Shown piece after piece: positions 1 to 64,000 of a stretch of DNA of 64,000 bases; positions within the stretch are counted from its first letter, which is position 1, and each line of letters opens with the position of its first letter. The stretch spans positions 140,665 through 204,664 of the forward strand of contig JBMNFJ010000016.1 in NCBI GenBank assembly GCA_050949255.1, written 5' to 3'. The notes beneath the pieces were generated by a model that had not been told where the DNA came from, did not search any database, and was given only the letters and a program-made list of their open reading frames with translations. The position numbers were made by a program, and so were the translations under genes. This stretch comes from Caldicoprobacterales bacterium (GTDB lineage Bacteria > Bacillota > Clostridia > Caldicoprobacterales > UBA3941).

Positions 1-1355
1 AATTTGTTATACTCAGCGGATATAACGAATTTCATTTTGCCCAGACCGCTATGCGATATAATGTTAAGAACTATATTCTTAAGCCAATAGACGAAGATGA
101 ACTATCCCAGATACTAAGGAGAATATATAAGGAAATCACAAGTGAGATGAGGCTGGAGAAGGAACACGCCCTGGGAATAGACGCCATGGTATCCAGAACC
201 ATCAAAAAAATTATAAAAGGAGAAGGCGACCAGGAATTATACCAGCAAGCCATGGAATTACTTCAAATTCATAGAGATGAACCTATTCACTATATCACGA
301 TCGAACAGGATTATTATAAAAATACTCTCTATGAGCTGGAGCCCATGGAACTGGAAGACAGGGGATATCACATCCGCCAGCTATTAATTGATGTAATAGG
401 CGAAAGAAATGCTCGAAACCTATATGAAGAAGAAGATTTTCGGTATGGAATAATAACCAATGCTAGGATTTTGGAGCCGTATCATGGAAGCATACAGGAG
501 CTGGTACTAAAGATACGGGAGAAGATTAATCGCGAAGCACAGCTTAATGTCTCCATCTTTGTAGGAGAGCGGGTACGGGGACTGAAGGCCTTGAAGAAAT
601 CCTATAAATCCTCCTTAGTCGCTATGAACTATCGTTTTTATAAAGGTGAAAACAGCATCATCTTCTATAACGAAATTCAGAGAATTCCCTTTAACTACGA
701 TTTAAAAGAGGTCCTATACTTTTCTGTATTGGTTGAAGCCGTTGAGAACAACAAAACGAAAGAAATTTACACTCAAGTGGATACCATATTTAGAAAACTG
801 GTAGAGCTTTTCCTGGCTCCTGAAATCATTCAGGTCTATTTGAATAACTTTGCGCTGGAGATCATGAAGATTATTACTCAAATGGACGGAAACGTTGACG
901 AATTGATCAAGGAATTTTCCGTGCTAAACATGGATATAGACAAGATTACAATCAATGAGCTGAAGGAGGTTCTAACAAGGTTTTGTGTTAAAGGTGCTGC
1001 ATATATAAAGACCTTGCGAAGCAGGCAATCCATAGGCACCATTGCTAAAGTAGAGGATTATATCCGACAGAACTTTCGGGATGATATTACATTAAAGGGG
1101 ATCGCTGAAAAATTCTATATGAATCCGGTATATCTAGGCCAGCTTTTTAAGAAAACCTTTGGGATTTACTTTAACGATTATTTGCATAATCTTCGGGTGG
1201 AAGAGGCTAAGAAGCTACTTCGAAGAACAGAGATGAAGGTATACGAAATTGCTGAGGATGTTGGGTATAGGGACACGGATTACTTTGTCAGCCGTTTTGT
1301 TAAAGTGGTTAATATGACTCCTTCTCAATACAAAAAAAGCATTACCGGAAGTTAA
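1..1355 (+). CDS. Two-component response regulator, YesN/AraC type (5' end lies outside the window)
   Basis: The frame is open from nt 3. FVILSGYNEFHFAQTAMRYNVKNYILKPIDEDEL looks like the end of a CheY-like receiver domain. The C-terminus has an AraC-type double HTH (GIAEKFYMNPVYLGQLFKK ... EIAEDVGYRDTDYFVSRFVK). A sugar ABC operon lies directly downstream. Confidence 0.85.
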   Translation, partial: FVILSGYNEFHFAQTAMRYNVKNYILKPIDEDELSQILRRIYKEITSEMRLEKEHALGIDAMVSRTIKKIIKGEGDQELYQQAMELLQIHRDEPIHYITIEQDYYKNTLYELEPMELEDRGYHIRQLLIDVIGERNARNLYEEEDFRYGIITNARILEPYHGSIQELVLKIREKINREAQLNVSIFVGERVRGLKALKKSYKSSLVAMNYRFYKGENSIIFYNEIQRIPFNYDLKEVLYFSVLVEAVENNKTKEIYTQVDTIFRKLVELFLAPEIIQVYLNNFALEIMKIITQMDGNVDELIKEFSVLNMDIDKITINELKEVLTRFCVKGAAYIKTLRSRQSIGTIAKVEDYIRQNFRDDITLKGIAEKFYMNPVYLGQLFKKTFGIYFNDYLHNLRVEEAKKLLRRTEMKVYEIAEDVGYRDTDYFVSRFVKVVNMTPSQYKKSITGS

Positions 1356-1417
1356 TAATGAACCGGCACAAAACAGCATTTAATCTGATGATGAGTGAGG
1401 ACATACCTTTAATATGT

Positions 1418-1450
1418 ACGGGAAGAACTATAGTTTTTCCCGTTGTTTGG
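1418..1450 (+). terminator. Candidate intrinsic terminator after the response-regulator gene
   Basis: ACGGGAA (1418-1424) pairs with TTCCCGT (1437-1443), followed by TGTTTGG. The U-tract is weak. Confidence 0.45.
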
Positions 1451-1729
1451 TATTTGAGGGAATATTATAATTTAGATACAGCAAGGATCAATAATTAGGA
1501 TATATTTTAGCTTTTCACCGGTTAAATGTTATACTCCTTTATATTAATAGGTACTTAGAAGATTTCAGAGAATTTATTGTTCAATGAACAGTTTGTCATG
1601 CTTATTATCCAGGTTTATTAACCTCAACTGATATTTCTTTGATGATGGATTAAGTCTTACATGAGTATATTATATACTTGCTTCTAATATATTTTTATAT
1701 GGAGCTGTCGATTTCATCTTACTAACCTA

Positions 1730-1763
1730 ATTGTTTAAATGGCTTGGTACCATTATTGTTTAA
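1730..1763 (+). promoter_or_regulatory. Direct repeat ATTGTTTAA x2, candidate activator (YesN/AraC-type) site abutting a weak promoter
   Basis: Identical 9-mers sit at 1730-1738 and 1755-1763, 25 bp apart. A TATGAT -10-like hexamer lies at about 1788-1793. Confidence 0.3.
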
Positions 1764-1794
1764 GCATAATCAGTTAAATAAACGATGTATGATA

Positions 1795-1828
1795 TTTGTA
1801 CATTTAAGTAGCTTCTTAAAGGTACAAA
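1795..1828 (+). promoter_or_regulatory. Inverted repeat / 5'-UTR hairpin just upstream of the binding-protein RBS
   Basis: TTTGTACATTTAAG (1795-1808) and CTTAAAGGTACAAA (1815-1828) form 14-nt arms with one mismatch and a 6-nt loop. Confidence 0.4.
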
Positions 1829-1858
1829 TGGCATATATAAATTAAAGGAGGAGATTTA

Positions 1859-3580
1859 ATGAAGTCCAAACGGTTAATTGCGATGCTTCTTGCCTTTCTT
1901 CTGGTAGTCGTCCTATTTGCCGGCTGCGGTCAAACCAAGGACCAGCCCAGCACATCGGGACCTGCTCAATCCGGGGACGATCAGGAAGAAACGCCAACGC
2001 CGCAAGAAGAACCCAAGGAGGTCACTACCTACACAGCTTTCTTCAACTATGCTTTGACCTCTATGATCGATCCTTGGGAGACACCTATCGGTAAAAAGAT
2101 TACCGAATTGACCGGTGTAAAGCTAAAAACGGAATATTTGGTTGGAACTGACGCCAGACAAAAAGCCGGTGTCATGATTGCTTCCGGGGATTACCCCGAT
2201 ATTATCATCCCAGGTGAATCCACAGGTGATTATGTGGCAGCCGGTGCCTTCGTACCGTTGGATGATTATCTGGAAAAATACGGGGAGAATATCAAACAGG
2301 CATATCGCCCCTCTGAATTGCAGTTGCTGAAGATGCAATACGGTACCACCTATTATATCAGCGGTACCAGAGCAGGCGAGGATACCCTATATCCCTCAGC
2401 AGGTTTTTATCTGGTAGCCGATGCTGTAGAGAAGGCAGGGTGGCCTGTGATCAAGACTTTGGATGAGTACGCAGAAATACTTAAAAACTATGTTCGGGAG
2501 AATCCCGAATACAATGGCAAACCCACCATCGCCTTTACCCTACCAAGTGAAGGTTGGAGGATGTCAGGTCTACAATACGGTGCTGCTAGGTTCCTGGCCG
2601 GATACCCCAATGATGGACCTGCTTGCATAGATCAGGAAACTCTAGAGGCCAAGACCATTATGACCCAGGATTTCAACTTGCCGTTCCTGAAATTCGTTAA
2701 CGAGCTGTGGAATATGGGTGTTGCCGATAAGGAAATGTTCATGCAGACCAACGATCAATACTTGGCTAAGATTGGCTCTGGCCGTGTAGCCGGTGTATAT
2801 GATCAGAGGGGTATGTTCATCGATGGCTTGAACTCTTTGGAAAAGCAGGAACTTTATGATAGAATGCTTATTGCCTTCCCCGTAGTATATGAGGGAGTAG
2901 AAAGAGAATACTATCGCGGACCCCGGGCCTTCTCGACCCAGACTGGTATCGCTATAAGCAGCAAGGCCAAGGATCCTGAAGGAATCTTTAAGTTCCTGGA
3001 TCGCATGGCAGCAGAAGACATCAATAGGTTGCACAAGTGGGGTATTGAAGGGGAAGACTATACCATGGAAGATGGTAAGCCTGTCAAGACCGCAGAGCAA
3101 TGGGCTAACTACAATGATCCAGAATATCAAAGGAAACAGGGGATCAACCAGTTTAACGACTTCCCAAGAAGAGAGGACGTTGATTCAGAATATGGTAGAT
3201 TCTCCGATGGAAACCTGGTATCACCTACCCTGTTTGATGAATACTTTGATGTCAGGTATAGGGATTATGAAAAGGAAATCCTGAAGAACTTTGGTATCAA
3301 GACATTTAACGATTTCTATGCGCCTTCCTATCCGGCAAAATATGAACCCGGTTGGGCTATTAGGACCAAGATGCCTGCTGACTTCTCCGGTAAGATTGCA
3401 GTTGAGCAAGCTCTGGAGCTAGCTACCGAATACTTGCCTAAGATTATCATGGCTAAGACGGAAGATTTTGATAAGCTATGGAATGAATATCAGGATAAGT
3501 TATCTAAGTTGGATCTTAAATCCTTTGAAGAGGAAATGACCAGTAAGCTTAGAGAAGGTGCCCAGTATTATCAAGATTAG
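1859..3580 (+). CDS. Extracellular solute-binding lipoprotein of a carbohydrate ABC transporter (LplA/YesO-like)
   Basis: RBS AAAGGAGGAG. Signal peptide with lipobox LFAG-C. The size (573 aa) and position upstream of two MalF/G-type permeases fit the family. Confidence 0.85.
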   Translation: MKSKRLIAMLLAFLLVVVLFAGCGQTKDQPSTSGPAQSGDDQEETPTPQEEPKEVTTYTAFFNYALTSMIDPWETPIGKKITELTGVKLKTEYLVGTDARQKAGVMIASGDYPDIIIPGESTGDYVAAGAFVPLDDYLEKYGENIKQAYRPSELQLLKMQYGTTYYISGTRAGEDTLYPSAGFYLVADAVEKAGWPVIKTLDEYAEILKNYVRENPEYNGKPTIAFTLPSEGWRMSGLQYGAARFLAGYPNDGPACIDQETLEAKTIMTQDFNLPFLKFVNELWNMGVADKEMFMQTNDQYLAKIGSGRVAGVYDQRGMFIDGLNSLEKQELYDRMLIAFPVVYEGVEREYYRGPRAFSTQTGIAISSKAKDPEGIFKFLDRMAAEDINRLHKWGIEGEDYTMEDGKPVKTAEQWANYNDPEYQRKQGINQFNDFPRREDVDSEYGRFSDGNLVSPTLFDEYFDVRYRDYEKEILKNFGIKTFNDFYAPSYPAKYEPGWAIRTKMPADFSGKIAVEQALELATEYLPKIIMAKTEDFDKLWNEYQDKLSKLDLKSFEEEMTSKLREGAQYYQD

Positions 3581-3729
3581 TATACATCTATGTAACGAAA
3601 TAGGCTTGTCATAATATAGTGATGCCTCTTTCGTAGCAGACCGGTAGCATATATGTTTCATACGATAAAGGACTCTATTGATTGATGAGTCTCGGTTTGG
3701 GACATATAGGCAGACAGAATAAGACTTGG

Positions 3730-3763
3730 TAGGAAAGTACATCACTAATGGTGTACTTTCCTA
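3730..3763 (+). other. Perfect 12-bp intercistronic stem-loop between the binding-protein and permease genes
   Basis: TAGGAAAGTACA (3730-3741) pairs with TGTACTTTCCTA (3752-3763). No U-tract follows. Confidence 0.6.
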
Positions 3764-3784
3764 TCAATAATACGGAGGTATTTT

Positions 3785-4720
3785 ATGAACCAGGTAGCAA
3801 AATCTCAGAAAAAGGGCTTCTGGAACCAATTAGTACAGCAACGGCAACTTCTTGTATTATCTGTACCTTTTATCATACTTGTATTTATATTCCACTATGT
3901 ACCGATCTGGGGATGGTTATTGGCCTTTAAGAATTACAATCCGGGATTAGGTTTTGCCGGCTCCCCTTGGGTGGGTCTGGACAATTTTAAAGAGGTATTT
4001 AACGATAGTAATTTTTATAGGGCATTGAAGAATACTTTGTCTATAAGCAGCCTTAAGCTGGTGTTTAATTTTTCATCGGCCATTATCTTAGCTGTACTTT
4101 TAAACGAGGTCAAGAACATTGCATTTAAAAGAACAGTACAGACCATTTCCTACCTACCCTACTTTGTATCCTGGGTAGTAGCAGCCAATATCGTTTTTAT
4201 GTCCCTGTCTCCGGAGGATGGAATTGTAAATCAGGTCCTGATGGCCTTGGGCATCCTGAAAGATCCTATTCCTTTCATGGGAATGAAGGAGTATTTTTAT
4301 TGGGTTGTAGCCCTGTCCTCAGTCTGGAAAACAGTAGGATACAGCGCAATCATCTATTTGGCAGCTATGACGGGAATAGATCCTGAACTCTACGAGTCTG
4401 CTGATATTGATGGTGCTGGAAGGCTTAGAAAGATATTTGCCATCACTATTCCCTCTATTATGCCCACCATCAAGATACTATTGGTTCTTAATATAGGTTG
4501 GATTATGAATGCGGGCTTTGAACAGGTTTATCTATTAGGGAATGCATCGGTTCAGGAAGTGTCCAATACTCTAGAAGTGTATGTATATAACTATGCACTG
4601 AAATACTTCCGCTATTCCTTTGGTACAGCAATCGGAATCTTCAATTCCATCGCAGCATTCTTACTTATAACTGTGTCTAACTTTGTTTCCAAGAAAATAG
4701 ATGGAGAGGGCGTATTATGA
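3785..4720 (+). CDS. Sugar ABC transporter permease (LplB-like)
   Basis: RBS GGAGG at 3774-3778. Multi-TM protein with an EAA-like loop (ESADIDGAGRLRKIFAITIP). Confidence 0.85.
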   Translation: MNQVAKSQKKGFWNQLVQQRQLLVLSVPFIILVFIFHYVPIWGWLLAFKNYNPGLGFAGSPWVGLDNFKEVFNDSNFYRALKNTLSISSLKLVFNFSSAIILAVLLNEVKNIAFKRTVQTISYLPYFVSWVVAANIVFMSLSPEDGIVNQVLMALGILKDPIPFMGMKEYFYWVVALSSVWKTVGYSAIIYLAAMTGIDPELYESADIDGAGRLRKIFAITIPSIMPTIKILLVLNIGWIMNAGFEQVYLLGNASVQEVSNTLEVYVYNYALKYFRYSFGTAIGIFNSIAAFLLITVSNFVSKKIDGEGVL

Positions 4721-4743
4721 TTAATGTAAAAGGGGGCGGTAGT

Positions 4744-5664
4744 ATGAAGGTAAGAAGGAGTGCCTTAAGCAGAATAACTGCGGAAGATGTGATATTTGAT
4801 ACAATAAACTATTTTCTTTTGATTTTCCTATGCGTTGCGACCCTATATCCTTTTTTAAATACTTTGGCCATATCCTTAAACGATGCGACTGACGCAATTC
4901 GAGGGAATATATACCTCTGGCCTAGAGAGTTTTCCTGGCGCAACTATGAGATGATTTTAAAGGAGAACACCAATATCGGTAGGGCCCTATTCATTTCGGC
5001 GGCCAGAGCAGTTGTAGGAGCCGGAACCAGTGTATTTGCCTGTCTGATGATAGCCTATACCTTGAGCCGAAGGGAGTTTGTACTTCGAAAGTTTTTTATT
5101 AAATTTCTTGTTCTTACCATGTACTTTAGCGGCGGTATGATCCCTGTCTACCTTTTGATGAGGTCCTTAGGTCTAATAAACAACTTTCTAGTATATATAC
5201 TGCCGGGAATGGTAGGTGCCTATAACGTCATGGTCATGAGAAGTTATATAGAGGGTATTCCTGAAAGTCTCGTGGAGGCCGCTAAAATTGATGGAGCCAG
5301 CGAGTATCGAATATTATTTACTATTATCATGCCTTTAAGCTTGCCGGTTATTGCCACCATTATATTATTCGTAGCCGTGGGTCAGTGGAACTCTTGGATT
5401 GATACCATGCTCTACTGTTCCAGCAGACAGGAACTCAGCACTCTACAGTTTGAGCTACAAAAGCTTCTATCCTCCACCCGGACTATGACATCGGCAACAG
5501 CAGACTCGGCAGAAGCCTTGGGGCTATTGGAAAAAGGAATAGTTACACCTAATTCACTTCGGGCGGCTATGACTATTATAGCAACAGTGCCTATACTATT
5601 CTCTTACCCCTTCCTACAGAAATATTTTGTTCAGGGTTTAACCTTGGGCGGAGTAAAAGGATAA
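4744..5664 (+). CDS. Sugar ABC transporter permease (LplC-like)
   Basis: EAA loop EAAKIDGASEYRILFTIIMP. I prefer ATG 4744, which has AAAGGGGG 8 nt upstream, over the track start 4717 (an ATGA overlap with the upstream stop). Confidence 0.85.
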   Translation: MKVRRSALSRITAEDVIFDTINYFLLIFLCVATLYPFLNTLAISLNDATDAIRGNIYLWPREFSWRNYEMILKENTNIGRALFISAARAVVGAGTSVFACLMIAYTLSRREFVLRKFFIKFLVLTMYFSGGMIPVYLLMRSLGLINNFLVYILPGMVGAYNVMVMRSYIEGIPESLVEAAKIDGASEYRILFTIIMPLSLPVIATIILFVAVGQWNSWIDTMLYCSSRQELSTLQFELQKLLSSTRTMTSATADSAEALGLLEKGIVTPNSLRAAMTIIATVPILFSYPFLQKYFVQGLTLGGVKG

Positions 5665-5699
5665 ACGGGATCACCTGTTATGAAGGAATTAATGCGAAT

Positions 5700-5773
5700 C
5701 CCGAACCTGTCCAGAAAACCACCTTCCCAAGTAATAATGGGATTGCTGGCACACAGGTTTCGGGAGTTTTTTA
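5700..5773 (+). terminator. Intrinsic terminator of the ABC operon (long hairpin)
   Basis: CCCGAACCTGT (5700-5710) pairs with ACAGGTTTCGGG (5753-5764), followed by AGTTTTTTATTT. Confidence 0.6.
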
Positions 5774-5965
5774 TTTCTAGCTGTAATTTCAAAAATCCAT
5801 TTTTCTCAAATAATAATGCAACTTCCCTATAAACTCCAATCCTTGAATGTTTAAGGCTTTAGTGTTAGAATTAGATATCAAAATATGAGACTGGCTAATT
5901 CCTCCAGCGGCTGCTGTACTGGGGCATATCCGGCTGGGGAATATTTAAAAAATGGAGTGTATAAT

Positions 5966-8665
5966 ATGGGGCTATTTAAAAAGATATTCGGTGATAGTAA
6001 CTCTAGGGAAATAAAGCGGCTAGAAAAAATAGTGGATGAAATAGAAGCATTAGAGCCTGCCATGAAGGCTTTGTCTGATGTACAGCTTCGGGCTAAGACC
6101 GATGAATTCAAGGCGCGACTAAAACAAGGCGAGACCCTTGACGATATCCTTGTTGAGGCCTTTGCGGTGGTGAGGGAGGCCTCAGTTAGAACCCTGGGGA
6201 TGAGACACTTTAGGGTTCAGCTTATTGGCGGTATAGTGCTTCATCAGGGGCGAATAGCCGAGATGAAGACCGGTGAGGGTAAGACCTTGGTGGCTACCCT
6301 GCCCGCTTATTTAAATGCCCTTACTGGTAAAGGGGTGCATATTGTTACTGTAAACGATTATCTGGCCCAGAGGGACAGCGAATGGATGGGGAAGATCTAT
6401 AAGTTTCTGGGGCTATCGGTGGGGCTGATAATTCACGATATGAAGTCCAGCAGGCGCAGGGAAAGCTACAATGCGGACATAACTTACGGAACCAACAACG
6501 AGTTTGGATTTGATTATCTTCGGGACAATATGGTGATATACAAGGAAGAGATGGTTCAGAGGGAGCTGAACTTTGCCATAGTGGACGAGGTTGACTCCAT
6601 CTTAGTGGACGAGGCACGGACCCCGCTAATCATTTCCGGTGCCGGAGAAAAGTCCACGGATATGTATCACAAGGCTGACCGTTTTGTGATTAGACTAAAG
6701 AACGAAATAGACTTTGAAATAGATGAAAAGGCCAAAACTATCAATCTAACTGAAGAAGGGGTAGCCAAAGCCGAAGCATATTTTAAGGTGGAGGATTGGT
6801 CAAACCTAGATCCAACCGGAGAAAATCCGGAACTGGCATACTTGCCCCATCATGTAAATCAAGCCTTAAAAGCCCGCTATCTTATGAAAAGGGATACAGA
6901 CTATGTAGTTAAGGACGATCAGGTCATTATAGTCGATGAATTTACCGGCAGGCTTATGACAGGACGAAGGTATAGCGACGGACTACATCAGGCTATAGAG
7001 GCTAAAGAAGGGGTTAATGTCAGGCGTGAGAGTAAGACCCTGGCTACCATAACGTTCCAGAATTATTTCAGGATGTATAAAAAGTTATCCGGGATGACGG
7101 GAACAGCCAAAACCGAAGAGGATGAGTTTAAAACCATATACGGGTTAGACGTTGTAGTTATACCTACCAATGAGGAGATGATCCGCCAGGACTACAACGA
7201 TGTAATCTATTTGAACCAAAAGGCGAAATTTAATGCAGTAGTAGAGGAGATAGTTCAGCGTCACTCCCTGGGGCAGCCGGTATTGGTAGGTACGGTGACA
7301 ATAGAGAATTCTGAGATTCTAAGTGCCATGCTAAAGCGCCGGGGTATCCCACATGAGGTTTTAAATGCCAAGTACCATGAGAAGGAAGCAGAGATAGTTG
7401 CACAGGCAGGAAGGTACAAGGCAGTTACCATTGCCACCAATATGGCTGGTAGAGGTACGGATATACTTCTGGGTGGTAATCCTGAATTCATGGCAAAGAA
7501 GGAAATGAAAAAACAAGGATACTCCGACGAACTGATAAATCAGGCGACCGGAACACAAAAAACCGATGACCCGGATGTGTCGGCTGCTCGCAAGGTATAT
7601 AGGGAGCTGTTTAGTAAGTTTGCAGAGGAGACCGAGCTGGAACGTCAAAAGGTTATAGAACTGGGAGGACTACACATCATAGGTACCGAGCGCCATGAGA
7701 GCAGGCGTATAGATAATCAGTTGAGGGGTCGAGCCGGACGACAAGGGGATCCAGGATCCTCCAGGTTCTATATCTCCTTAGAGGATGATCTTATGAGACT
7801 CTTTGGTTCCGACAGAATCCAGGGAATTGTAAACAGACTTGGATTGGAAGATGATCAGGCCATAGAATATGGACTTTTATCCAAGCAAATTGAAGCAGCT
7901 CAAAAGAGGGTTGAAGGCAACAACTTTAACATACGAAAACATGTTCTCCAATACGATGATGTCATGAATACCCAAAGGGAGGTAATATACTCCCAGCGCC
8001 GAAAAGTGCTGGAGGGGGAGGATCTTAAGGAGTCCATAATGGATATGGTGGCATCGGTAGTAGATGGCGCTATTGAGATGTATATAGGTGAGCTTTCAAA
8101 CCCGGAGGATTGGGATATTAAAGGCCTTATTGGACACCTGGAAAGAATCTTTCTGCCAAGAAATGCTGTATATATACCGGAGGACGAGATATACGATCTT
8201 GATAAAGAAGTATTAAGGAATAAGATATTAGAAGCCGCTCATAAGGCCTATGCCCTAAAGGAAGAGGAGAATGGCGAGGAGAATATGAGAGAGGCAGAGA
8301 GGGTTATCCTCTTAAGGGTTGTAGATCAGAAGTGGATGGACCATATCGATGCCATGGATCAACTACGCCAGGGAATTGGGCTTAGGGCTTATGGCCAAAG
8401 GGATCCGGTTATTGAATACCAGATGGAAGGCTTTGAGATGTTTGAGGAAATGATCCGAAGCATCCAGGAAGAGACGGTACGCATTCTCTATAATATTAGG
8501 ATAGAGGCCAGGGCACCCCAGCGGGAAAGGGTGGCAAAACCGACCAGGGCAAGCCATGGCGACAGCGGGCCCAAAAAACCCGTAGTAAAGGGTAATAAGG
8601 TGGGAAGAAATGATCCCTGTCCTTGTGGCAGTGGGCTAAAATATAAAAGATGTTGTGGTGCTTGA
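5966..8665 (+). CDS. secA: Preprotein translocase ATPase SecA
   Basis: [23 protein letters not shown] is a canonical SecA N-terminus with RBS GGAGTG at 5954-5959. Walker [10 protein letters not shown] is present. The C-terminal zinc motif is [14 protein letters not shown]. The track start 5885 adds a 27-aa extension that is not SecA-like. Confidence 0.97.
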
Positions 8666-8722
8666 GGGTATGGATAACTTCAGGTATCCAATACTAGTTT
8701 AGAAGCGAAAGGCGTGATGTAT

Positions 8723-9824
8723 ATGTTTGCACTTGAAAATCTCCAGGAAACCCTGGAAAAAATAAACACAGTTTTCACTCAGGTTGGTGATTCACTTTGA
8801 CATCCCAGGATGTCGGGAAAAAATTAAAGAATACGAGGCACAGATGAACGACCCCTCATTTTGGGAGGACCTGGAAAACTCCCAAAAAGTGAACAGGGAA
8901 ATTAAGTACCTCAAAAACAAAATCGACAGGTACGAGACCTTAAAGTCCAGAATTGAGGATGTTGACATCCTAATTCAACTGGGTATTGAGGAGGGTGATC
9001 CATCCGTTATGGAGGAAGCCCAGACTGAGATAGGCAAGCTTGAAAAGAGTGTGGAGACCTTAAGGCTAGAGACCCTGCTAAGCGGTCCCTATGATCGAAA
9101 CAACGCCATTATATCCATACACGCAGGGGCGGGCGGTACTGAGGCTATGGATTGGGCATCTATGCTACTCCGCATGTACACCAGGTGGTGCGAGAGCAAG
9201 GGCTACCAGGTGGAGACATTGGATTTACTGCCCGGTGAGGAGGCCGGAATAAAAAGTGTAACTCTGGGGATAACCGGGGAGAATGCCTATGGCTATCTAA
9301 AGGCTGAAAAAGGGGTCCACAGACTGGTGCGGATTTCCCCTTTCGATTCTTCGGGACGTAGACATACCTCCTTTGCATCCTTGGATGTTATGCCGGAACT
9401 GGATAATGATGTGGAGTTGGATATTAGACCTGAAGATTTAAAGATCGACACCTATAGATCCGGTGGTGCCGGGGGACAACATGTTAACAAAACGGAGTCA
9501 GCCGTTAGAATTACTCATTTGCCCACGGGTATTGTAGCTCAATGCCAGAATGAGCGCTCCCAAATACAGAATAGAGAAACGGCGATGAAGGTTCTAAAAG
9601 CCAGGCTTTTAGAGCTAAAGGAGGCCGAAACCCAGGCAAAGATAGAGCAAATGAAGGGCGAGATGAAGAGAATAGAATGGGGAAGCCAAATAAGATCCTA
9701 TGTCTTTCATCCATACAGTATGGTTAAGGATCATCGGACCAACCAGGAGACTGGTAATATTCAGGCTGTCATGGATGGGGAATTGGATATATTCATAAAT
9801 TCTTACCTCCAGATGATGGCATAG
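8723..9824 (+). CDS. prfB: Peptide chain release factor 2, requires a programmed +1 frameshift at 8795-8800
   Basis: Frame 0 reads ATG 8723 ... GAT TCA CTT TGA ([25 protein letters not shown]). The +1 frame continues as [12 protein letters not shown]... with the SPF and GGQ ([17 protein letters not shown]) motifs. Confidence 0.95.
8786..8800 (+). promoter_or_regulatory. prfB +1 frameshift cassette (internal SD-like GGTGAT, 3-nt spacer, CTT TGA C)
   Basis: GGTGAT at 8786-8791, TCA spacer, CTT at 8795-8797, TGA at 8798-8800, then C. This is the classical autoregulatory RF2 site. Confidence 0.9.
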
Positions 9825-9919
9825 AATGACGACAAAAGGAACTATCCATGTAACCTATTATGGACCAATAGAGTAGATGTTGACTTGGGTTTGGTGGACG
9901 TGGATTTAGGGGGATATAA

Positions 9920-10600
9920 TTGAAGAAGACATATAAATATGAGACTCATTTGCATACCAGGGAAGGAAGTGCCTGCGCTTCTGCTACGGGCAGGGAGATG
10001 GTCAGGGCACATATAGAAGCGGGATATTCAGGTATGATTGTGACGGATCACTTTTTTAACGGGAATACTGCCGTTCCAAGGAATATCCCCTGGAAGGATA
10101 GGGTGGAACTTTTTTGTCTAGGCTATGAAAATGCAGCAGATGAAGCCAAAAATACTGATTTTAGTGTTTTTTTCGGCTGGGAATATGCCTATCGTGGAAC
10201 AGAATTTTTAACCTATGGACTGGATAAAAAGTTCCTATTAGACCATCCGGATATCCTTGACTGGAGTATAGAGAAGTATTTTGATAAAGTGCATGAGCAT
10301 GGAGGTTTTTTGTCTCATGCTCATCCTTTCAGGGAGGCCTTTTATATTGATACAGTTAGGTTATACCCGGATTATGTGGATGCGGTTGAGGTGATAAATT
10401 CCAGTCACCTGGATCCTAAATTCGATGAAAGGGCCTTAGCCTATGCCAAGAAACACAATTTGCCGATGACCGCCGGTTCCGATTCCCATCACCTAGATAG
10501 CTTACCTGGAGGCGGTATGGAGTTTTATGAAAGGCTTAATTCCATTGAGGATTTTGTTCGAGCTGTAAAGGATCAGGCCTATATTCTAATCGAGACATAA
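9920..10600 (+). CDS. PHP-domain metal-dependent phosphoesterase
   Basis: TTG start with RBS AGGGGGA. N-terminal ETHLHTREGSACA and C-terminal GSDSHH His-rich motifs are typical of PHP domains. Confidence 0.7.
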   Translation: MKKTYKYETHLHTREGSACASATGREMVRAHIEAGYSGMIVTDHFFNGNTAVPRNIPWKDRVELFCLGYENAADEAKNTDFSVFFGWEYAYRGTEFLTYGLDKKFLLDHPDILDWSIEKYFDKVHEHGGFLSHAHPFREAFYIDTVRLYPDYVDAVEVINSSHLDPKFDERALAYAKKHNLPMTAGSDSHHLDSLPGGGMEFYERLNSIEDFVRAVKDQAYILIET

Positions 10601-10734
10601 TATCTAATAAGGAATTTACAGATCCAATCGTTTTATCTATTTAGCATGAAAAGATAAACCCGTTGGCAAAATATGTCCTATATGGTACAATTATCTTAAC
10701 CTCAAGGGGTTTGGAAAAAGAGGGGGGTATTCTC

Positions 10735-11190
10735 ATGATTGAAACACAATATGTCATCTTTAGATTAGGGGAGGATCTTTATGGAGCGACTATAAAGGAT
10801 GTACAGGAAATTATCCTTCCCCAAAAGCCCACCAGGGTACCTAATAATCCGGATTTTATAGAGGGGATTATTGATTATCGGGATAGGGTGATACCTGTCC
10901 TGGATCTAAAGAAACGTTTTCAATTGGGGGACAGTAAGTATGAAGGTCAGTCCAGGTTTATAGTAGCAAGGGTAAATGATAATGATATAGCCTTTGCTGT
11001 GGACGAGGTTACTGAGATACTGAGAGCCCAAAGGGAGGATATCGAAGAGGCCCCCGAGGCAACCCGCATTGGCAAGGAATATATTTACGGGGTAACCCAT
11101 ATAGGTGACCAACTTATAGTTTTGTTGGAGCTTTCCAAGGTCTTATCCGTAGATGAGCGGGATGTGCTCGAATCCATGGATATCGGTTAA
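10735..11190 (+). CDS. cheW: Chemotaxis coupling protein CheW (orphan)
   Basis: MIETQYVIFRLGEDLYGATIKDVQEII is a CheW-like start, with AAGAGGGGGG upstream of ATG 10735. The track start 10663 adds a non-homologous extension. Confidence 0.8.
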   Translation: MIETQYVIFRLGEDLYGATIKDVQEIILPQKPTRVPNNPDFIEGIIDYRDRVIPVLDLKKRFQLGDSKYEGQSRFIVARVNDNDIAFAVDEVTEILRAQREDIEEAPEATRIGKEYIYGVTHIGDQLIVLLELSKVLSVDERDVLESMDIG

Positions 11191-11249
11191 TTATATTTGT
11201 AAAATCAGGCATATAAATTGTTAAGGGATAGCTAATATAAGGGAATATA

Positions 11250-11280
11250 ACACCGCAGCCAATTGGCGCGGTGTTTTTTA
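11250..11280 (+). terminator. Intrinsic terminator after cheW
   Basis: ACACCGC (11250-11256) pairs with GCGGTGT (11268-11274), followed by TTTTTT. Confidence 0.8.
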
Positions 11281-11468
11281 TAACATAGTCCAATCCCTAT
11301 ATATATCATTTATCCAGGGCAATCTTTAAATAGCATTATCCACCCTATACCCCAATACCTAAAATTATGATATAATCCAATACGGTGTTCCCGGCGCTAC
11401 ATGGGGAGGCAAAAAACCACTTTTGAATGTAGGCTGGGTATTATTTATGGTTATAGGAGAATGTGTAG

Positions 11469-12854
11469 ATGGCAACTAGAATAAAGGACATGACTAAAGG
11501 GAAACCCACTAAACTTATATTGACCTTTGCTTTACCCCTAATGCTGGGGAGCGTATTCCAACAAACATATACCATGGTTGATTCCATAATAGTTGGGAGA
11601 GTAGTCGGAGTAGAGGCACTGGCAGCTTTGGGGGTATCTGACTGGGTGAACTGGATGATGGTAGGACTGGTAATGGGTTTCGCCCATGGTTTCACAATAT
11701 TGATATCCCAGCGATTTGGAGCAGAGGACTATGTAGGGCTTAGAAAGACTGTTGCCATGTGCACAATTCTTTCAGGTATTATAGGGATTATACTGGCCGC
11801 GATTGGTTTTGGATTTGCCAGGTCTATACTTCAGGCAATACAGACACCGGAGAATATAATAGACTATACTCACCTCTATGTCAGTATTTATTCTTTGGGC
11901 TATCCCATGATCATGGCATACAATATGGCATCCTCCATCTTAAGAGGTATGGGAGATAGCAAAACACCCTTATGGGCTATGATTATTTCCTCTATCATTA
12001 ATATTATACTGGATATTATATTTATTGCGGTATTTCGTTGGGGTGTGGCAGGGGTAGCCATCGCAACAATTATGGCACAGGCATTTTCCTTTCTCTACTG
12101 CCTGAATACAATAAGAAAGATTCCTATTTTGCGTATGGAAGCCACAGATTGGAAAATTGATAAGCGTATCATTGGACACCTATTAAGGCTGAGCATACCC
12201 ATGGCCTCTCAGAATGCCATAATCGGTGCAGGAGGCATGGTAGTACAATATGTCATAAATGGATATGGATTTATAATTGTGGCAGGCTTTACTGCTACTA
12301 ACAGATTATATGGACTCCTTGAGATGGCGGCCATATCCTTTGGGTTTGCCATTGCTACCTTTGCGGGACAGAATTTAGGCGCAAAGAAATACGAGCGTAT
12401 CAGGGAAGGCGTAACTTCCTTGGTAAAGGTTGCTGTGGGCACCGCCTGTGCAATCTCCGTGATTATGATAGCATTTGGGCGGAAAGTTTTAATGCTCTAT
12501 ATTACCGGTGATACGCTGGAAGTTGAAGCCGTACTAAATGTAGCTTACAAATATCTATTTATCATGGTTTCTCTATTGTTTATTCTGTACCTGTTACACG
12601 TGTATCGTTCTGCTCTACAGGGTATGGGTGATACTGTAATGCCTATGGTCTCGGGGATAGTCGAACTGGTTATGAGAATATCCGCTGTAGCTTTCCTTCC
12701 CCTCTTGATTGGTGAAATTGGACTCTACTTTTCAGAAGTAGCCGCCTGGCTCGGTGCTGTAATAGTCCTTATGACCGCATATTATATAAGAATAAACAGA
12801 TTGCAAAGTATAAGTAATCTAGAAAAAAATAGGACAATACCTATAGAAGTATAG
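11469..12854 (+). CDS. MATE family efflux transporter
   Basis: 461 aa with 12 predicted TM segments. The N-terminus KPTKLILTFALPLMLGSVFQQTYTMVDSIIVGR is typical of MATE/NorM proteins. RBS AGGAGA. Confidence 0.85.
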   Translation: MATRIKDMTKGKPTKLILTFALPLMLGSVFQQTYTMVDSIIVGRVVGVEALAALGVSDWVNWMMVGLVMGFAHGFTILISQRFGAEDYVGLRKTVAMCTILSGIIGIILAAIGFGFARSILQAIQTPENIIDYTHLYVSIYSLGYPMIMAYNMASSILRGMGDSKTPLWAMIISSIINIILDIIFIAVFRWGVAGVAIATIMAQAFSFLYCLNTIRKIPILRMEATDWKIDKRIIGHLLRLSIPMASQNAIIGAGGMVVQYVINGYGFIIVAGFTATNRLYGLLEMAAISFGFAIATFAGQNLGAKKYERIREGVTSLVKVAVGTACAISVIMIAFGRKVLMLYITGDTLEVEAVLNVAYKYLFIMVSLLFILYLLHVYRSALQGMGDTVMPMVSGIVELVMRISAVAFLPLLIGEIGLYFSEVAAWLGAVIVLMTAYYIRINRLQSISNLEKNRTIPIEV

Positions 12855-12886
12855 TATAGCTTTCTGTATAAATATAAAAATTTGAA

Positions 12887-12922
12887 AAAGTACCGTAACA
12901 ATCCCAGCGGTACTTCTTTTTT
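12887..12922 (+). terminator. Intrinsic terminator after the MATE gene
   Basis: AAGTACCG (12887-12894) pairs with CGGTACTT (12907-12914), followed by CTTTTTTAT. Confidence 0.8.
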
Positions 12923-13009
12923 ATGTATTACTTAGTATATATTTGTGCTGGGGCTGTGTCTGTCTAAGAGGACAGACGGTATACAATCATAATATGCTAG
13001 TATAGGTCA

Positions 13010-13038
13010 TTGTATGGTAATCTACCATCTGCTATAAT
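13010..13038 (+). promoter_or_regulatory. Strong sigma-A-type promoter about 250 nt upstream of the GH78 gene
   Basis: TTGTAT (13010-13015), a 17-nt spacer, then TATAAT (13033-13038). Confidence 0.6.
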
Positions 13039-13097
13039 GAAATGAAACACATATTTTTATGGATATCTAAAGATATTTTCTATTCACTTTAATATAT

Positions 13098-13168
13098 GCC
13101 CTGGAATTATTGGCCCTATAATCACACTCTTGTATATAACAAAACAACAAAGAGAATCCAGGGTTTTC
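13098..13168 (+). promoter_or_regulatory. Terminator-like extended hairpin inside the GH78 leader
   Basis: CCCTGGA (13099-13105) pairs with TCCAGGG (13157-13163), followed by TTTTC. An inner CTCTTGT/ACAAAGAG pairing is also present. Confidence 0.35.
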
Positions 13169-13294
13169 ACAGACAACTAGGACAGGCGTTGGAGGGTCAG
13201 ACTCTTCAAATCCTCAAGTAGAACATAATCCTTGAACCTCTCAGTCTCAATGGTTCGAGAGTTAAGTGATTATACACAAAAAGGAGTGGTAATC

Positions 13295-15955
13295 TTGTTA
13301 AAAGCTATAGGGCTAAGATGTGAGTATTTGACAAACCCCATAGGGATTGGTGAAACGAAACCAAGATTCGGTTGGATATTGGATTCGGACAAAAGGAATG
13401 TAGTTCAGGAGAGCTATCATCTACAGGTGGGTATGGATCAGAATTTTACTGATGTAATTTGGGATACAGGTATAGTCAGGTCTTCAGAATCCGCCCATGT
13501 TGAGTACGAAGGGCCTGAACTACAGTCATCGACCAGATATTTTTATAGGGTAAGGATAACCGATAACTACAAGAATGAAAGCCCTTGGAGTGATGCAGCA
13601 TTCTTTGAAACCGGGATTCTGGATCCCGATATATGGAAGGCGAGGTTTATCAGTCCGGAAGGGGATGATGAAGGAGCCTCATCTAAGGGAAAGCTTGTTA
13701 GAAAGGAATTTAAACTGGAGGACGAGATTGAGTTCGCCAGAGTTTACGTCACCGCTTTGGGAATGTACGAACTTTACATTAACGGTAGCAGGGTAGGGGA
13801 AGGCCTTTTGACACCGGGTTGGACCGACTATAGAAAAAGGCTCCAATACCAAACCTATGATGTTACCGATCTTCTAAAGGCTGGTGACAATGCCATAGGT
13901 GCATCCCTGGGTGTTGGCTGGTATAAAGGGGATTTAGGATGGGGTGGTCGTCGTAATGTATACGGAAATCGGATGGGATTTTTGCTTCAGCTGCTGGTCA
14001 GGTATAGCGATGGTCGAGAAGTTATAATAGTTTCTGATGCTGGCTGGAAGGCTTCAGACAGCCCTATAGTATATTCGGAGCTATATCACGGTGAAACCTA
14101 CGATGCACGGAAAGAACAAGCAGGTTGGAACATGCCAGGGTTTGATGATAAGGACTGGTCCGGCGTATGGGTTATGGATAAGGATTTATCAATTCTTGTA
14201 CCCCAGGACGGGGTACTGATTGTGAGGCAGGAGACCTTAAGGCCTGTATCCATGTTCAGAACACCAAAAGATGAACTGGTTATAGACTTTGGACAGAATA
14301 TGAGCGGCTGGGTCAGGTTTAAAGCAGAAGGTAATGCCGGCGACAGGGTAGTTTTAAAGCATGCCGAAGTGCTGGATGCAGAAGGAAATTTCTATACGGA
14401 AAATCTACGGTCAGCAAAGAACAGGATAGAGTATATCTTAAAGGGTGAGGGTATGGAGACCTTCGAACCCCATTTTACATTCCAGGGATTTAGATATGTC
14501 TTAATAGAGGAGTATCCGGGAAATGTTGATATAGAGAATTTCGAGGCTGTGGTAATCCATTCGGATATGGAAAGAGTAGGAGGTTTTTCATGTTCCAATG
14601 AATTGGTTAACAAGCTTCATCACAATATTCTATGGGGCCTTAAGGGTAATTTCGTGGATATACCCACTGATTGTCCCCAAAGGGATGAAAGGCTTGGTTG
14701 GACCGGAGATGCCCAGGTATTTATGAAGACTGCCTGCTATCTAAAGGATGTAAGGGTATTCTTTAAGAAGTGGTTTAGGGATATAAGGGCAGGTCAATTG
14801 GATGATGGGGGTATACCCTATGTTATACCCGATGTCCTCACGGAGATCAATGAGGATGGTTCAGTAGGTGATAATCACTCTGCGACCGGATGGGGTGATG
14901 CAGCAGTAATCTGTCCCTGGACACTTTATTTAACCTATGGTGATAAGCGGATACTAGAGGAACAATATGATAGTATGAAAGCTTGGATAGAATATATTAG
15001 AGGGAAGGCACAGGACGGAGTCCTTTGGAATACCGGGTTTCATTATGGGGATTGGGTAGCCTTGGATGCCAAGGAGGGCAGCTATTTTGGTGCTACTCCC
15101 AACGATCTGACGGCAACGGCTTTTTATGCCTATTCTACAGAGATTCTGGTAAAGACAGCAAGGATATTGGGAAAGGACGAGGATGCAGAGAAGTATTCAA
15201 GGCTACACGAGTCTATATTGAAAGCCTATAGGGATGAATTCTTCACCCCCAACGGCAGACTGGCAGCTCCTACACAGACCGCCCATATCCTCTCTCTGAT
15301 GTTTGGATTGGCACCAGAGGAATATAAGGAACGTACCATAAAGGGACTTATAAAATTATTGGACGATAATGACGGCCATTTACAAACTGGATTTTTAGGC
15401 ACACCGTATTTCTGTCATGTACTAAGTCAGAACGGCAGACTCAAGGAGGCCTACGATCTATTGCTGAAGGAGGATTATCCATCCTGGCTATATCAGGTAA
15501 AGATGGGAGCTACCACAATATGGGAGCATTGGGATGGCATCAAACCGGATGGAACCATGTGGAGTCCGGATATGAACTCCTTTAATCATTATGCTTATGG
15601 TTCCATAGGCGATTGGCTCTACGGGGTAGTTGCAGGCTTGAATACAGACCCTGAGAATCCAGGTTTTAAGCGTGCCCTCATGAGACCCCAGCCTGGGGGA
15701 GGATTGACCTATGCAAGGGCTGAGTATAAGAGTGTATATGGAAAGATCGCAATAAAATGGGCTATAAAGGATGGGAATATGGTGGTGGATGTTATGGTGC
15801 CTCATAATACTACCGCCCATCTGGTTTTGCCCTATGCTGATTCAGAGGCCATTGTTGGGGATAATGTAGAATTCACTTCCTGTCCTGGCGGCTGCCAAGC
15901 GGAGATCGGTTCAGGTACTTATAGTTTCACTTATCCTTATAAGGGTGATAATTAA
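13295..15955 (+). CDS. Alpha-L-rhamnosidase (GH78)
   Basis: LKAIGLRCEYLTNPIGIGETKPRFGWIL is a typical GH78 N-terminus, and DCPQRDERLGWTGDAQVF is the catalytic-domain motif. I prefer TTG 13295 (AAAGGAG 8 nt upstream) over the track start 13232. Confidence 0.85.
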   Translation: MLKAIGLRCEYLTNPIGIGETKPRFGWILDSDKRNVVQESYHLQVGMDQNFTDVIWDTGIVRSSESAHVEYEGPELQSSTRYFYRVRITDNYKNESPWSDAAFFETGILDPDIWKARFISPEGDDEGASSKGKLVRKEFKLEDEIEFARVYVTALGMYELYINGSRVGEGLLTPGWTDYRKRLQYQTYDVTDLLKAGDNAIGASLGVGWYKGDLGWGGRRNVYGNRMGFLLQLLVRYSDGREVIIVSDAGWKASDSPIVYSELYHGETYDARKEQAGWNMPGFDDKDWSGVWVMDKDLSILVPQDGVLIVRQETLRPVSMFRTPKDELVIDFGQNMSGWVRFKAEGNAGDRVVLKHAEVLDAEGNFYTENLRSAKNRIEYILKGEGMETFEPHFTFQGFRYVLIEEYPGNVDIENFEAVVIHSDMERVGGFSCSNELVNKLHHNILWGLKGNFVDIPTDCPQRDERLGWTGDAQVFMKTACYLKDVRVFFKKWFRDIRAGQLDDGGIPYVIPDVLTEINEDGSVGDNHSATGWGDAAVICPWTLYLTYGDKRILEEQYDSMKAWIEYIRGKAQDGVLWNTGFHYGDWVALDAKEGSYFGATPNDLTATAFYAYSTEILVKTARILGKDEDAEKYSRLHESILKAYRDEFFTPNGRLAAPTQTAHILSLMFGLAPEEYKERTIKGLIKLLDDNDGHLQTGFLGTPYFCHVLSQNGRLKEAYDLLLKEDYPSWLYQVKMGATTIWEHWDGIKPDGTMWSPDMNSFNHYAYGSIGDWLYGVVAGLNTDPENPGFKRALMRPQPGGGLTYARAEYKSVYGKIAIKWAIKDGNMVVDVMVPHNTTAHLVLPYADSEAIVGDNVEFTSCPGGCQAEIGSGTYSFTYPYKGDN

Positions 15956-16002
15956 TAGGCAAGTAATATATGGATTGAATATCAGGTTGGAGGTTAGGAC
16001 AG

Positions 16003-16641
16003 TTGAGTATTTGGGGTATTTTTATCAGTGCATTTTTAATAGGGTTTTCTGGGGCCATGATGCCGGGTCCCTTGCTGGGAGTCACCATTGAAGGTAGCCT
16101 AAAAAGGGGATACATAGCGGGTCCCTTGGTGGTCTTAGGCCATGGGATCTTGGAATTCACCCTTGTCTTTGCCATGGCCTTTGGCCTCAGGGAATTCTTT
16201 TCAAACCCTATCATAGCGGGGCTAATAGGTATTTTGGGTGGGGGGTTTCTTGCCTGGATGGGTTACGATATGATAAAGTCCAGCCTGAAAAAGACAGTTT
16301 CCCTGGAGGATCAGGAGAATGGGGGCATGGGGCATAGGAATCTTATCCTGGCGGGTATAGTCGTAAGCGCCACAAACCCCTATTTTATACTATGGTGGGC
16401 TTCCACGGGAATGGAATCCATCCGTCAGGCCTATACTATGGGAGTATTGGGTATCTTGGCCTTTTACTTTGGCCATATCCTATCGGATTTCACATGGTAT
16501 GTGGCGATTTCCACCGCATTCTCCAAGGGAAAGAAGCTGATGAATGATACAGTTTACAGATGGGTCATTCTATGTTTGGGAGCTTTTATCCTGATATTCT
16601 CAGTTAGATTCATAATAGGCGGATGGCAGATGCTTTTCTAA
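16003..16641 (+). CDS. LysE family amino-acid exporter
   Basis: 212 aa with 6 TM segments. The N-terminal motif is GFSGAMMPGPLLGVTI. RBS GGAGG at 15989-15993, TTG start. Confidence 0.7.
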   Translation: MSIWGIFISAFLIGFSGAMMPGPLLGVTIEGSLKRGYIAGPLVVLGHGILEFTLVFAMAFGLREFFSNPIIAGLIGILGGGFLAWMGYDMIKSSLKKTVSLEDQENGGMGHRNLILAGIVVSATNPYFILWWASTGMESIRQAYTMGVLGILAFYFGHILSDFTWYVAISTAFSKGKKLMNDTVYRWVILCLGAFILIFSVRFIIGGWQMLF

Positions 16642-16731
16642 TAGTCATTCTAAACCTTGGGGCTTCATTTTATATGTAGCCCCATTATATTAATCTGATT
16701 TATTAAACTCATAGATGGAGGTATTATCAAG

Positions 16732-17802
16732 GTGGAATTATCGCTAAAACCGGATTTTGATAAGACCAAGAAGAGGATTGATGCATTTTGGCACTGTGAG
16801 ATAGTGGACAGACCCCCCGTCAGCATTATACTACCCAAAGAGAATCCCAGCCCCCTGCCCCATAAGGAATATAAGGATCATAGGGAAAGGTGGCTGGATA
16901 TAGAGTTTAGGGCTGAACTGTTGGATAGGGAACTGGAAAACAATATCTATTTTGCAGACGGAGTACCTACGGTTTTTCCCAATATGGGTCCTGAGATCTT
17001 CAGCGCATGGTGTGGATGTCCGTATCAATTTGGAGAAACAACCACATGGAGTGAGCCCTGTATTATTGAATGGGAGACGGATAGCCAGGACGCAGTCTTT
17101 AACCCCGAACACCCCCTATTTAAAGCCACTGTAGAATTTACAAGGTTGTTAATTGAGAGGGGAAAGGACAAATTTATAGTAGGACTTACAGACTTTCATC
17201 CTGGTGGGGATCATTTGGCGGCATTGCGGGATCCGGCTAACTTGGCCATAGATTTGATTGAAAATCTGGATTATGTGATCCAAAAGCTTGAAGAATCCTA
17301 CAAGGAATATTTCCATGTATATGATATCTTTTACAATATGATAAGGGATGCGGACATGCCCATCACTTCCTGGACGCCTTTATTTTATGAGGGCCGGTAC
17401 TACATACCATCCAATGACTTTTCCTGTATGATAAGCAAGGAAATGTTTGATGAGATTTTCCTGCCGGGTATAATTGAGGAATGCAAGTTCTACGACAGAT
17501 CCATCTACCATTTGGACGGTCCCGATGCACTTAGACACTTGGATTCAATTTTGGATATTGAGGAGCTGAATGCTGTACAATGGATTTGTGGAGCGGGCAA
17601 CGAGGGTTATGTAAAATGGATAGATGTATACAAGAAAGTCCAGGACAAGGGTAAGGGAATACAATTACAAATAACCCTGGAGGAATTGCCCCTTGTCTTT
17701 GAGACCTTAAAACCTGAAGGAGTTTGGTTTTCCAATATCTATGGTATAGACGATATAGTTACAGCCGAAAGGGTAGTAAAGCGCATTGAAGCATGGAAAT
17801 AA
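16732..17802 (+). CDS. Conserved hypothetical protein, possibly a URO-D-like TIM barrel
   Basis: 356 aa, GTG start after GATGGAGG. The overall length and the C-terminal pattern (YHLDGPDALRHLDSILDIEELNAVQW) resemble the uroporphyrinogen-decarboxylase/methyltransferase superfamily. The assignment is weak. Confidence 0.4.
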   Translation: MELSLKPDFDKTKKRIDAFWHCEIVDRPPVSIILPKENPSPLPHKEYKDHRERWLDIEFRAELLDRELENNIYFADGVPTVFPNMGPEIFSAWCGCPYQFGETTTWSEPCIIEWETDSQDAVFNPEHPLFKATVEFTRLLIERGKDKFIVGLTDFHPGGDHLAALRDPANLAIDLIENLDYVIQKLEESYKEYFHVYDIFYNMIRDADMPITSWTPLFYEGRYYIPSNDFSCMISKEMFDEIFLPGIIEECKFYDRSIYHLDGPDALRHLDSILDIEELNAVQWICGAGNEGYVKWIDVYKKVQDKGKGIQLQITLEELPLVFETLKPEGVWFSNIYGIDDIVTAERVVKRIEAWK

Positions 17803-17891
17803 AATACAAAAGCCAGCAGTCTGGGAAGCCGACCTGTTTTGTGACGTTGTTCCTATAAGAATGTAAGGTTTTGGCTTAGGGGGTTGATATA

Positions 17892-19043
17892 ATGAAAATC
17901 TTACATATCGCAGATTTACATATTGGTAAGCGGGTCAATGGATTTAACATGATCGAGGATCAGGAGTACATACTGGATGAAATTTTGAAGTTAACAGAGA
18001 GTACAAAGCCCGGAGCTGTTCTAATGGCCGGGGATATCTACGACAAAAGTCAGCCTTCCACTGAGGCTGTAGAATTATTGGACGAATTTCTAACCAGGTT
18101 GGCATTACTGGGACAACCTGTGTTTATAATCAGCGGAAATCATGACTCCCCCGAACGATTAAGCTTTGGTAGCCGAATCATGGAGAACAACGGACTCCAT
18201 ATCTCGGGCGTGTTTGATGGTTTTCTCCAAAAGACGACCCTGGAGGACGAATATGGCAAGGTCAACATATATATGCTGCCCTTTATAAAACCCGCCATGG
18301 TCAGGCCGTTTTTCGAAGAACCGGTAGAATCCTATGAAGAAGCAATCAAAATGGTGATTTCTGAATCTGGGATCAATACGGATGAAAGAAATATTCTTGT
18401 GGCCCATCAATTCGTGGTAAGCGGAATGGCACAACCCCAGATATCGGACTCGGAAACCGTATCCATAGGAGGATTGGATCATGTAGATGCCTCCGTCTTT
18501 GATGATTTTGACTATGTCGCCTTGGGACACCTTCATAGGTCTCAGCGAATAGGACGGGATTGTATCCGCTATGCCGGTTCACCCCTTAAATATTCCTTTT
18601 CAGAAGCTCGCTATAGAAAATCCGTGACCCTTGTTGAGATGGGTAGAAAGGGAGAGATCCTGATAGATCAAATACCACTTACTCCCCTGCGGGATCTACG
18701 GGAAATCAGGGGACCTATCAGGGAGCTGATTCGCATTGGGAATGAGGATCCGAAAGGTTCCATGGATTATATCCATGCTATTATCACCGATGAGGAAGAA
18801 ATCTATGATGCCTTAGGGCAGCTAAGGCAGGTCTACCCAAATCTAATGGCCTTGGATCTTGAAAATAGCCGTACCCAACAGGTCTATGATTCCGAAGCCC
18901 TGGTTGCCAGCAATGTAGCAGAAAAGGATCCCTTGGATTTATTCTCTGAATTCTATCAGATACAGAATAACCAGGAGTTAACCGAGGATGAGATAAGGGT
19001 CATGAAGGAAATCTTTCAGCAGGCAGGGGGGATCGGGATATGA
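17892..19043 (+). CDS. sbcD: Exonuclease SbcD (Mre11-like)
   Basis: MKILHIADLHIGK, AGDIYD and GNHDSP are calcineurin-like phosphoesterase motifs. The stop overlaps the sbcC start. Confidence 0.9.
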   Translation: MKILHIADLHIGKRVNGFNMIEDQEYILDEILKLTESTKPGAVLMAGDIYDKSQPSTEAVELLDEFLTRLALLGQPVFIISGNHDSPERLSFGSRIMENNGLHISGVFDGFLQKTTLEDEYGKVNIYMLPFIKPAMVRPFFEEPVESYEEAIKMVISESGINTDERNILVAHQFVVSGMAQPQISDSETVSIGGLDHVDASVFDDFDYVALGHLHRSQRIGRDCIRYAGSPLKYSFSEARYRKSVTLVEMGRKGEILIDQIPLTPLRDLREIRGPIRELIRIGNEDPKGSMDYIHAIITDEEEIYDALGQLRQVYPNLMALDLENSRTQQVYDSEALVASNVAEKDPLDLFSEFYQIQNNQELTEDEIRVMKEIFQQAGGIGI

Positions 19044-22000
19044 AGCCAATAAAGTTGGTAATGAGCGCCTTTTGTTCCTATGCGGATAGAATAGAATTGG
19101 ATATGACCGCATTCAAGGGTAGGGGACTATTTCTGATTACAGGCGATACGGGATCTGGGAAAACCACTATCTTTGATGCCATAGCCTTTGCCCTGTTCGG
19201 GGAGGCCAGCGGCTCTACCCGGGGAGTGGAGACCCTGCGCAGCGATTTTGCGAAGCCCGATACCGAAACCTATGTGGAGTTTACCTTTTTACACAGGGAC
19301 AAGCAGTATACTGTAACCCGGAATCCCCGCTATGAAAGGCTGAAACGAAGCGGCCAGGGCTTGACTACCGAAAGTGCCAACGCTACCTTGGAGCTTCCAA
19401 GTGGGGATATCATCACCGGCCTCAACAATGTTACGGCAAAAATTGAGAGTACACTCGGTATCAATTATCGCCAGTTTAAGCAAATAGCCATGATTGCTCA
19501 AGGGGAATTTTTACAGTTATTGCTGGCCAATACTAAGGAACGGGGTGAGATCTTCAGACGGGTATTCAATACAGACCTCTATCAAATAGCCCAGAGCCTG
19601 TTAAAGGAGAGAGAACGGGAGACTAAGAAGCGGTGCGATGGTATTGAGCAGAGCATACTCCAATATATTTCGGGGATTTCCACTTCTGAAAGTGAAATAG
19701 GACAAAAATTAACAGATAGGATAAGCAATGCCAGTATACACACAGCCGAAGATATCCTTGTTGGGTTGCGGGAGCTTATCTCAGAAGATACCAGTAGTAG
19801 GAATGACCTAAAGAGGAAGTCAGATGAGCTGGAACAAAAACTTGCAGGTCAGATCGCCAGAATAACAGAGGGGCAGTATATAAATCAATTCTTTCAGGAC
19901 CTGAGAGTAGCTGAGCAAAGGGAAAAAGCCTTGGCTGCGAACCGGGAAAAGCATAGTAAAGAAAAGGAAGAATTGGAGATGGCTGAAAAAGCCCTATACA
20001 CCATCCTTCCTTTAGAGACCGCCTATAGGCGGGAAAAGAAGACCAAAGAGGGGCTTGAGGAGAATATTGCAAAATTGGTCCAGGTTATCGAAGTCCAGGA
20101 TAAGGAACTTCAATTAACCAGTAAAAACTATAAGGCTGAAATGGACAAGGAGCCGCTTCGTGAAAAGCTCACTTCGTCTATAGATGGTCTTAGAAAGCTG
20201 TTGCCGGTCTATGGGAAAGCCGAGGATTTGGAGAAGGACATAAAGGCCTTATCGGTTAGGTATAAGAGACTAAGCGATGAATTGGAAAAGTTGAAACTAA
20301 AAAAGAAGGGACTTATTGAGAATAGGGAAGCCTTGGCTGCGGAACTGGAGCAGCTGGGGGATATTGAGATAAGGCTCTCCAATTGTCAGCAGGAGATTAA
20401 ACAGTTGGAAACAGTTCTAGACCAACTAGTAGAGCTTCAAAACCAGCTGGCTAAATATAAGGCACTCAAAGCAGAGAGCAATAGACTACAAAAGCTGTTT
20501 AAAAAGACTCAGGATGAACATACAGCTATCAATATGGATTACCTGGATAAGGAGACTGCCTTCTTCCGCGAACAGGCGGGGATTATGGCGGGCACCCTTG
20601 AGGAGGGTAAGCCTTGCCCCGTGTGTGGTTCTACAACACATCCCAATAAGGCAGTACCGACAGCAGATGCCCCCAGTGAAGAAGAGCTTAAAAGTCTCAA
20701 GGAGAAAGTAGATATATCCAGGGAAGATATGGAAAGAGCCAGTAACCAATCAGCAACGAAGTTGACTGAGGAAAAATTGGCCAAGGAACAATTGCTAAAG
20801 GCTGCCGAGGTACACTTTCCAAAGCTGGAGGAGGATTTACAGGAGGAAGCCTTAAAATCCCTGATAGAATCGGCCCTGGACCAAAATAACGAGAAGAAGA
20901 AAGAATTAGATGATAGATATTTAAAGTTAAAGGAGCAGCTTGCTCGTAAATCTGAGGCAACAAAACAGCTTAAGTTGCTGGAGGAATCCCTCAAGGATTG
21001 CGAAGAACTAATGGATAAGCAGGAGGAAGAAAGGAATAACATCAATGCAGCCGTGGCTTCTATGGAGGGGGAACTTAGAACCCTAAAGTCCTCATTGGAA
21101 TATGAAAGCCATCAGCAGGCGGAAATGACCATTAAGGAATGGGAGAGCCAGCTGGACAAATTGAAAACTACCTTTAATAAAGCCGAACAAGCCTATCACA
21201 AGGCTAAGAATGAATTGGATAGCAATCGGACCCTTTTAAAAGATTATCAGGAAAGGCTAAGTGAGACCGAGAAAGCCAAAAATGATGCTTGGAAAGCGTA
21301 TACGGAAGGCATAATCAAATGCGGTTTTCGGGATGATGTCGATTACCATGAGGCCCTTAAGACCGAATCAGAAATTAGAGCACTTAAGAAATCAATCGAC
21401 GAGTATACAAGAGAGGTCCTGGCAGTTGAGCAGGATTTAAAAAGGTTTCGTGAGGAAACAAAGGGTAAGGAGGAGCAGGATCTGGAGGGCTTAAAGGCCA
21501 TACAGAAGGAATTGGAGGAGGCCAAAAGTCAGGTGGGAAAATCCATCCAGGTTCTGGTGACCCGACTGGAGACCAACAAATCCATTTTAACAGCCCTGGA
21601 GAAAGCCATAACCAAGGCAATCAGCTATCAGAAGGAATATCTACTATTGGGTAAACTGTCAAGGACGGCCAATGGGGAGCTTGCCGGGAAGCAAAAGCTG
21701 GCCTTTGAACAATATGTACAAGCTTCGTACTTTAACCGAATACTCATCGAATCCAATAAAAGGCTTAGGGTTATGACTAACAATAGATACGAGCTCCTTA
21801 GGAGGGAGGACGCCACAGATCTTCGGTCTAAGGGACTTGAGATCGATGTGCTGGATCACTATACCGGTCGGGTACGCTCGGTTAAGTCCTTATCCGGCGG
21901 AGAATCCTTTAAGGCGTCCCTATCTTTGGCTCTGGGGCTGTCGGATGTGATTCAAAGTTATGCAGGCGGCGTAGAGATCGATACCCTCTTTATCGACGAA

Positions 22001-22183
22001 GGCTTTGGAGCATTGGATACCGTATCCTTGGAGCAGGCAATACAGACCCTGGTAGGATTGACGGAAGGAAACCGGCTTGTAGGAATTATCTCCCATGTAA
22101 GCGAGTTGAAGGAAAGAATTGACCGGCAGATAGTGATTAAAAAGACCCCAAGGGGGAGCACCCTTAGTATCATAGGTGTTTAG
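19040..22183 (+). CDS. sbcC: Exonuclease SbcC (Rad50-like SMC ATPase)
   Basis: Walker A GDTGSGKTT, a long coiled coil with the zinc hook CPVCG, the signature LSGGE and Walker B LFIDEGFG. Confidence 0.9.
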   Translation: MKPIKLVMSAFCSYADRIELDMTAFKGRGLFLITGDTGSGKTTIFDAIAFALFGEASGSTRGVETLRSDFAKPDTETYVEFTFLHRDKQYTVTRNPRYERLKRSGQGLTTESANATLELPSGDIITGLNNVTAKIESTLGINYRQFKQIAMIAQGEFLQLLLANTKERGEIFRRVFNTDLYQIAQSLLKERERETKKRCDGIEQSILQYISGISTSESEIGQKLTDRISNASIHTAEDILVGLRELISEDTSSRNDLKRKSDELEQKLAGQIARITEGQYINQFFQDLRVAEQREKALAANREKHSKEKEELEMAEKALYTILPLETAYRREKKTKEGLEENIAKLVQVIEVQDKELQLTSKNYKAEMDKEPLREKLTSSIDGLRKLLPVYGKAEDLEKDIKALSVRYKRLSDELEKLKLKKKGLIENREALAAELEQLGDIEIRLSNCQQEIKQLETVLDQLVELQNQLAKYKALKAESNRLQKLFKKTQDEHTAINMDYLDKETAFFREQAGIMAGTLEEGKPCPVCGSTTHPNKAVPTADAPSEEELKSLKEKVDISREDMERASNQSATKLTEEKLAKEQLLKAAEVHFPKLEEDLQEEALKSLIESALDQNNEKKKELDDRYLKLKEQLARKSEATKQLKLLEESLKDCEELMDKQEEERNNINAAVASMEGELRTLKSSLEYESHQQAEMTIKEWESQLDKLKTTFNKAEQAYHKAKNELDSNRTLLKDYQERLSETEKAKNDAWKAYTEGIIKCGFRDDVDYHEALKTESEIRALKKSIDEYTREVLAVEQDLKRFREETKGKEEQDLEGLKAIQKELEEAKSQVGKSIQVLVTRLETNKSILTALEKAITKAISYQKEYLLLGKLSRTANGELAGKQKLAFEQYVQASYFNRILIESNKRLRVMTNNRYELLRREDATDLRSKGLEIDVLDHYTGRVRSVKSLSGGESFKASLSLALGLSDVIQSYAGGVEIDTLFIDEGFGALDTVSLEQAIQTLVGLTEGNRLVGIISHVSELKERIDRQIVIKKTPRGSTLSIIGV

Positions 22184-22202
22184 CCTCTCCGCGTTTTAGA
22201 AT

Positions 22203-22252
22203 AAAAGGGGACGGTTCTCATGTGCACTGCACACTGGAACCATCCCTTTTTG
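22203..22252. terminator. Bidirectional terminator between convergent sbcC and the blaR1-like gene
   Basis: AAAAGGG...GGTTC (22203-22217) pairs with GGAACC...CCCTTTT (22236-22250). There are A/T runs on both sides. Confidence 0.6.
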
Positions 22253-22289
22253 TTCTAGGCGTTTATTTTCGGCTGTTGTCTCCCAACAA

Positions 22290-23867
22290 TTATTTATCAA
22301 CTGGATCGTACCCAACAACGGTCCATATTCCGTCATCATCCTGTCTAACCAACCTTTTTAGAAATACCTTTGCTATGGGTGTTTTCTCTCCACCTATCTC
22401 TACAATAGTCACTTCGTTAGTCTCATAGACAATTTTCATATCCTCGGTGTCTACGGGAAAATCACCTTGGATGCCGTCTGGCGATATTTGAAGTCCTACA
22501 AAGGTTTGAACTACGGCAAGGGGGCTTAACTGCCATGGTGAATGCCCTTCATCCACTTGTTTCTGATCCCTTTTTACGACCTCCATATCTACTTCAACCA
22601 ATACCTGAGGTTTTTGTGGCAAACTATTATCTGTATCTGCTATTTCCTGGGCTTCATCCATTTTGGAAGATTCTACATCTTCAACGGAGGTATCCCGATT
22701 TTCTTCCATCTGGTTTTCTTGGACTAATGTCACGTCATCGTTATCTTTCGTTGATAGGGGAGGTTTGCCTAAATCTTTAGCTCTGGTCAAACCATTGGTC
22801 AAACCGATTCCACCAATCAAAATGATTGTAGCTACTGCAATTATTGTCCATCTAAACGGTATCTTATTAAACTTCTTAATCATGATTATCCTCCTCTTAA
22901 GATCTGATTTATTCGTAGCCAACCCGATAGCTCCGGGATTCCAATAGGGCTTTGACAAAATTTCTAATAAACTAATTATAGTTTTTCCATAATCCTTACG
23001 TTTTTCCGGTTCAAGATAAGCCAATACATGGGCATCGCAGGCAATTTCACAGTCACTTCGCATCTTTCGAAAGGCATACCACACTACTGGATTAAACCAA
23101 TGCAAAGCCTGTATTATTACAATAATCCAATTTATTAATATATCCCTTCGTCTTAAGTGCACCATTTCGTGAAGAAATACATATTCAAGCTCTTCAGGTG
23201 ACAGTTCCTCCGCCAGATGATGCGATATTAGGATCTTTGGCTTAAAAAATCCGAAGAGGGAAGGGGCTGTTGCCTGAGGACTGTATACAATCCGGGGTAG
23301 CCTTTTGGTCCTTGTCCCTTTTCCTAAGCGCTCCAGAATCCCCACCATGTTATCCTCTACGCATTCAGGCATATTATTGATCTTGTAAAGCAGGATAGAA
23401 TATATTCCAAGATTATAGAGGAGTACCACAAGTACACCTACAGCCCAAATACCTTTGGCGGCGTTAATCCAAAATGGTGCTTGGAAAAAGTTATTTAGAT
23501 TATCGATGGTATCGGCTTTATTCTCCAGGCCTCCATGCAACGCTTGTCTGGCATCATCTTCTCTCTGGGGGGCCTGTCCTCCATCGTCAATGTTTGATAA
23601 GTTAAGGTTATGGCCTACATCAAACTGAGGTTTTGTATATATCTCTATATTTTCTATTACCTGTGGAACCAAATTAAAAATGCTAAAGGATGTTTCAGGG
23701 GCGTGGGGGATAACTAGTCTAACTATAAGTAAGAACCAGATATAATAGTGGAAGGCGGCATTGAACTTGTCCTTTAGCAACGCCTTTATAAGGATTATAA
23801 TCCCAGCCACAACACTTCCCATAAGGGACATAGCGATTACTGATTGAAATAGTTTATGTAGGCTCAA
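22290..23867 (-). CDS. BlaR1/MecR1-family M56 peptidase signal transducer with a short non-PBP C-terminal domain
   Basis: N-terminal TM segments, the zinc-peptidase motif FLHEMVHLRRRD, a further TM segment, then about 170 aa consisting of an acidic linker plus a small domain. Confidence 0.85.
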   Translation of the reverse strand: MSLHKLFQSVIAMSLMGSVVAGIIILIKALLKDKFNAAFHYYIWFLLIVRLVIPHAPETSFSIFNLVPQVIENIEIYTKPQFDVGHNLNLSNIDDGGQAPQREDDARQALHGGLENKADTIDNLNNFFQAPFWINAAKGIWAVGVLVVLLYNLGIYSILLYKINNMPECVEDNMVGILERLGKGTRTKRLPRIVYSPQATAPSLFGFFKPKILISHHLAEELSPEELEYVFLHEMVHLRRRDILINWIIVIIQALHWFNPVVWYAFRKMRSDCEIACDAHVLAYLEPEKRKDYGKTIISLLEILSKPYWNPGAIGLATNKSDLKRRIIMIKKFNKIPFRWTIIAVATIILIGGIGLTNGLTRAKDLGKPPLSTKDNDDVTLVQENQMEENRDTSVEDVESSKMDEAQEIADTDNSLPQKPQVLVEVDMEVVKRDQKQVDEGHSPWQLSPLAVVQTFVGLQISPDGIQGDFPVDTEDMKIVYETNEVTIVEIGGEKTPIAKVFLKRLVRQDDDGIWTVVGYDPVDK

Positions 23868-23895
23868 ACCTTGTCACCTCCTAAAAATTCCTGGC

Positions 23896-24258
23896 CTAAT
23901 CTAGTATGCGTCTTAATTCTTCAATCTCTTCCCGTGACAGTTCTTCACTGTCAACGAAACTAACCAATAACTTTTTTATAGAACCATCGAAGATTTTTTC
24001 TAAAAAGAATTTGGTTTCTTCCCTTATGCATTCTTCTTGAGATACCCGTGGGTAGTATGCATATGGCGTGGCACTCTTATCAACATTCAGGGCTCCTTTG
24101 TCAGCAAGGCGGCCAAGCAAGGTATGAATGGTCTTGGGGCTCCAGGTGGTATAGTTTTGCAATTCATTGATAACTTGACTGGCATTTAAAGGAGATTCCT
24201 TCCATAGAACCTTCATAACTTGCCATTCTGCATCAGAAATTTTGGGCAACTCTCTCAT
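23896..24258 (-). CDS. BlaI/MecI/CopY-family transcriptional repressor
   Basis: MRELPKISDAEWQVMKVLW... is a winged-helix penicillinase-repressor fold. SD GAAGGTGA lies upstream of ATG 24258. The track start 24267 is a GTG inside the SD. Confidence 0.9.
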   Translation of the reverse strand: MRELPKISDAEWQVMKVLWKESPLNASQVINELQNYTTWSPKTIHTLLGRLADKGALNVDKSATPYAYYPRVSQEECIREETKFFLEKIFDGSIKKLLVSFVDSEELSREEIEELRRILD

Positions 24259-24274
24259 AATTATCACCTTCTTC

Positions 24275-24326
24275 CTACAACTGTAGTCTGCAAGTACATA
24301 TTACATCTGTAGTCTCGATATGTCAA
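24275..24326 (-). promoter_or_regulatory. Autoregulated blaI-blaR1 promoter with two TACA/TGTA dyad operators
   Basis: On the minus strand the promoter reads TTGACA (24321-24326), 17 nt, TAATAT (24298-24303). Dyads CTACAACTGTAG (24275-24286) and TACATCTGTAG (24302-24312) each carry the repeat CTGTAGTCT (24281-24289 and 24307-24315). Confidence 0.7.
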
Positions 24327-24408
24327 GCCCTATTTTCTAATAATTCCATTTGCCAGAGTCCAATAATTCATGCTATATTCATATTAAGCAAATAAATTGG
24401 AGGTACAT

Positions 24409-24912
24409 ATGATTATAGAATACAATGGGCATAGACCAAACATACATGAAAGCTGCTTCGTAGCAGAAAACGCGACCCTTATCGGGCAGGTTACCCTAAG
24501 GAAGAATGTCAACATATGGTATGGAGCAGTACTCCGTGGAGATGACCACTATATCTCCATCGGTGAAAACACCAATATACAGGATAATTGCGTCATTCAT
24601 ATCGATCATGATCTTCCCACCATAATTGGGGACTTTGTAACCGTAGGTCACGGTGCCATAGTACACGCTTGCAAGGTTGGAAACAATGTACTGATTGGTA
24701 TGGGAGCAATAGTGCTAAACGGTGCAGAGATAGGGGATAACGTGATAATTGCAGCGGGCTCTCTGGTGCCTCCGGGCAAGAAGATACCTTCAAATACTTT
24801 AGTTATGGGATCCCCGGCTAAAGTCACCCGGGAATTGACTGAGAAGGATATATCGGATATAAGGGATTCTGCAATATATTATGCTGAATTGGCTAACAAA
24901 TACAGGAAATAA
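24409..24912 (+). CDS. Gamma-carbonic-anhydrase-like hexapeptide-repeat protein (YrdA/PaaY family)
   Basis: Left-handed beta-helix hexapeptide repeats (IGDNVIIAAGSLV etc.). GGAGG lies upstream of ATG 24409. Confidence 0.8.
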   Translation: MIIEYNGHRPNIHESCFVAENATLIGQVTLRKNVNIWYGAVLRGDDHYISIGENTNIQDNCVIHIDHDLPTIIGDFVTVGHGAIVHACKVGNNVLIGMGAIVLNGAEIGDNVIIAAGSLVPPGKKIPSNTLVMGSPAKVTRELTEKDISDIRDSAIYYAELANKYRK

Positions 24913-24943
24913 TCGCCCTGAGCTGCCATATTCCCAAAAAACC

Positions 24944-24972
24944 TTGTAATTTCATAGGACTATTAGTATAAT
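24944..24972 (+). promoter_or_regulatory. Sigma-A-type promoter of the ABC-F leader
   Basis: TTGTAA (24944-24949), a 17-nt spacer, then TATAAT (24967-24972). Confidence 0.6.
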
Positions 24973-25003
24973 AATAGCATAACAGAAAATTTTGAGGTGC
25001 GAA

Positions 25004-25027
25004 ATGAGGAAAGTGTTCTTTAGCTGA
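25004..25027 (+). promoter_or_regulatory. Candidate leader peptide uORF (MRKVFFS*)
   Basis: GAGGTG SD sits 4 nt upstream of ATG 25004. The uORF has seven codons plus TGA. Codons 4-7 (GTGTTCTTTA, 25013-25022) are perfectly complementary to TAAAGAACAC at 25100-25109. Confidence 0.35.
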
Positions 25028-25172
25028 TAAAATCGAATAATTCCTTGAAAGAATGCAATTACCTTGGTATAGGTGTGCTCTTTTTTAGGAAATGCCGGTT
25101 AAAGAACACAAAGAGCTAAATAGGATTAGCCTATAACTTTTTTGTATTTCCATTTATTTATATTGGTTATTT

Positions 25173-25216
25173 AAACTACAGCATGGCTTTATGTGTTTGC
25201 TGTAGTTTTTTGTTTT
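25173..25216 (+). terminator. Intrinsic terminator within the ABC-F leader (candidate attenuator)
   Basis: AAACTACAGCA (25173-25183) pairs with TGCTGTAGTTT (25198-25208). The U-run continues as TTTTTTGTTTT. Confidence 0.75.
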
Positions 25217-25432
25217 AGTATGGGCTATTAAGTGTTAAAGCCTTCTACTGTCATTTCCTGAATTCAACTATTTTTAGGATAGATACCTTACCTTGGGGTT
25301 TAAACTCTCTAAACATTTTTCTTGATTCAATTCTATGTAAATTGCATTCTTTATAGCATAAAAACAGGGAGCTTGGTCTCTTTTAAAGAAAAGATCTAAT
25401 TCGTAATATGTAGAATATAGGGAGATGATCTA

Positions 25433-27190
25433 ATGAATTTAAGCTTTAACAATCTTTCCAAGGGATACGACGGTAAGATGATTTTTGAAAATATAAGCGG
25501 ACAAATAGATGATGGGGACAGAATAGGCCTTATTGGTGCTAATGGTGTAGGTAAGACGACCCTGGTAAACATATTAACAGGTAGGGAAGAAAGAGATTCC
25601 GGGGAAATTAGATATACGCCCTCCTATATAAACATCCTGTATATAGAACAATATCCCAAATTCGAAAGGGGTATAACCGTATACCAGGATATTATAGGCT
25701 TCCTATCCAGGTCAAAGGATTATCAGGATGACTTTAGGGATATGGAAAAAATAGGTGCCATGGCAAGGACAGCATTAAACAAGGTAGGGCTAGGTAGGGA
25801 AAAATGGGATCAGGATGTGGAAAACCTTAGTGGAGGAGAAAAAACCAAGCTGATACTGTCCAGGATGCTTGTAACCAAATTTGATTTTCTTATATTGGAT
25901 GAACCAACCAACCACCTGGATATAGATACCTCCGACTGGTTGGAAGATTTTATTAAAGGCCTGGATAAACCCATGATTATAATATCCCACGATCGCTTTT
26001 TCCTGGATAATACGGTAAACAGGATATGGGAATTGGCTGACCAGGGGCTAAAGGCATATGAAGGCAACTACAGCAGCTACAGAGATCAGGAGGATATCCG
26101 GCTAAAACATATAGAAAGGGAATATGAAAAACAGCAAACCAGAATCCAGGAATTAAGGGAAATGATAAGCGATAGGGAGAATTGGTATAGAAGTGCCCAC
26201 AAATCCGCGGGTCAAAATGATTATCTTAGATCAAGGGCCAAAAAGCATGCCAGTTCATTGAAAGCTAAGAGGAGCCAACTGGAACGGTTGGAAGAAGAAA
26301 AGATAGAAAAGCCTCGAAAGCAGCTGTCTCCAGCTTTCGAGATCATAAATAAGAATATAATAGGCAGGAAATTTCCCCGATTCCTTATCAGGGGAAAAAA
26401 CATAAGCAAGAGCTTTGGTCAGAACCAAGTTTTGGACAATATATCCTTTAATGTAGAAAGAAAGGACAAAATAGCGGTGATTGGAGCCAACGGCTCTGGG
26501 AAAACCACTTTTTTAAAGACACTGTGTGGTATCCATGATGATTACGTAGGTACCCTGCAGATAAGTCCGTCGGTTAATATGGGCTATTTTTCTCAGGAAC
26601 TTGAAAATCTAAACTATGGGGCTACAATACTTGAGGACGTATTAACGGTGGGCGGTTCTGTTGGTGATGTTAGACTTCTTTTGGCATGCCTTCTTTTCAG
26701 GGGAGATGATGTATTCAAAAGGGTAGGGGATTTAAGTATGGGCGAAAAGGGTAGGGTAGCCTTCGCGAAACTCATCCTATCCGATGCCAACCTATTGGTC
26801 CTGGACGAACCTACGAACTATATGGATATTCAGTCCAGGGAAAAGGTGGAGGAAGCCTTAGAGCAGTTTGAGGGTACCATTATATTTGTTTCCCATGACA
26901 GATATTTTGTTAAGAGGCTGGCTAATAGGATTTTTGTCATTGAGGACAAAAGGCTTCGCTGCTTTGATAGCAACTACGAGGTCTATCTGGCAAGGACTAG
27001 CACTGTCGAATCCCAAGGGACCAAGGAAGATGGACAGAGACAGATGAAAGAGGATATTATGAAACTGGAAACGGAACTGGCATATTTAGGAGGTAAGCTG
27101 GACGGGACACTGGATGAGGAAGAGAAGGAAGAATTAAGCAAAAGGTATCTCCAATTGGCCAGGGAATTAAACAGGATGAAGGGTTTATAA
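25433..27190 (+). CDS. ABC-F family ATPase (two NBDs, long inter-domain linker, C-terminal coiled-coil extension), candidate ribosome-protection type
   Basis: Two Walker A motifs (GANGVGKTT, GANGSGKTT), two signature motifs (LSGGEK, LSMGEK) and no TM domain. A basic linker of about 90 aa (residues about 210-300) joins the two NBDs. Confidence 0.9.
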   Translation: MNLSFNNLSKGYDGKMIFENISGQIDDGDRIGLIGANGVGKTTLVNILTGREERDSGEIRYTPSYINILYIEQYPKFERGITVYQDIIGFLSRSKDYQDDFRDMEKIGAMARTALNKVGLGREKWDQDVENLSGGEKTKLILSRMLVTKFDFLILDEPTNHLDIDTSDWLEDFIKGLDKPMIIISHDRFFLDNTVNRIWELADQGLKAYEGNYSSYRDQEDIRLKHIEREYEKQQTRIQELREMISDRENWYRSAHKSAGQNDYLRSRAKKHASSLKAKRSQLERLEEEKIEKPRKQLSPAFEIINKNIIGRKFPRFLIRGKNISKSFGQNQVLDNISFNVERKDKIAVIGANGSGKTTFLKTLCGIHDDYVGTLQISPSVNMGYFSQELENLNYGATILEDVLTVGGSVGDVRLLLACLLFRGDDVFKRVGDLSMGEKGRVAFAKLILSDANLLVLDEPTNYMDIQSREKVEEALEQFEGTIIFVSHDRYFVKRLANRIFVIEDKRLRCFDSNYEVYLARTSTVESQGTKEDGQRQMKEDIMKLETELAYLGGKLDGTLDEEEKEELSKRYLQLARELNRMKGL

Positions 27191-27365
27191 ATTGTTTAGA
27201 CAATATTATCCTCTGGTGCTATACTGATATTGTAGAAGTTTATTAATCGATTGCTTATATAAGCTAGACTATCATTTTTCATGTCCTTTACAAACTTACA
27301 TAGAAGGGTTATTTAATGAAAAAACAAGCAATCGAAATACCGTTTTTACAGAGGAGAAGATTAGT

Positions 27366-28727
27366 ATGAACCTTTCAGAATTGCCTATAGGTGAATTGTT
27401 AAATCTCCGTGGATTTGATTGTAGCTGCGGTAAAAAACATAAAACCGCACTCTCCCATCTTGAGATTGGCCCTGGTGCTTTGGATAACTTATTCTTTGTA
27501 TTAGAAAAATATCAAGTAAAAAAGCCCTTTATAATATGTGATAAAAATACTCTTAAAGCTGCCGGAGAGATAGTATATGATATGTTAAACAGGAAAGGCA
27601 TGGACTATGAATCCTATGTTTTTCCCCAGGATGAAGTTGAACCTGACGAATACTCTGTTGGTCAGATAATCATGTCCTTTGATCCCTCCTGCGATTTTAT
27701 AATAGCTGTAGGCAGCGGGGTTATTAATGATATTGCAAAGATCATTGCAAAGGCCTCAAGCCGTGACTATCTCTTAATTGCAACAGCACCATCTATGGAT
27801 GGGTTTGCATCGAATTCTTCCTCTATGATACAAAATGGTGTGAAGGTTACAATCTATACGGTATGCCCTGTAGCTATAATCGCAGATATAGACATCATGA
27901 AAGAGGCACCTATGCTCATGATTCAAGCGGGTTTAGGCGATATGGTAGCTAAGTATGTCAGTATATGCGAATGGAGAATATCTAATATCATAACGGGTGA
28001 GTACTATTGTCCGCAGGTTGCAGGTCTTATGAGAGCAGCATTGGAAAAGTGTGTTAATACAGCCTCCAGCTTGATGGATAGGGATCCCCAAGGTATTTTA
28101 AGTTTGACAGAAGGGTTGATACTTTCAGGAATAGCCATGAGTTTTGCAGAAGTTTCGCGGCCTGCATCCGGTCTTGAGCATTATTTTTCCCATATATTCG
28201 ATATGAGCAAGTTGGAAAAGGGAACACCCGGTTCACTACATGGCATACAGGTAGGTATCGGTACGGTTCTCACCTTGCTAGTATATGATAAGATGCGATT
28301 TATAAAACCTGATAGGGATAGAGCAATTGCCCATGTAGAGGCATTTGATTATAAACAATGGGAAAGCAGAATGAAGCGAATATTTGGTAAGAATGCAGAG
28401 GCCCTTATTGAATTGGAAGGGAAAGAAGGTAAGAACGATAAGGATAATCATTCAAAAAGGCTGGAAGCTATACTTGGGAATTGGAGCAAGATAAAGGAGA
28501 TAATAGAACAGGAGCTTCCTTCCTCCAAGTATGTAGAGAACCTTTTAAAGGATATTGGTGCACCGATCAGACCAAGGGATATTGGTATCAAGGATGATCT
28601 TACTAAAGATGCATTTTTGGGCTCCAGAGAAGTGCGGGATAAATATATAGCCACCAGCCTATTGTGGGATTTAGGCCTCTTGGATCAATATGCTGAAGAA
28701 CTGGTTAGGGAGATAAGGACTATATAA
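27366..28727 (+). CDS. sn-Glycerol-1-phosphate dehydrogenase-like (AraM/EgsA, Fe-ADH_2 superfamily) enzyme
   Basis: The dehydroquinate-synthase-like/Fe-ADH fold is suggested by GSGVINDIAK, PSMDGFASN and the His-rich metal site (GLEHYFSH ... LHGIQVG). At 453 aa it is longer than AraM. Confidence 0.6.
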   Translation: MNLSELPIGELLNLRGFDCSCGKKHKTALSHLEIGPGALDNLFFVLEKYQVKKPFIICDKNTLKAAGEIVYDMLNRKGMDYESYVFPQDEVEPDEYSVGQIIMSFDPSCDFIIAVGSGVINDIAKIIAKASSRDYLLIATAPSMDGFASNSSSMIQNGVKVTIYTVCPVAIIADIDIMKEAPMLMIQAGLGDMVAKYVSICEWRISNIITGEYYCPQVAGLMRAALEKCVNTASSLMDRDPQGILSLTEGLILSGIAMSFAEVSRPASGLEHYFSHIFDMSKLEKGTPGSLHGIQVGIGTVLTLLVYDKMRFIKPDRDRAIAHVEAFDYKQWESRMKRIFGKNAEALIELEGKEGKNDKDNHSKRLEAILGNWSKIKEIIEQELPSSKYVENLLKDIGAPIRPRDIGIKDDLTKDAFLGSREVRDKYIATSLLWDLGLLDQYAEELVREIRTI

Positions 28728-28867
28728 CAAGATCACCTGCCGATAAATGAAATAGTAGATCTTTAAACCTTAAGTTTTCACCCCGAATCGTCGATATAAT
28801 AGGTAAGATAAGTAGTTAAGATTTTAATTAATACCTGATAAAATCAGGGTATAGGGGTGAAAATTTA

Positions 28868-29449
28868 ATGAATGTTAAATTTAATCAATCATATATTTTA
28901 AGGTCAACTATTCCACAAATACAGAATACAGTAAAGGATAAACAAGACCTGGACAAGGGAAAATCCAATGACATTAATCGTGAAATAGTGGATGAATATA
29001 TACCCAGTAAAAATCAAAAAGAAGTTGTATATACAAACCATGCAAAAAGATATAATGCTGAGCTTATTGCCAGGCTAAAGAGAGAAAGCGAGGAAGCTCA
29101 CAGCCAGCTAAGGGAATTAGTAAGAAAACTTCTGGAAAGGCAGGGCTTAACCTATAGGGATGCCCTAAACCCAAAAACCCAAATAGAGGTTGATGATGCT
29201 GCCCGGCTGGAGGCCGAAAGGGCGATAGGAGATGGGGGATTATTAAGCCCCGAAAAGGTCAGCCAGCGTATAGTGGACTTTGCCATTGCCCTCTCGGGTG
29301 GGGATAGAAGTAAGATAGCCACGATTAAGGAAGCAATCGACAAGGGCTTTCGCGAGGCCGCTAAGGCATTAGGTGGGACCTTGCCGGAAATTTCCTACAA
29401 AACTTATGACCTAATAATAGAAAAATTAGACAGATGGGTAAATGAATAA
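28868..29449 (+). CDS. Hypothetical protein
   Basis: RBS GGGGTGA. 193 aa, charged and helical, with no motif I can name with confidence. Confidence 0.5.
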   Translation: MNVKFNQSYILRSTIPQIQNTVKDKQDLDKGKSNDINREIVDEYIPSKNQKEVVYTNHAKRYNAELIARLKRESEEAHSQLRELVRKLLERQGLTYRDALNPKTQIEVDDAARLEAERAIGDGGLLSPEKVSQRIVDFAIALSGGDRSKIATIKEAIDKGFREAAKALGGTLPEISYKTYDLIIEKLDRWVNE

Positions 29450-29558
29450 TAATATGAAACAGCCAATTCATAAAACTGTATAGAATGTGGTATTTACGGC
29501 ATTAGGATTGGAATAGATAATATTATGGAAGTATTAAAAGATAGGAGGTATTTAGTAT

Positions 29559-30485
29559 ATGGCCGATGAAGATTATATTTTGGTAACGGAAACGCAAAAT
29601 GAAAACAGTATGCACATTGATAAAGTGGATACTATAGACGCCCTAAGGATAATGAATAATGAGGATAAAAAGGTGGCGTATGCAGTCGAGAAGTCCCTGG
29701 ATGATATAGCGCTAGCTGTTGATAAAATCGTGGAAAGAATGCAAAAAGGCGGGAGGCTCCTATACTTTGGTGCAGGCACAAGCGGTAGATTAGCCATACT
29801 GGACGCTGCAGAATGTCCTCCTACCTTTGGTACAGACCCTGAAATGGTTCAAGGGATTATGGCAGGGGGAAAAGATGCCCTGTCCATTGCTAAAGAGGAC
29901 ATGGAAGACCATAAAACAGAAGGCATCTTGGAGGCAGAAAAAAACAGAATAACAGAGAAGGACTCAGTAATAGGCTTATCTGCAAGCGGACAAGCTCCCT
30001 ATATTATAGGGGTTGTCGAAGAAGCCAAGCGACGGGGCGCCCTTACTATATCCATAACTTGCAATGAAAAGTCGCCAATGGATGATATAGTAGATGTAAA
30101 AATAAATACAGTGGTAGGTCCTGAGGTCCTAATGGGCTCTACAAGGCTAAAAGCAGGCACAGCCCAAAAAATGATACTTAACATGATATCTACTACAGTG
30201 ATGATAAAACTCGGTAAAGTATATAAAAACTTAATGGTAGATTTAAAGCCAAAGAACAGGAAGCTTGTGGAAAGAGCTAAGAGAATCATAATGCTTGGAA
30301 CAGGAGTCTCCTATGAAGAAGCCGAAAGATATTTTGAACTTAGCAAAAGAAATCCCAAGCTTGCAATAGTAATGATAGAAACCAAGTCAGATTTTGATAG
30401 AGCACAAAAACTGCTGGAGGAGGCAGGAGGGTTTGTATCAAAGGCTATAAGTATCGCCGGGGGGACGGAGGATCTAACACGTTAA
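29559..30485 (+). CDS. murQ: N-acetylmuramic acid 6-phosphate etherase
   Basis: SIS domain with GAGTSGRLAILDAAECPPTFG and GLSASGQAPY, which are characteristic of MurQ. Confidence 0.9.
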   Translation: MADEDYILVTETQNENSMHIDKVDTIDALRIMNNEDKKVAYAVEKSLDDIALAVDKIVERMQKGGRLLYFGAGTSGRLAILDAAECPPTFGTDPEMVQGIMAGGKDALSIAKEDMEDHKTEGILEAEKNRITEKDSVIGLSASGQAPYIIGVVEEAKRRGALTISITCNEKSPMDDIVDVKINTVVGPEVLMGSTRLKAGTAQKMILNMISTTVMIKLGKVYKNLMVDLKPKNRKLVERAKRIIMLGTGVSYEEAERYFELSKRNPKLAIVMIETKSDFDRAQKLLEEAGGFVSKAISIAGGTEDLTR

Positions 30486-30589
30486 AAGAAGTAAGGCTGA
30501 AATTTTGCATTTTTAGCAAGAAAAAATATATTGAACCAGTTAGTCAAAATATAATAATTTTATAGATCAAGACAGCTCAAGGAAAAGAG

Positions 30590-31537
30590 TTGGTTCAGTT
30601 GATAATTAGTGCCAGCAGAAGAACTGATATACCTGCATTTTTTAGTGATTGGTTCTTTAATAGGATAGCTGACGGCTATGTTCTGGTGAGAAATCCTATG
30701 AATAGCCACCAGATAAGCAGGGTGTCCTTATCTCCTGAGGTGGTTGATTGTATTGTTTTTTGGACAAAAAACCCCGAGAGGATGATACCCGGACTGGACT
30801 TGCTAAAGGAATATTTGTATTATTTTCATTTCACACTAAACCCATATGATTCTACAGTTGAGCAAAACGTGCCCAATAAAGAAACCTTAATAGATACCTT
30901 TCTAAGATTATCTGAAAAATTAGGAGAGAATCGTGTAATTTGGAGATATGATCCGATAATTATAAGCCATGAATTTGATTTGGAATACCATCTTGAACAT
31001 TTCGATTATTTGGCATCAAGGCTTCATAAGCATACAAAAAAGTGTATAATAAGCTTTGTCGATTTTTATGCAAGGGCTAAGAAGAAGCTAAATGCAATGG
31101 ATGCCAAAGAACTTAGTAATATAGAAATAAAGTCCATAGCTTCAAAACTGTCATCCATAGCCAAGGGCTACTCCCTTAAGCTAGAAACTTGTGCTGAGGT
31201 CATTGACTTGGAGAAGTATGGAATAGGTCATTCCAGATGCATAGATTCAGAACTGATAGGAGAGTTATTAGGTAGCAAAATAGATGTAGCAAAGGATAAG
31301 AACCAAAGGGCGGCCTGCGGCTGCGCAGCCAGCATTGACATAGGCGTTTATAATTCATGCAGCCATAATTGTGCCTATTGTTATGCCAATTATAACAAAG
31401 GTGTTATGAAGAAAAACATCGATGCTTATGATGTAAACTCGCCCCTACTGTGCAGTAAGGTGGGGCCGGAAGATAAGATTTATGAAAGAAAAATCCAATC
31501 CTACGTCATAAGGCAGCTGGACATGTTTAAATTATAA
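30590..31537 (+). CDS. DUF1848-family protein with a C-terminal CX3CX2C motif
   Basis: IISASRRTDIPAFFSDWFFNRI is the DUF1848 N-terminal signature. CSHNCAYC lies at nt 31358-31381. The start is uncertain (TTG 30590 or TTG 30599). Confidence 0.7.
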   Translation: MVQLIISASRRTDIPAFFSDWFFNRIADGYVLVRNPMNSHQISRVSLSPEVVDCIVFWTKNPERMIPGLDLLKEYLYYFHFTLNPYDSTVEQNVPNKETLIDTFLRLSEKLGENRVIWRYDPIIISHEFDLEYHLEHFDYLASRLHKHTKKCIISFVDFYARAKKKLNAMDAKELSNIEIKSIASKLSSIAKGYSLKLETCAEVIDLEKYGIGHSRCIDSELIGELLGSKIDVAKDKNQRAACGCAASIDIGVYNSCSHNCAYCYANYNKGVMKKNIDAYDVNSPLLCSKVGPEDKIYERKIQSYVIRQLDMFKL

Positions 31538-31608
31538 CCTAATGTCATAATGCAATTTGTTCGATGGAGTTAACAATATTTATGATATAATTGTCCCGAG
31601 GTGGTCAC

Positions 31609-31983
31609 ATGTTTTTTATTATGGGGATAGCGTCTAAAACAGATAAACTTGATTTTAATCAAAATGTAATCTGTCCAAATTGTGGGCGTTATGGGCGGTA
31701 TGAAGCATTCATGGAATATACAAGTCTTAGTTTGTTTTTCATACCAGTCTTTAAATGGGGTAAAAAATATTACGTGAAAACCAGTTGCTGTGGAAGTACA
31801 TATTCAATCAACCGGGAACTTGGGAGGAAAATAGAAAGAAATGAAGATGTAACTCTGGAGGAACAGGATTTGCATATTATCAGACCAGGTTATGATCATC
31901 GAATTAAGAGGTGTTTGAACTGTGGCTTTGAAACGATAGAAGATTATAGATATTGCCCTAAATGCTCGACTATCCTGGAATAA
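31609..31983 (+). CDS. Zinc-ribbon domain protein
   Basis: SD GAGGTGG upstream of ATG 31609. Cys pairs are CPNCG, a second set in TSCCG, and the C-terminal CLNCG...CPKC. Confidence 0.6.
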   Translation: MFFIMGIASKTDKLDFNQNVICPNCGRYGRYEAFMEYTSLSLFFIPVFKWGKKYYVKTSCCGSTYSINRELGRKIERNEDVTLEEQDLHIIRPGYDHRIKRCLNCGFETIEDYRYCPKCSTILE

Positions 31984-32068
31984 TCCTGGCTATGATATAT
32001 TGTCATATCAATTATGAGTGAGATTTTCTTAACATAAAAATAGACAAATAAAGCGGCAGGTGAAGATA

Positions 32069-33154
32069 ATGAATCATAATAATATCTGGGTGTTATACGG
32101 TGATGATCCAAAATCTATGGTACTGGAAATTCTCAATAAAGTGCAGCCTGAAAAGAATTTGGACAAGGATTCAAACATTGGTATAAAACCAAACCTGGTT
32201 GTCGCCAAGCCATCTACAAGCGGAGCAACAACATCACCGGAACTGGTTGAAGGGATCATAGAATATTTTCAGTCAAAGGGTTATATGAACATATCTATCC
32301 TGGAAGGCTCCTGGATTGGTGATAGGACATCGAGGGCTTTCAGGATATGCGGTTATGAGGATATTTCAGATAGATACAATGTACCACTGATAGACCTACA
32401 AAAGGATGGTTCCATAGAAAAGGAAGTAGACGGCTTAAGGCTGAATATATGCAGAAGTATCTCACAAATAGATTATCTTATCAATGTACCGGTATTAAAG
32501 GGGCATTGCCAGACCAATATAACCTGTGCACTTAAAAACTTAAAGGGGTGCATTCCCAACTCCGAAAAAAGACGGTTTCATACCATGGGTCTTCATAAAC
32601 CTATTGCTTATTTAAGCAAGGCCATTCGGCAGGATCTCATAGTCGTAGATGGCATTATGGGGGATCTGAATTTTGAGGAAGGCGGAAATCCTGTCAGGAT
32701 GAATCGGGTTTTGGTGGGCACAGACCCTGTTATGATGGACAGCTATGCTGCTGATCTGCTGGGCTTTGATTTGGAGGATGTTCCATATATTAAAATGGCT
32801 GAGGATATAGGAGCCGGTAAAACCGATTGGTCAGGCTCTGTAATAGAGCTAAATAGTAACGAAGGCATAAAAATCAATACGGACAAGGGCAGGGTAAGAC
32901 AATTCACCAGGTATATCGAGGAAAGGGATGCATGTTCAGCCTGCTATGGAAGCCTTATTCATGCACTGGATAGGATGCAGGGAAGTGGACAACTTAATAG
33001 GGTCAAATCGAAGTTCTACATAGGACAGCATTATAAAGGCAAAATATTGGATACCGGAACTGGTATAGGAAACTGTGCAAGGGGATGTCCTGATTATGTC
33101 CCCGGCTGCCCGCCAACGGCAAGGGATATACTCCGACATTTTCAAAAAAATTAA
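32069..33154 (+). CDS. DUF362-domain protein with a Cys-rich C-terminus
   Basis: IGIKPNLVVAKPSTSGATTSPELVEGIIEY is the DUF362 core. The C-terminus has CSACYGSL and CARGCPDYVPGCP. SD AGGTGA precedes ATG 32069. Confidence 0.75.
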   Translation: MNHNNIWVLYGDDPKSMVLEILNKVQPEKNLDKDSNIGIKPNLVVAKPSTSGATTSPELVEGIIEYFQSKGYMNISILEGSWIGDRTSRAFRICGYEDISDRYNVPLIDLQKDGSIEKEVDGLRLNICRSISQIDYLINVPVLKGHCQTNITCALKNLKGCIPNSEKRRFHTMGLHKPIAYLSKAIRQDLIVVDGIMGDLNFEEGGNPVRMNRVLVGTDPVMMDSYAADLLGFDLEDVPYIKMAEDIGAGKTDWSGSVIELNSNEGIKINTDKGRVRQFTRYIEERDACSACYGSLIHALDRMQGSGQLNRVKSKFYIGQHYKGKILDTGTGIGNCARGCPDYVPGCPPTARDILRHFQKN

Positions 33155-34626
33155 TGGAATAAGAATGGCGTTCGGATGATTTTCAAATTTATTCCTACAA
33201 AAAAGAATAACCCCCCAAATATTAGCCATTCAACATATTTTCCAATCACCAAGTATAAGGTTTTAGCCGTATTTAGATTAATCAAATAATCCAACGTACC
33301 TATATGGCCATATCCTAGTTCCCCCAGGATACGGCCATTATCATCTATAATTTGAGAGATACCATCCTCATTGGCTACTGCAATGGGTACCCCATACTCT
33401 ACAGCCTCAATTATGGGGTAGTATCTATGGATATTATGGTATATTTCCCCAAATCCACTATCGTTAAATGGGGCTAATATTAGTTCCGCTCCATTGCTTT
33501 TTAGTTTTCTAATTGTCCCTGCATTAATATCATAGCAAATTGATATTCCTAACCTGCCAAATTTAGTTTCATGAATCCCATAGTCTTTTCCCCTAGAATA
33601 AAACTTTGTCTCTTTAAACGGGACCAGATTTCTCTTTCGACTTATTCCCTTTATATTACCTTCCTCCATAAGCAAGGTGGATATAAACCTTTCCTTCTTT
33701 TCCTTTGTCAAACTGTTTCCTTCTGTAACAGTAAAAACTAAGATACCCCCTAATTTTTTCGAAATATCCATGAACCTCTCCCTATGTTCTTTATCTATTT
33801 TATTGCTCGTATCATAGATACCCAGTTCAGTTTCGGGAAATACGACTATATCTGCGGTTTCTTTACTAGCGAGATTTATATAATATGCCAGCTTATTTTC
33901 TATGTAATCTTCATATAACATATTATCTCCTGGGAGATTATAACTTCCCTGAACTACTGCAACCCGCAGTGTTTTATCATAATGTACTTTGCTTTTTGAT
34001 ATTGCTAAATCAAATATATTAGGTATGACAATTAATAACCCACATACTACCAAAACTATAGATGGGATTTTCGCAGATTTAGGGTCTGTTATAATTACCA
34101 CTAAACTTGATAATATTAGCGTAATAATGGCTAAGAGCAAATGTCGACCTACGAGAGATGCTCCCCTTATAGTAAAATAATGGGTTGATATGGGAGACAA
34201 AAGGGGAATCATATGGATATTCCTTAATAACGGGATATTTCCAAACGCAAAATCGAATAAAAAGAAAAATATAGGGATTACACAAAAAATGTATCGTGTT
34301 CCTTCCCACTTTATTAAGGTTTTATACGAAATCCTTCCAAATAGCTCACCTAATAAGACAGCTAATAAAATGCCTATGTAATGCGGAAAGATATATTTCC
34401 ATATGCCAAATCCCAACATAAGAAAATACGGTGTTAAAAAAGAATATAATCCAGCGCGGGTAATATATCCCTTTATAACAAGAAATGAAGCTAGAAGAAT
34501 TCCCAAATAATAAAGAGTTCCCAATGAAGGTCGGATATTTCCCCCTATCAGCATTATCCCTGCTATTAGATATAAAATCGAAATACCTAGATGACTATAA
34601 AAGTTTGTTTGAATATTACTACCCAT
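33151..34626 (-). CDS. Apolipoprotein N-acyltransferase (Lnt)-type membrane CN-hydrolase
   Basis: A polytopic membrane region of about 210 aa at the N-terminus, then a nitrilase-fold domain with FPETE, KRNLVPFKE and ISICYD (the Glu-Lys-Cys triad in Lnt-like context), then a C-terminal TM segment. Confidence 0.75.
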   Translation of the reverse strand: MGSNIQTNFYSHLGISILYLIAGIMLIGGNIRPSLGTLYYLGILLASFLVIKGYITRAGLYSFLTPYFLMLGFGIWKYIFPHYIGILLAVLLGELFGRISYKTLIKWEGTRYIFCVIPIFFFLFDFAFGNIPLLRNIHMIPLLSPISTHYFTIRGASLVGRHLLLAIITLILSSLVVIITDPKSAKIPSIVLVVCGLLIVIPNIFDLAISKSKVHYDKTLRVAVVQGSYNLPGDNMLYEDYIENKLAYYINLASKETADIVVFPETELGIYDTSNKIDKEHRERFMDISKKLGGILVFTVTEGNSLTKEKKERFISTLLMEEGNIKGISRKRNLVPFKETKFYSRGKDYGIHETKFGRLGISICYDINAGTIRKLKSNGAELILAPFNDSGFGEIYHNIHRYYPIIEAVEYGVPIAVANEDGISQIIDDNGRILGELGYGHIGTLDYLINLNTAKTLYLVIGKYVEWLIFGGLFFFVGINLKIIRTPFLFH

Positions 34627-34740
34627 TAGAGCTAGCTTTACTCCACAAAATAATCAATCATATTTTCCATCCATAAAAACGGAACTAAAGGGATATATTG
34701 CAAAAGATATCAAAGTCGCCTTCAAACGCTTACCCAATGC

Positions 34741-35358
34741 TTAAAATCCTATAATCAGAATAGCTTCTATAAATGCCGACAGGACTAACATAGCTATACT
34801 TACTGCAGCCAAAATTCTTTCAGTAAAGTTAATACTAATTTCATTTAGCTTACTTATGCTAGACCATTCTTTTGCAGGGAAAGTTTCAGATATGTACAAT
34901 GATTTTGTAAGAGTAACCCCGCATATTAATGCATAAGACGTAGTTTCCCATAAACCTACCTTTAGATATTGTATATTGGCTTCTAGTACACTGGGAAAGG
35001 GGTATTCAAAAGAATTAGTTCCTGCTGTCCAACCGATCATGATTCCTTGGAATAATAATATTAATATCCCGGGCGTAACTATACCAAACCTTACAAATAT
35101 GTTACCCAAAGCAATAAGGAAAAAGAGTAGTAGATTATTAACAATAATAATGAAAAAAGTTTTGAATAGACTGTCTTCCGTAGAAACTGTATGGATTATA
35201 TCAGCACCTCTGTTCCAAGCATCAAGGTTAAAATAATACGCAATGCCAAAGGTTATCCATAAAACAATCTGAAATAATACCCAGATCACGACACTTCTTT
35301 TCAATGGCCCCATCTCATATAGTGTTATTTTCGGTTTTGGGTTTTTATACATATTCAT
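34741..35358 (-). CDS. Integral membrane protein (about 5 TM segments, possibly SpoIIM/DUF95-like)
   Basis: Hydrophobic 205-aa ORF on the same strand as, and directly upstream of, the Lnt-type gene. Confidence 0.5.
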   Translation of the reverse strand: MNMYKNPKPKITLYEMGPLKRSVVIWVLFQIVLWITFGIAYYFNLDAWNRGADIIHTVSTEDSLFKTFFIIIVNNLLLFFLIALGNIFVRFGIVTPGILILLFQGIMIGWTAGTNSFEYPFPSVLEANIQYLKVGLWETTSYALICGVTLTKSLYISETFPAKEWSSISKLNEISINFTERILAAVSIAMLVLSAFIEAILIIGF

Positions 35359-35778
35359 ACCCCCAAATTATTCAAATACGAAATATTTTTCCCATGTTTA
35401 ATTGGAATTGCCCATTTGGTGCTTTACTGCATTTTAGATAAAATAAAAAATCGGGTATTATATAAATATCCATACTCAAAGATCCTATTTTATTATTTAC
35501 AGTATAACAAGTATAGGAAAATAATGCAATAATTTTGGAGTTATGCTATTTATAGTATGACGATTATGAATATATGTAGCTAAAATATGCTATAATGTTT
35601 TTATGCAATTAGAAAAGAAGCCGCCACGGGACTGATCTTAACATAGGATTATGTTCTAGTTGTATATACTGATACGGTGAAATATTTATGGAAGGTAAGG
35701 CTGGGAGCTTGTATCCATCTCCAGAATTTATTTGTAGGGCTGAGACAAGGGATAAATATGGCAGTTGGAGGTAATTTG

Positions 35779-36810
35779 ATGAGCTTATGGTTATGCAGGG
35801 CTGGAAGACAAGGAGAATATGAAAGCAAGTTTTTAACTGATAAAAGAATATATTTGACTTGGGATCAACTTGATATCGACTTAAATGATGTTGATTCCCA
35901 AGACAATCTGTATGAGATCTTGATTGAGAAATATGATTTGGACAAAAAAAACACAGCTATCAACTGGGCATCCCAGATATGGGCCGGGGCATTTAAGATG
36001 AAAATAGGGGATTGGGTGATATTGCCTAGCAAACTAAACAGGACATTACATTTTGGAAAAATTGTAGGGAATTATGTGTATGATAAATCCCAAGGATCCC
36101 CCTACTACCACTATAGGGCTGTAGATTGGTTTGCTCAGGATATTCCAAGGGATAGGTTTGATCAGGATATTCTATACTCGTTGGGAGCTGCTATGACCAT
36201 CTGTAGAATACACAGAAATAATGCAGAAGCCAGAATTAAAAGCATGGCTGAAAACAATTGGTATGTTGTTAGATCTAGGCCAGTTGTTGAGCAAATGGAG
36301 GAGGTAGATGAGGAAACAGCAATAGACCTGGAAGAGTATATAGCCGATCAAATCTCAGAAAGAATAATTCAGAGGTTTAAAGGCTATAGGATGGAAGAAT
36401 TAATAAACGAAATATTGAAGGCTAAAGGATTTACAACGTTTAAAAGCCCAGAAGGACCAGACTATGGAGTAGACATTTTAGCATCATCGGGTATGCTGGG
36501 TTTTGGTTCGCCTAAGATATGCGTACAGGTAAAGACGGAAGCTAATCCTATCGGTAGACCCGTTTTGGATCAGTTAATTGGTACCATGAGCAACTATAAT
36601 GCTGATTATGGCTTGTTGGTCTCATGGAGTGGTTTTAAGTCATCTGTTACAAGTGAAATATCAAAACAGTTTTTTAAAGTTAGGCTGTGGAGCTCAAAAG
36701 ATATTATACAGGAGATCTTTAATAATTATGAAAAGCTCAGCGATGAAATCAAGGCTGAAATTCCGCTTAAGAGGGTCTGGATGCTGAGCCTGGAAGAGCA
36801 GGAAGGCTGA
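35779..36810 (+). CDS. Mrr-type (PD-(D/E)xK) restriction endonuclease with a distinct N-terminal domain
   Basis: GGAGG sits 8 nt upstream of ATG 35779. The C-terminus has GPDYGVDILAS ... KICVQVK (Mrr_cat-like D...QxK). An acidic linker separates it from an N-terminal domain of about 165 aa. Confidence 0.75.
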   Translation: MSLWLCRAGRQGEYESKFLTDKRIYLTWDQLDIDLNDVDSQDNLYEILIEKYDLDKKNTAINWASQIWAGAFKMKIGDWVILPSKLNRTLHFGKIVGNYVYDKSQGSPYYHYRAVDWFAQDIPRDRFDQDILYSLGAAMTICRIHRNNAEARIKSMAENNWYVVRSRPVVEQMEEVDEETAIDLEEYIADQISERIIQRFKGYRMEELINEILKAKGFTTFKSPEGPDYGVDILASSGMLGFGSPKICVQVKTEANPIGRPVLDQLIGTMSNYNADYGLLVSWSGFKSSVTSEISKQFFKVRLWSSKDIIQEIFNNYEKLSDEIKAEIPLKRVWMLSLEEQEG

Positions 36811-36896
36811 GATATCAGTACTATCGTGTTATACAGTAAAGAATCTTAGAATTAGGAACACGTATATTTATACAGTCGACAAAATCATGGTTACCC

Positions 36897-36925
36897 TTGA
36901 CAATAAAATCAGAATTTGATAAATT
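36897..36925 (+). promoter_or_regulatory. Promoter of the T-box leader (extended -10)
   Basis: TTGACA (36897-36902), a 17-nt spacer containing TGA, then TAAATT (36920-36925). Confidence 0.6.
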
Positions 36926-36946
36926 AACAGGCAATACTATAAAAAG

Positions 36947-37228
36947 CCATGATGGGGAAAAAGCATTGTAATCTCCTTTCAGAGAGCTGTTGGTTGCTGG
37001 AAAACAGTAGGAATTACAAAGGCGAGCTCGCCCTGGAGCAGTTTTGCCGAAAGTAGTTATTTTTTTATAGCTATTAGTAGGCAAGACCGGATTTATCCGC
37101 CGTTATACGGGTGTGTAGGTGTCTTTCTTGACCCTATCATTGAGTGGATATATAAATATCAATTAGAGTGGTACCACGGAAGTTAAGGCTTTCGTCTCTA
37201 GCATAATGCTGAAGACGAGAGCCTTTTT
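36947..37228 (+). promoter_or_regulatory. T-box riboswitch leader (tRNA-sensing antiterminator), probable CUC (Leu) specifier
   Basis: GA/K-turn UGAUGG (36950) pairs with GGAGCA (37035). AG bulge AGAGAG at 36981-36986. Distal hairpin CUGUU...AACAG at 36987-37007. F-box CCGUUA at 37100-37105. T-box AGAGUGGUACCACG at 37165-37178. Antiterminator helices are AGAG/CUCU and ACGGAAG/CUUUCGU. The competing terminator is GGCUUUCGUCU (37187-37197) with AGACGAGAGCC (37213-37223) plus UUUUU. Confidence 0.85.
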
Positions 37229-37327
37229 AAGTTTATACATTTTTAGAAATATAATAGTGGAAGTTTCAAAATATATTTCAGTATATTTGAAATCCCTTTA
37301 GGAGATGAAAAACTAGGAGGAAAGAGC

Positions 37328-39859
37328 ATGAAACTAGCATTTTCAACCCTTGGATGTCCGGATTTTAGCTGGCCGGAAATCTATTCAATGGCCAGCGACT
37401 TTGGCTTTGACGGGATAGAGATAAGGGGTCTGGGCAAGGATATTTTTGCTGTTGAGGCCCAGCCTTTTACAGAAGAACAACTTCCTAAAACCATAAATAA
37501 GTTATCAGAACTTGGGATTGAGATTCCCTGTCTATCATCAGGTTGTTGTCTTAAGTTTGCTGAGAAGGCAGAGGAGAATCATGAGGAGATAGTTAAATAT
37601 ATCCTGTTGGCATCTAGGCTGGGTACTCCCTATGTCCGTATTCTTGCGGATCTCAAACCCCATCCTACCGGTGAAGTAGACGATGGGGTAGTCCTGGCTG
37701 CTCTGGAACGTCTTATTCCTGTTGCAGAGGAGAATGAGGTAACCTTATTAATAGAAACCAATGGCGTTTACGCAGATACAACCCGCCTGTGTAGTCTGCT
37801 TAATGAAATATCCAGCGATGCCGTAGCAGCCCTATGGGATATAAATCATCCCTACCACTTTGCCGGAGAAACACCGGGGCAGACTGTTCAAAACCTGGGA
37901 GCTTACATTAAATATGTACATACCAAGGATTCAGTGATGGAGGATGGTATAGTTAAGTATAGAATGATGGGAGAGGGCGAGATACCCATGGATAAAGTTA
38001 TGATGGCCTTGCGCTCTATAAACTATGAGGGCTATCTCTCCTTAGAATGGGTAAAACGTTGGTCTTCAGACCTGGCTGAAGCCGGGGTCGTCTTCCCTAA
38101 TTATGCCGCCTATATGAGTAGATATATAGAAAAAGGCTCTATAAAGGGCCACCTATATGACAATAATGCCGGGACCGGTAAATATATTTGGCAGAAGGAT
38201 ACTTTGATTGATCTGACCTTTCCTCAGTTATTGGATCGGGTTGTAGACGAATTCCCAAATCAATATGCTTTTCGATATACAACAATGGATTATACCCGAA
38301 CCTATAAGGAGTTTAGGGATGATGTGGATGCTTTTGCCCGTTCATTGATTGCAATAGGTGTAAAACACGGGGACAAAGTGGCTATCTGGGCAACCAATGT
38401 GCCTCAGTGGTTTATTGCCTTTTGGGCTACAACCAAGATTGGCGCTATTTTGGTCACAGTCAACACCGCCTATAAGACTTATGAGATGGAATACCTGCTA
38501 AGGCAATCGGACACCCATACCTTGATAATGATTGATGGATATAAGGATTCCGATTACATCGCAATTATCAAAGAATTATGTCCAGAATTGGAAGAGTCGG
38601 AGGCAGGAAAGCCCTTGCATATAAGGAAGTTCCCCTTCCTTAGAAATATTATTACTATTGATTCTAAACAAAAGGGATGTTTGACCTGGGAGGAAGCCCT
38701 GGCCTTAGGCGAAAAAGTGCCCTTGGAAGAGGTTTATAGAAGGGCCCAATCCTTGAATCGGCATGATGTCTGTAACATGCAGTACACCTCCGGAACTACG
38801 GGCTTTCCCAAAGGAGTAATGCTTACCCATTACAATGTGGTTAACAACGGCAAAAATATCGGCGATAATATGGATCTGTCAACTGCGGACCGAATGATGA
38901 TCCAGGTACCCATGTTCCATTGCTTTGGTATGGTTCTTGCTATGACAGCTGCCGTTACCCATGGAACTACTATGTCGCCCTTACCATACTTTTCACCCAG
39001 ATTGGCACTAAGGTGTATTACAGAGGAGAAGATCACCTGTTTCCATGGCGTACCTACTATGTTTATCGCCTTATTAGAGCATGAGGATTTTCATAAAACG
39101 GACTTTTCTCATGTGAGAACCGGTATTATGGCCGGCAGTCCTTGTCCTGAAAAGGTCATGCAGGATGTGGTAGATAAAATGAATATGACTGAGATCACTA
39201 TTGTCTATGGTCAGACTGAATCTTCTCCCGGTTGTACTCAAAGTCGGGTGGATGATAGTGTTGAGCTTCGGGTAAGCACCGTGGGCCGAGCCCTGCCCGG
39301 AATCGAATGTAAAATAATTGATCCTAAGACAGGGGAAGATCTGCCTGACAATGTAGATGGCGAATTCGTAGTTAGGGGTTACAATATAATGAAGGGCTAT
39401 TACAAAATGCCAGAGGCTACCGCCGCTGTAATAGATCAGGATGGCTGGCTTCATACCGGTGATCTGGCCCGTAGGGATGAAAATGGTTACTACAAAATTA
39501 CCGGCCGGATCAAGGACATGATAATTCGGGGCGGAGAAAACATATATCCAAAGGAGATCGAGGACTTCATCTATACTCATCCCAAGGTTAAGGATGTTCA
39601 GGTAATCGGGGTTCCCGATGAGCAGTATGGAGAAGAAATCATGGCCTGCGTAATCCTAAAAGACGGCGAGGAGCTGACGGAGGATGAACTAAAGGATTAT
39701 GTTCGGTCTTCCATGGCCAAGCACAAGACCCCTCGCTATGTTGAATTTGTAAAGGAATTCCCAATGAATGCCGCAGGTAAGATTATGAAGTATAAACTCC
39801 GAGAACAGGCGACTGAAAAACTAAATCTGAGGAATAGTAATCATATAGTCATAGTTTGA
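37328..39859 (+). CDS. Fusion protein: xylose-isomerase-like TIM barrel (N-terminal, about 270 aa) + AMP-forming acyl-CoA synthetase/ANL adenylating enzyme (C-terminal, about 560 aa)
   Basis: The N-terminus reads MKLAFSTLGCPDFSWPEIY...GFDGIEIRG...LLIETNG...YLSLEW. The C-terminus has MQYTSGTTGFPKGVMLTH, VYGQTESSP, TGDLARRDENGYYKITGRIKDMIIRGGENIYPKEIE and AGKIMKYKLRE. It is one uninterrupted frame with RBS AGGAGG. Confidence 0.85.
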   Translation: MKLAFSTLGCPDFSWPEIYSMASDFGFDGIEIRGLGKDIFAVEAQPFTEEQLPKTINKLSELGIEIPCLSSGCCLKFAEKAEENHEEIVKYILLASRLGTPYVRILADLKPHPTGEVDDGVVLAALERLIPVAEENEVTLLIETNGVYADTTRLCSLLNEISSDAVAALWDINHPYHFAGETPGQTVQNLGAYIKYVHTKDSVMEDGIVKYRMMGEGEIPMDKVMMALRSINYEGYLSLEWVKRWSSDLAEAGVVFPNYAAYMSRYIEKGSIKGHLYDNNAGTGKYIWQKDTLIDLTFPQLLDRVVDEFPNQYAFRYTTMDYTRTYKEFRDDVDAFARSLIAIGVKHGDKVAIWATNVPQWFIAFWATTKIGAILVTVNTAYKTYEMEYLLRQSDTHTLIMIDGYKDSDYIAIIKELCPELEESEAGKPLHIRKFPFLRNIITIDSKQKGCLTWEEALALGEKVPLEEVYRRAQSLNRHDVCNMQYTSGTTGFPKGVMLTHYNVVNNGKNIGDNMDLSTADRMMIQVPMFHCFGMVLAMTAAVTHGTTMSPLPYFSPRLALRCITEEKITCFHGVPTMFIALLEHEDFHKTDFSHVRTGIMAGSPCPEKVMQDVVDKMNMTEITIVYGQTESSPGCTQSRVDDSVELRVSTVGRALPGIECKIIDPKTGEDLPDNVDGEFVVRGYNIMKGYYKMPEATAAVIDQDGWLHTGDLARRDENGYYKITGRIKDMIIRGGENIYPKEIEDFIYTHPKVKDVQVIGVPDEQYGEEIMACVILKDGEELTEDELKDYVRSSMAKHKTPRYVEFVKEFPMNAAGKIMKYKLREQATEKLNLRNSNHIVIV

Positions 39860-39889
39860 TGAAAATCAATTATACACAACTGGTTATAT

Positions 39890-39930
39890 AAGAAGGAACT
39901 GCGATACGGATTTGCAGTTCCTTCTTGTAT
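39890..39930 (+). terminator. Intrinsic terminator after the fusion gene
   Basis: AAGAAGGAACTGC (39890-39902) pairs with GCAGTTCCTTCTT (39914-39926), a 13-bp perfect stem. The U-tract is short. Confidence 0.7.
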
Positions 39931-40096
39931 GGAATGTTTAGGCAAATTTTAAAAGGATTATAAGAAAGTATGTAGAATAATGTATCATTAATCAAGTCTT
40001 CCTATAAGGGTAAACAAGAAAACACTGGAATAGGAATTGTAGGCTCTTTGTAAAGGATCTGTCTTAATAAAGGAGAGATTTTGGAGGGATATCAAG

Positions 40097-41476
40097 ATGG
40101 CGGTAAAAGCTGTATATGATTATAGGCCAAGGATTCATTTCACTACTCAAAAGGGCTGGATCAACGACCCCAATGGATTGGTGTACCATGACGGCATCTA
40201 TCATCTTTTTTATCAGCACTATCCCAAGGATACAAAATGGGGCCCCATGCATTGGGGGCACGCCATAAGCCAGGATCTTATAAGGTGGGAGCACCTGCCC
40301 ATTGCCCTGGAGCCGGATGAACTTGGGCATATATTCTCCGGAAGTGCAGTATACGATAGGGACAATACTACAGGCTTTGCATCTTTTGGTAAACCACCCA
40401 TAGTAACTATGTTTACCCATAGCGGAGAAACCCAGCAACAGAGTATAGCCTATAGTACGGATGGGGTAAACTTTACTAAATACGCAGGTAACCCGGTTAT
40501 AAAAAACCCAGGGATAAGAGATTTTAGAGATCCCAAGGTCTTTTATAACCCGGTGCGGGATTCATGGAGCTGTGTAGTAGCGGCGGGAGACCGAGTGCAC
40601 TTCTATGCATCCCCAAATTTGATTGACTGGATAAAAACAGGAGAGTTCGGACCCGAGGGGAACCTCTGTCCCGGCATATGGGAATGTCCGGATATCTTTC
40701 CATTAAAGGCGCCAAACGGTGATGAGGTATGGGTTTTGGTGGTGAGTATGACCATTCCATTGGAGAAGGGCGGTCCAAAAACACAGTATTTTCTCGGCAC
40801 CTTTGACGGAGATGCCTTTATCTGTACCAGACCCTTTGATGGGATAGAATGGATAGATCCCGGATTTGATAATTATGCCGCCATGTCCTATTACGGAGAG
40901 GAACTAAGGGATAGAATTGTTATTGGTTGGGGCGCTAACTGGCAATATGCCGCAGATACGCCAACCGATGAGTATCGAGGTATGATGACCTTAGCCAGAA
41001 AGCTCTCTCTTGTAGATACTCCGAAGGGATTGAGGTTGTCATCTGCACCTTTTGGTACACTGGGAGAAATAATGGTTTCCACTGCAGTAATAAAAGGGGA
41101 AAAGGCTGTAGAAAGCCAGGTCTTTGGGCTACGGGTGGAAGGACACCGGAACTTTGCGATTACACTTTCAAATGAAGTTGGTGAAGAGCTTGTTTTCGGT
41201 GTAAATGAGAATGATAATATTTTTATGGATAGGAGCAAGGCAGGGGATAAGACCTTTAGTGAAATCTTTGCTTCTGATATCTTTAGCAAAGTGGAGAAAG
41301 AAAGGTTATTTACAGGGGCCATTACTATGGAAGCTATTTTTGATGTTGCAATGTTGGAGGTATTCGCAGATAGGGGAACCTTCGCCTGCGCACAAGTCGT
41401 TTATCCTACGACACCCTATAATAGGATTTCCATAGAAGGGGAAGCAAAAGTTACTTATTACGACGTTAAACTATGA
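40097..41476 (+). CDS. GH32 beta-fructofuranosidase (sucrase/levanase-type)
   Basis: WINDPNGLVYHDGIYHLFYQHYP, FRDPKV and WECPD are the GH32 catalytic motifs. Confidence 0.9.
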   Translation: MAVKAVYDYRPRIHFTTQKGWINDPNGLVYHDGIYHLFYQHYPKDTKWGPMHWGHAISQDLIRWEHLPIALEPDELGHIFSGSAVYDRDNTTGFASFGKPPIVTMFTHSGETQQQSIAYSTDGVNFTKYAGNPVIKNPGIRDFRDPKVFYNPVRDSWSCVVAAGDRVHFYASPNLIDWIKTGEFGPEGNLCPGIWECPDIFPLKAPNGDEVWVLVVSMTIPLEKGGPKTQYFLGTFDGDAFICTRPFDGIEWIDPGFDNYAAMSYYGEELRDRIVIGWGANWQYAADTPTDEYRGMMTLARKLSLVDTPKGLRLSSAPFGTLGEIMVSTAVIKGEKAVESQVFGLRVEGHRNFAITLSNEVGEELVFGVNENDNIFMDRSKAGDKTFSEIFASDIFSKVEKERLFTGAITMEAIFDVAMLEVFADRGTFACAQVVYPTTPYNRISIEGEAKVTYYDVKL

Positions 41477-41497
41477 CTCGGAAGGAATAGAAGAAAC

Positions 41498-42055
41498 GTG
41501 AGGATTATAGAGAGGGCTATTATATTTGCTACAGAAAAACATTCAGGTGCTGTAAGAAAGGGTAATGATATCCCATATATAGTCCATCCCATGGAAGCTT
41601 TATCCATAGCAGCCACTATGACTAATGATCCTGAAGTTCTGGCAGCAACGGTTTTGCATGATGTGGTGGAAGACACTGCTGTTACCATAGACCAGATAGA
41701 GGAGGGATTTGGTAAACGGGTTGCCGACTTGGTGGCCTGGGCCAGCGAGGACAAAATGTCCCATATCCCTCCCCAGGAATCCTGGAAGGCGAGAAAGGAT
41801 GCGACAATAAAAGCCTTGGGAGATGCATCCCTTGATGAGAAGATCATCATGTTGGCTGACAAATTATCAAATATGCGGGGTCTTTACCATGGCTTAATCC
41901 ATAAAGGGGATGAAATCTGGAGACAGTTTAACCAAAAGGACAAAAGGATGCACGAATGGTACTATAGGGCCATTTTAGGGGCCCTTACCCCCTTATCGAA
42001 TAGTATTGCCTATCAAGAATTCTCTTACCTGATTGACAAGGTCTTCAATGGGTAG
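41498..42055 (+). CDS. Stand-alone HD-domain (p)ppGpp-hydrolase-like protein (small alarmone hydrolase candidate)
   Basis: HSGAVRKGNDIPYIVHPMEA...AATVLHDVVEDTAVTIDQIEEGFGKRVADLV matches the RelA/SpoT hydrolase-domain signature. It is only 185 aa and has no synthetase domain. GTG start. Confidence 0.7.
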   Translation: MRIIERAIIFATEKHSGAVRKGNDIPYIVHPMEALSIAATMTNDPEVLAATVLHDVVEDTAVTIDQIEEGFGKRVADLVAWASEDKMSHIPPQESWKARKDATIKALGDASLDEKIIMLADKLSNMRGLYHGLIHKGDEIWRQFNQKDKRMHEWYYRAILGALTPLSNSIAYQEFSYLIDKVFNG

Positions 42056-43238
42056 CATCACCTGTCTCTTTCTCCAAATGTGGAAGGCTAAAGGCCATAA
42101 TAGCGGCCACTATGCCGAATAAGCCGGTTATCCAAAATCCCCAAGATAGGTTTAAAAAGTCACTGATAAATCCAACTATTATAGGGCCTAAAAACATTCC
42201 AAGGCCATAGATTGCCTGAAAGAACCCCATAGCGGTAGCTTTTTTATCGTTGCTTACAGCTTGGATGCTGGTACTCATCAGGATCGAAAAGACAGCACCT
42301 CTTGCAAATCCTCCCGCAATTTGGGACAGGTATAGAAGATTAATGCTATTGATAGAGGGTATAAGGCCGGCTGATAAGCCCATGATAATAAAACCAAGTG
42401 TGAGGGCTTTACGCTTTCCAAACCGAACCACCGGAGCTGAACCACTGAGGGCGGATGCAAAAATAGCGGGAAATGTCGAAAAAGTTGTTAACAGAGATAT
42501 TTGGCCTTGGGTTGCCCCCAGATTCTTAGCTGCCAGGGGAGTAAAACCATATACGGTTGCAAAGGTAATGATTTGCAATAATACCGCTAATCCTGAGGCA
42601 AACAACAGCTGAGGTTCCTTGCCGACGGCCAGGAGTTCCAGCAATTTAATAGGTTTTTGTTCTGTTTTATTTTCAACTATACCGGTCCCCAACAATAAAG
42701 ATAGGGTTCCTACTGTAGCTGCCAGGTAGAATGGGGCAACGGGGCTATTAAAGACGCTTATAACTAAACCGCCCAGGAGAAGTGCCGCAATTTGTCCCAG
42801 ATTATTGAAGGCGTTCAAGTAACCGATAGCCTTAGTGGACTGCTGATCAGTGAAATAGCTTGCGAACAGGACCGTAAATGGAACCCAGGCTGCAGCTGCT
42901 GCACCGCTTAGTCCTCGGAAAATCAGCAGCGACCATGGTGTCTTGAAAAAACCCATACCCAGACTGCTTATTACAGAGATTAATATACCCAGCAAAATGA
43001 ACCTTTTACGTGCATTAATCTTATCCGAGTAGATACCAAGAGGAAGTCTAAGTACCATCTGTACAAAACCATAGGAACTTATAATAAGACCAATCAGCTT
43101 ATTGGATGCTCCCAAACTCTCTGCATAAATAGGCAGGTTGGGAACAAAGGCATAAAGTGAAAACCAGAAAAGGCTTGTTACCAAATAATAAAGTGGAATT
43201 CTGTGAGACCGTGGCTGATTTTGCATAACATCCTCCAA
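42045..43238 (-). CDS. MFS transporter
   Basis: 397 aa with 12 TM segments. The MFS loop motif is LPLGIYSDKINARKR. Confidence 0.85.
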   Translation of the reverse strand: MEDVMQNQPRSHRIPLYYLVTSLFWFSLYAFVPNLPIYAESLGASNKLIGLIISSYGFVQMVLRLPLGIYSDKINARKRFILLGILISVISSLGMGFFKTPWSLLIFRGLSGAAAAAWVPFTVLFASYFTDQQSTKAIGYLNAFNNLGQIAALLLGGLVISVFNSPVAPFYLAATVGTLSLLLGTGIVENKTEQKPIKLLELLAVGKEPQLLFASGLAVLLQIITFATVYGFTPLAAKNLGATQGQISLLTTFSTFPAIFASALSGSAPVVRFGKRKALTLGFIIMGLSAGLIPSINSINLLYLSQIAGGFARGAVFSILMSTSIQAVSNDKKATAMGFFQAIYGLGMFLGPIIVGFISDFLNLSWGFWITGLFGIVAAIMAFSLPHLEKETGDATH

Positions 43239-43454
43239 AATATTGATAATTATAACAAGTTTCTACTTTAATCAGTATAATATATACTCAGAAATAATGC
43301 CATATAGATTTACTATATATGATCCTGGTCTGGCTTTTATCAGGATAATGATATCTATATGTTTCTTGACTTCAGATACCTGTAAGATTATGCTATAAGT
43401 AGCAGGCAGGGGAACAAAAGACTGCAGGGTAATAAGAGGAAGGAGACAGTTATA

Positions 43455-44420
43455 ATGAAAATTTTGACGACCTTTAAACCCAGTAAAGAAGTTATAGCTG
43501 AAATGGTAAAACTAGGTGCTTGTGTAACCGTTTTTGCTTCCGAGGAAGAGCTGATTAAATCCAATGAAGTGGAAGAAGCCGATGCTGTTATTGCAAACCA
43601 CAGGACTTTGCAAATTGATTTTCTGAACAGGTGCAAGAAATTAAGGTGGATTCATGTTCCGCACGTGGGTATTGAGAGGCTGCCTTTACAGTATCTCAAA
43701 GAAAGAAACATAATAGTGACTAATGCCCGCGGGACAGCGGGTGTACCCATCTCAGAGCATATCATGACTATGATGCTGATGTTTGCAAGAAAAAGCTTCG
43801 CCGCCTATAAAAATCAACTAGCCCGTAGTTGGAAAAGTCCGGGTAATGTTTTTAATCTCTATAATAAAACCGTAGGACTTTTGGGTACTGGAGATGTAGG
43901 AAGCGAAACGGCAAAAAGGGCTAAGGCATTTGGTATGAGAACAATTGGCTATAATACAACCGGTGAACCCTTGGAACATTTCGACAAGGTTTATTCCCCC
44001 GATGGGCTAAATGAATTCCTGGCTCAATGTGATTTTATTGTGTGTACACTTCCACCGACATCAAAAACAGAACATTTAATAGATGAAGAGCAATTTAAAT
44101 GTATGAAATCAACGGCTTATATCATTAATATATCGAGAGCAATAATTTTCAACGAGGAAGTACTATACAGCTATCTAAAAGATAAAAAAATAGCTGGTGC
44201 AGCCCTGGACGTATTTATGGATGAATTCAGGTTGGGATATTTACCTAAGGATAGTCCTTTCTGGGATCTGGACAATCTCATTATTACGCCCCATATGGCA
44301 GGTGCCGGCGATCAGTGGAATTATTTCTCAACCAATATCATAATGCATAACGTACAATGTTTCTGTGAGAACAGATTGGATGATATGATCAATATTAGGG
44401 ATTATGATAAAGGCTATTAG
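43455..44420 (+). CDS. NAD-dependent D-isomer-specific 2-hydroxyacid dehydrogenase
   Basis: GLLGTGDVGSETAKRAKAFGM is the Rossmann motif. ALDVF and ITPHMAG are catalytic-region motifs. Confidence 0.85.
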   Translation: MKILTTFKPSKEVIAEMVKLGACVTVFASEEELIKSNEVEEADAVIANHRTLQIDFLNRCKKLRWIHVPHVGIERLPLQYLKERNIIVTNARGTAGVPISEHIMTMMLMFARKSFAAYKNQLARSWKSPGNVFNLYNKTVGLLGTGDVGSETAKRAKAFGMRTIGYNTTGEPLEHFDKVYSPDGLNEFLAQCDFIVCTLPPTSKTEHLIDEEQFKCMKSTAYIINISRAIIFNEEVLYSYLKDKKIAGAALDVFMDEFRLGYLPKDSPFWDLDNLIITPHMAGAGDQWNYFSTNIIMHNVQCFCENRLDDMINIRDYDKGY

Positions 44421-44431
44421 ATTTGATTATG

Positions 44432-44476
44432 GCAGACCGGCCATGACGGTGTAATTAACCGGCCGGTCTGCTTCTT
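44432..44476 (+). terminator. Intrinsic terminator
   Basis: GCAGACCGGCC (44432-44442) pairs with GGCCGGTCTGC (44461-44471), followed by TTCTT. Confidence 0.75.
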
Positions 44477-44556
44477 AATACAGACAGTATACTTAGGTCA
44501 GAGAATGTTTGATGTTGTGAACCTATCATCCAACTGTGATATTTTTAATCTAACCG

Positions 44557-44925
44557 TCATTTATCTTCGGAATAAGCCGTTCTAAACCCTCCTTCATCCC
44601 AGGGCACACCGCTTATTAATTCCAGCCTCTTTGTACCATCAGGCTTGACTACTTGGTAAATGGTGGGAGTCTCTTGGCTATTGGCCCAGCTCTCCGGAGT
44701 TGGTAATCTTTCGCCCCAGGTTTTCCCCCCGTCTACACTTTTTTTCATGACTATAGGACCCTTGCCATGACCTTTGGGGTAGAATACAAGTATGGTTCCA
44801 TCATCCAGAAGTATAGAATCAGGATGACCCAGATATTGACTTTCTTCCCTGTCTACAAGATATTGCAAACATTTATTCTGAGACAGATCTACATATCTTA
44901 TAGATTCTAACTTATTACGGCTCAT
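44557..44925 (-). pseudogene. N-terminal fragment of a BNR/Asp-box (sialidase-like) glycosidase gene
   Basis: 122 aa with a single Asp-box SVDGGKTW. Such beta-propeller proteins are normally more than 350 aa. The ORF ends just before the convergent terminator. Confidence 0.5.
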
Positions 44926-45040
44926 ACCAAATACCTCCTATACCGAGATTGCAGGCAAACCTACTCTTATAGATGGTACGCAAGGCTCTAATTTAAACAT
45001 ACTTTTTATCATATTTGCTTGTCAATAAGCTATAGTAATA

Positions 45041-45790
45041 TCACCTATTTTTATCCGCATATATGGCCATGGCTTTACACATAAATTTTGCCAAGCCTTC
45101 GCCGAATTGATCTATATTCTTGGTGAAACGTTCATCCTCTACATACATTTGCCCCAACCCTTTAAATGCATCCAGGGAATAATGATGACCGAAATTTTGG
45201 TTTAAAAAGTCGTACCATTCTTTTATGGCCTTTTGTGCATCATCTGATTCCGGCGGAGTGTTTCTAAGTTCTGCCAACCTTTGATAGATAGCGTTCATCT
45301 TTTCAACCGTGGTCTTTCTATCGGATTCAGACATGCCGCGAATCCAGGCATTGGATTTTTCAACAACGTCATCACCCCAACGCTGACGGGCTTCCTCTTC
45401 ATATGGGTTATTGCTGAAATCAAACCCTGCGAATTTCTCTTTATTGGACATTTGAATTTCCCCTTTCATATACTTTATTGTTTTGTCAACAGTCGCAAGC
45501 ATTTTGTCGATTCTATTGCGTTTCTCAAGGAGCATTTTTCTATGGAGCTGGAGCGCTTCCTGACGATCAAAGGAGGGATTGCCGATGATCTCTTTAATCT
45601 TTTTTAATGGGAAGTCGAGCTCCCTAAAAAACAGAATCTGCTGGAGTATTTCAAGATCGCTGTCGGTGTAAATGCGATAACCGGAATCGGTTCTTTTCTC
45701 CGGAGTCAACAACCCGATTTGGTCATAGTGATGCAGCGTACGTACACTAATCCCAACTAAATCAGCGACTTCCTTTACTTTTAATCCCAT
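45041..45790 (-). CDS. MerR-family regulator with a TipAS-type effector domain (TipAL/Mta-like)
   Basis: [28 protein letters not shown] is a MerR HTH. The C-terminus has ...WYDFLNQNF...[12 protein letters not shown].... SD GGGAGTGA precedes ATG 45790. The track's longer start overlaps the promoter. Confidence 0.85.
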
Positions 45791-45812
45791 CTCATCACTC
45801 CCTATGGTAGCT

Positions 45813-45843
45813 ATTATAAAGTATAACGTAACGTTAGTGTCAA
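45813..45843 (-). promoter_or_regulatory. MerR-type promoter with a 19-bp spacer and internal dyad
   Basis: On the minus strand: TTGACA (45838-45843), a 19-nt spacer containing AACGT-T-ACGTT, then TATAAT (45813-45818). Confidence 0.7.
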
Positions 45844-45846
45844 TAG

Positions 45847-46686
45847 TCATTTTATCTGTGTGGGAAGAAGTTTTCCAAATCAACCGTCTCAGCTCTTTGC
45901 AAGAATCTGGATCCTATGGTGGAAGCCTTTAGAACACGACCTCTAAAGTGCCATTACCCCTTCCTCATGGTGGATGCCATCTATGTAAAGGTACGGGAGA
46001 ATGGCCGTATACAGTCAAGAGGTTTACTGATTGCCATAGCCGTAAATGAAGAAGGCCATCGTGAAATCATCGGATTTCAATTAGCCAACAGCGAATCAGA
46101 AAGCAGTTGGGGAGAGCTCTTCTCTTCCCTTAAGGACCGAGGACTAAAGAACGTTGATCTGGTTACCTCCGATGACCACAAAGGACTGGTCAATGCTATT
46201 AGAAGGCACTTTCAGGGAACCAGCTGGCAGCGTTGTCAAACTCACTTTTCCAGGAACATGCTGGATCATACGCCGAAAGCATTGCAGCCTGAAGTTAAGG
46301 AAGAACTGCGCCGGCTTTACGAATCCGTTGATCTGGAGAGTGCTCGCAAGGTTCGGGATCAGATCATCAAAACCTATGAATCCAAAGCACCAAAGGCTAC
46401 AGCTTTACTGGACGAGGCCTTTGATGACATAACCGCTGTTCTTGCACTGCCCCTGAAGTATCGGAAACGGCTACGCACTACCAATGGTGTAGAGAGGCTT
46501 AACCAGGAAATCCGTCGTCGGGAACGGGTGATTAGAATCTTCCCCAATGCGGCATCTGTCATCCGGCTCATGGGCGCTCTATTGATGGAGCATGATGAAA
46601 AATGGCAAACAGGGCGTAAATACTTTGATATGGCTCTATATTATCAAATACAGGACAAAGAATTAAAGGATAGCCCCGCTGCCTAA
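45847..46686 (+). mobile_element. 5'-truncated IS256-family (mutator-type) transposase gene remnant
   Basis: Homology-like sequence starts at ...[25 protein letters not shown], right after an in-frame stop at 45844. The DDE residues are retained (MVDAIYVKVR, VTSDDHKGL, GVERLNQEIRRR). The N-terminal part (roughly 130-150 aa expected) and the left IS end are missing. Confidence 0.8.
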
Positions 46687-46716
46687 AACTCGCATTTATT
46701 CCACGGTCCTATTGAC

Positions 46717-46818
46717 ACGGGGGCCCCTGCCCCCTCTGGACACCCATTTATGGCGGAAATAAGCCTATGGGGGGCGGTTTTTCCCGCCCCGAGATTATAC
46801 CAGAGGGGACTCCCCCGT
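46717..46818. repeat. GC-rich nested inverted repeats downstream of the IS256 remnant
   Basis: ACGGGGG (46717-46723) pairs with CCCCCGT (46812-46818). CCCCTCTGG (46731-46739) pairs with CCAGAGGGG (46800-46808). The inner hairpin is GGGGCGG (46771-46777) with CCGCCCC (46784-46790). Confidence 0.6.
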
Positions 46819-47026
46819 ATCAACAGGCTTTCGCGGCATAAACGCTTATGTTTTTCAAGGTGCATATAATGTAGAATTAGTAGTCAGGTCAGGATTAGTA
46901 ATAATGAAGGGTAGAATACTCCCAAAACGGCACTTGTATTATATGGTAATAATCGTTATGATATTTATATAACTAAGGCCATAGGGTGAGGGACTCTAAC
47001 CTGTTATTAAGGGGGTAAATATCTTT

Positions 47027-47914
47027 ATGAGTATTAAGACTAAGGGCAGACTTAACGATATTACTACCGGTAATCCAGAATCATGGGGTTTGGGTATATC
47101 ATCTTCATTATTTTCTACCCTTGATGAGACTGTTTTTTTACAGTGTATGGAGGCTGGAATAGAGAATATGGAAGTATGCCTCCTGGGGGATTGGGTACGC
47201 AACCCTGACAATGAGGTATCCCGGGTTTGCGCCGAAATAAAGGATAAAGCGGATAAGGCAGGTATGAATGTATGGTCCATACATTTGCCTTTTGGATGGG
47301 ACTGGGATATATCTGAACCCGATATAGGTAGAAGGAAAGCAGCCATAGATGGACAAATTCGTCTACTGGAATTGGCCGCAATACTGGAACCAAAAAAAGC
47401 TGTTATCCATGGGAGTTTTGAACCCATTGGGGATAATGAGCGGGATGCCCGGATATCGGCATGTAGGGATTCCCTTAGGATTATAGGTGAAAAGGCAGCT
47501 TCAATAGGGGTAGAACTAGCCATCGAGTGCCTGCCTAGAACATGTCTGGGCAACTCCATCCAGGAGATGGAGAAATTGATACAAGGAAACGACAAGATAG
47601 GTGTCTGCTGTGATACCAATCATCTATTCAGAGAATCACCGGGAGATTTTATAAGGAAGACAGGGTCCAGGGTTGTGACGCTGCATGTTTCCGATTTTGA
47701 TGGGGTCGATGAGCGTCATTGGATGCCTGGGAAGGGTATAGTAGATTGGAATGATGTAATTGCCGCCTTGGTGGAAGTGGGCTATGAGGGTCCATTTACC
47801 TTTGAACTCTCCCACAAAAACACAGAGGAGACATACACTCCTAAAAAAATTGCTGAATGTTGGGAAGGGCTTTTGGGAGCATACAAGGCATCTAATTCCT
47901 ATTTTGCAAGGTAA
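47027..47914 (+). CDS. Sugar phosphate isomerase/epimerase (xylose-isomerase-like TIM barrel)
   Basis: 295 aa with the AP-endonuclease-2/TIM-barrel pattern (LAIECLPR, LHVSD, YEGPFTFEL). Confidence 0.75.
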   Translation: MSIKTKGRLNDITTGNPESWGLGISSSLFSTLDETVFLQCMEAGIENMEVCLLGDWVRNPDNEVSRVCAEIKDKADKAGMNVWSIHLPFGWDWDISEPDIGRRKAAIDGQIRLLELAAILEPKKAVIHGSFEPIGDNERDARISACRDSLRIIGEKAASIGVELAIECLPRTCLGNSIQEMEKLIQGNDKIGVCCDTNHLFRESPGDFIRKTGSRVVTLHVSDFDGVDERHWMPGKGIVDWNDVIAALVEVGYEGPFTFELSHKNTEETYTPKKIAECWEGLLGAYKASNSYFAR

Positions 47915-49218
47915 GCATCGTTTACCCTGTCCTGTAAGTAGATGTTTGTATAATTCCCGGAAGATATGTCCTTATAGATCTTATGCCCCCTATCAACACA
48001 TCTGGGGCAGCCATCCCTGGGTATAGTTATGGCATAGATATGATATCCTCCATCGCTTTGGGAATCTATGGTGCTAATACCGGAACATTTGTCACAAGAT
48101 ATAAAGGTTTGGGTCTGGTTTTCTAATATACCGTCGGTATCGTAGTAGACCTGCCTTTCCAAACTAATGAGATCCTTACCCTTTATATCTTCAGCCCATA
48201 GCTTTTCCCGATTTTGCCACCTGCTGTATACGAGATGGGACAGCTTTTTTATATATTCTGTGGTTCTCTTGGTCTGTTGTAGGGCCTCTTCATCATAATC
48301 CGGCTCCCTGACGTTGGAGAAATCAAGACCGGCCATAGCCAGTATTATACCAAGATTTACATAGGGCAAGGCACCTTCAATGGAATATCCGCCTTCTAAA
48401 ACTGCTATATCCGGATTTAGCCTGGAATTGAGCATGGCATAGCCCTTGGCAGAAAAATTCATATTGGTCAAAGGGTCGGTATAGTGGTTATCCTGCCCAG
48501 CAGAATTGATGATGATATCCGGCTTATATTCTTCTAGAATAGGGAGTACAACATGATCTAACACATATAATATCCCTTCGTCTCCGGTTCCGGGGGGTAA
48601 AGGGATATTTATATTGTAGCCATAGGCACTGGGACCACCGAATTCATCCAAAAAGCCGGTCCCGGGGTAGAGGGTTCTGCCGTCCTGATGAAAGGATATG
48701 AACAAGGTATTTCTGTCGTTCCAGTATATATCCTGGGTACCGTCCCCGTGGTGGCAGTCAGTGTCTATTATAGCAACCCTTAAATCCCCATAATCCTGCC
48801 TTATTCTTTCCAACATCACCGCCTCAACATTTACAACACAGAAGCCCCTATCGCCGTAGACAACCCTCTGGGCATGGTGCCCTGGGGGACGAACCATGGC
48901 AAAGGCCTTATCCACATCCCCCTTCATTACGGCATCCATGGCCTTAATTGCACCTCCCGCTGAGATGAGATGGGAATCGGTTACCCTTGAACTTACATTG
49001 GGCACACAAAAATGCACCCTTTGGATATCCTTTTCATGGGCAATAATAGGATTATAAAATTGAATCCCCTCAATGTCTGCGATTCCCTCTTCAAATAGTT
49101 GATCCCTGGTATACAATAGCCTTTCTTCCCGCTCCGGGTGAGTAGGGCTAATAGCCCAATCGAAGGCGGGGAAGAAGACGAGTCCTAAACTGTTTTTTGC
49201 TTTAATCAAGTTTATCAT
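47899..49218 (-). CDS. Histone-deacetylase-family amidohydrolase with a C-terminal 4-Cys zinc ribbon
   Basis: RPPGHHA and DTDCHHGDGTQ are HDAC/acetylpolyamine-amidohydrolase motifs. The C-terminus has CDKC...CPRC (nt about 47985-48105). Confidence 0.85.
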   Translation of the reverse strand: MINLIKAKNSLGLVFFPAFDWAISPTHPEREERLLYTRDQLFEEGIADIEGIQFYNPIIAHEKDIQRVHFCVPNVSSRVTDSHLISAGGAIKAMDAVMKGDVDKAFAMVRPPGHHAQRVVYGDRGFCVVNVEAVMLERIRQDYGDLRVAIIDTDCHHGDGTQDIYWNDRNTLFISFHQDGRTLYPGTGFLDEFGGPSAYGYNINIPLPPGTGDEGILYVLDHVVLPILEEYKPDIIINSAGQDNHYTDPLTNMNFSAKGYAMLNSRLNPDIAVLEGGYSIEGALPYVNLGIILAMAGLDFSNVREPDYDEEALQQTKRTTEYIKKLSHLVYSRWQNREKLWAEDIKGKDLISLERQVYYDTDGILENQTQTFISCDKCSGISTIDSQSDGGYHIYAITIPRDGCPRCVDRGHKIYKDISSGNYTNIYLQDRVNDAYLAK

Positions 49219-49246
49219 CCTCTATTATTAATTAGATTCTTCAGAC

Positions 49247-50908
49247 TTAAACTCTGAGATCACCTATAAGGCCTGGCTTTATTTGAGCTTTTACGCGGAT
49301 GTTTTTTCCTGTGGTATAAAATCCATCCACCATATTAAAGATACTTTCCTCAATAATTTCCGTTTCTATCTCATCTTCCTTGGCTCCTTGGTCAATAGCA
49401 CTGTACCTCAGGAGCTGGACAGCCCGTTTTCGGGCATCTTCTATGGTAAAATCCCTGCCTACCCTCTCCCGAATCCCATATTCTCCGGCGGTTAATATAC
49501 GCCTTTGGGTGTCTGCAACCAGGGTTATATCCTGAGTTAATTTTGCCATGGCTGCACCTATGGCGTTGGCTATAGCGTAATCTCTGGGATAATAGCAGGG
49601 TAGATTGAACTTCTTTTCCAGTATGGGGCTTAGGCATTTGGCGGGACCGCCGATAAGGTTTATGCGTTGGGGCTTTAGCCTTCTGCTGTGCAATAACTCA
49701 TGGATTGTGTAGACGGGTTTTGAATTGATTTCAGCCAAGAGCTGGTCTACCTTGGATTTAATCATAGACCCCAGTGTATCAAGGACATTCCTGGCAGTCT
49801 CCTCCATGGATAACTCTAAGACCCTGGCCAAGGACTCCATGGCTGCTATTGCCTTTTTTCTATCGCCAAACTCCGCCAAACCGAGGGCGATCATGGCATC
49901 GGTGGGTGTAGGCATCGGGCCGCCTAAGGCGTAAGGGGGTCCTTCCCGTCTCGGACCTATCCTAATACCTTGATTTTCCACACGCACACTGCTATCCCCC
50001 CCCAGTCCCATGGATGTACTGTAAATGGCTCTGGTCAGCGTTTTATAGGAATGAATCTCTATACCCAAGGGTTCGAATAATGGGACCCCGTCCACCAGAA
50101 AAAAGATGTCCGTAGTTGTGCCCCCAATGTCCAGAAGCAGCGCATCCTCATGAGTTTTAAGCAGGGCATTAAGGCCCATAAAGCTGGCTGCAGGACCCGA
50201 GAGTATTGTTTCGATGGGTTTATTTTCTGCCTGAGCTAGACTGGTGGTACCTCCATCAGCTTTTAGTATAAATAATGGGGTATTCATACCCCTATCCATC
50301 ATGGCCTTTTTGATGCTATGAGAAAATTGGTTAAAGGTGTTATGGATGGCGGCATTTAGATAGGCACTAAAGACCCTGCGTGGGAAATTGAGCACGCCGG
50401 ATAGGGTATGGCCCATGGTTATATGATCAAACTCATTTCCTAAAAGTCTTTTAATTTCAACCTCGTGATCAAAATTTCTGGTACTAAACTTGGTCACCAC
50501 CGCACAGGTCTTAAGTCCATTTTTAATAAACAACTCCCTGGTACTATTGATCTCCTCAAGGTCTAATTCCTCAACGACCTTGCCCCTATGGTCTATGTAA
50601 CCGGAAATAAAGACGTTTTCATCACCACAGGCTAAAAAATCGTGGGGAAGTCCCGGTCCACTCTGGATGATCATACCTACAGGGGTTGTCTTACCCTCAA
50701 CAATTGCATTGGTGGATACGGTAGTGCTTAGGTTAATCCTTTTTATCTTGGATGTATCCTGATTGGATAAAAGCTCCTCGAGTGCTTCCCAGATGGATAC
50801 AAATATATCTTTGCCATCTCTGGGTTTTTTAATGGTGTTTATAATATTTCCGTTTTCAATTATGACCCCGTCTATATGGGTTCCACCCATATCCAGGCCT
50901 ACAATCAA
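49247..50908 (-). CDS. Hydantoinase/oxoprolinase-family (ASKHA-fold) protein
   Basis: MIVGLDMGGTHIDGV and LLDIGGTTTDI are actin-like ATPase phosphate motifs typical of the hydantoinase_A family. Confidence 0.8.
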   Translation of the reverse strand: MIVGLDMGGTHIDGVIIENGNIINTIKKPRDGKDIFVSIWEALEELLSNQDTSKIKRINLSTTVSTNAIVEGKTTPVGMIIQSGPGLPHDFLACGDENVFISGYIDHRGKVVEELDLEEINSTRELFIKNGLKTCAVVTKFSTRNFDHEVEIKRLLGNEFDHITMGHTLSGVLNFPRRVFSAYLNAAIHNTFNQFSHSIKKAMMDRGMNTPLFILKADGGTTSLAQAENKPIETILSGPAASFMGLNALLKTHEDALLLDIGGTTTDIFFLVDGVPLFEPLGIEIHSYKTLTRAIYSTSMGLGGDSSVRVENQGIRIGPRREGPPYALGGPMPTPTDAMIALGLAEFGDRKKAIAAMESLARVLELSMEETARNVLDTLGSMIKSKVDQLLAEINSKPVYTIHELLHSRRLKPQRINLIGGPAKCLSPILEKKFNLPCYYPRDYAIANAIGAAMAKLTQDITLVADTQRRILTAGEYGIRERVGRDFTIEDARKRAVQLLRYSAIDQGAKEDEIETEIIEESIFNMVDGFYTTGKNIRVKAQIKPGLIGDLRV

Positions 50909-51136
50909 GTTTTTACCTCCTCATTAAAAGCTTTCGCAGTATTACTATTATATACCATAGAGACAAGGAAAATCAATTTACATAGTTTGGTTCTATGATG
51001 TATAATGATGGCTGTATGTGTTACGATAAAATCCAATGGAAAGTAATCAGTAAACCGTGTTTCCTTGTTAATGCAGTATTTTATATGTAACTTATTTGGC
51101 AAAGGAAGAAAAAAATACGGAGGAAGGAGAATAATC

Positions 51137-51748
51137 ATGGAGATACTATTTAAAATTCATCCCCTGTTGCTTACTTTGATTCTGGCTTTAGGGATTGGGA
51201 TAGTAGCGGGATGTGCTCAAAAGGATGTAAAATATCCGACGGTAACCATGGAAATAAAGGGTAAGGGGGATATAGTAATTGAACTATATCCGGAAAAAGC
51301 ACCTGAGACGGTGGCCAATTTTGTATCCCTGGTGGAAGACGGATTTTATGATGGTCTTACCTTTCATCGCATCATACCGGGTTTTATGATACAAGGAGGC
51401 GATCCTGAAGGAACGGGAATGGGCGGTCCGGGATATAGCATCAAGGGAGAATTTGCGGACAACGGATTTGAGGATAATGATCTTAAACACAAAAGGGGAA
51501 TCATATCCATGGCCAGATCCAAGCATCCAGATTCTGCAGGGAGCCAATTTTTTATCATGCATGATGATGCCCCGCATCTGGATGGAGGCTATGCGGCCTT
51601 TGGTAAGGTTATCAAGGGTATGGACGTAGTGGATGCTATAGCCGAAACCCCAACGAACATAATGGATTATCCCAAAGAACCACAAGTTATTGAAAAGGCT
51701 ACAGTAAAGCTTCCTCCAGACTATAATGAGGAAGAAGATAAAGAGTAG
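51137..51748 (+). CDS. Cyclophilin-type peptidyl-prolyl isomerase lipoprotein
   Basis: RBS GGAAGGAG. Lipobox IVAG-C. The cyclophilin core is [15 protein letters not shown]. Confidence 0.9.
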
Positions 51749-51848
51749 AAGCCTTGTAATGTTGATTCCACAGACTCAGATAGTACATAGAATTGTCGAG
51801 AAATAGGGTTTATTTGGGAAATAGGATGTATATCGTAGAGCACAATGT

Positions 51849-51890
51849 GGGCGCTAAACGGATAAAAAAGTTTAGCGCCCTATGTGTTTT
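51849..51890 (+). terminator. Intrinsic terminator after the PPIase gene (overlaps the 3' end of the convergent TraX gene)
   Basis: GGGCGCTAAAC (51849-51859) pairs with GTTTAGCGCCC (51870-51880), followed by TATGTGTTTT. Confidence 0.7.
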
Positions 51891-52639
51891 ATAAGGCCCA
51901 AAATCAGGAGATGAAGGGGATAGAATATATAGAATATCCATTTGACCCAGGTCTGTTCTTTTCTATAGCCCAGTTTTCCGTTGTAGAGATAGATTAGGGG
52001 TACCGCAAGATATACCCCAAGCTGAAACAGCTGACCCCACCAGATACCTTGGGAAAAGAAGATTATGCCAAAGGCAGCGGGCAGAATGGATATGAGGCTA
52101 AATCCCAGTAGTTGCCTTCTTATATCCCCATGATATACTCCAAAAACCCATATCCATAGAATGGCAAAAAATGACCAGTCGCCTGGAGTGGAGGCTATGA
52201 TAATTAAAACCACTAAAAAGTGTTTTACATAATCCTTAATCTGCCTGTTGTTCCAGATCATAAGGAGTATAAGGCCCAGGAAAAGGGTATAAATAACGCT
52301 GGTTCCAGGCATTATCTTCAGACCATTTTCATAATAGATGGGTAACCGGCCTGTTTCAAAATAGATATAGGGTGCATGGGAGATAAGGGCAAAAAGGGCC
52401 AGGCGCAGGGCATATTTTTTTACATTCCTAGTATGGTGATATCCCTCAGCGATAAGAAAACACATAATAGGTGCTGTAAGCCTCCCTATTATATGCATCA
52501 GCTGGCCCAATAGGCTACGACTGGGTACAAATGCCCATGCTATATGATCTGTCAGCATAGCTGTTATTGCAATAATCTTTAAAGTATTACTAGACATCTT
52601 TTCACTAAATCTTGCATATGAAGTATGGTAGGGGGTCAT
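51872..52639 (-). CDS. TraX-family membrane protein
   Basis: LKIIAITAMLTDHIAW is the TraX signature. The protein is polytopic. The true start may be the internal Met (MSSNTLK). Confidence 0.7.
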   Translation of the reverse strand: MTPYHTSYARFSEKMSSNTLKIIAITAMLTDHIAWAFVPSRSLLGQLMHIIGRLTAPIMCFLIAEGYHHTRNVKKYALRLALFALISHAPYIYFETGRLPIYYENGLKIMPGTSVIYTLFLGLILLMIWNNRQIKDYVKHFLVVLIIIASTPGDWSFFAILWIWVFGVYHGDIRRQLLGFSLISILPAAFGIIFFSQGIWWGQLFQLGVYLAVPLIYLYNGKLGYRKEQTWVKWIFYIFYPLHLLILGLIKHIGR

Positions 52640-52845
52640 AATCTTCGTCTCCTAAGTGTCATAAACTTTAATCGGGAATAATAAATGGTGGATATCCCAA
52701 AGGTTTGGCCCTGAGATCCTCTATTATTTAGCCTATGGTGCTGAAATATTTTATAATATTATAGGCCTTGTCCATGATGATTACAAGGAAAATATTCTAA
52801 CCAGGACCGATGTGTTTAGAATTTATAAAATAGTTAGACAAATCA

Positions 52846-52886
52846 GTCAATACATATTGACACTAAAAAGTCCAGGAAGATATAAT
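52846..52886 (+). promoter_or_regulatory. Promoter with a palindrome overlapping the -35
   Basis: TTGACA (52857-52862), an 18-nt spacer, then TATAAT (52881-52886). The palindrome GTCAAT-ACAT-ATTGAC spans 52846-52861. Confidence 0.5.
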
Positions 52887-52971
52887 AATAATGAATATAG
52901 CAATTCTGATTTGCGGTCATTAATATCACTTCGTTAAATTCCAATCCACAATGAAAGGAGGGGCAGTTTGA

Positions 52972-53427
52972 ATGAGATCCCTCGGAGATTTGATCAGGAT
53001 CCGTGATGAGATTAGAAGAAAGAAAGAGGGACACGAAAGAGAAGGGAAAATTAGGATTGTTGTCGGTATGGGAAGTTGTGGGATTGCGGCAGGGGCCAGG
53101 AAAACAATGAAGAAATTTGTAGAAGATGCGGGAAATAGACATCTTGATGTAGAAGTGACCCAGGCAGGTTGTATTGGCCTCTGCGAGTTAGAACCTATTG
53201 TAGAAGTGATACTCCCGGGTCAACCTTCAGTGATCTATGGGCAGGTATTAGAGGAAAGAGCTAAGGCTATAGTTTATAGGCATTTGGTTAATGGGTCTAT
53301 TATTGATGATTGGGTTATAGGACAGCGGCAAATAGAATGGGATAGGGATAAACCCGGTGGGAATTTTGGGCGGGAAATCATCCCGCCGAGCACAAAAACA
53401 CTACACAACAGAAGAACAATATGGTAA
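52972..53427 (+). CDS. Thioredoxin-like [2Fe-2S] ferredoxin-fold protein (HndB/NuoE-like)
   Basis: RIVVGMGSCGIAAGA...AGCIGLCELEPIVEV resembles the TRX-like ferredoxin family. I see only three Cys in the expected cluster region. Confidence 0.55.
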   Translation: MRSLGDLIRIRDEIRRKKEGHEREGKIRIVVGMGSCGIAAGARKTMKKFVEDAGNRHLDVEVTQAGCIGLCELEPIVEVILPGQPSVIYGQVLEERAKAIVYRHLVNGSIIDDWVIGQRQIEWDRDKPGGNFGREIIPPSTKTLHNRRTIW

Positions 53428-53502
53428 CTCATGAGTTTTCAACAAATACCCAGTGGAATTAAAAGCTGTGAGATATTTTAGATAAGCCAGTCCAATAAAG
53501 AA

Positions 53503-53536
53503 CACCCCTGTCATAATAAACAGGGGCGTTTTGTTA
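53503..53536. terminator. Bidirectional terminator (ferredoxin-like gene / ytfJ operon)
   Basis: CCCCTGT (53505-53511) pairs with ACAGGGG (53520-53526), followed by CGTTTTGTT. The opposite strand has TTCTTTATT. Confidence 0.7.
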
Positions 53537-53542
53537 ATTGTG

Positions 53543-53926
53543 TTATTCTTTATCGTTGCTCATATCCTTTTCCGGCATCTCGGATTTTATCCTTTGAACC
53601 AGATCAGGGACCATTTCAAGGAGCTTTTCAAGTCCTGAGCTCTTCTTTATAGGGAGTACTTCAACATTGTTATCCTTCATAACGATGATTGCAGCAGGGG
53701 AGGCCTTGGCACCGACTCCGGCCCCACCACCTATTCCACCGTTCCCCTTATTATCGCTGCCATCACCACTGCCAGAACCTAGCCCGAATGAAACATCCAC
53801 TACAGGGATTAAGGTAGTATCACCTATTTGTATATGTTCACCGAATATAGTCTTACTCTTAATGAAGTCCTCCAAATTTTTAAATAACAGGTCAATATTC
53901 TCTCCAATAATCTTATTGACTGACAT
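53543..53926 (-). CDS. GerW/YtfJ-family sporulation protein
   Basis: GEHIQIGDTTLIPVVDVSFGLGSGSGDG is the YtfJ signature. SD AAGGAAG lies 7 nt upstream of ATG 53926, the third Met of the track ORF. Confidence 0.8.
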   Translation of the reverse strand: MSVNKIIGENIDLLFKNLEDFIKSKTIFGEHIQIGDTTLIPVVDVSFGLGSGSGDGSDNKGNGGIGGGAGVGAKASPAAIIVMKDNNVEVLPIKKSSGLEKLLEMVPDLVQRIKSEMPEKDMSNDKE

Positions 53927-53945
53927 GATCATACTTCCTTTCATC

Positions 53946-54614
53946 TTATTTATTTACTGAATAGGGATAGATTTTATTAACCATTCCCCTAAAAAACAAT
54001 TTTAACTCCTTCTTGAACCTGGGTAGAACAATTACTCTAATGGATAGATAGAACAAGTATCCGGGAACGATGTATCCTTCTAATATAAAGTTACCTTCCA
54101 TTATCTCTCCGTCAAACACCGGGACTAAATCTATTTTATATTTATTTACCTGGGGAATAATGGAATTAACCAGGGCACATGCGATTCCCGTATGATAGGG
54201 GTCGATAAAGCCGTACCTGCCTTTGATCTCAAGCCGCCGAGGTCTTATATGTTTTAGGGTTTCTGTGAATAGATCAGCTATTTGCATTAAGAGTTCCTTG
54301 CTGACCTTTGGTCTTTTTTTATAGGTTTTTATGCTTTTGACATCCTTTTTTGTTTTCTCCTCATGGGGGTGTTTTTTCTTGTCCATAATTCTTATAGGAA
54401 TGCCAAGGAACTTTAGATTTAATTCATTAGTCGTCATATCACGCATTCTAAACACCAGGTGTATCCATTTTAGCGGGCCAAAAACCTCAGCCTCTAGAAT
54501 TAAAACATCTTCCTTTGTACCCGAAAAACCATAATATACGGGCATTACAAGCATGAGCATGAGAATGGATATAAGTAAGAGCATTAGATAGATTAGAATC
54601 TGGAAAACCATCAT
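53946..54614 (-). CDS. DUF2953 (YtfI-like) membrane protein
   Basis: N-terminal TM segment. It sits immediately upstream of the ytfJ homologue, as in the Bacillus ytfI-ytfJ pair. The ATGA start/stop overlaps the upstream gene. Confidence 0.6.
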   Translation of the reverse strand: MMVFQILIYLMLLLISILMLMLVMPVYYGFSGTKEDVLILEAEVFGPLKWIHLVFRMRDMTTNELNLKFLGIPIRIMDKKKHPHEEKTKKDVKSIKTYKKRPKVSKELLMQIADLFTETLKHIRPRRLEIKGRYGFIDPYHTGIACALVNSIIPQVNKYKIDLVPVFDGEIMEGNFILEGYIVPGYLFYLSIRVIVLPRFKKELKLFFRGMVNKIYPYSVNK

Positions 54615-55045
54615 ATCTTTGACCTGCCTGTCGCGAATTTTATTCCCCTGACTATAGCGATATTAAACGCCTTGTAGAAAATCTTTGGAGCCTTCTTGAT
54701 GCTCTTTCCTATATATTTGGTACCGGGAACATATTCTAAAAACTTGGTCGAACCCTTGGCAGCTGTTTTTTGAATGCGGATTAATTCACCCAGGCTGTAG
54801 GTATCATCATTCTCAAGTCCAGGGATGCTGTTCAATACCTGATTTCTTATAAGGGAAAGTCCGTTGGGTATATCGACGGATTCATTTATGACATCAATCT
54901 CATTAAAAATCAAAGCCATTTGACTATATTCCCTACTGCATGATTCGCATACTTTTAAATGCTCGGTAAGAAGCATATCTTCAACATGTCCTAGGGAACC
55001 TTCCAACTTTTCCTGCAGGATATCCTTATCGAGACTACAAAGCAT
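54611..55045 (-). CDS. Anti-sigma factor (zf-HC2 type)
   Basis: HLKVCESC is the H-x3-C-x2-C motif. SD GGGAGG lies 7 nt upstream of ATG 55045. The track start 55066 would overlap the sigma gene. Confidence 0.7.
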   Translation of the reverse strand: MLCSLDKDILQEKLEGSLGHVEDMLLTEHLKVCESCSREYSQMALIFNEIDVINESVDIPNGLSLIRNQVLNSIPGLENDDTYSLGELIRIQKTAAKGSTKFLEYVPGTKYIGKSIKKAPKIFYKAFNIAIVRGIKFATGRSKI

Positions 55046-55046
55046 T

Positions 55047-55631
55047 TTATTCCTCCCAGACTCCATGGGCTATTAACTCCCCTCTCAATATTTTTCGACC
55101 CCGAAAGAGTAGGGTCTTTACTGTACCCAATGGAATTGACATAGCTTCGGCTATTTCACTGTAGCTCATACTCTCCACATGCCTTAGAATTATTGCCATC
55201 TTCATATCCTTGGGCAGGCCTATGATGGCGGTTTTTAGTATGTTTCTGGTATTTCTTGATAATACTTCATCAACTACACTGGTGTAGGATGGTATGACAT
55301 CTTCCAAGGTATTTTTATCATCATCAATTTGCATGTTTAGAGATAGAGCATTATCCCTTCTTCGGGTTACAAAGTTAAGGCAGGTATTGACTGTTATTTT
55401 TCGAATCCATGGGAGCAGGCTTCGTCCTTCCTTAAACCTGGGCATTCCCTGATATATTTTTAGATATACGTCCTGTAATAGGTCCAGGGAATCTTCCTTG
55501 GAATGGGTATACTTGAAGCAAAGGGAATAAATATAGGTTTCGTATTTTTCATACAACAGATTATAGCCTTCCCTCTTATTACTTTTACAAAGCTTTATGA
55601 TCTTTGCCTCATCAGCCCCCAAACACACCAC
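55047..55631 (-). CDS. ECF-type sigma-70 family RNA polymerase sigma factor
   Basis: Region 2 is DSLDLLQDVYLKIY..F...SLLPWIRKITVNTCLNF. Region 4 is MSYSEIAEAMSIPLGTVKTLLFRGRKIL. The exact start (GTG or TTG near 55620-55631) is uncertain. Confidence 0.85.
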   Translation of the reverse strand: MVCLGADEAKIIKLCKSNKREGYNLLYEKYETYIYSLCFKYTHSKEDSLDLLQDVYLKIYQGMPRFKEGRSLLPWIRKITVNTCLNFVTRRRDNALSLNMQIDDDKNTLEDVIPSYTSVVDEVLSRNTRNILKTAIIGLPKDMKMAIILRHVESMSYSEIAEAMSIPLGTVKTLLFRGRKILRGELIAHGVWEE

Positions 55632-55759
55632 CCCTTGCCGGCCCTATAATAATAAGTACACGGAAAACCATAAAAAGTTTCAAAAATTTAAAAGAATTAT
55701 AAGTTATAATATCTTTAATGACCTTGAAAAACAAGGCTAATGGAAAGGTAGGAGATTGT

Positions 55760-56794
55760 ATGATACGCAGACCGTTAAAACGTCAGGAAGTAATAAATGC
55801 AATAGAAAGAAAAGGGGAAGGGAAGATACCCTTGGTTTGGCATAAGTGGTGGGGGGATGGATTGGAAGAAAAATATGGTAGTGCTTTAACAGAAATGGCA
55901 AAAGACTTTCCCGATGATATATTGTCGGTCATCTATCAGGCTCCGGGAGAAGATGTAAGTCCTACAGAAAACCCGAATTATAGATGGGGTTATAAACCGG
56001 ATTATAGTGGGGCAGAACGTCACAGCATAGGCAGATCCATAGAACTTTTACCGGACTGGGGTGGGTTGGATCTGTTTTTGGCTGATTTCCCCAACCCCAA
56101 CGAGCCGGGTACTTTTGATAACGTTAAGGCTATAGTTGAAAAAGATAACGAGAGATATAGATTGGGAGGATGGTGGAGGCTATATCACGAAAGGCTTTGG
56201 GGAATCAGGGGAATGGAAAACCTGATGATGGACTACTATGACAATATGGCTGGGTTAAAAATCATATGTCGACATCTTACGGATTATTATAAGGTTATTA
56301 TAGACCGATTTAAAGAATTGGATTTTGACGGAATCTTTACATCAGACGATTTAGGTCACCAATCCGGGCCTATGATGTCTCCGGAGATATTTGAAGAACT
56401 ATATTTCCCCTTTTATTGTGAGATTATTAACTATGTACATAGTAAGGGGATGCATTTCTTCCTCCATTCCTGCGGTGATAATACCAAGCTGATGAAGTAT
56501 TTAATCGAGGCCGGTGTGGATGTCTTTCATCCGGTTCAAAAGGGATGTATGGATGAAGTGGAAACGGCCAATATGTTTGGAGACAGGATATCCTTTCTCG
56601 TAGGCGTGGATGTACAGCACTTGCTCCCAAATGGCACTGCCCAGGAAATAAGGGACGGGATAAGGAGGATTATAGAGATATTCCATAAGCCTGAGGGAGG
56701 GTTGTTATTAGGCGCAGGAAATGGGATCTTGCCGGATACCCCTATTGAGAACATCAGGGTTATGTTGGAGGAATTATCACGATCACGAAATTAA
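55760..56794 (+). CDS. Uroporphyrinogen decarboxylase (URO-D) family protein, non-heme paralogue
   Basis: 344 aa from ATG 55760 (SD AGGAGA). The URO-D/MtaA-like pattern shows in ...FTSDDLGHQSGPMMSPEIFEE...FFLHSCGD... Confidence 0.7.
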   Translation: MIRRPLKRQEVINAIERKGEGKIPLVWHKWWGDGLEEKYGSALTEMAKDFPDDILSVIYQAPGEDVSPTENPNYRWGYKPDYSGAERHSIGRSIELLPDWGGLDLFLADFPNPNEPGTFDNVKAIVEKDNERYRLGGWWRLYHERLWGIRGMENLMMDYYDNMAGLKIICRHLTDYYKVIIDRFKELDFDGIFTSDDLGHQSGPMMSPEIFEELYFPFYCEIINYVHSKGMHFFLHSCGDNTKLMKYLIEAGVDVFHPVQKGCMDEVETANMFGDRISFLVGVDVQHLLPNGTAQEIRDGIRRIIEIFHKPEGGLLLGAGNGILPDTPIENIRVMLEELSRSRN

Positions 56795-56805
56795 TAAGTT
56801 AAATA

Positions 56806-56834
56806 TTGACTATAAGAGAATGACATGTTAAAAT
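56806..56834 (+). promoter_or_regulatory. Sigma-A-type promoter upstream of marR
   Basis: TTGACT (56806-56811), a 17-nt spacer, then TAAAAT (56829-56834). AATATTAAC is repeated at about 56832 and about 56872. Confidence 0.5.
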
Positions 56835-57004
56835 ATTAACGAAAAGCGTCGAAATAATGGATTTGAAGGTAGATGTTGTAATATTAACAACTTGCTAAGT
56901 AACGGCAAGGTACCTGCCGAATGGTATAGTTCGATACTAATTTGTTATGGGCAATCCTCCTAGGTATCTAAGAATGAAGATATTCATATTGGTTGGTGAA
57001 TTGA

Positions 57005-57436
57005 TTGTTTAATTTGGATGATTGTATAGCCTTTATAACATGTCAAAGTGGAAAAATTTTTTCCGATGTGCTGGAGAGGAAGTTAGCGGGATATAAGGCT
57101 ACCAGGTCCCAATGGATTGCAATGCATTATATATATAATTGCCGTAATTTGACTCAACGGGAATTGGCTGACAAGATGTCGGTAAGCCAACCTACGGTGG
57201 TTAGATTCCTCCAGAGCTTGGAGTTTAAAGGTTATTTAAAACGTATTAGTGACGATAAGGATAAAAGGGTAAAACAGCTGGAGTTGACAGAGGAAGGTAT
57301 TAAGGTATATCTTGATATCTTGCCTGTAGTGGAAGAATTTCAAGCCAATACCCTAGCCGGTATCAGTCAGGAGGATCTTAATACAGTAAAAAATACTTTG
57401 GATACTATGATTAGGAATGCTCTGGTAAATGTTTAG
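57005..57436 (+). CDS. MarR-family transcriptional regulator
   Basis: The winged HTH reads TRSQWIAMHYIY...LTQRELADKMSVSQPTVVRFLQSLEFKGYLKRISDDKDKRVKQLELT. TTG start. Confidence 0.8.
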   Translation: MFNLDDCIAFITCQSGKIFSDVLERKLAGYKATRSQWIAMHYIYNCRNLTQRELADKMSVSQPTVVRFLQSLEFKGYLKRISDDKDKRVKQLELTEEGIKVYLDILPVVEEFQANTLAGISQEDLNTVKNTLDTMIRNALVNV

Positions 57437-57558
57437 TTCTTTTCCATTGGACATTAGAATTTTCGTTGGTGTGTATACCTAAAGATGGACTATGCTCTTC
57501 ATACTTTTAGGAAAATCTAATTTCAGTTGCCATTGAAATAATGTTCCCTAGATTTACA

Positions 57559-57615
57559 AGAATAGGGATGGGTATGTCAGTAAGTCAACCCATCCCTATT
57601 CTATTAGTTTTCTTC
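57559..57615. terminator. Bidirectional terminator (marR / metQ)
   Basis: AGAATAGGGATGGGT (57559-57573) pairs with ACCCATCCCTATTCT (57588-57602), a perfect 15-bp stem, followed by ATTAGTTTTCTT. Confidence 0.85.
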
Positions 57616-57688
57616 GATAACTAAAAAAGTAACTTTACTATATTCATGTGTAATAATATGAACGAGATCGATTGGTAAAATAGTTTAA

Positions 57689-58498
57689 TTAATTTACCGG
57701 CACAACAGCGCCTTGGTATTTTTCTTCGATAAACTGCTTTACCTTATCGCTTTTTAAGGCATCAACCAAGGCCTTAAGTTTTTCGCTATTTTCATCGCCT
57801 TCCCTGACTGCCACAATATTGGCGTAGGTTTCCGCAGCCAGTGAACTCTGCTCCTCTATGGCCAAGGCATCAGTAGCTGCGTTTAATCCTGCCTGAATGG
57901 CATAGTTGCCGTTTATAACCGCCATATCCACATCGGGTAGAGAGCGGGCAAGCTGGGCGGCTTCAATTTCTACAATTTTGATGTTCTTAGGATTTTCTAT
58001 AATGTCAATGACTGTAGCCTGAAGGCCGGCATCGGGGTTTAACTTGATAAGCCCCTGGGCTTCCAGAAGAAGTAGGGCTCTTGCCTCGTTCGTAGCATCG
58101 TTGGGTACAGCTATTTGGGCACCGTCGGGCAGTTCATCAATAGACTGTGTCTTGCCTGGATAGATGCCAAAGGGCTCATAATGGATGGCGGCAATGGATA
58201 CAAGTTTAGTCTTATTTTCCGCATTGAAATCGTCCAGGTAGGGCTTATGCTGGAAATAGTTGGCGTCCAAATCACCTGAGTCCAAGGTCATATTGGGCTG
58301 AAAATAATCGGTGAATTCCTTGATTTCCAGTTCGTATCCCTTGCTCTCCAACTCTTCTTTAGCGACTTCTAAAATTTCCGCATGGGGGGTGGGAGATGCA
58401 CCCACTATGATCTTTTTGTCGCTGCCGGATTTTGCACAGCCGGCTAATATTGATAGTGCCAATAGTGTACTAAGTAGAATAAGTAAAACTTTTCTCAT
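57689..58498 (-). CDS. metQ: Methionine ABC transporter substrate-binding lipoprotein (NlpA/MetQ family)
   Basis: Lipobox ILAG-C. NlpA-family body (IIVGASPTPHAEILE ... VINGNYA). Confidence 0.9.
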   Translation of the reverse strand: MRKVLLILLSTLLALSILAGCAKSGSDKKIIVGASPTPHAEILEVAKEELESKGYELEIKEFTDYFQPNMTLDSGDLDANYFQHKPYLDDFNAENKTKLVSIAAIHYEPFGIYPGKTQSIDELPDGAQIAVPNDATNEARALLLLEAQGLIKLNPDAGLQATVIDIIENPKNIKIVEIEAAQLARSLPDVDMAVINGNYAIQAGLNAATDALAIEEQSSLAAETYANIVAVREGDENSEKLKALVDALKSDKVKQFIEEKYQGAVVPVN

Positions 58499-58536
58499 AG
58501 GTCTAACCTCCTAATTTTCGTATTAAATATTATTTA

Positions 58537-58576
58537 GAACGCGGCGAGGAATTCATTTAAGAATCTCGCCGCGTTC
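58537..58576 (-). other. GC-rich intercistronic stem-loop between metI and metQ
   Basis: GAACGCGGCGAG (58537-58548) pairs with CTCGCCGCGTTC (58565-58576), a perfect 12-bp stem. Confidence 0.6.
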
Positions 58577-58611
58577 AATTAGCAGATTAACTTAAATTCC
58601 ATTAAAAGTTG

Positions 58612-59280
58612 CTATTTCCTCTTATCTCCGATTTTGGCCAGCCTCATCCCAATTTCCTGGAGGACCTGTACAATTATAACCAAAATTGCTACCGATACAA
58701 TCATGATATCCGTTTCGTATCGGTGAAGCCCGTATCTTATGGCTATATCTCCAAGTCCGCCACCGGCTACTATTCCGGCCATAGCTGAATAGCTGAGAAT
58801 GGTGGTCACAGCTATGGCGCTGCCCAGGATCAATGATGGCCTTGCCTCCGGAAGCATTACCTTCCAGATTATTTGTGCAGGGGATGCACCCATAGACTCC
58901 GCTGCTTCGATGACCCCGCTGTCCACCTCTTTTAAGGAAGATTCCACCAGCCTGGCTATAAAGGGAGCAGCTGCAATGACCAAGGGTACAACAGTTGCAT
59001 TAGAACCGATAGTTGTACCTACCACAAACCGGGTAATGGGAAACACCAAAATCAATAGGATCAAAAAGGGTACGGACCGCAAAAGATTTATGATGACGCC
59101 AAGTACCATATTAAAATACTTTTTCGGGTAGATACCGTCCTTGTCTGTAACTACCAGGGCAATTCCAAGAGGCAGACCCAGGATATAGGCCACAAAAGTT
59201 GAAACCAATGTCATATATAGGGTTTCCAAGAACCCCCATCCAATCATGCTTATTATTTGCGGCTCAAACATATCCTTCAA
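58612..59280 (-). CDS. metI: Methionine ABC transporter permease
   Basis: 222 aa with 5 TM segments. The EAA loop is EAAESMGASPAQIIWKVMLPEA. Confidence 0.9.
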   Translation of the reverse strand: MKDMFEPQIISMIGWGFLETLYMTLVSTFVAYILGLPLGIALVVTDKDGIYPKKYFNMVLGVIINLLRSVPFLILLILVFPITRFVVGTTIGSNATVVPLVIAAAPFIARLVESSLKEVDSGVIEAAESMGASPAQIIWKVMLPEARPSLILGSAIAVTTILSYSAMAGIVAGGGLGDIAIRYGLHRYETDIMIVSVAILVIIVQVLQEIGMRLAKIGDKRK

Positions 59281-60274
59281 CCTCCTCTACCATTAAATTT
59301 TTCGCCCTTAGATATTCTATCATCCCATTGGCAATGTCATCATCCTGAGGCAGTTGAATTACAAGCTGTCCAAAGGCCTTTCCGTCAATATTTTTTGTGT
59401 CCGCGAATAGAATATTGACCGGTTGTCGGAAATCCAGCACCATACCGGCTATCACCGGCTCAAAGGAGGAATTGCCATCAAAAACGATTCTTATGCACCG
59501 AGTGCCGGAAAAATGCCTAATGGATTGATCCTGTGGGAAGACTAATCGTTTAGCTGCGGCTGTCTTCGGGTTGGAAAAGATTTGTTCGACATCACCTACT
59601 TCTGCAATACGGCTATGATCAATAATAGCTACCCGATTGCAGATATCCTGGATTACCCGCATCTCATGGGTAATTACAACAATGGTGATGCCAAGACGTT
59701 TGTTAATGTCCTTTAAAAGAGTCAGAACTCCTTGGGTAGTCGCCGGGTCCAAAGCACTGGTAGCCTCATCGCACAGGAGTACCTTAGGATTGGTTGCCAA
59801 TGCCCTGGCGATAGCCACTCTTTGGCATTGTCCTCCGGATAGCTGGGCTGGATAGGAATCAGCCTTCTCTGAAATTCCAACAAGCTCCAACAATTCATGT
59901 GCACGCTTCCTGGCTGACTTTTTGTCCACACCAGCTATTTCCAAGGGGAAGCAGATGTTGCCTATTACATCTCTTTGCATGAGCAAATTAAACTGTTGAA
60001 AGATCATCCCCATGGATTGGCGTATTTTGTACAGTTCTTTTTTGGTAAGGCGCGATAGATCATTGCCGTCAAAAAAAACCGTGCCTTGGGTGGGCTTTTC
60101 CAGGAAGTTGATGCATCGGACCAGGGTGCTTTTACCGGCACCGCTCATACCGATGATCCCAAATATCTCCCCTTCAAGGATTTCTAAGTTTATATTGTCT
60201 AGGGCTTGAAATTCTCCATTTGTGCTCTTGAAAGTTTTACTTAAATTTTTTATTTCAATAATTGGATTCTTCAT
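59264..60274 (-). CDS. metN: Methionine ABC transporter ATP-binding protein
   Basis: Walker A GMSGAGKST, signature LSGGQCQR, Walker B LLCDEATSALD and a C-terminal NIL domain. The SD-rich AAGGGGGTGGGG lies upstream of ATG 60274. Confidence 0.92.
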   Translation of the reverse strand: MKNPIIEIKNLSKTFKSTNGEFQALDNINLEILEGEIFGIIGMSGAGKSTLVRCINFLEKPTQGTVFFDGNDLSRLTKKELYKIRQSMGMIFQQFNLLMQRDVIGNICFPLEIAGVDKKSARKRAHELLELVGISEKADSYPAQLSGGQCQRVAIARALATNPKVLLCDEATSALDPATTQGVLTLLKDINKRLGITIVVITHEMRVIQDICNRVAIIDHSRIAEVGDVEQIFSNPKTAAAKRLVFPQDQSIRHFSGTRCIRIVFDGNSSFEPVIAGMVLDFRQPVNILFADTKNIDGKAFGQLVIQLPQDDDIANGMIEYLRAKNLMVEEVEGYV

Positions 60275-60319
60275 AATCACCCCACCCCCTTACCATTTTT
60301 ATAAAACTTTACTAGTAGC

Positions 60320-60402
60320 CACAAAACAACAGTATACACCTTCCGAATCCCAATTGTGAGTCATACGATCAGTGATTGGTTGCCGGAGAATGGATGTGTA
60401 TA
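60320..60402 (-). promoter_or_regulatory. Long imperfect hairpin + U-tract in the metN leader (candidate attenuator, class unknown)
   Basis: On the minus-strand RNA, UAUACAC (60396-60402) pairs with GUGUAUA (60334-60340). Inner UCC/GGA and CCAAU/AUUGG pairings are present. CUGUUGUUUUG follows at 60320-60333. Confidence 0.35.
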
Positions 60403-60646
60403 TTGATATTTTGCTAAAGTATATGATACATATAGTACCACTATTACGACAAATAAACAAGCATCTGTATTAATCCAATAATATCCCCAGCCCATTTTAA
60501 TTTAGTATATTATGATAGCTTAGGCAGTAGATAAATGCACTACGGCAGTTAAAGGTATAAATGATGGCTAAGGGTTGTTTATCTTTACATCGAAGGAAGA
60601 TATAAATCCCACTATAGAATAGGAGCTATAAGGGTGGGGGGAAACC

Positions 60647-60676
60647 TTGAAGGCCAGTACTTGGGTATGATACAAT
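60647..60676 (+). promoter_or_regulatory. Candidate extended -10 promoter for the nitroreductase gene
   Basis: TTGAAG (60647-60652), an 18-nt spacer ending in TGA, then TACAAT (60671-60676). Confidence 0.4.
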
Positions 60677-60756
60677 AGGATGGTGGTGCTTTGAGCGGAA
60701 AAAAGCTAAGGCATGGAACAGGATTATCCTGAAAACATATAAGGAGGAGATGTCAA

Positions 60757-61257
60757 ATGAGCGTGATCTTTAAAAGACGAAGTATCAGGGAGTATACCGA
60801 TAAAATTGTACCGGACGAGCTTATTGAAAAGGTTATAAGGGCCGGTATGGCAGCACCATCGGCGGGTAATCAGCAGCCATGGCATTTTATCGTGATTGAT
60901 GACAGAGAAACTTTGAACGAGATCCCCAAATTTCATCCCCATTCCAATATGCTAAAGAAGGCAAGCCATGCTATAGTCGTATGCGGCGATCTACCACGGC
61001 AAAGGTATGAAGGATATTGGGTGCAGGATTGTTCAGCCGCTACCCAGAATATGTTGCTGATGGCAACTGAATTAGGCTTGGGAGCTGTATGGCTGGGAGT
61101 TTATCCTGTTGATGACAGGGTGAAAGCACTTAAGGATTTACTTGACATACCGGAAGAAGTGATTCCGCTATGCATAGTATCCATAGGCTATCCGGCAGAA
61201 AACAAGGGACCGGCTGATAGGTTCGATGCTTCAAGAATTCATAAGAACAAGTGGTAA
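60757..61257 (+). CDS. Nitroreductase-family flavoprotein
   Basis: RRSIREYT and PSAGNQQPW motifs. RBS AAGGAGGAG. Confidence 0.85.
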   Translation: MSVIFKRRSIREYTDKIVPDELIEKVIRAGMAAPSAGNQQPWHFIVIDDRETLNEIPKFHPHSNMLKKASHAIVVCGDLPRQRYEGYWVQDCSAATQNMLLMATELGLGAVWLGVYPVDDRVKALKDLLDIPEEVIPLCIVSIGYPAENKGPADRFDASRIHKNKW

Positions 61258-61281
61258 TTATAAGGAAAGGAGGTGAAAGAT

Positions 61282-61737
61282 ATGGATAAGTCTATTCTGG
61301 GAACCAGAATCGTAACCCAGGTTGGAATTCTGGTAAACGATATTGAAAAATCCTGTCAGGATTTTGCCGATTTTCTGGGCGTGGAAAATCCGGGGTATAG
61401 CATAACCGATACCATAGACAAAACCCAAGCCGAATACAGGGGAGAACCCTGCAAAGCCAGGGCAAAACTGGCCTTCTTCCCCGTAGGAGAGAACCTAACC
61501 ATCGAATTAATCGAACCCGACGAGAATCCCAGCGTTTGGAGGGAGGATCTGGACAAAAACGGCGAAGGGTTCCATCATATTGCCTTTGTTATTGATGGTA
61601 TGAAGGAAAAGGTTATGCTTTTGGAAAGAAACGGCATGCCCCTCATACAGAAGGGCGAATATACAGGTGGTCGTTATGCATACATAGATGCGAGGGAGAA
61701 GCTGAAGGTTTTGATCGAGCTTCTGGAAAACGACTAA
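61282..61737 (+). CDS. VOC (glyoxalase/bleomycin-resistance/dioxygenase) family protein
   Basis: 151 aa from ATG 61282 (SD GGAGGTG). Paired beta-alpha-beta-beta-beta pattern with ...GEGFHHIAF.... Confidence 0.7.
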   Translation: MDKSILGTRIVTQVGILVNDIEKSCQDFADFLGVENPGYSITDTIDKTQAEYRGEPCKARAKLAFFPVGENLTIELIEPDENPSVWREDLDKNGEGFHHIAFVIDGMKEKVMLLERNGMPLIQKGEYTGGRYAYIDAREKLKVLIELLEND

Positions 61738-61808
61738 CAATACCAGAAACATGATTGTTTGGGCACATATGCCAGTTTTAATCATGTAACCAAATATTCT
61801 ATTTATAA

Positions 61809-61852
61809 GGACCTGCGATCCATATGCCATATGGGCCGCAGGTTCTTATTTT
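61809..61852 (+). terminator. Intrinsic terminator
   Basis: GGACCTGCG (61809-61817) pairs with CGCAGGTTC (61837-61845), followed by TTATTTT. Confidence 0.75.
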
Positions 61853-61962
61853 AATCGGATATCCTATCCATAATAGCGAATAATATGTATGATTCAAAAA
61901 AATCTATAAGGGTTATTTATACTATAAAGGATATAACTACCTAAGAGAATGGAGGAGAAAGT

Positions 61963-63183
61963 ATGAGCGAACTTATAAATAATAGAGAATATAGGCAAAA
62001 GGTGCTTAAGGAATTAATTATGGAGCTACACGATGGGAAACCCGTTGAAGAGGTAAAGGAACGCTTTGCAAAACTAATTGAGGGTGTATCCGTGGCTGAG
62101 ATCTCTGAAATGGAGCAAAGCCTTATAATGGAAGGGATGCCCATTGAAGAGGTGCAAAGGCTATGTGATGTGCATGCGGCGGTCTTCAAAGGGTCCATCG
62201 AGGATATCCATAAGCCCGTTCACATAGATGAAATCCCGGGTCACCCTATGCATACATTTAAATGGGAGAACAGGGAGATAGAAAAGAAACTGGAATCCCA
62301 GGTGGAACCTGCTTTGGTAGCCTTTAAGGACTCTGATAGTCAGGAGAATGTCAACGGCTTACTTGAAAATATCGGGAAGCTTTTGGAGATTGATAAGCAT
62401 TACAGCCGCAAAGAAAATCTGGTGTTCCCACATCTGGAGAATGCCGGGATCACAGCCCCGCCCCAGGTAATGTGGGGAGTAGACGATGAAATTCGTAATA
62501 AGCTAAAGGAAGCACATGATCTGCTTAGCAACTACAAGGGGAACAAAGAAGAAGTAGCTCAAAAGGTTGAAGGAGTGGTCGGAGATATAAAGGAGATGAT
62601 ATTCAAAGAAGAAAACATACTGTTTCCTTTATTAACCGAAACCTTGACCGAAGATGAGTGGTTAACCGTCTATAGAGATAGCGACGAGATCGGTTATACC
62701 TTTATAACTCCAAGGGCAAAATGGGTACCGGAAAGGGCGGACTATGCTGAGAATACTTCCCAGCCCCATATTGAGTCCGATGTAGTACGATTTGACAGCG
62801 GAGTGTTGACGGTACATGAGATCGAGAATCTGCTTAACCATCTACCCATAGATATCACCTTTGTAGATAAAGAGGACAGGGTAAAATATTTTTCACAAAG
62901 CAGCGAGAGGATCTTTGCAAGACCCAAGAGTGTAATTGGAAGAACCGTGCAGAACTGCCATCCTCCCGCCAGCATGCATGTAGTAAATCAAATAGTTGAG
63001 GATTTTAAAAGCGGAGCCAAGGATCATGAGGACTTTTGGATCAGGATGGGAGAGAAGTATGTCCTAATCAGATATTTTGCCGTAAGAGATGAGAATGGGG
63101 AATATTTGGGGACCATGGAGGTTACTCAGGATATCGCACCTTTACAAAAGATCCAAGGGGAGAGAAGGCTCCTGTCCGAATGA
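61963..63183 (+). CDS. DUF438/hemerythrin-like + PAS-domain protein
   Basis: The N-terminus KVLKELIMELHDGKPVEEVKERFAKLIEGVSVAEISEMEQSLI is DUF1858/DUF438-like. HHE-type helices follow, and the C-terminus has a PAS-like region. Confidence 0.75.
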   Translation: MSELINNREYRQKVLKELIMELHDGKPVEEVKERFAKLIEGVSVAEISEMEQSLIMEGMPIEEVQRLCDVHAAVFKGSIEDIHKPVHIDEIPGHPMHTFKWENREIEKKLESQVEPALVAFKDSDSQENVNGLLENIGKLLEIDKHYSRKENLVFPHLENAGITAPPQVMWGVDDEIRNKLKEAHDLLSNYKGNKEEVAQKVEGVVGDIKEMIFKEENILFPLLTETLTEDEWLTVYRDSDEIGYTFITPRAKWVPERADYAENTSQPHIESDVVRFDSGVLTVHEIENLLNHLPIDITFVDKEDRVKYFSQSSERIFARPKSVIGRTVQNCHPPASMHVVNQIVEDFKSGAKDHEDFWIRMGEKYVLIRYFAVRDENGEYLGTMEVTQDIAPLQKIQGERRLLSE

Positions 63184-63184
63184 T

Positions 63185-63538
63185 TTAAATTTTATAGATA
63201 TACCACTTACAGGTCCTTAGTTCGTAGCGAATCTCATAAAGCCTTTCTATACCGTGGACCTGGCTTCGACAGGTGAATACTATTATGGGGTTGCCAGCCA
63301 GTTTCTCTTCTTTACGGGATATGGTCTGCGCTACCTTGATAACTATATAACTGCCATCGGGTTGTTCCATCCGAAAACGAATTGGGGTGGGCAACCCATC
63401 CTGGGTAAACCAGGCAATCATTTCTATAGGTTTCATCAGGACTTTCACAGAAATCACCACAACCGACCGGTATCGCCCCGGATAAACCTCTGATGAGTTT
63501 TCCGGGGGATAACCGTTTATATAATCAACCAGGCCCAT
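63185..63538 (-). CDS. Small hypothetical protein downstream of the Y-family polymerase gene
   Basis: The ORF is on the same strand as, and 75 nt downstream of, the polymerase gene. The real start is probably internal (MKPIEMIAWF..., about 63436). Confidence 0.45.
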   Translation of the reverse strand: MGLVDYINGYPPENSSEVYPGRYRSVVVISVKVLMKPIEMIAWFTQDGLPTPIRFRMEQPDGSYIVIKVAQTISRKEEKLAGNPIIVFTCRSQVHGIERLYEIRYELRTCKWYIYKI

Positions 63539-63613
63539 AACCGTACTCTATATTATGCGGGCTTGGTTGATTTTATTTACATGTCAAGGGGACGTTTCGT
63601 TTGTCACCAAAAA

Positions 63614-64000
63614 TCACAATATGCTGGACATCATGGGGTATTCCTCTTCTTGTATTACACCTCCCATCATGTGACCCAGGCCTGTGTAGAGGAAGCATGA
63701 GCGCATAATGGAATCACCGCCGTATTGTTCCCTGATCTCATCTACGGCTGTATCTAAGGCCCTTTGCTTTTCGATATCGGCTTCAAAAAAGGAAAGCTGA
63801 TAGAGATCATCGCTATACAGATCCGATGCCCTTATTCCCAGATGCCGCAGCGGCTGGCCCTCCCATAGCTCATCGAACAATATACAGGCATTTTTATAAA
63901 TTATATTGGTAGAATTGGTTGGCACATCCAACTTTTTTTGACGGGAAACGGATACAAAATCCCTATCTTTTATGGACACCGACAGAACGCCGGCTGACTT
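63614..64000 (-). CDS. Y-family DNA polymerase (DinB/PolIV-like), C-terminal part only (5' end outside the window)
   Basis: The frame is open to the window edge. ...VSIKDRDFVSVSRQKKL...LRHLGIRASDL... resembles a little-finger domain. Confidence 0.75.
   Translation of the reverse strand, partial: KSAGVLSVSIKDRDFVSVSRQKKLDVPTNSTNIIYKNACILFDELWEGQPLRHLGIRASDLYSDDLYQLSFFEADIEKQRALDTAVDEIREQYGGDSIMRSCFLYTGLGHMMGGVIQEEEYPMMSSIL

Follow-up and report, generated by a model that had tools for sequence, protein, structure and literature searches.

To our knowledge, only a handful of antibiotic-resistance (ARE) ABC-F leaders have so far been dissected (vmlR, cplR, vga(A), msrD and lmrC). In the vmlR leader a uORF hairpin and a pause hairpin are followed by a terminator and by an SD-sequestering hairpin, which is opened by upstream residues (PMC9226507). 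For cplR, uORF stalling and not premature termination was essential for induction (PMC10201436).

The window analysed here is a stretch of 64,000 nt, and the lineage that it comes from is uncultured. It carries an ABC-F gene with a leader of ~460 nt in front of it, which contains a 7-codon uORF; in layout it is similar to the leaders of vmlR and cplR, and the uORF is distinct. Our preferred reading, to which we give a probability of about 0.7, is that the region serves as 5' leader to an ABC-F gene of the ribosome-protection type that is inducible, and that it senses ribosome stalling on the uORF. We infer stalling, induction and resistance for the organism of the window, and the pairings predicted for the OFF state are supported by structure and covariation.

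Leader anatomy and conservation

The features of the locus are as follows.

24944..24972, + strand: sigma-70-type promoter, TTGTAA (24944-24949), 17 nt, TATAAT (24967-24972); score 10/12
24994..24999, + strand: uORF SD, GAGGTG; bases nearly invariant in the family alignment
25004..25027, + strand: uORF of 7 codons, MRKVFFS then stop (ATG 25004, TGA to 25027); consensus M-[R/K]-x-V-F-F-N then stop
25013..25026, + strand: 5' strand of helix P1 (uORF codons 4-7 and stop codon); MFE fold, inverted repeat
25042..25091, + strand: hairpin P2, nested in P1 and ending in a T-run (25081-25086); MFE fold
25087..25109, + strand: switch strand, segment 2, composed of 2a (25087-25094) and 2b (25095-25109)
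25110..25116, + strand: AAAGAGC, complement of GCTCTTT at 25077-25083; alternative pairing, inverted repeat
25173..25216, + strand: intrinsic terminator, stem 25173-25183 with 25198-25208, U-tract 25206-25216
25248..25259, + strand: anti-SD box CTGTCATTTCCT, predicted partner of segment 2a (25087-25094) or of the ABC-F SD (25421-25428)
25260..25419, + strand: lineage-specific, fast-evolving spacer of ~160 nt from the anti-SD box to the SD
25420..25435, + strand: ABC-F ribosome-binding site GGGAGATGA with start codon ATG 25433; read directly
25433..27190, + strand: ABC-F ATPase of 585 aa, ribosomal-protection-like type; profile and structure matches

All sequence elements of the initial annotation were read directly and re-found by tools with unchanged coordinates, including the near-consensus promoter and the SD-preceded mini-ORF. 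The promoter is the sole + strand promoter-like site within 24380-25484 in a promoter scan, and transcription would start near 24979-24981. In homologues a -10-like element, often of the extended form TGnTAnAAT, is located at an equal distance 5' of the uORF.

Leader positions 24980-25225 fold with a z of -4.6, and none of 200 shuffles was as stable. The 10-nt perfect complement to the uORF is not rare when taken alone, as by a rough estimate ~0.4 are expected by chance in a 500-nt AT-rich stretch; the question of whether the arrangement is a chance one is settled by conservation. The same leader is found 5' of orthologous ABC-F genes (46-93% aa identity) in 47 other genome or metagenome loci of anaerobic Bacillota, and the 48 leaders compared, the window's included, comprise 29 retrieved by protein similarity alone and 19 retrieved via the uORF motif. 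The conserved parts are an SD at a fixed 6-nt spacing, the uORF, the P1 hairpin, the P2 hairpin with its T-run and the strong intrinsic terminator, and this leader is carried by 29/29 of the genome leaders retrieved by protein. Carriers of the clade include Lutispora saccharofermentans (L023), Maledivibacter halophilus (L024) and Desulfotomaculum sp. (L012). Of 36 uORF-motif matches in metagenomes, 29 precede an orthologous ABC-F, one belongs to a disrupted leader and six are chance matches, with neither an SD nor the leader. The leader was found in front of no other gene among the protein- and motif-retrieved genome and metagenome loci, and it is absent 5' of the ~33% identical ABC-Fs L046-L080. 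The uORF, the complementary strand and the terminator are thus conserved together with the gene across the 48 leaders, which bears out the proposal in the initial annotation of a translated-uORF leader before an ARE-like ABC-F.

The window and L001, its closest relative, have leaders that are identical at 186/187 positions (24986-25172), as compared with 93% identity of the coding sequences, and this pattern is indicative of strong purifying selection on the leader. A scan of the leader with Rfam covariance models gave four chance-level matches only (E 2-8), all far below gathering scores.

The uORF looks translatable from its sequence: in 48/48 leaders GAGG or GGAG precedes the start codon by exactly 6 nt, and in the family the start codon is present and an in-frame stop follows after 5-9 codons. 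The peptide M[RK]xVFFN can be read in 40/48 leaders, a count that is biased because 19/48 were retrieved with the motif itself; the same uORF is however seen in the 29 leaders retrieved by protein similarity alone. The nucleotide motif is retained even where the reading frame is shifted (MRIVF, MKESVF and MKQVFLTK, each before a stop), and the peptide is for this reason little informative on the drug that is sensed. An attenuator sensing Phe or another amino acid was considered and rejected, the uORF never having more than two Phe codons and often a single one.

Pairings within the leader

The uORF segment at 25013-25022, GTGTTCTTTA, is perfectly complementary to 25100-25109, TAAAGAACAC, and the complement of uORF codons 4-7 described in the initial annotation was recovered as an inverted repeat. 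In the MFE fold this helix, P1, extends to 14 bp (25013-25026 with 25095-25109). Across the family 94.8% of P1 cells are paired, with five pairs changed on both sides, and slid controls give 37-50%; compensatory examples are TTC/GAA in the window, TTAAAC/GTTTAA in L012 and TTC/GAA in L045. The locus thereby has the short uORF with its own SD inside a hairpin that is a trait of ARE attenuators. The helices of P2 are 75-77% paired in the family, with nine pairs changed on both sides, and a scan for terminator-like sites flags the P2 spot in several homologues. By analogy with the vmlR leader and its SL-2 and NusG TTNTTT pause (PMC9226507), P2 and its TTNTTT tract are a possible RNA polymerase pause site.

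Segment 2 follows P2. Its first part, 2a (AGGAAATG, 25087-25094), is a mimic of the ABC-F SD region and its second part, 2b (CCGGTTAAAGAACAC, 25095-25109), is the 3' strand of P1. A role of 2a as the ribosome-binding site of a second uORF was rejected; there is no gap between the SD-like bases and the AUG, and the A-run varies in length, so that the frame is not conserved. The GCTCTTT/AAAGAGC pairing (25077-25083 with 25110-25116), which had also been annotated, is present in the window but is specific to its lineage and not a general element, homologues outside that lineage having ACAGGrrAA in place of AAAGAGC.

The strong terminator of the initial annotation was confirmed. Its arms are complementary at 11/11 positions, the hairpin has an energy of -15.2 kcal/mol and it is followed by TTTTTTGTTTT up to 25216; a simple scanner missed it only because the loop exceeds 8 nt. 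The hairpin is conserved in 48/48 leaders, with 90.9% of cells paired (37-50% in slid controls) and a T-tract that always follows, and like the terminators of ARE attenuators it lies between the uORF and the gene.

Classical transcription attenuation would make this terminator the main point of control, with stalling freeing a strand to form an antiterminator with the terminator 5' arm and so regulating read-through. This is a tentative and rather unlikely reading. The leaders of vmlR, lmo0919 and vga(A) have the same order of uORF hairpin, spacer, strong terminator and gene (PMC9226507; PMC10201436), the terminator is conserved in sequence besides shape in all 48 leaders, as would fit alternative pairing partners, and its inner stem AACAC/GTGTT repeats the P1 core. 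An antiterminator in the leader was however sought by five computational routes and none was found. An exhaustive column-pair scan over all alignment columns gave no conserved helix with the 5' arm beyond the 5-bp GTGTT/AACAC, and the best mid-leader duplexes with that arm were scattered, mostly in the GC-rich P2 region. When the uORF was masked, the terminator persisted in the MFE folds of 11/11 homologues, and in transcripts cut off ahead of the 3' arm the 5' arm had a pairing probability of 0.51 unmasked and 0.50 masked (12 sequences). Shuffle-controlled duplex z-scores were computed for eight segment pairs, and those of leader segments with either terminator arm were at the level of shuffles (mean z -0.7 to +0.5). 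The ARE-attenuator trait of a stalling-released antiterminator overlapping the terminator was thus not found. The logic of the initial annotation requires the released complementary segment to act as the antiterminator, and as formulated it is not supported, no leader segment being complementary to either terminator arm beyond chance.

A better partner lies just 3' of the terminator, in an anti-SD box that was absent from the initial annotation. Duplexes of segment 2 with the post-terminator region have a mean dG of -18.7 and a mean z of -5.4. The helix between segment 2a and the anti-SD box is 89.1% paired in the family (79.8% in shuffles), with 58 double-change cells where 22.7 are expected, and neither value was reached by any of 500 shuffles; the covariation score is 0.314, and 0.193 in shuffles. 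Judged from these alignments, the conserved alternative partner of a released segment 2 is this box downstream of the U-tract and not the terminator. The box would also pair with the ABC-F SD: this pairing is seen in 87.3% of cells as compared with 34-58% when slid. As the SD is invariant, the pairing itself gives no covariation signal; the GGAGATGAT motif of the ribosome-binding site is conserved in the family. In the partition-function model for the window, the OFF-state partner of the ABC-F SD is at position ~25252, in the anti-SD box, and masking of the uORF lowers modelled SD pairing from 0.89 to 0.56. The average change over the leaders is from 0.74 to 0.62 (Wilcoxon p = 4e-5, with the sequences being related); in thermodynamic terms this ON/OFF effect on the SD is a modest one, and about half of the leaders lack it. 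The trait of SD sequestration relieved by alternative pairing is therefore present, and what the sequences predict is a conserved RNA rearrangement that frees the ABC-F SD and in which the terminator is not involved by base pairing.

Under the preferred reading of a stalling-controlled leader, the OFF state would have the 3' half of the uORF and its stop codon paired with segment 2 as P1, enclosing P2. The majority of transcripts would stop at the intrinsic terminator, and in those that read through, the anti-SD box beyond the U-tract would pair with the ABC-F SD. The ON state is modelled on the leader anatomy and on vmlR and cplR, whose leaders were studied by experiment: a ribosome that a drug has stalled on the uORF would block the formation of P1, the free segment 2, whose 5' part is the SD copy, would capture the U-tract and the anti-SD box, and the ABC-F SD would be exposed and the ABC-F translated. 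The P2 hairpin and T-run probably pause RNA polymerase, which would let uORF translation keep up with transcription. The weakest step is the inducer, which is probably an antibiotic of the peptidyl-transferase centre, of the pleuromutilin, lincosamide or streptogramin A type; this is proposed because M-[R/K], the only uORF codons conserved outside the helix, match the CplR (MR[I/M]) and VmlR2 (MK[L/Q]) uORFs.

The terminator most likely sets a low basal level, with passage through it being either a constitutive leak or dependent on factors or kinetics. A strong conserved terminator without regulated bypass is an unsatisfying design, and this speaks against a translational switch. Under the more doubtful proposal given below, of an undescribed subfamily with its own leader RNA, bypass of the terminator would, if induction does raise read-through, have to use a mechanism undescribed for ARE leaders; candidates are a route that depends on a factor or on pausing, or an influence of the purine-rich SD mimic once it is exposed.

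The ABC-F protein and the spacer

The protein passes the generic NCBIfam model of ribosomal protection-like ABC-Fs (NF000355) with 485 bits against a cut-off of 380, and it fails the housekeeping models: EttA (337 against 599 and 807), Uup (273 against 900), PRK15064 (329 against 762) and PRK10636 (272 against 917), so that the YbiT and YheS types were covered as well. The protein is accordingly not housekeeping-like by these models. The named ARE models were also failed, Vga (378 against 725), Sal (359 against 725) and CplR (NF043038, 330 against 780) as well as Msr (297 against 680), Lsa (256 against 750) and OptrA (252 against 1450). The protein was thus placed in none of the named validated ARE families (Vga, Lsa, Msr, Sal, OptrA, CplR, producer type), and the association with vga, lsa or msr in the initial annotation was wrong.

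Pfam ABC_tran matches twice in the one chain, and ABC_tran_Xtn (PF12848) matches residues 199-297 with 33.5 bits (cut-off 25.9). Each of the two nucleotide-binding domains has its Walker A and H-loop motifs (GANGVGKT at residue 35, SHDRFFLD at 185, GANGSGKT at 351 and SHDRYFV at 487), as expected of an ABC-F, and there is a helical inter-domain linker (PtIM/ARD) and no membrane domain. The AF2 model (pLDDT 85) has a two-helix linker (helices at 213-259 and 263-288) and a helical C-terminal extension, in line with the presence of a linker and of a C-terminal extension in the initial annotation. From NBD1 to the end of NBD2, HMMER spans, which are not localised to the linker, suggest that the protein is ~16 residues longer than EttA, ~4 shorter than VmlR and about equal to Sal(B); not every ARE has an extended linker (Murina et al. 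2019, PMC6723617). The top fold matches are ABC-F proteins throughout, the nearest solved structures being VmlR2 (8BUU, the best PDB match), Sal(B) and VmlR. On this evidence the protein is a predicted ribosomal-protection-like ABC-F, for which a role in antibiotic resistance appears plausible.

It is unlikely that the ABC-F is instead a stress-responsive housekeeping translation factor, which would act in general ribosome rescue and whose leader would report slowed early elongation (starvation, temperature or hard-to-translate sequences). This would suit the inheritance of gene and leader, at 46-70% identity, in many classes of anaerobic Bacillota, the best plasmid-borne relative being only 34-38% identical, the failure of all named ARE models, and sequence and structure scores that favour ARE proteins only moderately over EttA or YbiT. 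It would also suit the wider regulatory roles of ARE ABCFs that have been argued for in recent work (PMC12421871). Against it, the ARE-wide model was passed and the housekeeping models were failed, the best match in sequence and structure, VmlR2, is a characterised resistance factor, and the uORF has no run of a single amino acid by which starvation would be sensed. We know of no housekeeping ABC-Fs with uORF-controlled, terminator-containing leaders. Such leaders are typical of ARE-ABCFs (PMC10201436).

Among the Firmicutes subfamilies that are so far uncharacterised, FAF1, FAF2, SAF1 or BAF1 may be the one to which the clade corresponds (Murina 2019, PMC6723617). A broader proposal, which we regard as doubtful, is that these ABC-Fs form a subfamily of anaerobic Bacillota that is undescribed and of ancient inheritance and has a leader RNA family to itself. 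In this leader a strong sequence-conserved terminator would have no RNA antiterminator, and the sole switch would be a three-way competition, spanning the terminator, of uORF, SD mimic and anti-SD box. The M-[R/K]-x-V-F-F-N uORF might then report a translation stress unlike that of the 3-4-codon VmlR, CplR and LsaA uORFs.

The atypically long distance of about 210 nt between terminator and start codon, which the initial annotation had pointed out, is real and specific to the window and L001. The distance is ~210-215 nt in the window and about 25-70 nt in typical members, and the ~160-nt spacer is present only in these two loci, where it shows 79.6% identity with 8 gaps as compared with 93% in the coding sequence. 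The fold of the spacer is not significant (z = 0.15). It was considered as a duplicated attenuator, and its local alignment score to the leader was that of shuffles; it was also considered as a mobile element, and no copies were present elsewhere in the window or in 116 loci. With ~160 nt of RNA without significant structure between the anti-SD box and the SD, the translational arm may be weaker in the window. An independent small transcription unit made of promoter, uORF and terminator (a small RNA or micropeptide), with the ABC-F transcribed from its own promoter in the 210-nt gap, is highly improbable: the window's spacer is unusually long (~215 nt after the terminator) and fast-evolving as this would suggest, but no + strand promoter-like site scores >=9/12 between 24973 and 25484, the terminator is close to the start codon in typical members, the helix of segment 2a and the anti-SD box flanks the terminator and so requires both on one RNA, and the leader never occurs without the ABC-F, with the exception of the one disrupted locus.

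Comparison with described leaders

The locus adds a leader family, supported by covariation, for an ABC-F clade that is uncharacterised and common in Bacillota of anaerobic digesters and sediments, and it leaves the overall view of the control of such genes unchanged. The leader is a natural case in which to ask if de-repression of translation is enough by itself to drive induction when a constitutive terminator lies upstream, and it offers the uORF start codon, the SD mimic and the anti-SD box as targets for compensatory mutations. Furthermore, the consensus of the 7-codon uORF can be compared with drug-specific stalling rules.

At the protein level VmlR2 (8BUU), Sal(B) (7P48) and Vga(A) share two NBDs, a helical-hairpin linker of similar length and a C-terminal helical extension with the window's ABC-F, at only ~30% identity. 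The linker differs from that of Sal(B) by small gaps only, whereas that of VmlR2 is 12 residues longer. VmlR is distant, with 265 bits in a PDB sequence search and ~26% identity over the AF2 structural alignment.

In translational attenuators of the erm type (ermC), stalling on a leader peptide likewise rearranges hairpins and exposes the SD; they differ in having no terminator between leader peptide and SD, in their peptides, and in that a methyltransferase is regulated. The vmlR leader of Bacillus subtilis (Takada et al. 2022, PMC9226507) is closer. Common to both are a translated short uORF in a 5' hairpin, then another hairpin that has a T-rich tract of the TTNTTT type and is followed by an intrinsic terminator, an SD-sequestering element opened by upstream pairing in read-through transcripts, and a regulated gene for an ARE-type ABC-F with a C-terminal extension. 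The vmlR uORF is however of 3 codons (MIN) and an antiterminator overlapping the terminator has been proposed, whereas the window has a 7-codon uORF (MRKVFFN/S), the pause-like hairpin is nested in the uORF hairpin and no antiterminator was found. With cplR of Clostridioides difficile (Obana et al. 2023, PMC10201436) the locus has in common a clostridial chromosomal ARE-type ABC-F, a uORF starting M-R and a leader that combines a terminator with SD sequestration, and the cplR experiments match the translational switch proposed here. In cplR the uORF is MR[I/M] then a stop and the SD is hidden by the terminator stem itself; in the window it would be hidden by a separate anti-SD box after the U-tract, for which the upstream SD mimic competes.

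The leader and its ABC-F gene in the window

The promoter, uORF, complementary segments and terminator described in the initial annotation were all recovered by re-reading 24700-25600, the complementary segments and terminator arms by repeat search as well, and are listed with the gene and three further elements.

Leader elements in the window (promoter, uORF and its SD from sequence reading; complementary segments and terminator arms from sequence reading and an inverted-repeat search)
24944-24949 and 24967-24972, + strand: promoter, TTGTAA-17 nt-TATAAT
24994-24999, + strand: uORF SD, GAGGTG
25004 (ATG) to 25027 (TGA), + strand: uORF, MRKVFFS*
25013-25022 and 25100-25109: GTGTTCTTTA and its perfect complement TAAAGAACAC
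25077-25083 and 25110-25116: complementary GCTCTTT and AAAGAGC
25087-25094: segment 2a, putative copy of the SD region, AGGAAATG
25173-25183 and 25198-25208: terminator hairpin arms AAACTACAGCA and TGCTGTAGTTT, then TTTTTTGTTTT
25248-25259: putative anti-SD box, CTGTCATTTCCT
25421-25428: ABC-F SD region, GGAGATGA
25433-27190, + strand: ABC-F ORF, 585 aa

A promoter scan found this promoter to be the sole + strand site scoring at least 9/12 within 24380-25484. The leader (24980-25225) folds with a z of -4.6, a stability matched by none of 200 shuffles, and its MFE structure contains a 14-bp helix, P1, between the uORF 3' half and a downstream strand, segment 2b (25013-25026 with 25095-25109). 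The terminator hairpin (-15.2 kcal/mol) is missed by a simple terminator scanner solely because its loop exceeds 8 nt.

The protein scores 485 bits against the NCBIfam model NF000355 (ribosomal protection-like ABC-F; cut-off 380), and far below cut-off for the named ARE families Vga, Sal, CplR, Msr, Lsa, OptrA and the producer type. Clustering with housekeeping (Uup/YdiF/EttA-like) proteins, the alternative raised in the initial annotation, is not favoured, the EttA, Uup, PRK15064 and PRK10636 profiles also being far below cut-off. Pfam assigns two ABC_tran domains and an ABC_tran_Xtn linker. The top PDB sequence matches were VmlR2 (300 bits), Sal(B) (267) and VmlR (265), with EttA behind at 240; the linker aligns with that of Sal(B) with small gaps only, whereas that of VmlR2 is 12 residues longer. 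The AlphaFold2 model (pLDDT 85) has linker helices at 213-259 and 263-288 with a three-residue tip, and Foldseek placed VmlR2 first, with PoxtA, EttA, YbiT, Sal(B) and VmlR close behind. The linker (213-300) is basic on balance, as the initial annotation stated, with 22 Lys or Arg to 16 Asp or Glu, and the C-terminal extension (515-584) is modelled as three helices. No relative closer than 38% was found on PLSDB plasmids. Murina et al. list the uncharacterised Firmicutes subfamilies FAF1, FAF2, SAF1 and BAF1 as candidate AREs (PMC6723617); this clade may belong to one of these.

The unit is flanked on the + strand by a hexapeptide-repeat (gamma-carbonic-anhydrase-like) protein (24397-24912) and an iron-containing alcohol dehydrogenase family protein (27366-28727). 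Both are ordinary chromosomal genes that also adjoin the ABC-F gene in L001, the closest homologous locus, and no mobile element is in evidence. The minus strand at 22290-24267, some 700 nt upstream of the leader, encodes a divergent pair: by Pfam, a 525-aa M56 peptidase/sensor of the BlaR1 type and a 123-aa penicillinase repressor of the BlaI type. Together they are a second module for antibiotic-type sensing beside the ABC-F; the synteny comparison with L001 spans 24452 onward only, so the pair falls outside it. Further upstream, a 1047-aa ORF (19040-22183, + strand) resembles, by eye, the SbcC/Rad50 type: it has a Walker A motif at the N-terminal end, an ABC signature at the C-terminal end and long stretches that look like coiled coil.

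Conservation of the leader with the gene

A protein scan of GTDB genomes returned 80 loci: L001 (93% identical), about 40 at 46-70% from Clostridia, Desulfotomaculia, Syntrophomonadaceae, Dethiobacteria, Thermincola and Limnochordia (mostly MAGs), and other ABC-F proteins at about 33%. The same leader lies upstream of nearly all loci in the 46-93% group, countering the possibility that it is not conserved, and was not found upstream of the 33% proteins.

Modules of the family leader, in order
1: -10 element
2: GAGGTG, 6 nt, then ATGAGGAAAGTGTTTTTTAACTAA (MRKVFFN*)
3: AATTTAATA block
4: variable hairpin with TTTTTT at its end
5: AAGAGATGATAGTTAAAAAACACTTACAGG
6: variable spacer
7: CTGCAGTATAACACC...GGTGTTTGCTGCAG, then T-tract
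8: CTATCATCTCTT
9: AAGGAGATGAT-N3-ATG

When metagenome contigs were searched independently for the uORF motif, 36 matches came up. Of these, 29 precede an ABC-F (48-69% identical to the window protein) by 200-530 nt, one is a genuine leader with its downstream part disrupted, and the other six, which lack an SD and further leader features, are chance matches. As the leader is restricted to, and co-occurs with, the orthologous ABC-F, it is a specific, co-inherited part of the gene.

Locus L110 (about 2400-2760, on its minus strand) has a genuine leader, complete with SD, segment 2 and an MKIVFFN uORF, followed by unrelated sequence with a long inverted repeat (GAGCTGTCATCCTGAGCG...CGCTCAGAATGACAGGC) in place of the terminator and ABC-F, which looks like an insertion or rearrangement. 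Among more distant ABC-F relatives, at 36-49% identity, the 7-codon uORF reads differently (MSITILN, MNITILN, MSNIVLA, MIIIVLA), and some have a second uORF of 3-4 codons (MSIR, MGNK) immediately 5' of an anti-SD/SD pair, CTCTTTGTC/GACAAAGAG. The uORFs of these relatives lie at about -330 to -395 in L042, L044 and L048 and at about -83 and -366 in L034, L035 and L040. The wider clade thus has diversified leader designs.

Window and L001 share 93% of their coding nucleotides and 186 of 187 leader positions (24986-25172), and the post-terminator stretch is merely 79.6% identical with 8 gaps. Typical members have the anti-SD box directly after the U-tract and the SD some 25-35 nt further on, whereas here these distances are about 35 and 160 nt; the gap of about 210 nt between terminator and start codon, noted earlier as atypical, is real and found in these two loci only. 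The extra spacer sequence evolves fast between them, occurs nowhere else among 116 loci or in the window, and has no significant fold and, in the promoter scan, no promoter-like site. That it is a copy of the leader was rejected by an alignment test. A lineage-specific insertion tolerated by the switch is the best reading of it. A 13-nt perfect complement joins the P2 5' strand (25048-25060, AAAGAATGCAATT) to this insert (25340-25352, AATTGCATTCTTT); it is 12/13 in L001, in a region merely 80% conserved (rough chance expectation about 0.01), and could add a long-range pairing in read-through transcripts.

Pairing within the leader and the regulated step

In A1, an alignment of 48 distinct leaders, P1 (uORF AAGTGTTTTTTAACTA with TAGTTAAAAAACACTT) is paired in 94.8% of cells with compensatory changes, including TTC/GAA in the window. 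P2, the hairpin nested in P1, is 75-77% paired (both sides changed in 9 pairs) and the terminator 90.9%, against 37-50% when partners were slid by 1-3 columns. Two family-conserved blocks, AAtTtAATA after the uORF stop (25030-25041; A1 columns about 46-56) and ACAGGrrAA after the anti-uORF strand (25110-25119; columns about 243-252; AAAGAGC instead in the window), had no pairing partner above chance in an all-column-pair scan and shuffle-controlled duplexes.

In all 48 leaders the SD stands 6 nt from the uORF start codon, and the peptide is M[RK]xVFFN in 40, although 19 leaders were retrieved by the motif itself. In several lineages a shorter or longer T-run changes the frame (MRIVF*, MRNVF*, MKESVF*, MKQVFLTK*), yet the nucleotide motif and its pairing partner are kept, so RNA pairing constrains the VFFN codons at least as much as the peptide does.

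The strongest covariation in the leader joins segment 2a (consensus AAGAGATGATAG), just 5' of the anti-uORF strand, to the box CTATCATCTCTT just 3' of the U-tract, a helix absent from the initial annotation; in the window they form the longest inverted repeat returned by the repeat search. Pairing (89.1% against 79.8% in shuffles), double-change cells (58 against 22.7 expected) and covariation score (0.314 against 0.193) were each reached by none of 500 shuffles, and slid controls were 40-64% paired. The ABC-F SD region (GAGATGAT) is a second partner of the box, with 87.3% of cells paired (34-58% slid); as the SD does not vary, this pairing has no covariation signal. That the two share a partner indicates that segment 2a duplicates the SD region and that the box is an anti-SD.

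A stalled ribosome was imitated by masking the uORF in folding. Modelled SD pairing probability fell on average from 0.74 to 0.62, with 24 of the 48 leaders losing over 0.1 (Wilcoxon p = 4e-5, the sequences being related), and in the window from 0.89 to 0.56, the OFF-state partner (about 25252) being the anti-SD box. Duplexes of segment 2 (25087-25109) with the post-terminator region averaged -18.7 kcal/mol (mean z -5.4 relative to shuffles).

No such response was seen at the terminator. Masking caused no terminator loss in the MFE structures of 11 homologues, the freed A-run pairing with the U-tract. Among all column pairs no conserved helix involved the terminator 5' arm save a 5-bp GTGTT/AACAC match, and in transcripts ending before the 3' arm its pairing was 0.51 unmasked and 0.50 masked (12 sequences). 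When either arm was paired with the uORF strand, each P2 strand, segment 2, the spacer or one of the two conserved unpaired blocks, the duplex energies could not be told from those of shuffles (mean z -0.7 to +0.5). With no antiterminator in four tests, sequence lends no support to the classical coupling of terminator read-through to stalling on the uORF. The initial annotation had proposed a stall-sensing attenuator: its general reading, an inducible ARE-like ABC-F behind a putative ribosome-sensing leader, appears right, but the mechanism it assumed must be revised, since the complementary strand has its conserved alternative partner in the anti-SD box, past the terminator, rather than in the terminator itself. 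What the sequences support is regulation at the level of translation.

Comparison with known leaders

A literature search found no description of this leader or ABC-F clade. M-[R/K], the only conserved part of the uORF outside the helix, is closer to the uORFs of CplR (MR[I/M]) and VmlR2 (MK[L/Q]) than to those of VmlR (MIN) and LsaA (MAGN) (PMC10201436), a weak hint that PLSA-type drugs, which block early elongation, may be sensed. In the vmlR leader, a hairpin around the uORF and a pause hairpin bearing a NusG TTNTTT motif come with a terminator and with a further hairpin that sequesters the SD until, in transcripts that read through, residues upstream open it (PMC9226507); P2 with its TTTTTT looks like, and by analogy may be, such a pause element. 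Induction of cplR requires stalling on the uORF rather than premature termination (PMC10201436). Both leaders are precedents for a translational regulated step.

Follow-up and report, generated by a model that had tools for sequence, protein, structure and literature searches.

A leucine-type T-box leader precedes a TIM-barrel/acyl-CoA-synthetase fusion gene in a Caldicoprobacterales bacterium and in some of its relatives

The DNA analyzed here, referred to as the window, is a stretch of 64,000 nucleotides from a Caldicoprobacterales genome. It contains, on the forward strand, a gene (37328-39859) encoding an 843-amino-acid protein in which a xylose-isomerase-like TIM barrel is fused to an ANL acyl-CoA-synthetase module. 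A ribosome-binding site (AGGAGG, 37315-37320, +) is recognizable 7 nt before the ATG, and a 21-bp hairpin (39884-39932, +; -30.9 kcal/mol, z -6.5), located right after the stop codon, probably marks where the monocistronic transcript ends; this single gene forms a stand-alone transcription unit. The region upstream of it (36897-37327) very probably consists of a sigma-A promoter and, behind it, a T-box riboswitch of the canonical, transcription-attenuating kind for tRNA-Leu, which switches on the downstream fusion gene.

The promoter (36897-36925, +) is of the sigma-A type, with TTGACA (36897-36902) and TAAATT (36920-36925) separated by 17 nt, and with an extended -10 TG. It shows a 10/12 match and was the joint best site in a scan of 8 kb. 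Since promoter-like sites as a class were not enriched in that scan (23 found vs. 18.9 expected), the support for this one comes from its conservation: of 37 orthologous leaders, 34 show a match of at least 9/12 immediately before the T-box, in contrast with 2 of 33 control windows. Most of the orthologous promoters have a perfect TTGACA and a 17-nt spacer (pattern TTGACA-17-TAnnnT). A promoter at this position had been proposed in an earlier note on this DNA, and the comparison upholds it.

The Rfam T-box covariance model (RF00230) aligned to positions 36940-37202 of the forward strand from end to end (model positions 1-219 of 219, untruncated), with 124.8 bits and an E value of 3.1e-27 (gathering score, 93 bits), and was the sole Rfam match within the 64 kb window. 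The earlier note had described a complete T-box leader and suggested running this model over it; every element that it listed, including the K-turn, the AGAGAG bulge, the distal hairpin, the F-box and the T-box sequence, was located where it had been placed, and the specifier slot of the aligned model is occupied by CUC.

Stem I (36946-37039, +) was delimited by the covariance-model alignment together with the consensus of 35 orthologous leaders. At its base lies the K-turn (GA motif), formed by AUGAUGGGG (36949-36958) opposite CCCUGGAGC (37031-37039), and the helices flanking it covary in the 35 leaders. Further up, the helix UUGUAAU/AUUACAA (36966-36972/37013-37019, +) leads to the AG bulge AGAGAG (36981-36986, +; covariance-model alignment) and to the distal helix and loop (36987-37007, +), in which the loop GGUUGCUGGAA occupies 36992-37002. 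The AG bulge and the distal loop, which constitute the tRNA-elbow platform, are almost invariant among the orthologous leaders, and double compensatory changes are seen at every one of the 19 Stem I pairs predicted in the RNAalifold consensus of the 35 leaders. The window copy has a degenerate S-turn in its specifier loop (AAAAAGCA/GAG vs. the consensus AGUA/GAA): two of the AGUA positions are treated as deletions in the covariance-model alignment, and AGUA is kept in only a few orthologues. The same alignment delimits Stem II (GUUUUGCC...GGCAAGAC; 37041-37087, +) with its GAAA/AGUA internal-loop motifs, the Stem IIA hairpin (CGGA...UCCG) with the F-box CCGUUA at 37100-37105 (together 37088-37105, +; a putative IIA/B pseudoknot) and the Stem III hairpin (37146-37160, +).

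The codon that the covariance model places in the specifier slot is CUC (Leu; 37027-37029, +), with G37030 and then the basal-helix strand CCCU after it. In the alignment of 35 orthologous leaders, from which the specifier counts were taken, the codon is CUC in 33 and CUG in 2, and hence always a leucine codon, while a purine directly follows it in 28 of 35. Because CU is invariant and the third base is either C or the synonymous G, the leucine specificity claimed in the earlier note from this CUC is now comparative rather than based on a single sequence. The orthologue check suggested there also extended to the UGGN bulge, which reads UGGU in all 35 of the 35 leaders with an exact UGGNACC motif. 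UGGU matches the discriminator A73; bacterial tRNA-Gly normally carries U73 and tRNA-Ser G73. The tRNA-Leu(UAG) of a related genome (L032) carries A73, and no tRNA gene, cognate tRNA-Leu(GAG) included, was found within the 64 kb window. CUC is the commonest leucine specifier, accounting for 74% of the leucine T-boxes in TBDB.

Other codons are readable near or overlapping CUC, namely GGC (Gly, 37021-37023), GCU (Ala) and, in the +1 frame, UCG (Ser). Neither the columns of GGC nor that of the base before CUC are conserved among the orthologues, and the serine reading is excluded by the two CUG variants, since the shifted codon would be UGG (Trp).

The 3' part of the leader begins with the T-box sequence AGAGUGGUACCACG (37165-37178, +), a 14-nt conserved motif that contains UGGU at 37169-37172. 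It is part of the antiterminator (37165-37199, +), read from the sequence as helices A1 (AGAG/CUCU, 37165-37168/37196-37199, +) and A2 (ACGGAAG/CUUUCGU, 37176-37182/37189-37195, +) with the 7-nt bulge UGGUACC (37169-37175) between them; A1 covaries among the orthologues, from AGAG/CUCU to UGAG/CUCA. The intrinsic terminator (37187-37228, +) comprises a 16-bp stem with a 5-nt loop (37187-37223) and the run UUUUU (37224-37228), and its region folds at -31.4 kcal/mol (z = -4.9), a stability reached by none of 200 shuffled sequences. Its 5' arm includes the 3' strands of the antiterminator, and bases 37189-37199 are common to both structures. The two are thus mutually exclusive, as the earlier note had it, and an antiterminator overlapping the terminator was found in 34 of the 35 orthologous leaders, which also have terminator hairpins and U-runs.

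By analogy with the established T-box mechanism, this leader would depend on tRNA. By default, the terminator would fold and RNA polymerase would halt before the gene. When leucine is scarce, the anticodon (GAG) of uncharged tRNA-Leu would pair with the CUC specifier in Stem I, and its free 3' end (A73-C-C-A) with the UGGU of the antiterminator bulge. Binding of the tRNA would in this way stabilize the antiterminator and deprive the terminator of the bases that it requires, leading to read-through into the gene.

The product of that gene was identified in the earlier note as a TIM-barrel/acyl-CoA-synthetase fusion, an assignment that Pfam confirms (PF01261, PF00501 and PF13193). The target is also non-canonical, as had been remarked: it is neither a synthetase gene nor a leu/ilv biosynthesis gene nor a transporter gene. 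The N-terminal TIM barrel (aa 1-268; 37328-38131, +) matches PF01261 with 93 bits (E 3e-26; threshold, 31 bits), and its AF2 model has a pLDDT of 92. In a Foldseek search against the PDB, this domain superimposed with a TM score of about 0.75 on UlaE, D-psicose 3-epimerase, AsbF and IolI, at 15-19% identity. Residues E143, D171, H198 and E240 show little or no variation and, judging from the PF01261 family, would be metal ligands. Both the sequence and the Foldseek searches of the PDB with the TIM domain retrieved generic family members only, so no reaction can be assigned to it.

The C-terminal ANL (acyl/aryl-CoA synthetase) module (aa 290-843; 38195-39859 with the stop codon, +) matches PF00501 with 316 bits (E 3e-94) and PF13193 with 78 bits. 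Its core motifs (TSGTTGFPKG, YGQTE, TGD, GRIKD..GGENI and AAGK) are intact and are invariant in 35 homologues. The best NCBIfam match was PRK12583 (fatty acid CoA ligase family protein), whose cut-off is 832 bits; the score was 725.5 bits, or 727.3 when the module was taken by itself, and by this measure the module is a near relative of that family and not a member of it. The solved structures closest to the module are those of acyl-CoA synthetases with feruloyl, fatty-acyl and malonyl specificities. A full-length structure model, built from a shallow alignment, reached a pLDDT of 63 and a pTM of 0.48, too low for the domain arrangement to be read.

A search with the TIM domain alone returned as best matches nearly exclusively truncated copies of the fusion, with no informative stand-alone relative, and among the N-domain relatives retrieved the fusion is almost never split. 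Stand-alone ANL relatives without the TIM barrel share 44-55% identity with the module and bear generic names only. Their contexts differ, one lying beside thiolase, acyl-CoA dehydrogenase and AtuA genes and another beside a lone PF00198 acyltransferase gene. No T-box was found upstream of these relatives; for two of them (L089 and L090) the upstream sequence spans just 160-205 nt, too short for a leader.

The fusion occurs in no fewer than 596 species-level genomes of Clostridia and relatives, Clostridia making up most of them, and its members are 65-87% identical across families. A homologous T-box lies directly upstream, on the same strand, at 36 of the 80 loci that were fetched. It is missing from the other 44, among them almost the entire Ruminococcus flavefaciens clade and the closest relative of the window (L001), which indicates that leucine control is dispensable for the enzyme. 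T-box-bearing loci are scattered across the whole protein tree of the fusion, a pattern that fits an old association followed by repeated loss.

Clustering of the ORFs lying up to 5 kb from the fusion at 81 loci revealed no recurrent neighbours, the biggest neighbour cluster spanning 5 loci, and no branched-chain amino-acid genes were found within the 64 kb window. The genes upstream of the fusion in R. flavefaciens, considered from their ORF sizes as a possible Liv-type branched-chain amino-acid transporter, correspond by Pfam instead to isochorismatase/GNAT, methyltransferases, PHP and DUF218. Because the gene neighbours are not conserved, the T-box is the sole functional clue to the fusion.

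The window leader belongs to the same RNA family (RF00230) and to the same transcription-terminating class as the leucine T-boxes of Bacillus subtilis leuS and ilvBHC-leuABCD and of clostridial leuS, leuA and leuACDB. It shares with them the CUC specifier and the UGGU bulge, and induction on leucine limitation would likewise be common to all. It differs from them in its target, an uncharacterized TIM-barrel/ANL fusion, and in its degenerate S-turn. In the part of the 2013 regulon tables available to us (PMC3766115), which covers Bacillales and clostridial genomes, the leucine targets are only leuS, ilv/leu operons, leuA variants and yvbW. The RNA is hence an ordinary leucine T-box, and the novelty lies in its conserved association with the gene of an orphan enzyme, a pairing absent from the published T-box regulon tables as far as these extracts go. 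In the literature searched, no T-box was found to precede the gene of an acyl-CoA synthetase, and a T-box database may already list such a case. The leader adds nothing to what is understood of T-boxes and is of value as a functional label for the fusion.

Two described systems are related to this pairing in their logic. In Clostridium acetobutylicum, a cysteine T-box controls ubiG-mccBA and thereby a conversion/salvage route to the sensed amino acid, as proposed here; according to the excerpted account (PMC2566862), however, those enzymes have assigned roles (methionine to cysteine) and are subject to additional S-box and antisense control, whereas the unit described here is a single gene. 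MbcS of Staphylococcus aureus, likened here from its published description, is an ANL enzyme that makes CoA esters of exogenous branched short-chain acids, the activity proposed for the C-terminal module. It prefers 2-methylbutyrate and isobutyrate, isovalerate being a poor substrate; it is without a TIM barrel and feeds fatty-acid priming, and no T-box control of MbcS was found in the available portion of that report (PMC10026030).

For a protein with neither informative annotation nor conserved neighbours, the leucine T-box retained in 36 of 80 lineages offers a tie to leucine supply, and the regulatory logic suggests that the enzyme probably serves it. The leucine T-box regulon would in that case extend past leuS, ilv-leu, leuA and transporters. 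Isovalerate, which the earlier note had offered speculatively, is the substrate that we too propose, tentatively. The fusion would activate an exogenous branched short-chain acid, most likely isovalerate, to its CoA ester; isovaleryl-CoA would then undergo reductive carboxylation to 2-oxoisocaproate, and transamination would yield leucine. We know of no role assigned to a TIM barrel in any isovalerate-to-leucine route.

The cellulolytic Firmicutes of the rumen and gut need branched-chain volatile fatty acids for growth, and to our knowledge none of the genes that activate these acids in them has been assigned. Rumen anaerobes such as R. flavefaciens were reportedly found by Allison and co-workers, in the 1960s, to carboxylate isovalerate reductively to leucine, and we know of no gene assigned to the activation step in such bacteria. 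This route is the physiological role proposed here for the fusion, the link between the two being hypothetical. R. flavefaciens 007c and genomes related to it (L077, L062 and L067) carry the fusion gene; the R. flavefaciens copies mostly have no T-box. The pairing narrows the question of branched-chain-acid activation to a single enzyme, a handful of candidate acids and a single RNA switch. In its full form, the proposal is that the fusion is the enzyme through which anaerobic Firmicutes of the rumen, gut and digesters draw branched-chain volatile fatty acids of exogenous origin, above all isovalerate, into the synthesis of branched-chain amino acids, and that the TIM barrel carries out a second step of the same pathway; put so broadly, it is speculative and doubtful. 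If true, the leucine T-box would mark a route of leucine salvage that neither published T-box regulons nor pathway maps contain.

The two domains may instead act in a different two-step route without isovalerate, in which another leucine precursor, such as a 2-hydroxy or 2-oxo branched acid or isocaproate, would undergo metal-dependent isomerization, epimerization or dehydration in the TIM barrel and then adenylation or CoA ligation. Both domains are strongly constrained, the four barrel residues and the ANL motifs being all retained, and the near absence of split fusions argues for a joint requirement for the two activities. Enzymes structurally related to the barrel (ketose 3-epimerases, UlaE, AsbF and IolI) act adjacent to a carbonyl. 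However, at 15-19% identity to these characterized barrels no reaction is assignable, ANL relatives at 50-55% identity do occur without a TIM barrel, and no leucine pathway known to us uses such a pair of domains. We consider this route conceivable, though doubtful.

Rather unlikely, in our view, is a leucine-sparing function, which would involve the same leucine T-box and the same assumed enzyme chemistry as isovalerate-to-leucine salvage; the branched acyl-CoA, isovaleryl-CoA or another, would prime iso-branched fatty acids, and scarce leucine would be spared from breakdown for membrane lipid. R. flavefaciens, in which the fusion gene is present (L077), is said to have been shown by Allison in the 1960s to incorporate isovalerate into both leucine and lipids. 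S. aureus MbcS provides a precedent: in the part of the report available to us (PMC10026030), this ANL enzyme serves fatty-acid priming by activating branched short acids of exogenous origin. By contrast, T-boxes typically govern genes that raise tRNA charging, i.e., those for synthetases, biosynthesis and transport, in the accessible parts of the corresponding surveys (PMC2494555; regulon tables, PMC3766115). Further, fatty-acid synthesis genes were linked to the fusion in none of the 80 loci, and the role of the TIM barrel is likewise left without explanation.

Between the terminator and the ribosome-binding site, the window contains a TATAAT (37250-37255) and an AT-rich imperfect inverted repeat (37265-37292). 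The earlier note had raised this TATAAT as a possible start of transcription independent of the T-box. The best promoter-like match in the gap is 8/12, and no promoter is conserved in the orthologous gaps, which contain a match of at least 9/12 in only 2 of 35 cases. As for a CodY box, the gap contains only matches with four mismatches, which are not conserved in the orthologues either. That the T-box is a relic beside a gene driven from the TATAAT, or serves glycine, alanine or serine through GGC, GCU or UCG, is very improbable given these gap data, the unconserved columns and CUG variants described above, the fit of UGGU to A73 and the covariation of all structural elements, which a relic would not keep. 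In 11 of 35 orthologues, moreover, the distance from the U-run to the start codon is below 45 nt, so that there is often no room for a promoter.

A scan of the entire 64 kb window with all 4227 Rfam families, each at its gathering threshold, gave a single match, RF00230, the T-box leader, at 36940–37202 on the plus strand (124.8 bits vs. a threshold of 93; E = 3.1e-27), with model positions 1–219 of 219 covered and no truncation. When the sequence was read against this alignment, all of the elements that the earlier note had named in claiming a complete T-box were placed at sites: the K-turn (AUGAUGGGG / CCCUGGAGC; 36949–36958 / 37031–37039), the helix UUGUAAU / AUUACAA (36966–36972 / 37013–37019), the AG bulge AGAGAG (36981–36986), the distal loop (36992–37002), Stem II (37041–37087), Stem IIA with the F-box CCGUUA (37088–37105), Stem III (37146–37160) and the T-box sequence AGAGUGGUACCACG (37165–37178). 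A promoter with TTGACA, a 17-nt spacer and TAAATT with an extended −10 TG is located at 36897–36925. In the antiterminator, helix A1 pairs 37165–37168 with 37196–37199, helix A2 pairs 37176–37182 with 37189–37195, and the bulge UGGUACC occupies 37169–37175. The terminator stem (37187–37223) is followed by the U-run UUUUU (37224–37228), and this region folds at −31.4 kcal/mol (z = −4.9; 0 of 200 shuffles equally stable). Since the 3′ strands of the antiterminator lie inside the 5′ arm of the terminator, the two structures are mutually exclusive. The RNA is a full member of RF00230 in which the tested defining features are present and the specifier-loop S-turn is degenerate (AAAAAGCA / GAG vs. 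the consensus AGUA / GAA), the covariance model deleting two positions there. By its anatomy, it is a class I, transcription-terminating Leu T-box.

The covariance model places CUC (37027–37029) in the specifier slot, with G37030 and then the basal-helix strand CCCU on its 3′ side. As a specifier read from a single sequence is weak evidence, orthologues were gathered. The alignment of 35 Stem I regions showed an invariant CU at the start of the specifier and, in third position, C (33 leaders) or G (two leaders, those of the orthologous loci L015 and L018), a synonymous change that still specifies Leu. Among the Leu T-boxes in TBDB, 74% have CUC, the usual specifier for this amino acid. GGC at 37021–37023, initially proposed as an alternative specifier, fell in columns without conservation, as did the base 5′ of CUC, and is disfavoured. 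RNAalifold predicted 19 pairs from the same alignment, all 19 with compensatory double changes; these included the basal helix, which fixes the codon register. The UGGNACC motif was intact in 35 of 37 leaders and read UGGU in every one of them. The U of UGGU pairs with discriminator A73, and a tRNA-Leu with A73 was a chance find in one related locus. With a specifier that is always Leu, a bulge that is always UGGU where intact and covarying helices, the Leu specificity and the fit to A73 suggested by the window held up among orthologues, and the leader is almost certainly a Leu T-box. A +1 reading (UCN, Ser) was excluded, as the CUG variants read UGG in that frame, and is likewise excluded by UGGU under the usual discriminator rules. 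The specifier codon lies within a perfect 12-nt palindrome, GGCGAGCUCGCC (37021–37032), which is peculiar to the window genome and absent from the 34 other aligned leaders.

Regarding the switch itself, an antiterminator could be drawn in 34 of 35 leaders, with its 3′ strand embedded in the 5′ arm of a stable hairpin that has a U-run on its 3′ side. Orthologous antiterminators comprised an A1 of 4 bp, which covaried between AGAG/CUCU and UGAG/CUCA, and an A2 of 5–7 bp. In 34 of 37 leaders, the T-box was preceded within approximately 5–35 nt by a near-consensus promoter, most often combining an exact TTGACA with a 17-nt spacer; only 2 of 33 control windows had one. Transcription from a promoter downstream of the terminator (TATAAT at 37250), named earlier as a possible refutation, gained no support: the best match in the window gap scored 8/12, only 2 of 35 orthologous terminator-to-gene gaps reached 9/12, and in 11 of 35 leaders the distance from U-run to start codon was below 45 nt. 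Directly after the stop codon of the fusion gene, a 21-bp perfect hairpin (39884–39932; −30.9 kcal/mol, z −6.5) with a weak U-run probably marks where the transcription unit ends. This hairpin, together with adjoining genes that differ in almost every genome, indicates a unit made up of a single gene with its promoter and T-box. The segment that separates the T-box terminator from the ribosome-binding site holds an imperfect, AT-rich inverted repeat, TTTCAAAATATA / TATATTTGAAA (37265–37292), which overlaps three weak CodY-box-like matches (37238, 37261 and 37273; 4 mismatches each). Given 39 such four-mismatch matches per 64 kb, three within 60 nt are a local excess; none was conserved in orthologous leaders.

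The fusion protein is encoded by at least 596 genomes. We fetched 80 loci from species-representative genomes via the downstream protein and searched them with an nhmmer profile built from Rfam-confirmed leaders. Of these loci, 36 had a homologous T-box immediately ahead of the fusion gene and in the same orientation, and the linkage to this gene is conserved. The T-box was absent at the other 44, where the upstream intergenic region had a median of 238 nt vs. 473 nt. Loci with a T-box were dispersed across the entire protein tree, a pattern suggestive of an ancient association with repeated losses. Ruminococcus flavefaciens carries the fusion gene (L077, L062 and L067), and most copies of its clade are without a T-box. 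Two leaders, L013 and L071, keep Stem I and CUC and miss the exact UGGNACC bulge, the profile match in L013 being limited to the 5′ half; they may be T-boxes on the way to loss. In a Lachnospiraceae locus (L054, 2768–3435), 375 nt separate the end of the T-box from the fusion gene, more than in any other leader, and that gene has one in-frame stop; the copy may be decaying, or the sequence may contain an error. A Flemingiibacterium locus (L032, 14063–14335) has a second T-box about 5.5 kb downstream of a T-box-less fusion gene, with AUC (Ile) in the specifier column and its target gene beyond the locus end.

The regulated ORF (37328–39859) encodes 843 aa, and domain matches bore out its description as a TIM-barrel/acyl-CoA-synthetase fusion: PF01261, the xylose-isomerase-like TIM barrel, at aa 22–244, PF00501 at aa 303–692 and PF13193 at aa 743–818. 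Modelled alone, aa 1–280 gave a confident barrel (pLDDT 92), whose structural neighbours (UlaE, ketose 3-epimerases, AsbF and IolI; 15–19% identity, TM ~0.75) are generic family members. E143, D171, H198 and E240, at the metal-binding positions of the PF01261 family, are invariant or nearly so. All core adenylation motifs are present in the C-terminal module, for which the best NCBIfam family was PRK12583 (725 bits, under the cut-off of 832) and the closest solved structures were acyl-CoA synthetases of assorted specificities. Conservation of the fusion as a whole is unusually strong (843 ± 2 aa; 65–87% identity across Peptococcaceae, Oscillospiraceae, Lachnospiraceae and others). Existing names are generic ("AMP-binding protein", "fatty-acyl-CoA synthase"), and NCBI assembly GCA_900198705.1 encodes a protein identical to that of the window, as do metagenomes from anaerobic digesters and food. 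A second, stand-alone PF01261 gene (295 aa; 47027–47914) lies 7 kb downstream of the fusion.

The leader differs from described Leu T-boxes in its target gene. Within the portion covered of the regulon tables published in 2013, the Leu entries given for Bacillales and clostridial genomes are limited to leuS, ilv/leu operons, leuA variants and yvbW (PMC3766115). The headline reading of a Leu T-box with a non-canonical target is correct. In a 2008 survey, the genes behind 8% of T-boxes had an unknown or unrelated function, and no CoA-ligase entry turned up in the supplements covered (PMC2494555). None of the papers searched links a T-box to an AMP-binding enzyme or CoA ligase; the pairing may already sit unremarked in a database. 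What is of interest is not the RNA, which is ordinary, but its conserved association with an orphan fusion enzyme that is widespread; this association yields a specific, cheaply testable hypothesis of leucine salvage in anaerobic Firmicutes.

Following the established T-box mechanism, uncharged tRNA-Leu(GAG) would pair with CUC and UGGU, stabilising the antiterminator and allowing read-through; charged tRNA could not stabilise it, and the terminator would form. By this regulatory logic, the fusion enzyme would raise leucine availability, and we lean towards a role in leucine supply. ANL enzymes activate a carboxylic acid, and anaerobes of such habitats reportedly make leucine from isovalerate by reductive carboxylation, as in Allison's work on ruminococci; on the most economical reading, the module may therefore make isovaleryl-CoA for that route. 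Isovalerate, first raised as a speculation, is a tentative and rather doubtful substrate. The supply role is weakened by the 44 T-box-less loci, the scatter of the others, the failure to find linked pathway partners among the fetched loci and the TIM barrel, which has no role in the proposed route.

Alternatively, the enzyme might spare leucine, its acyl-CoA product serving to prime iso-fatty acids; the analogous enzyme is MbcS of S. aureus, which prefers 2-methylbutyrate and isobutyrate, not isovalerate (PMC10026030). Both domains might instead act on some other leucine precursor in a two-step conversion, in keeping with their joint conservation and with no chemistry to refute it. A relic T-box, a downstream promoter or another specifier is disfavoured by specifier conservation and covariation, the conserved upstream promoter and the weak gap matches.

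Lone genes for PF00198, the acyltransferase catalytic domain of 2-oxoacid dehydrogenases, each follow an Oscillospiraceae relative (L089, 2690–3700; L087, 5847–6815). These relatives are a divergent 825-aa fusion (P0250; ANL module 49% identical) and a stand-alone ANL protein (P0244; 54% identical), and the two PF00198 proteins share 51% identity. Such neighbours, found at none of the 80 main-clade loci, may hint at the fate of the acyl-CoA product. Elsewhere in the window, a Mutator-family transposase fragment (45916–46686; profile positions 147–378 of 379) occupies a spot after a MerR/TipAS regulator gene that proved strain-variable on comparison with the loci L081–L084: L082 and L084 are without this transposase, L081 has a 402-aa copy adjoining a shortened TIM-barrel gene, and L083 (GCA_900198705.1) carries entirely different genes.
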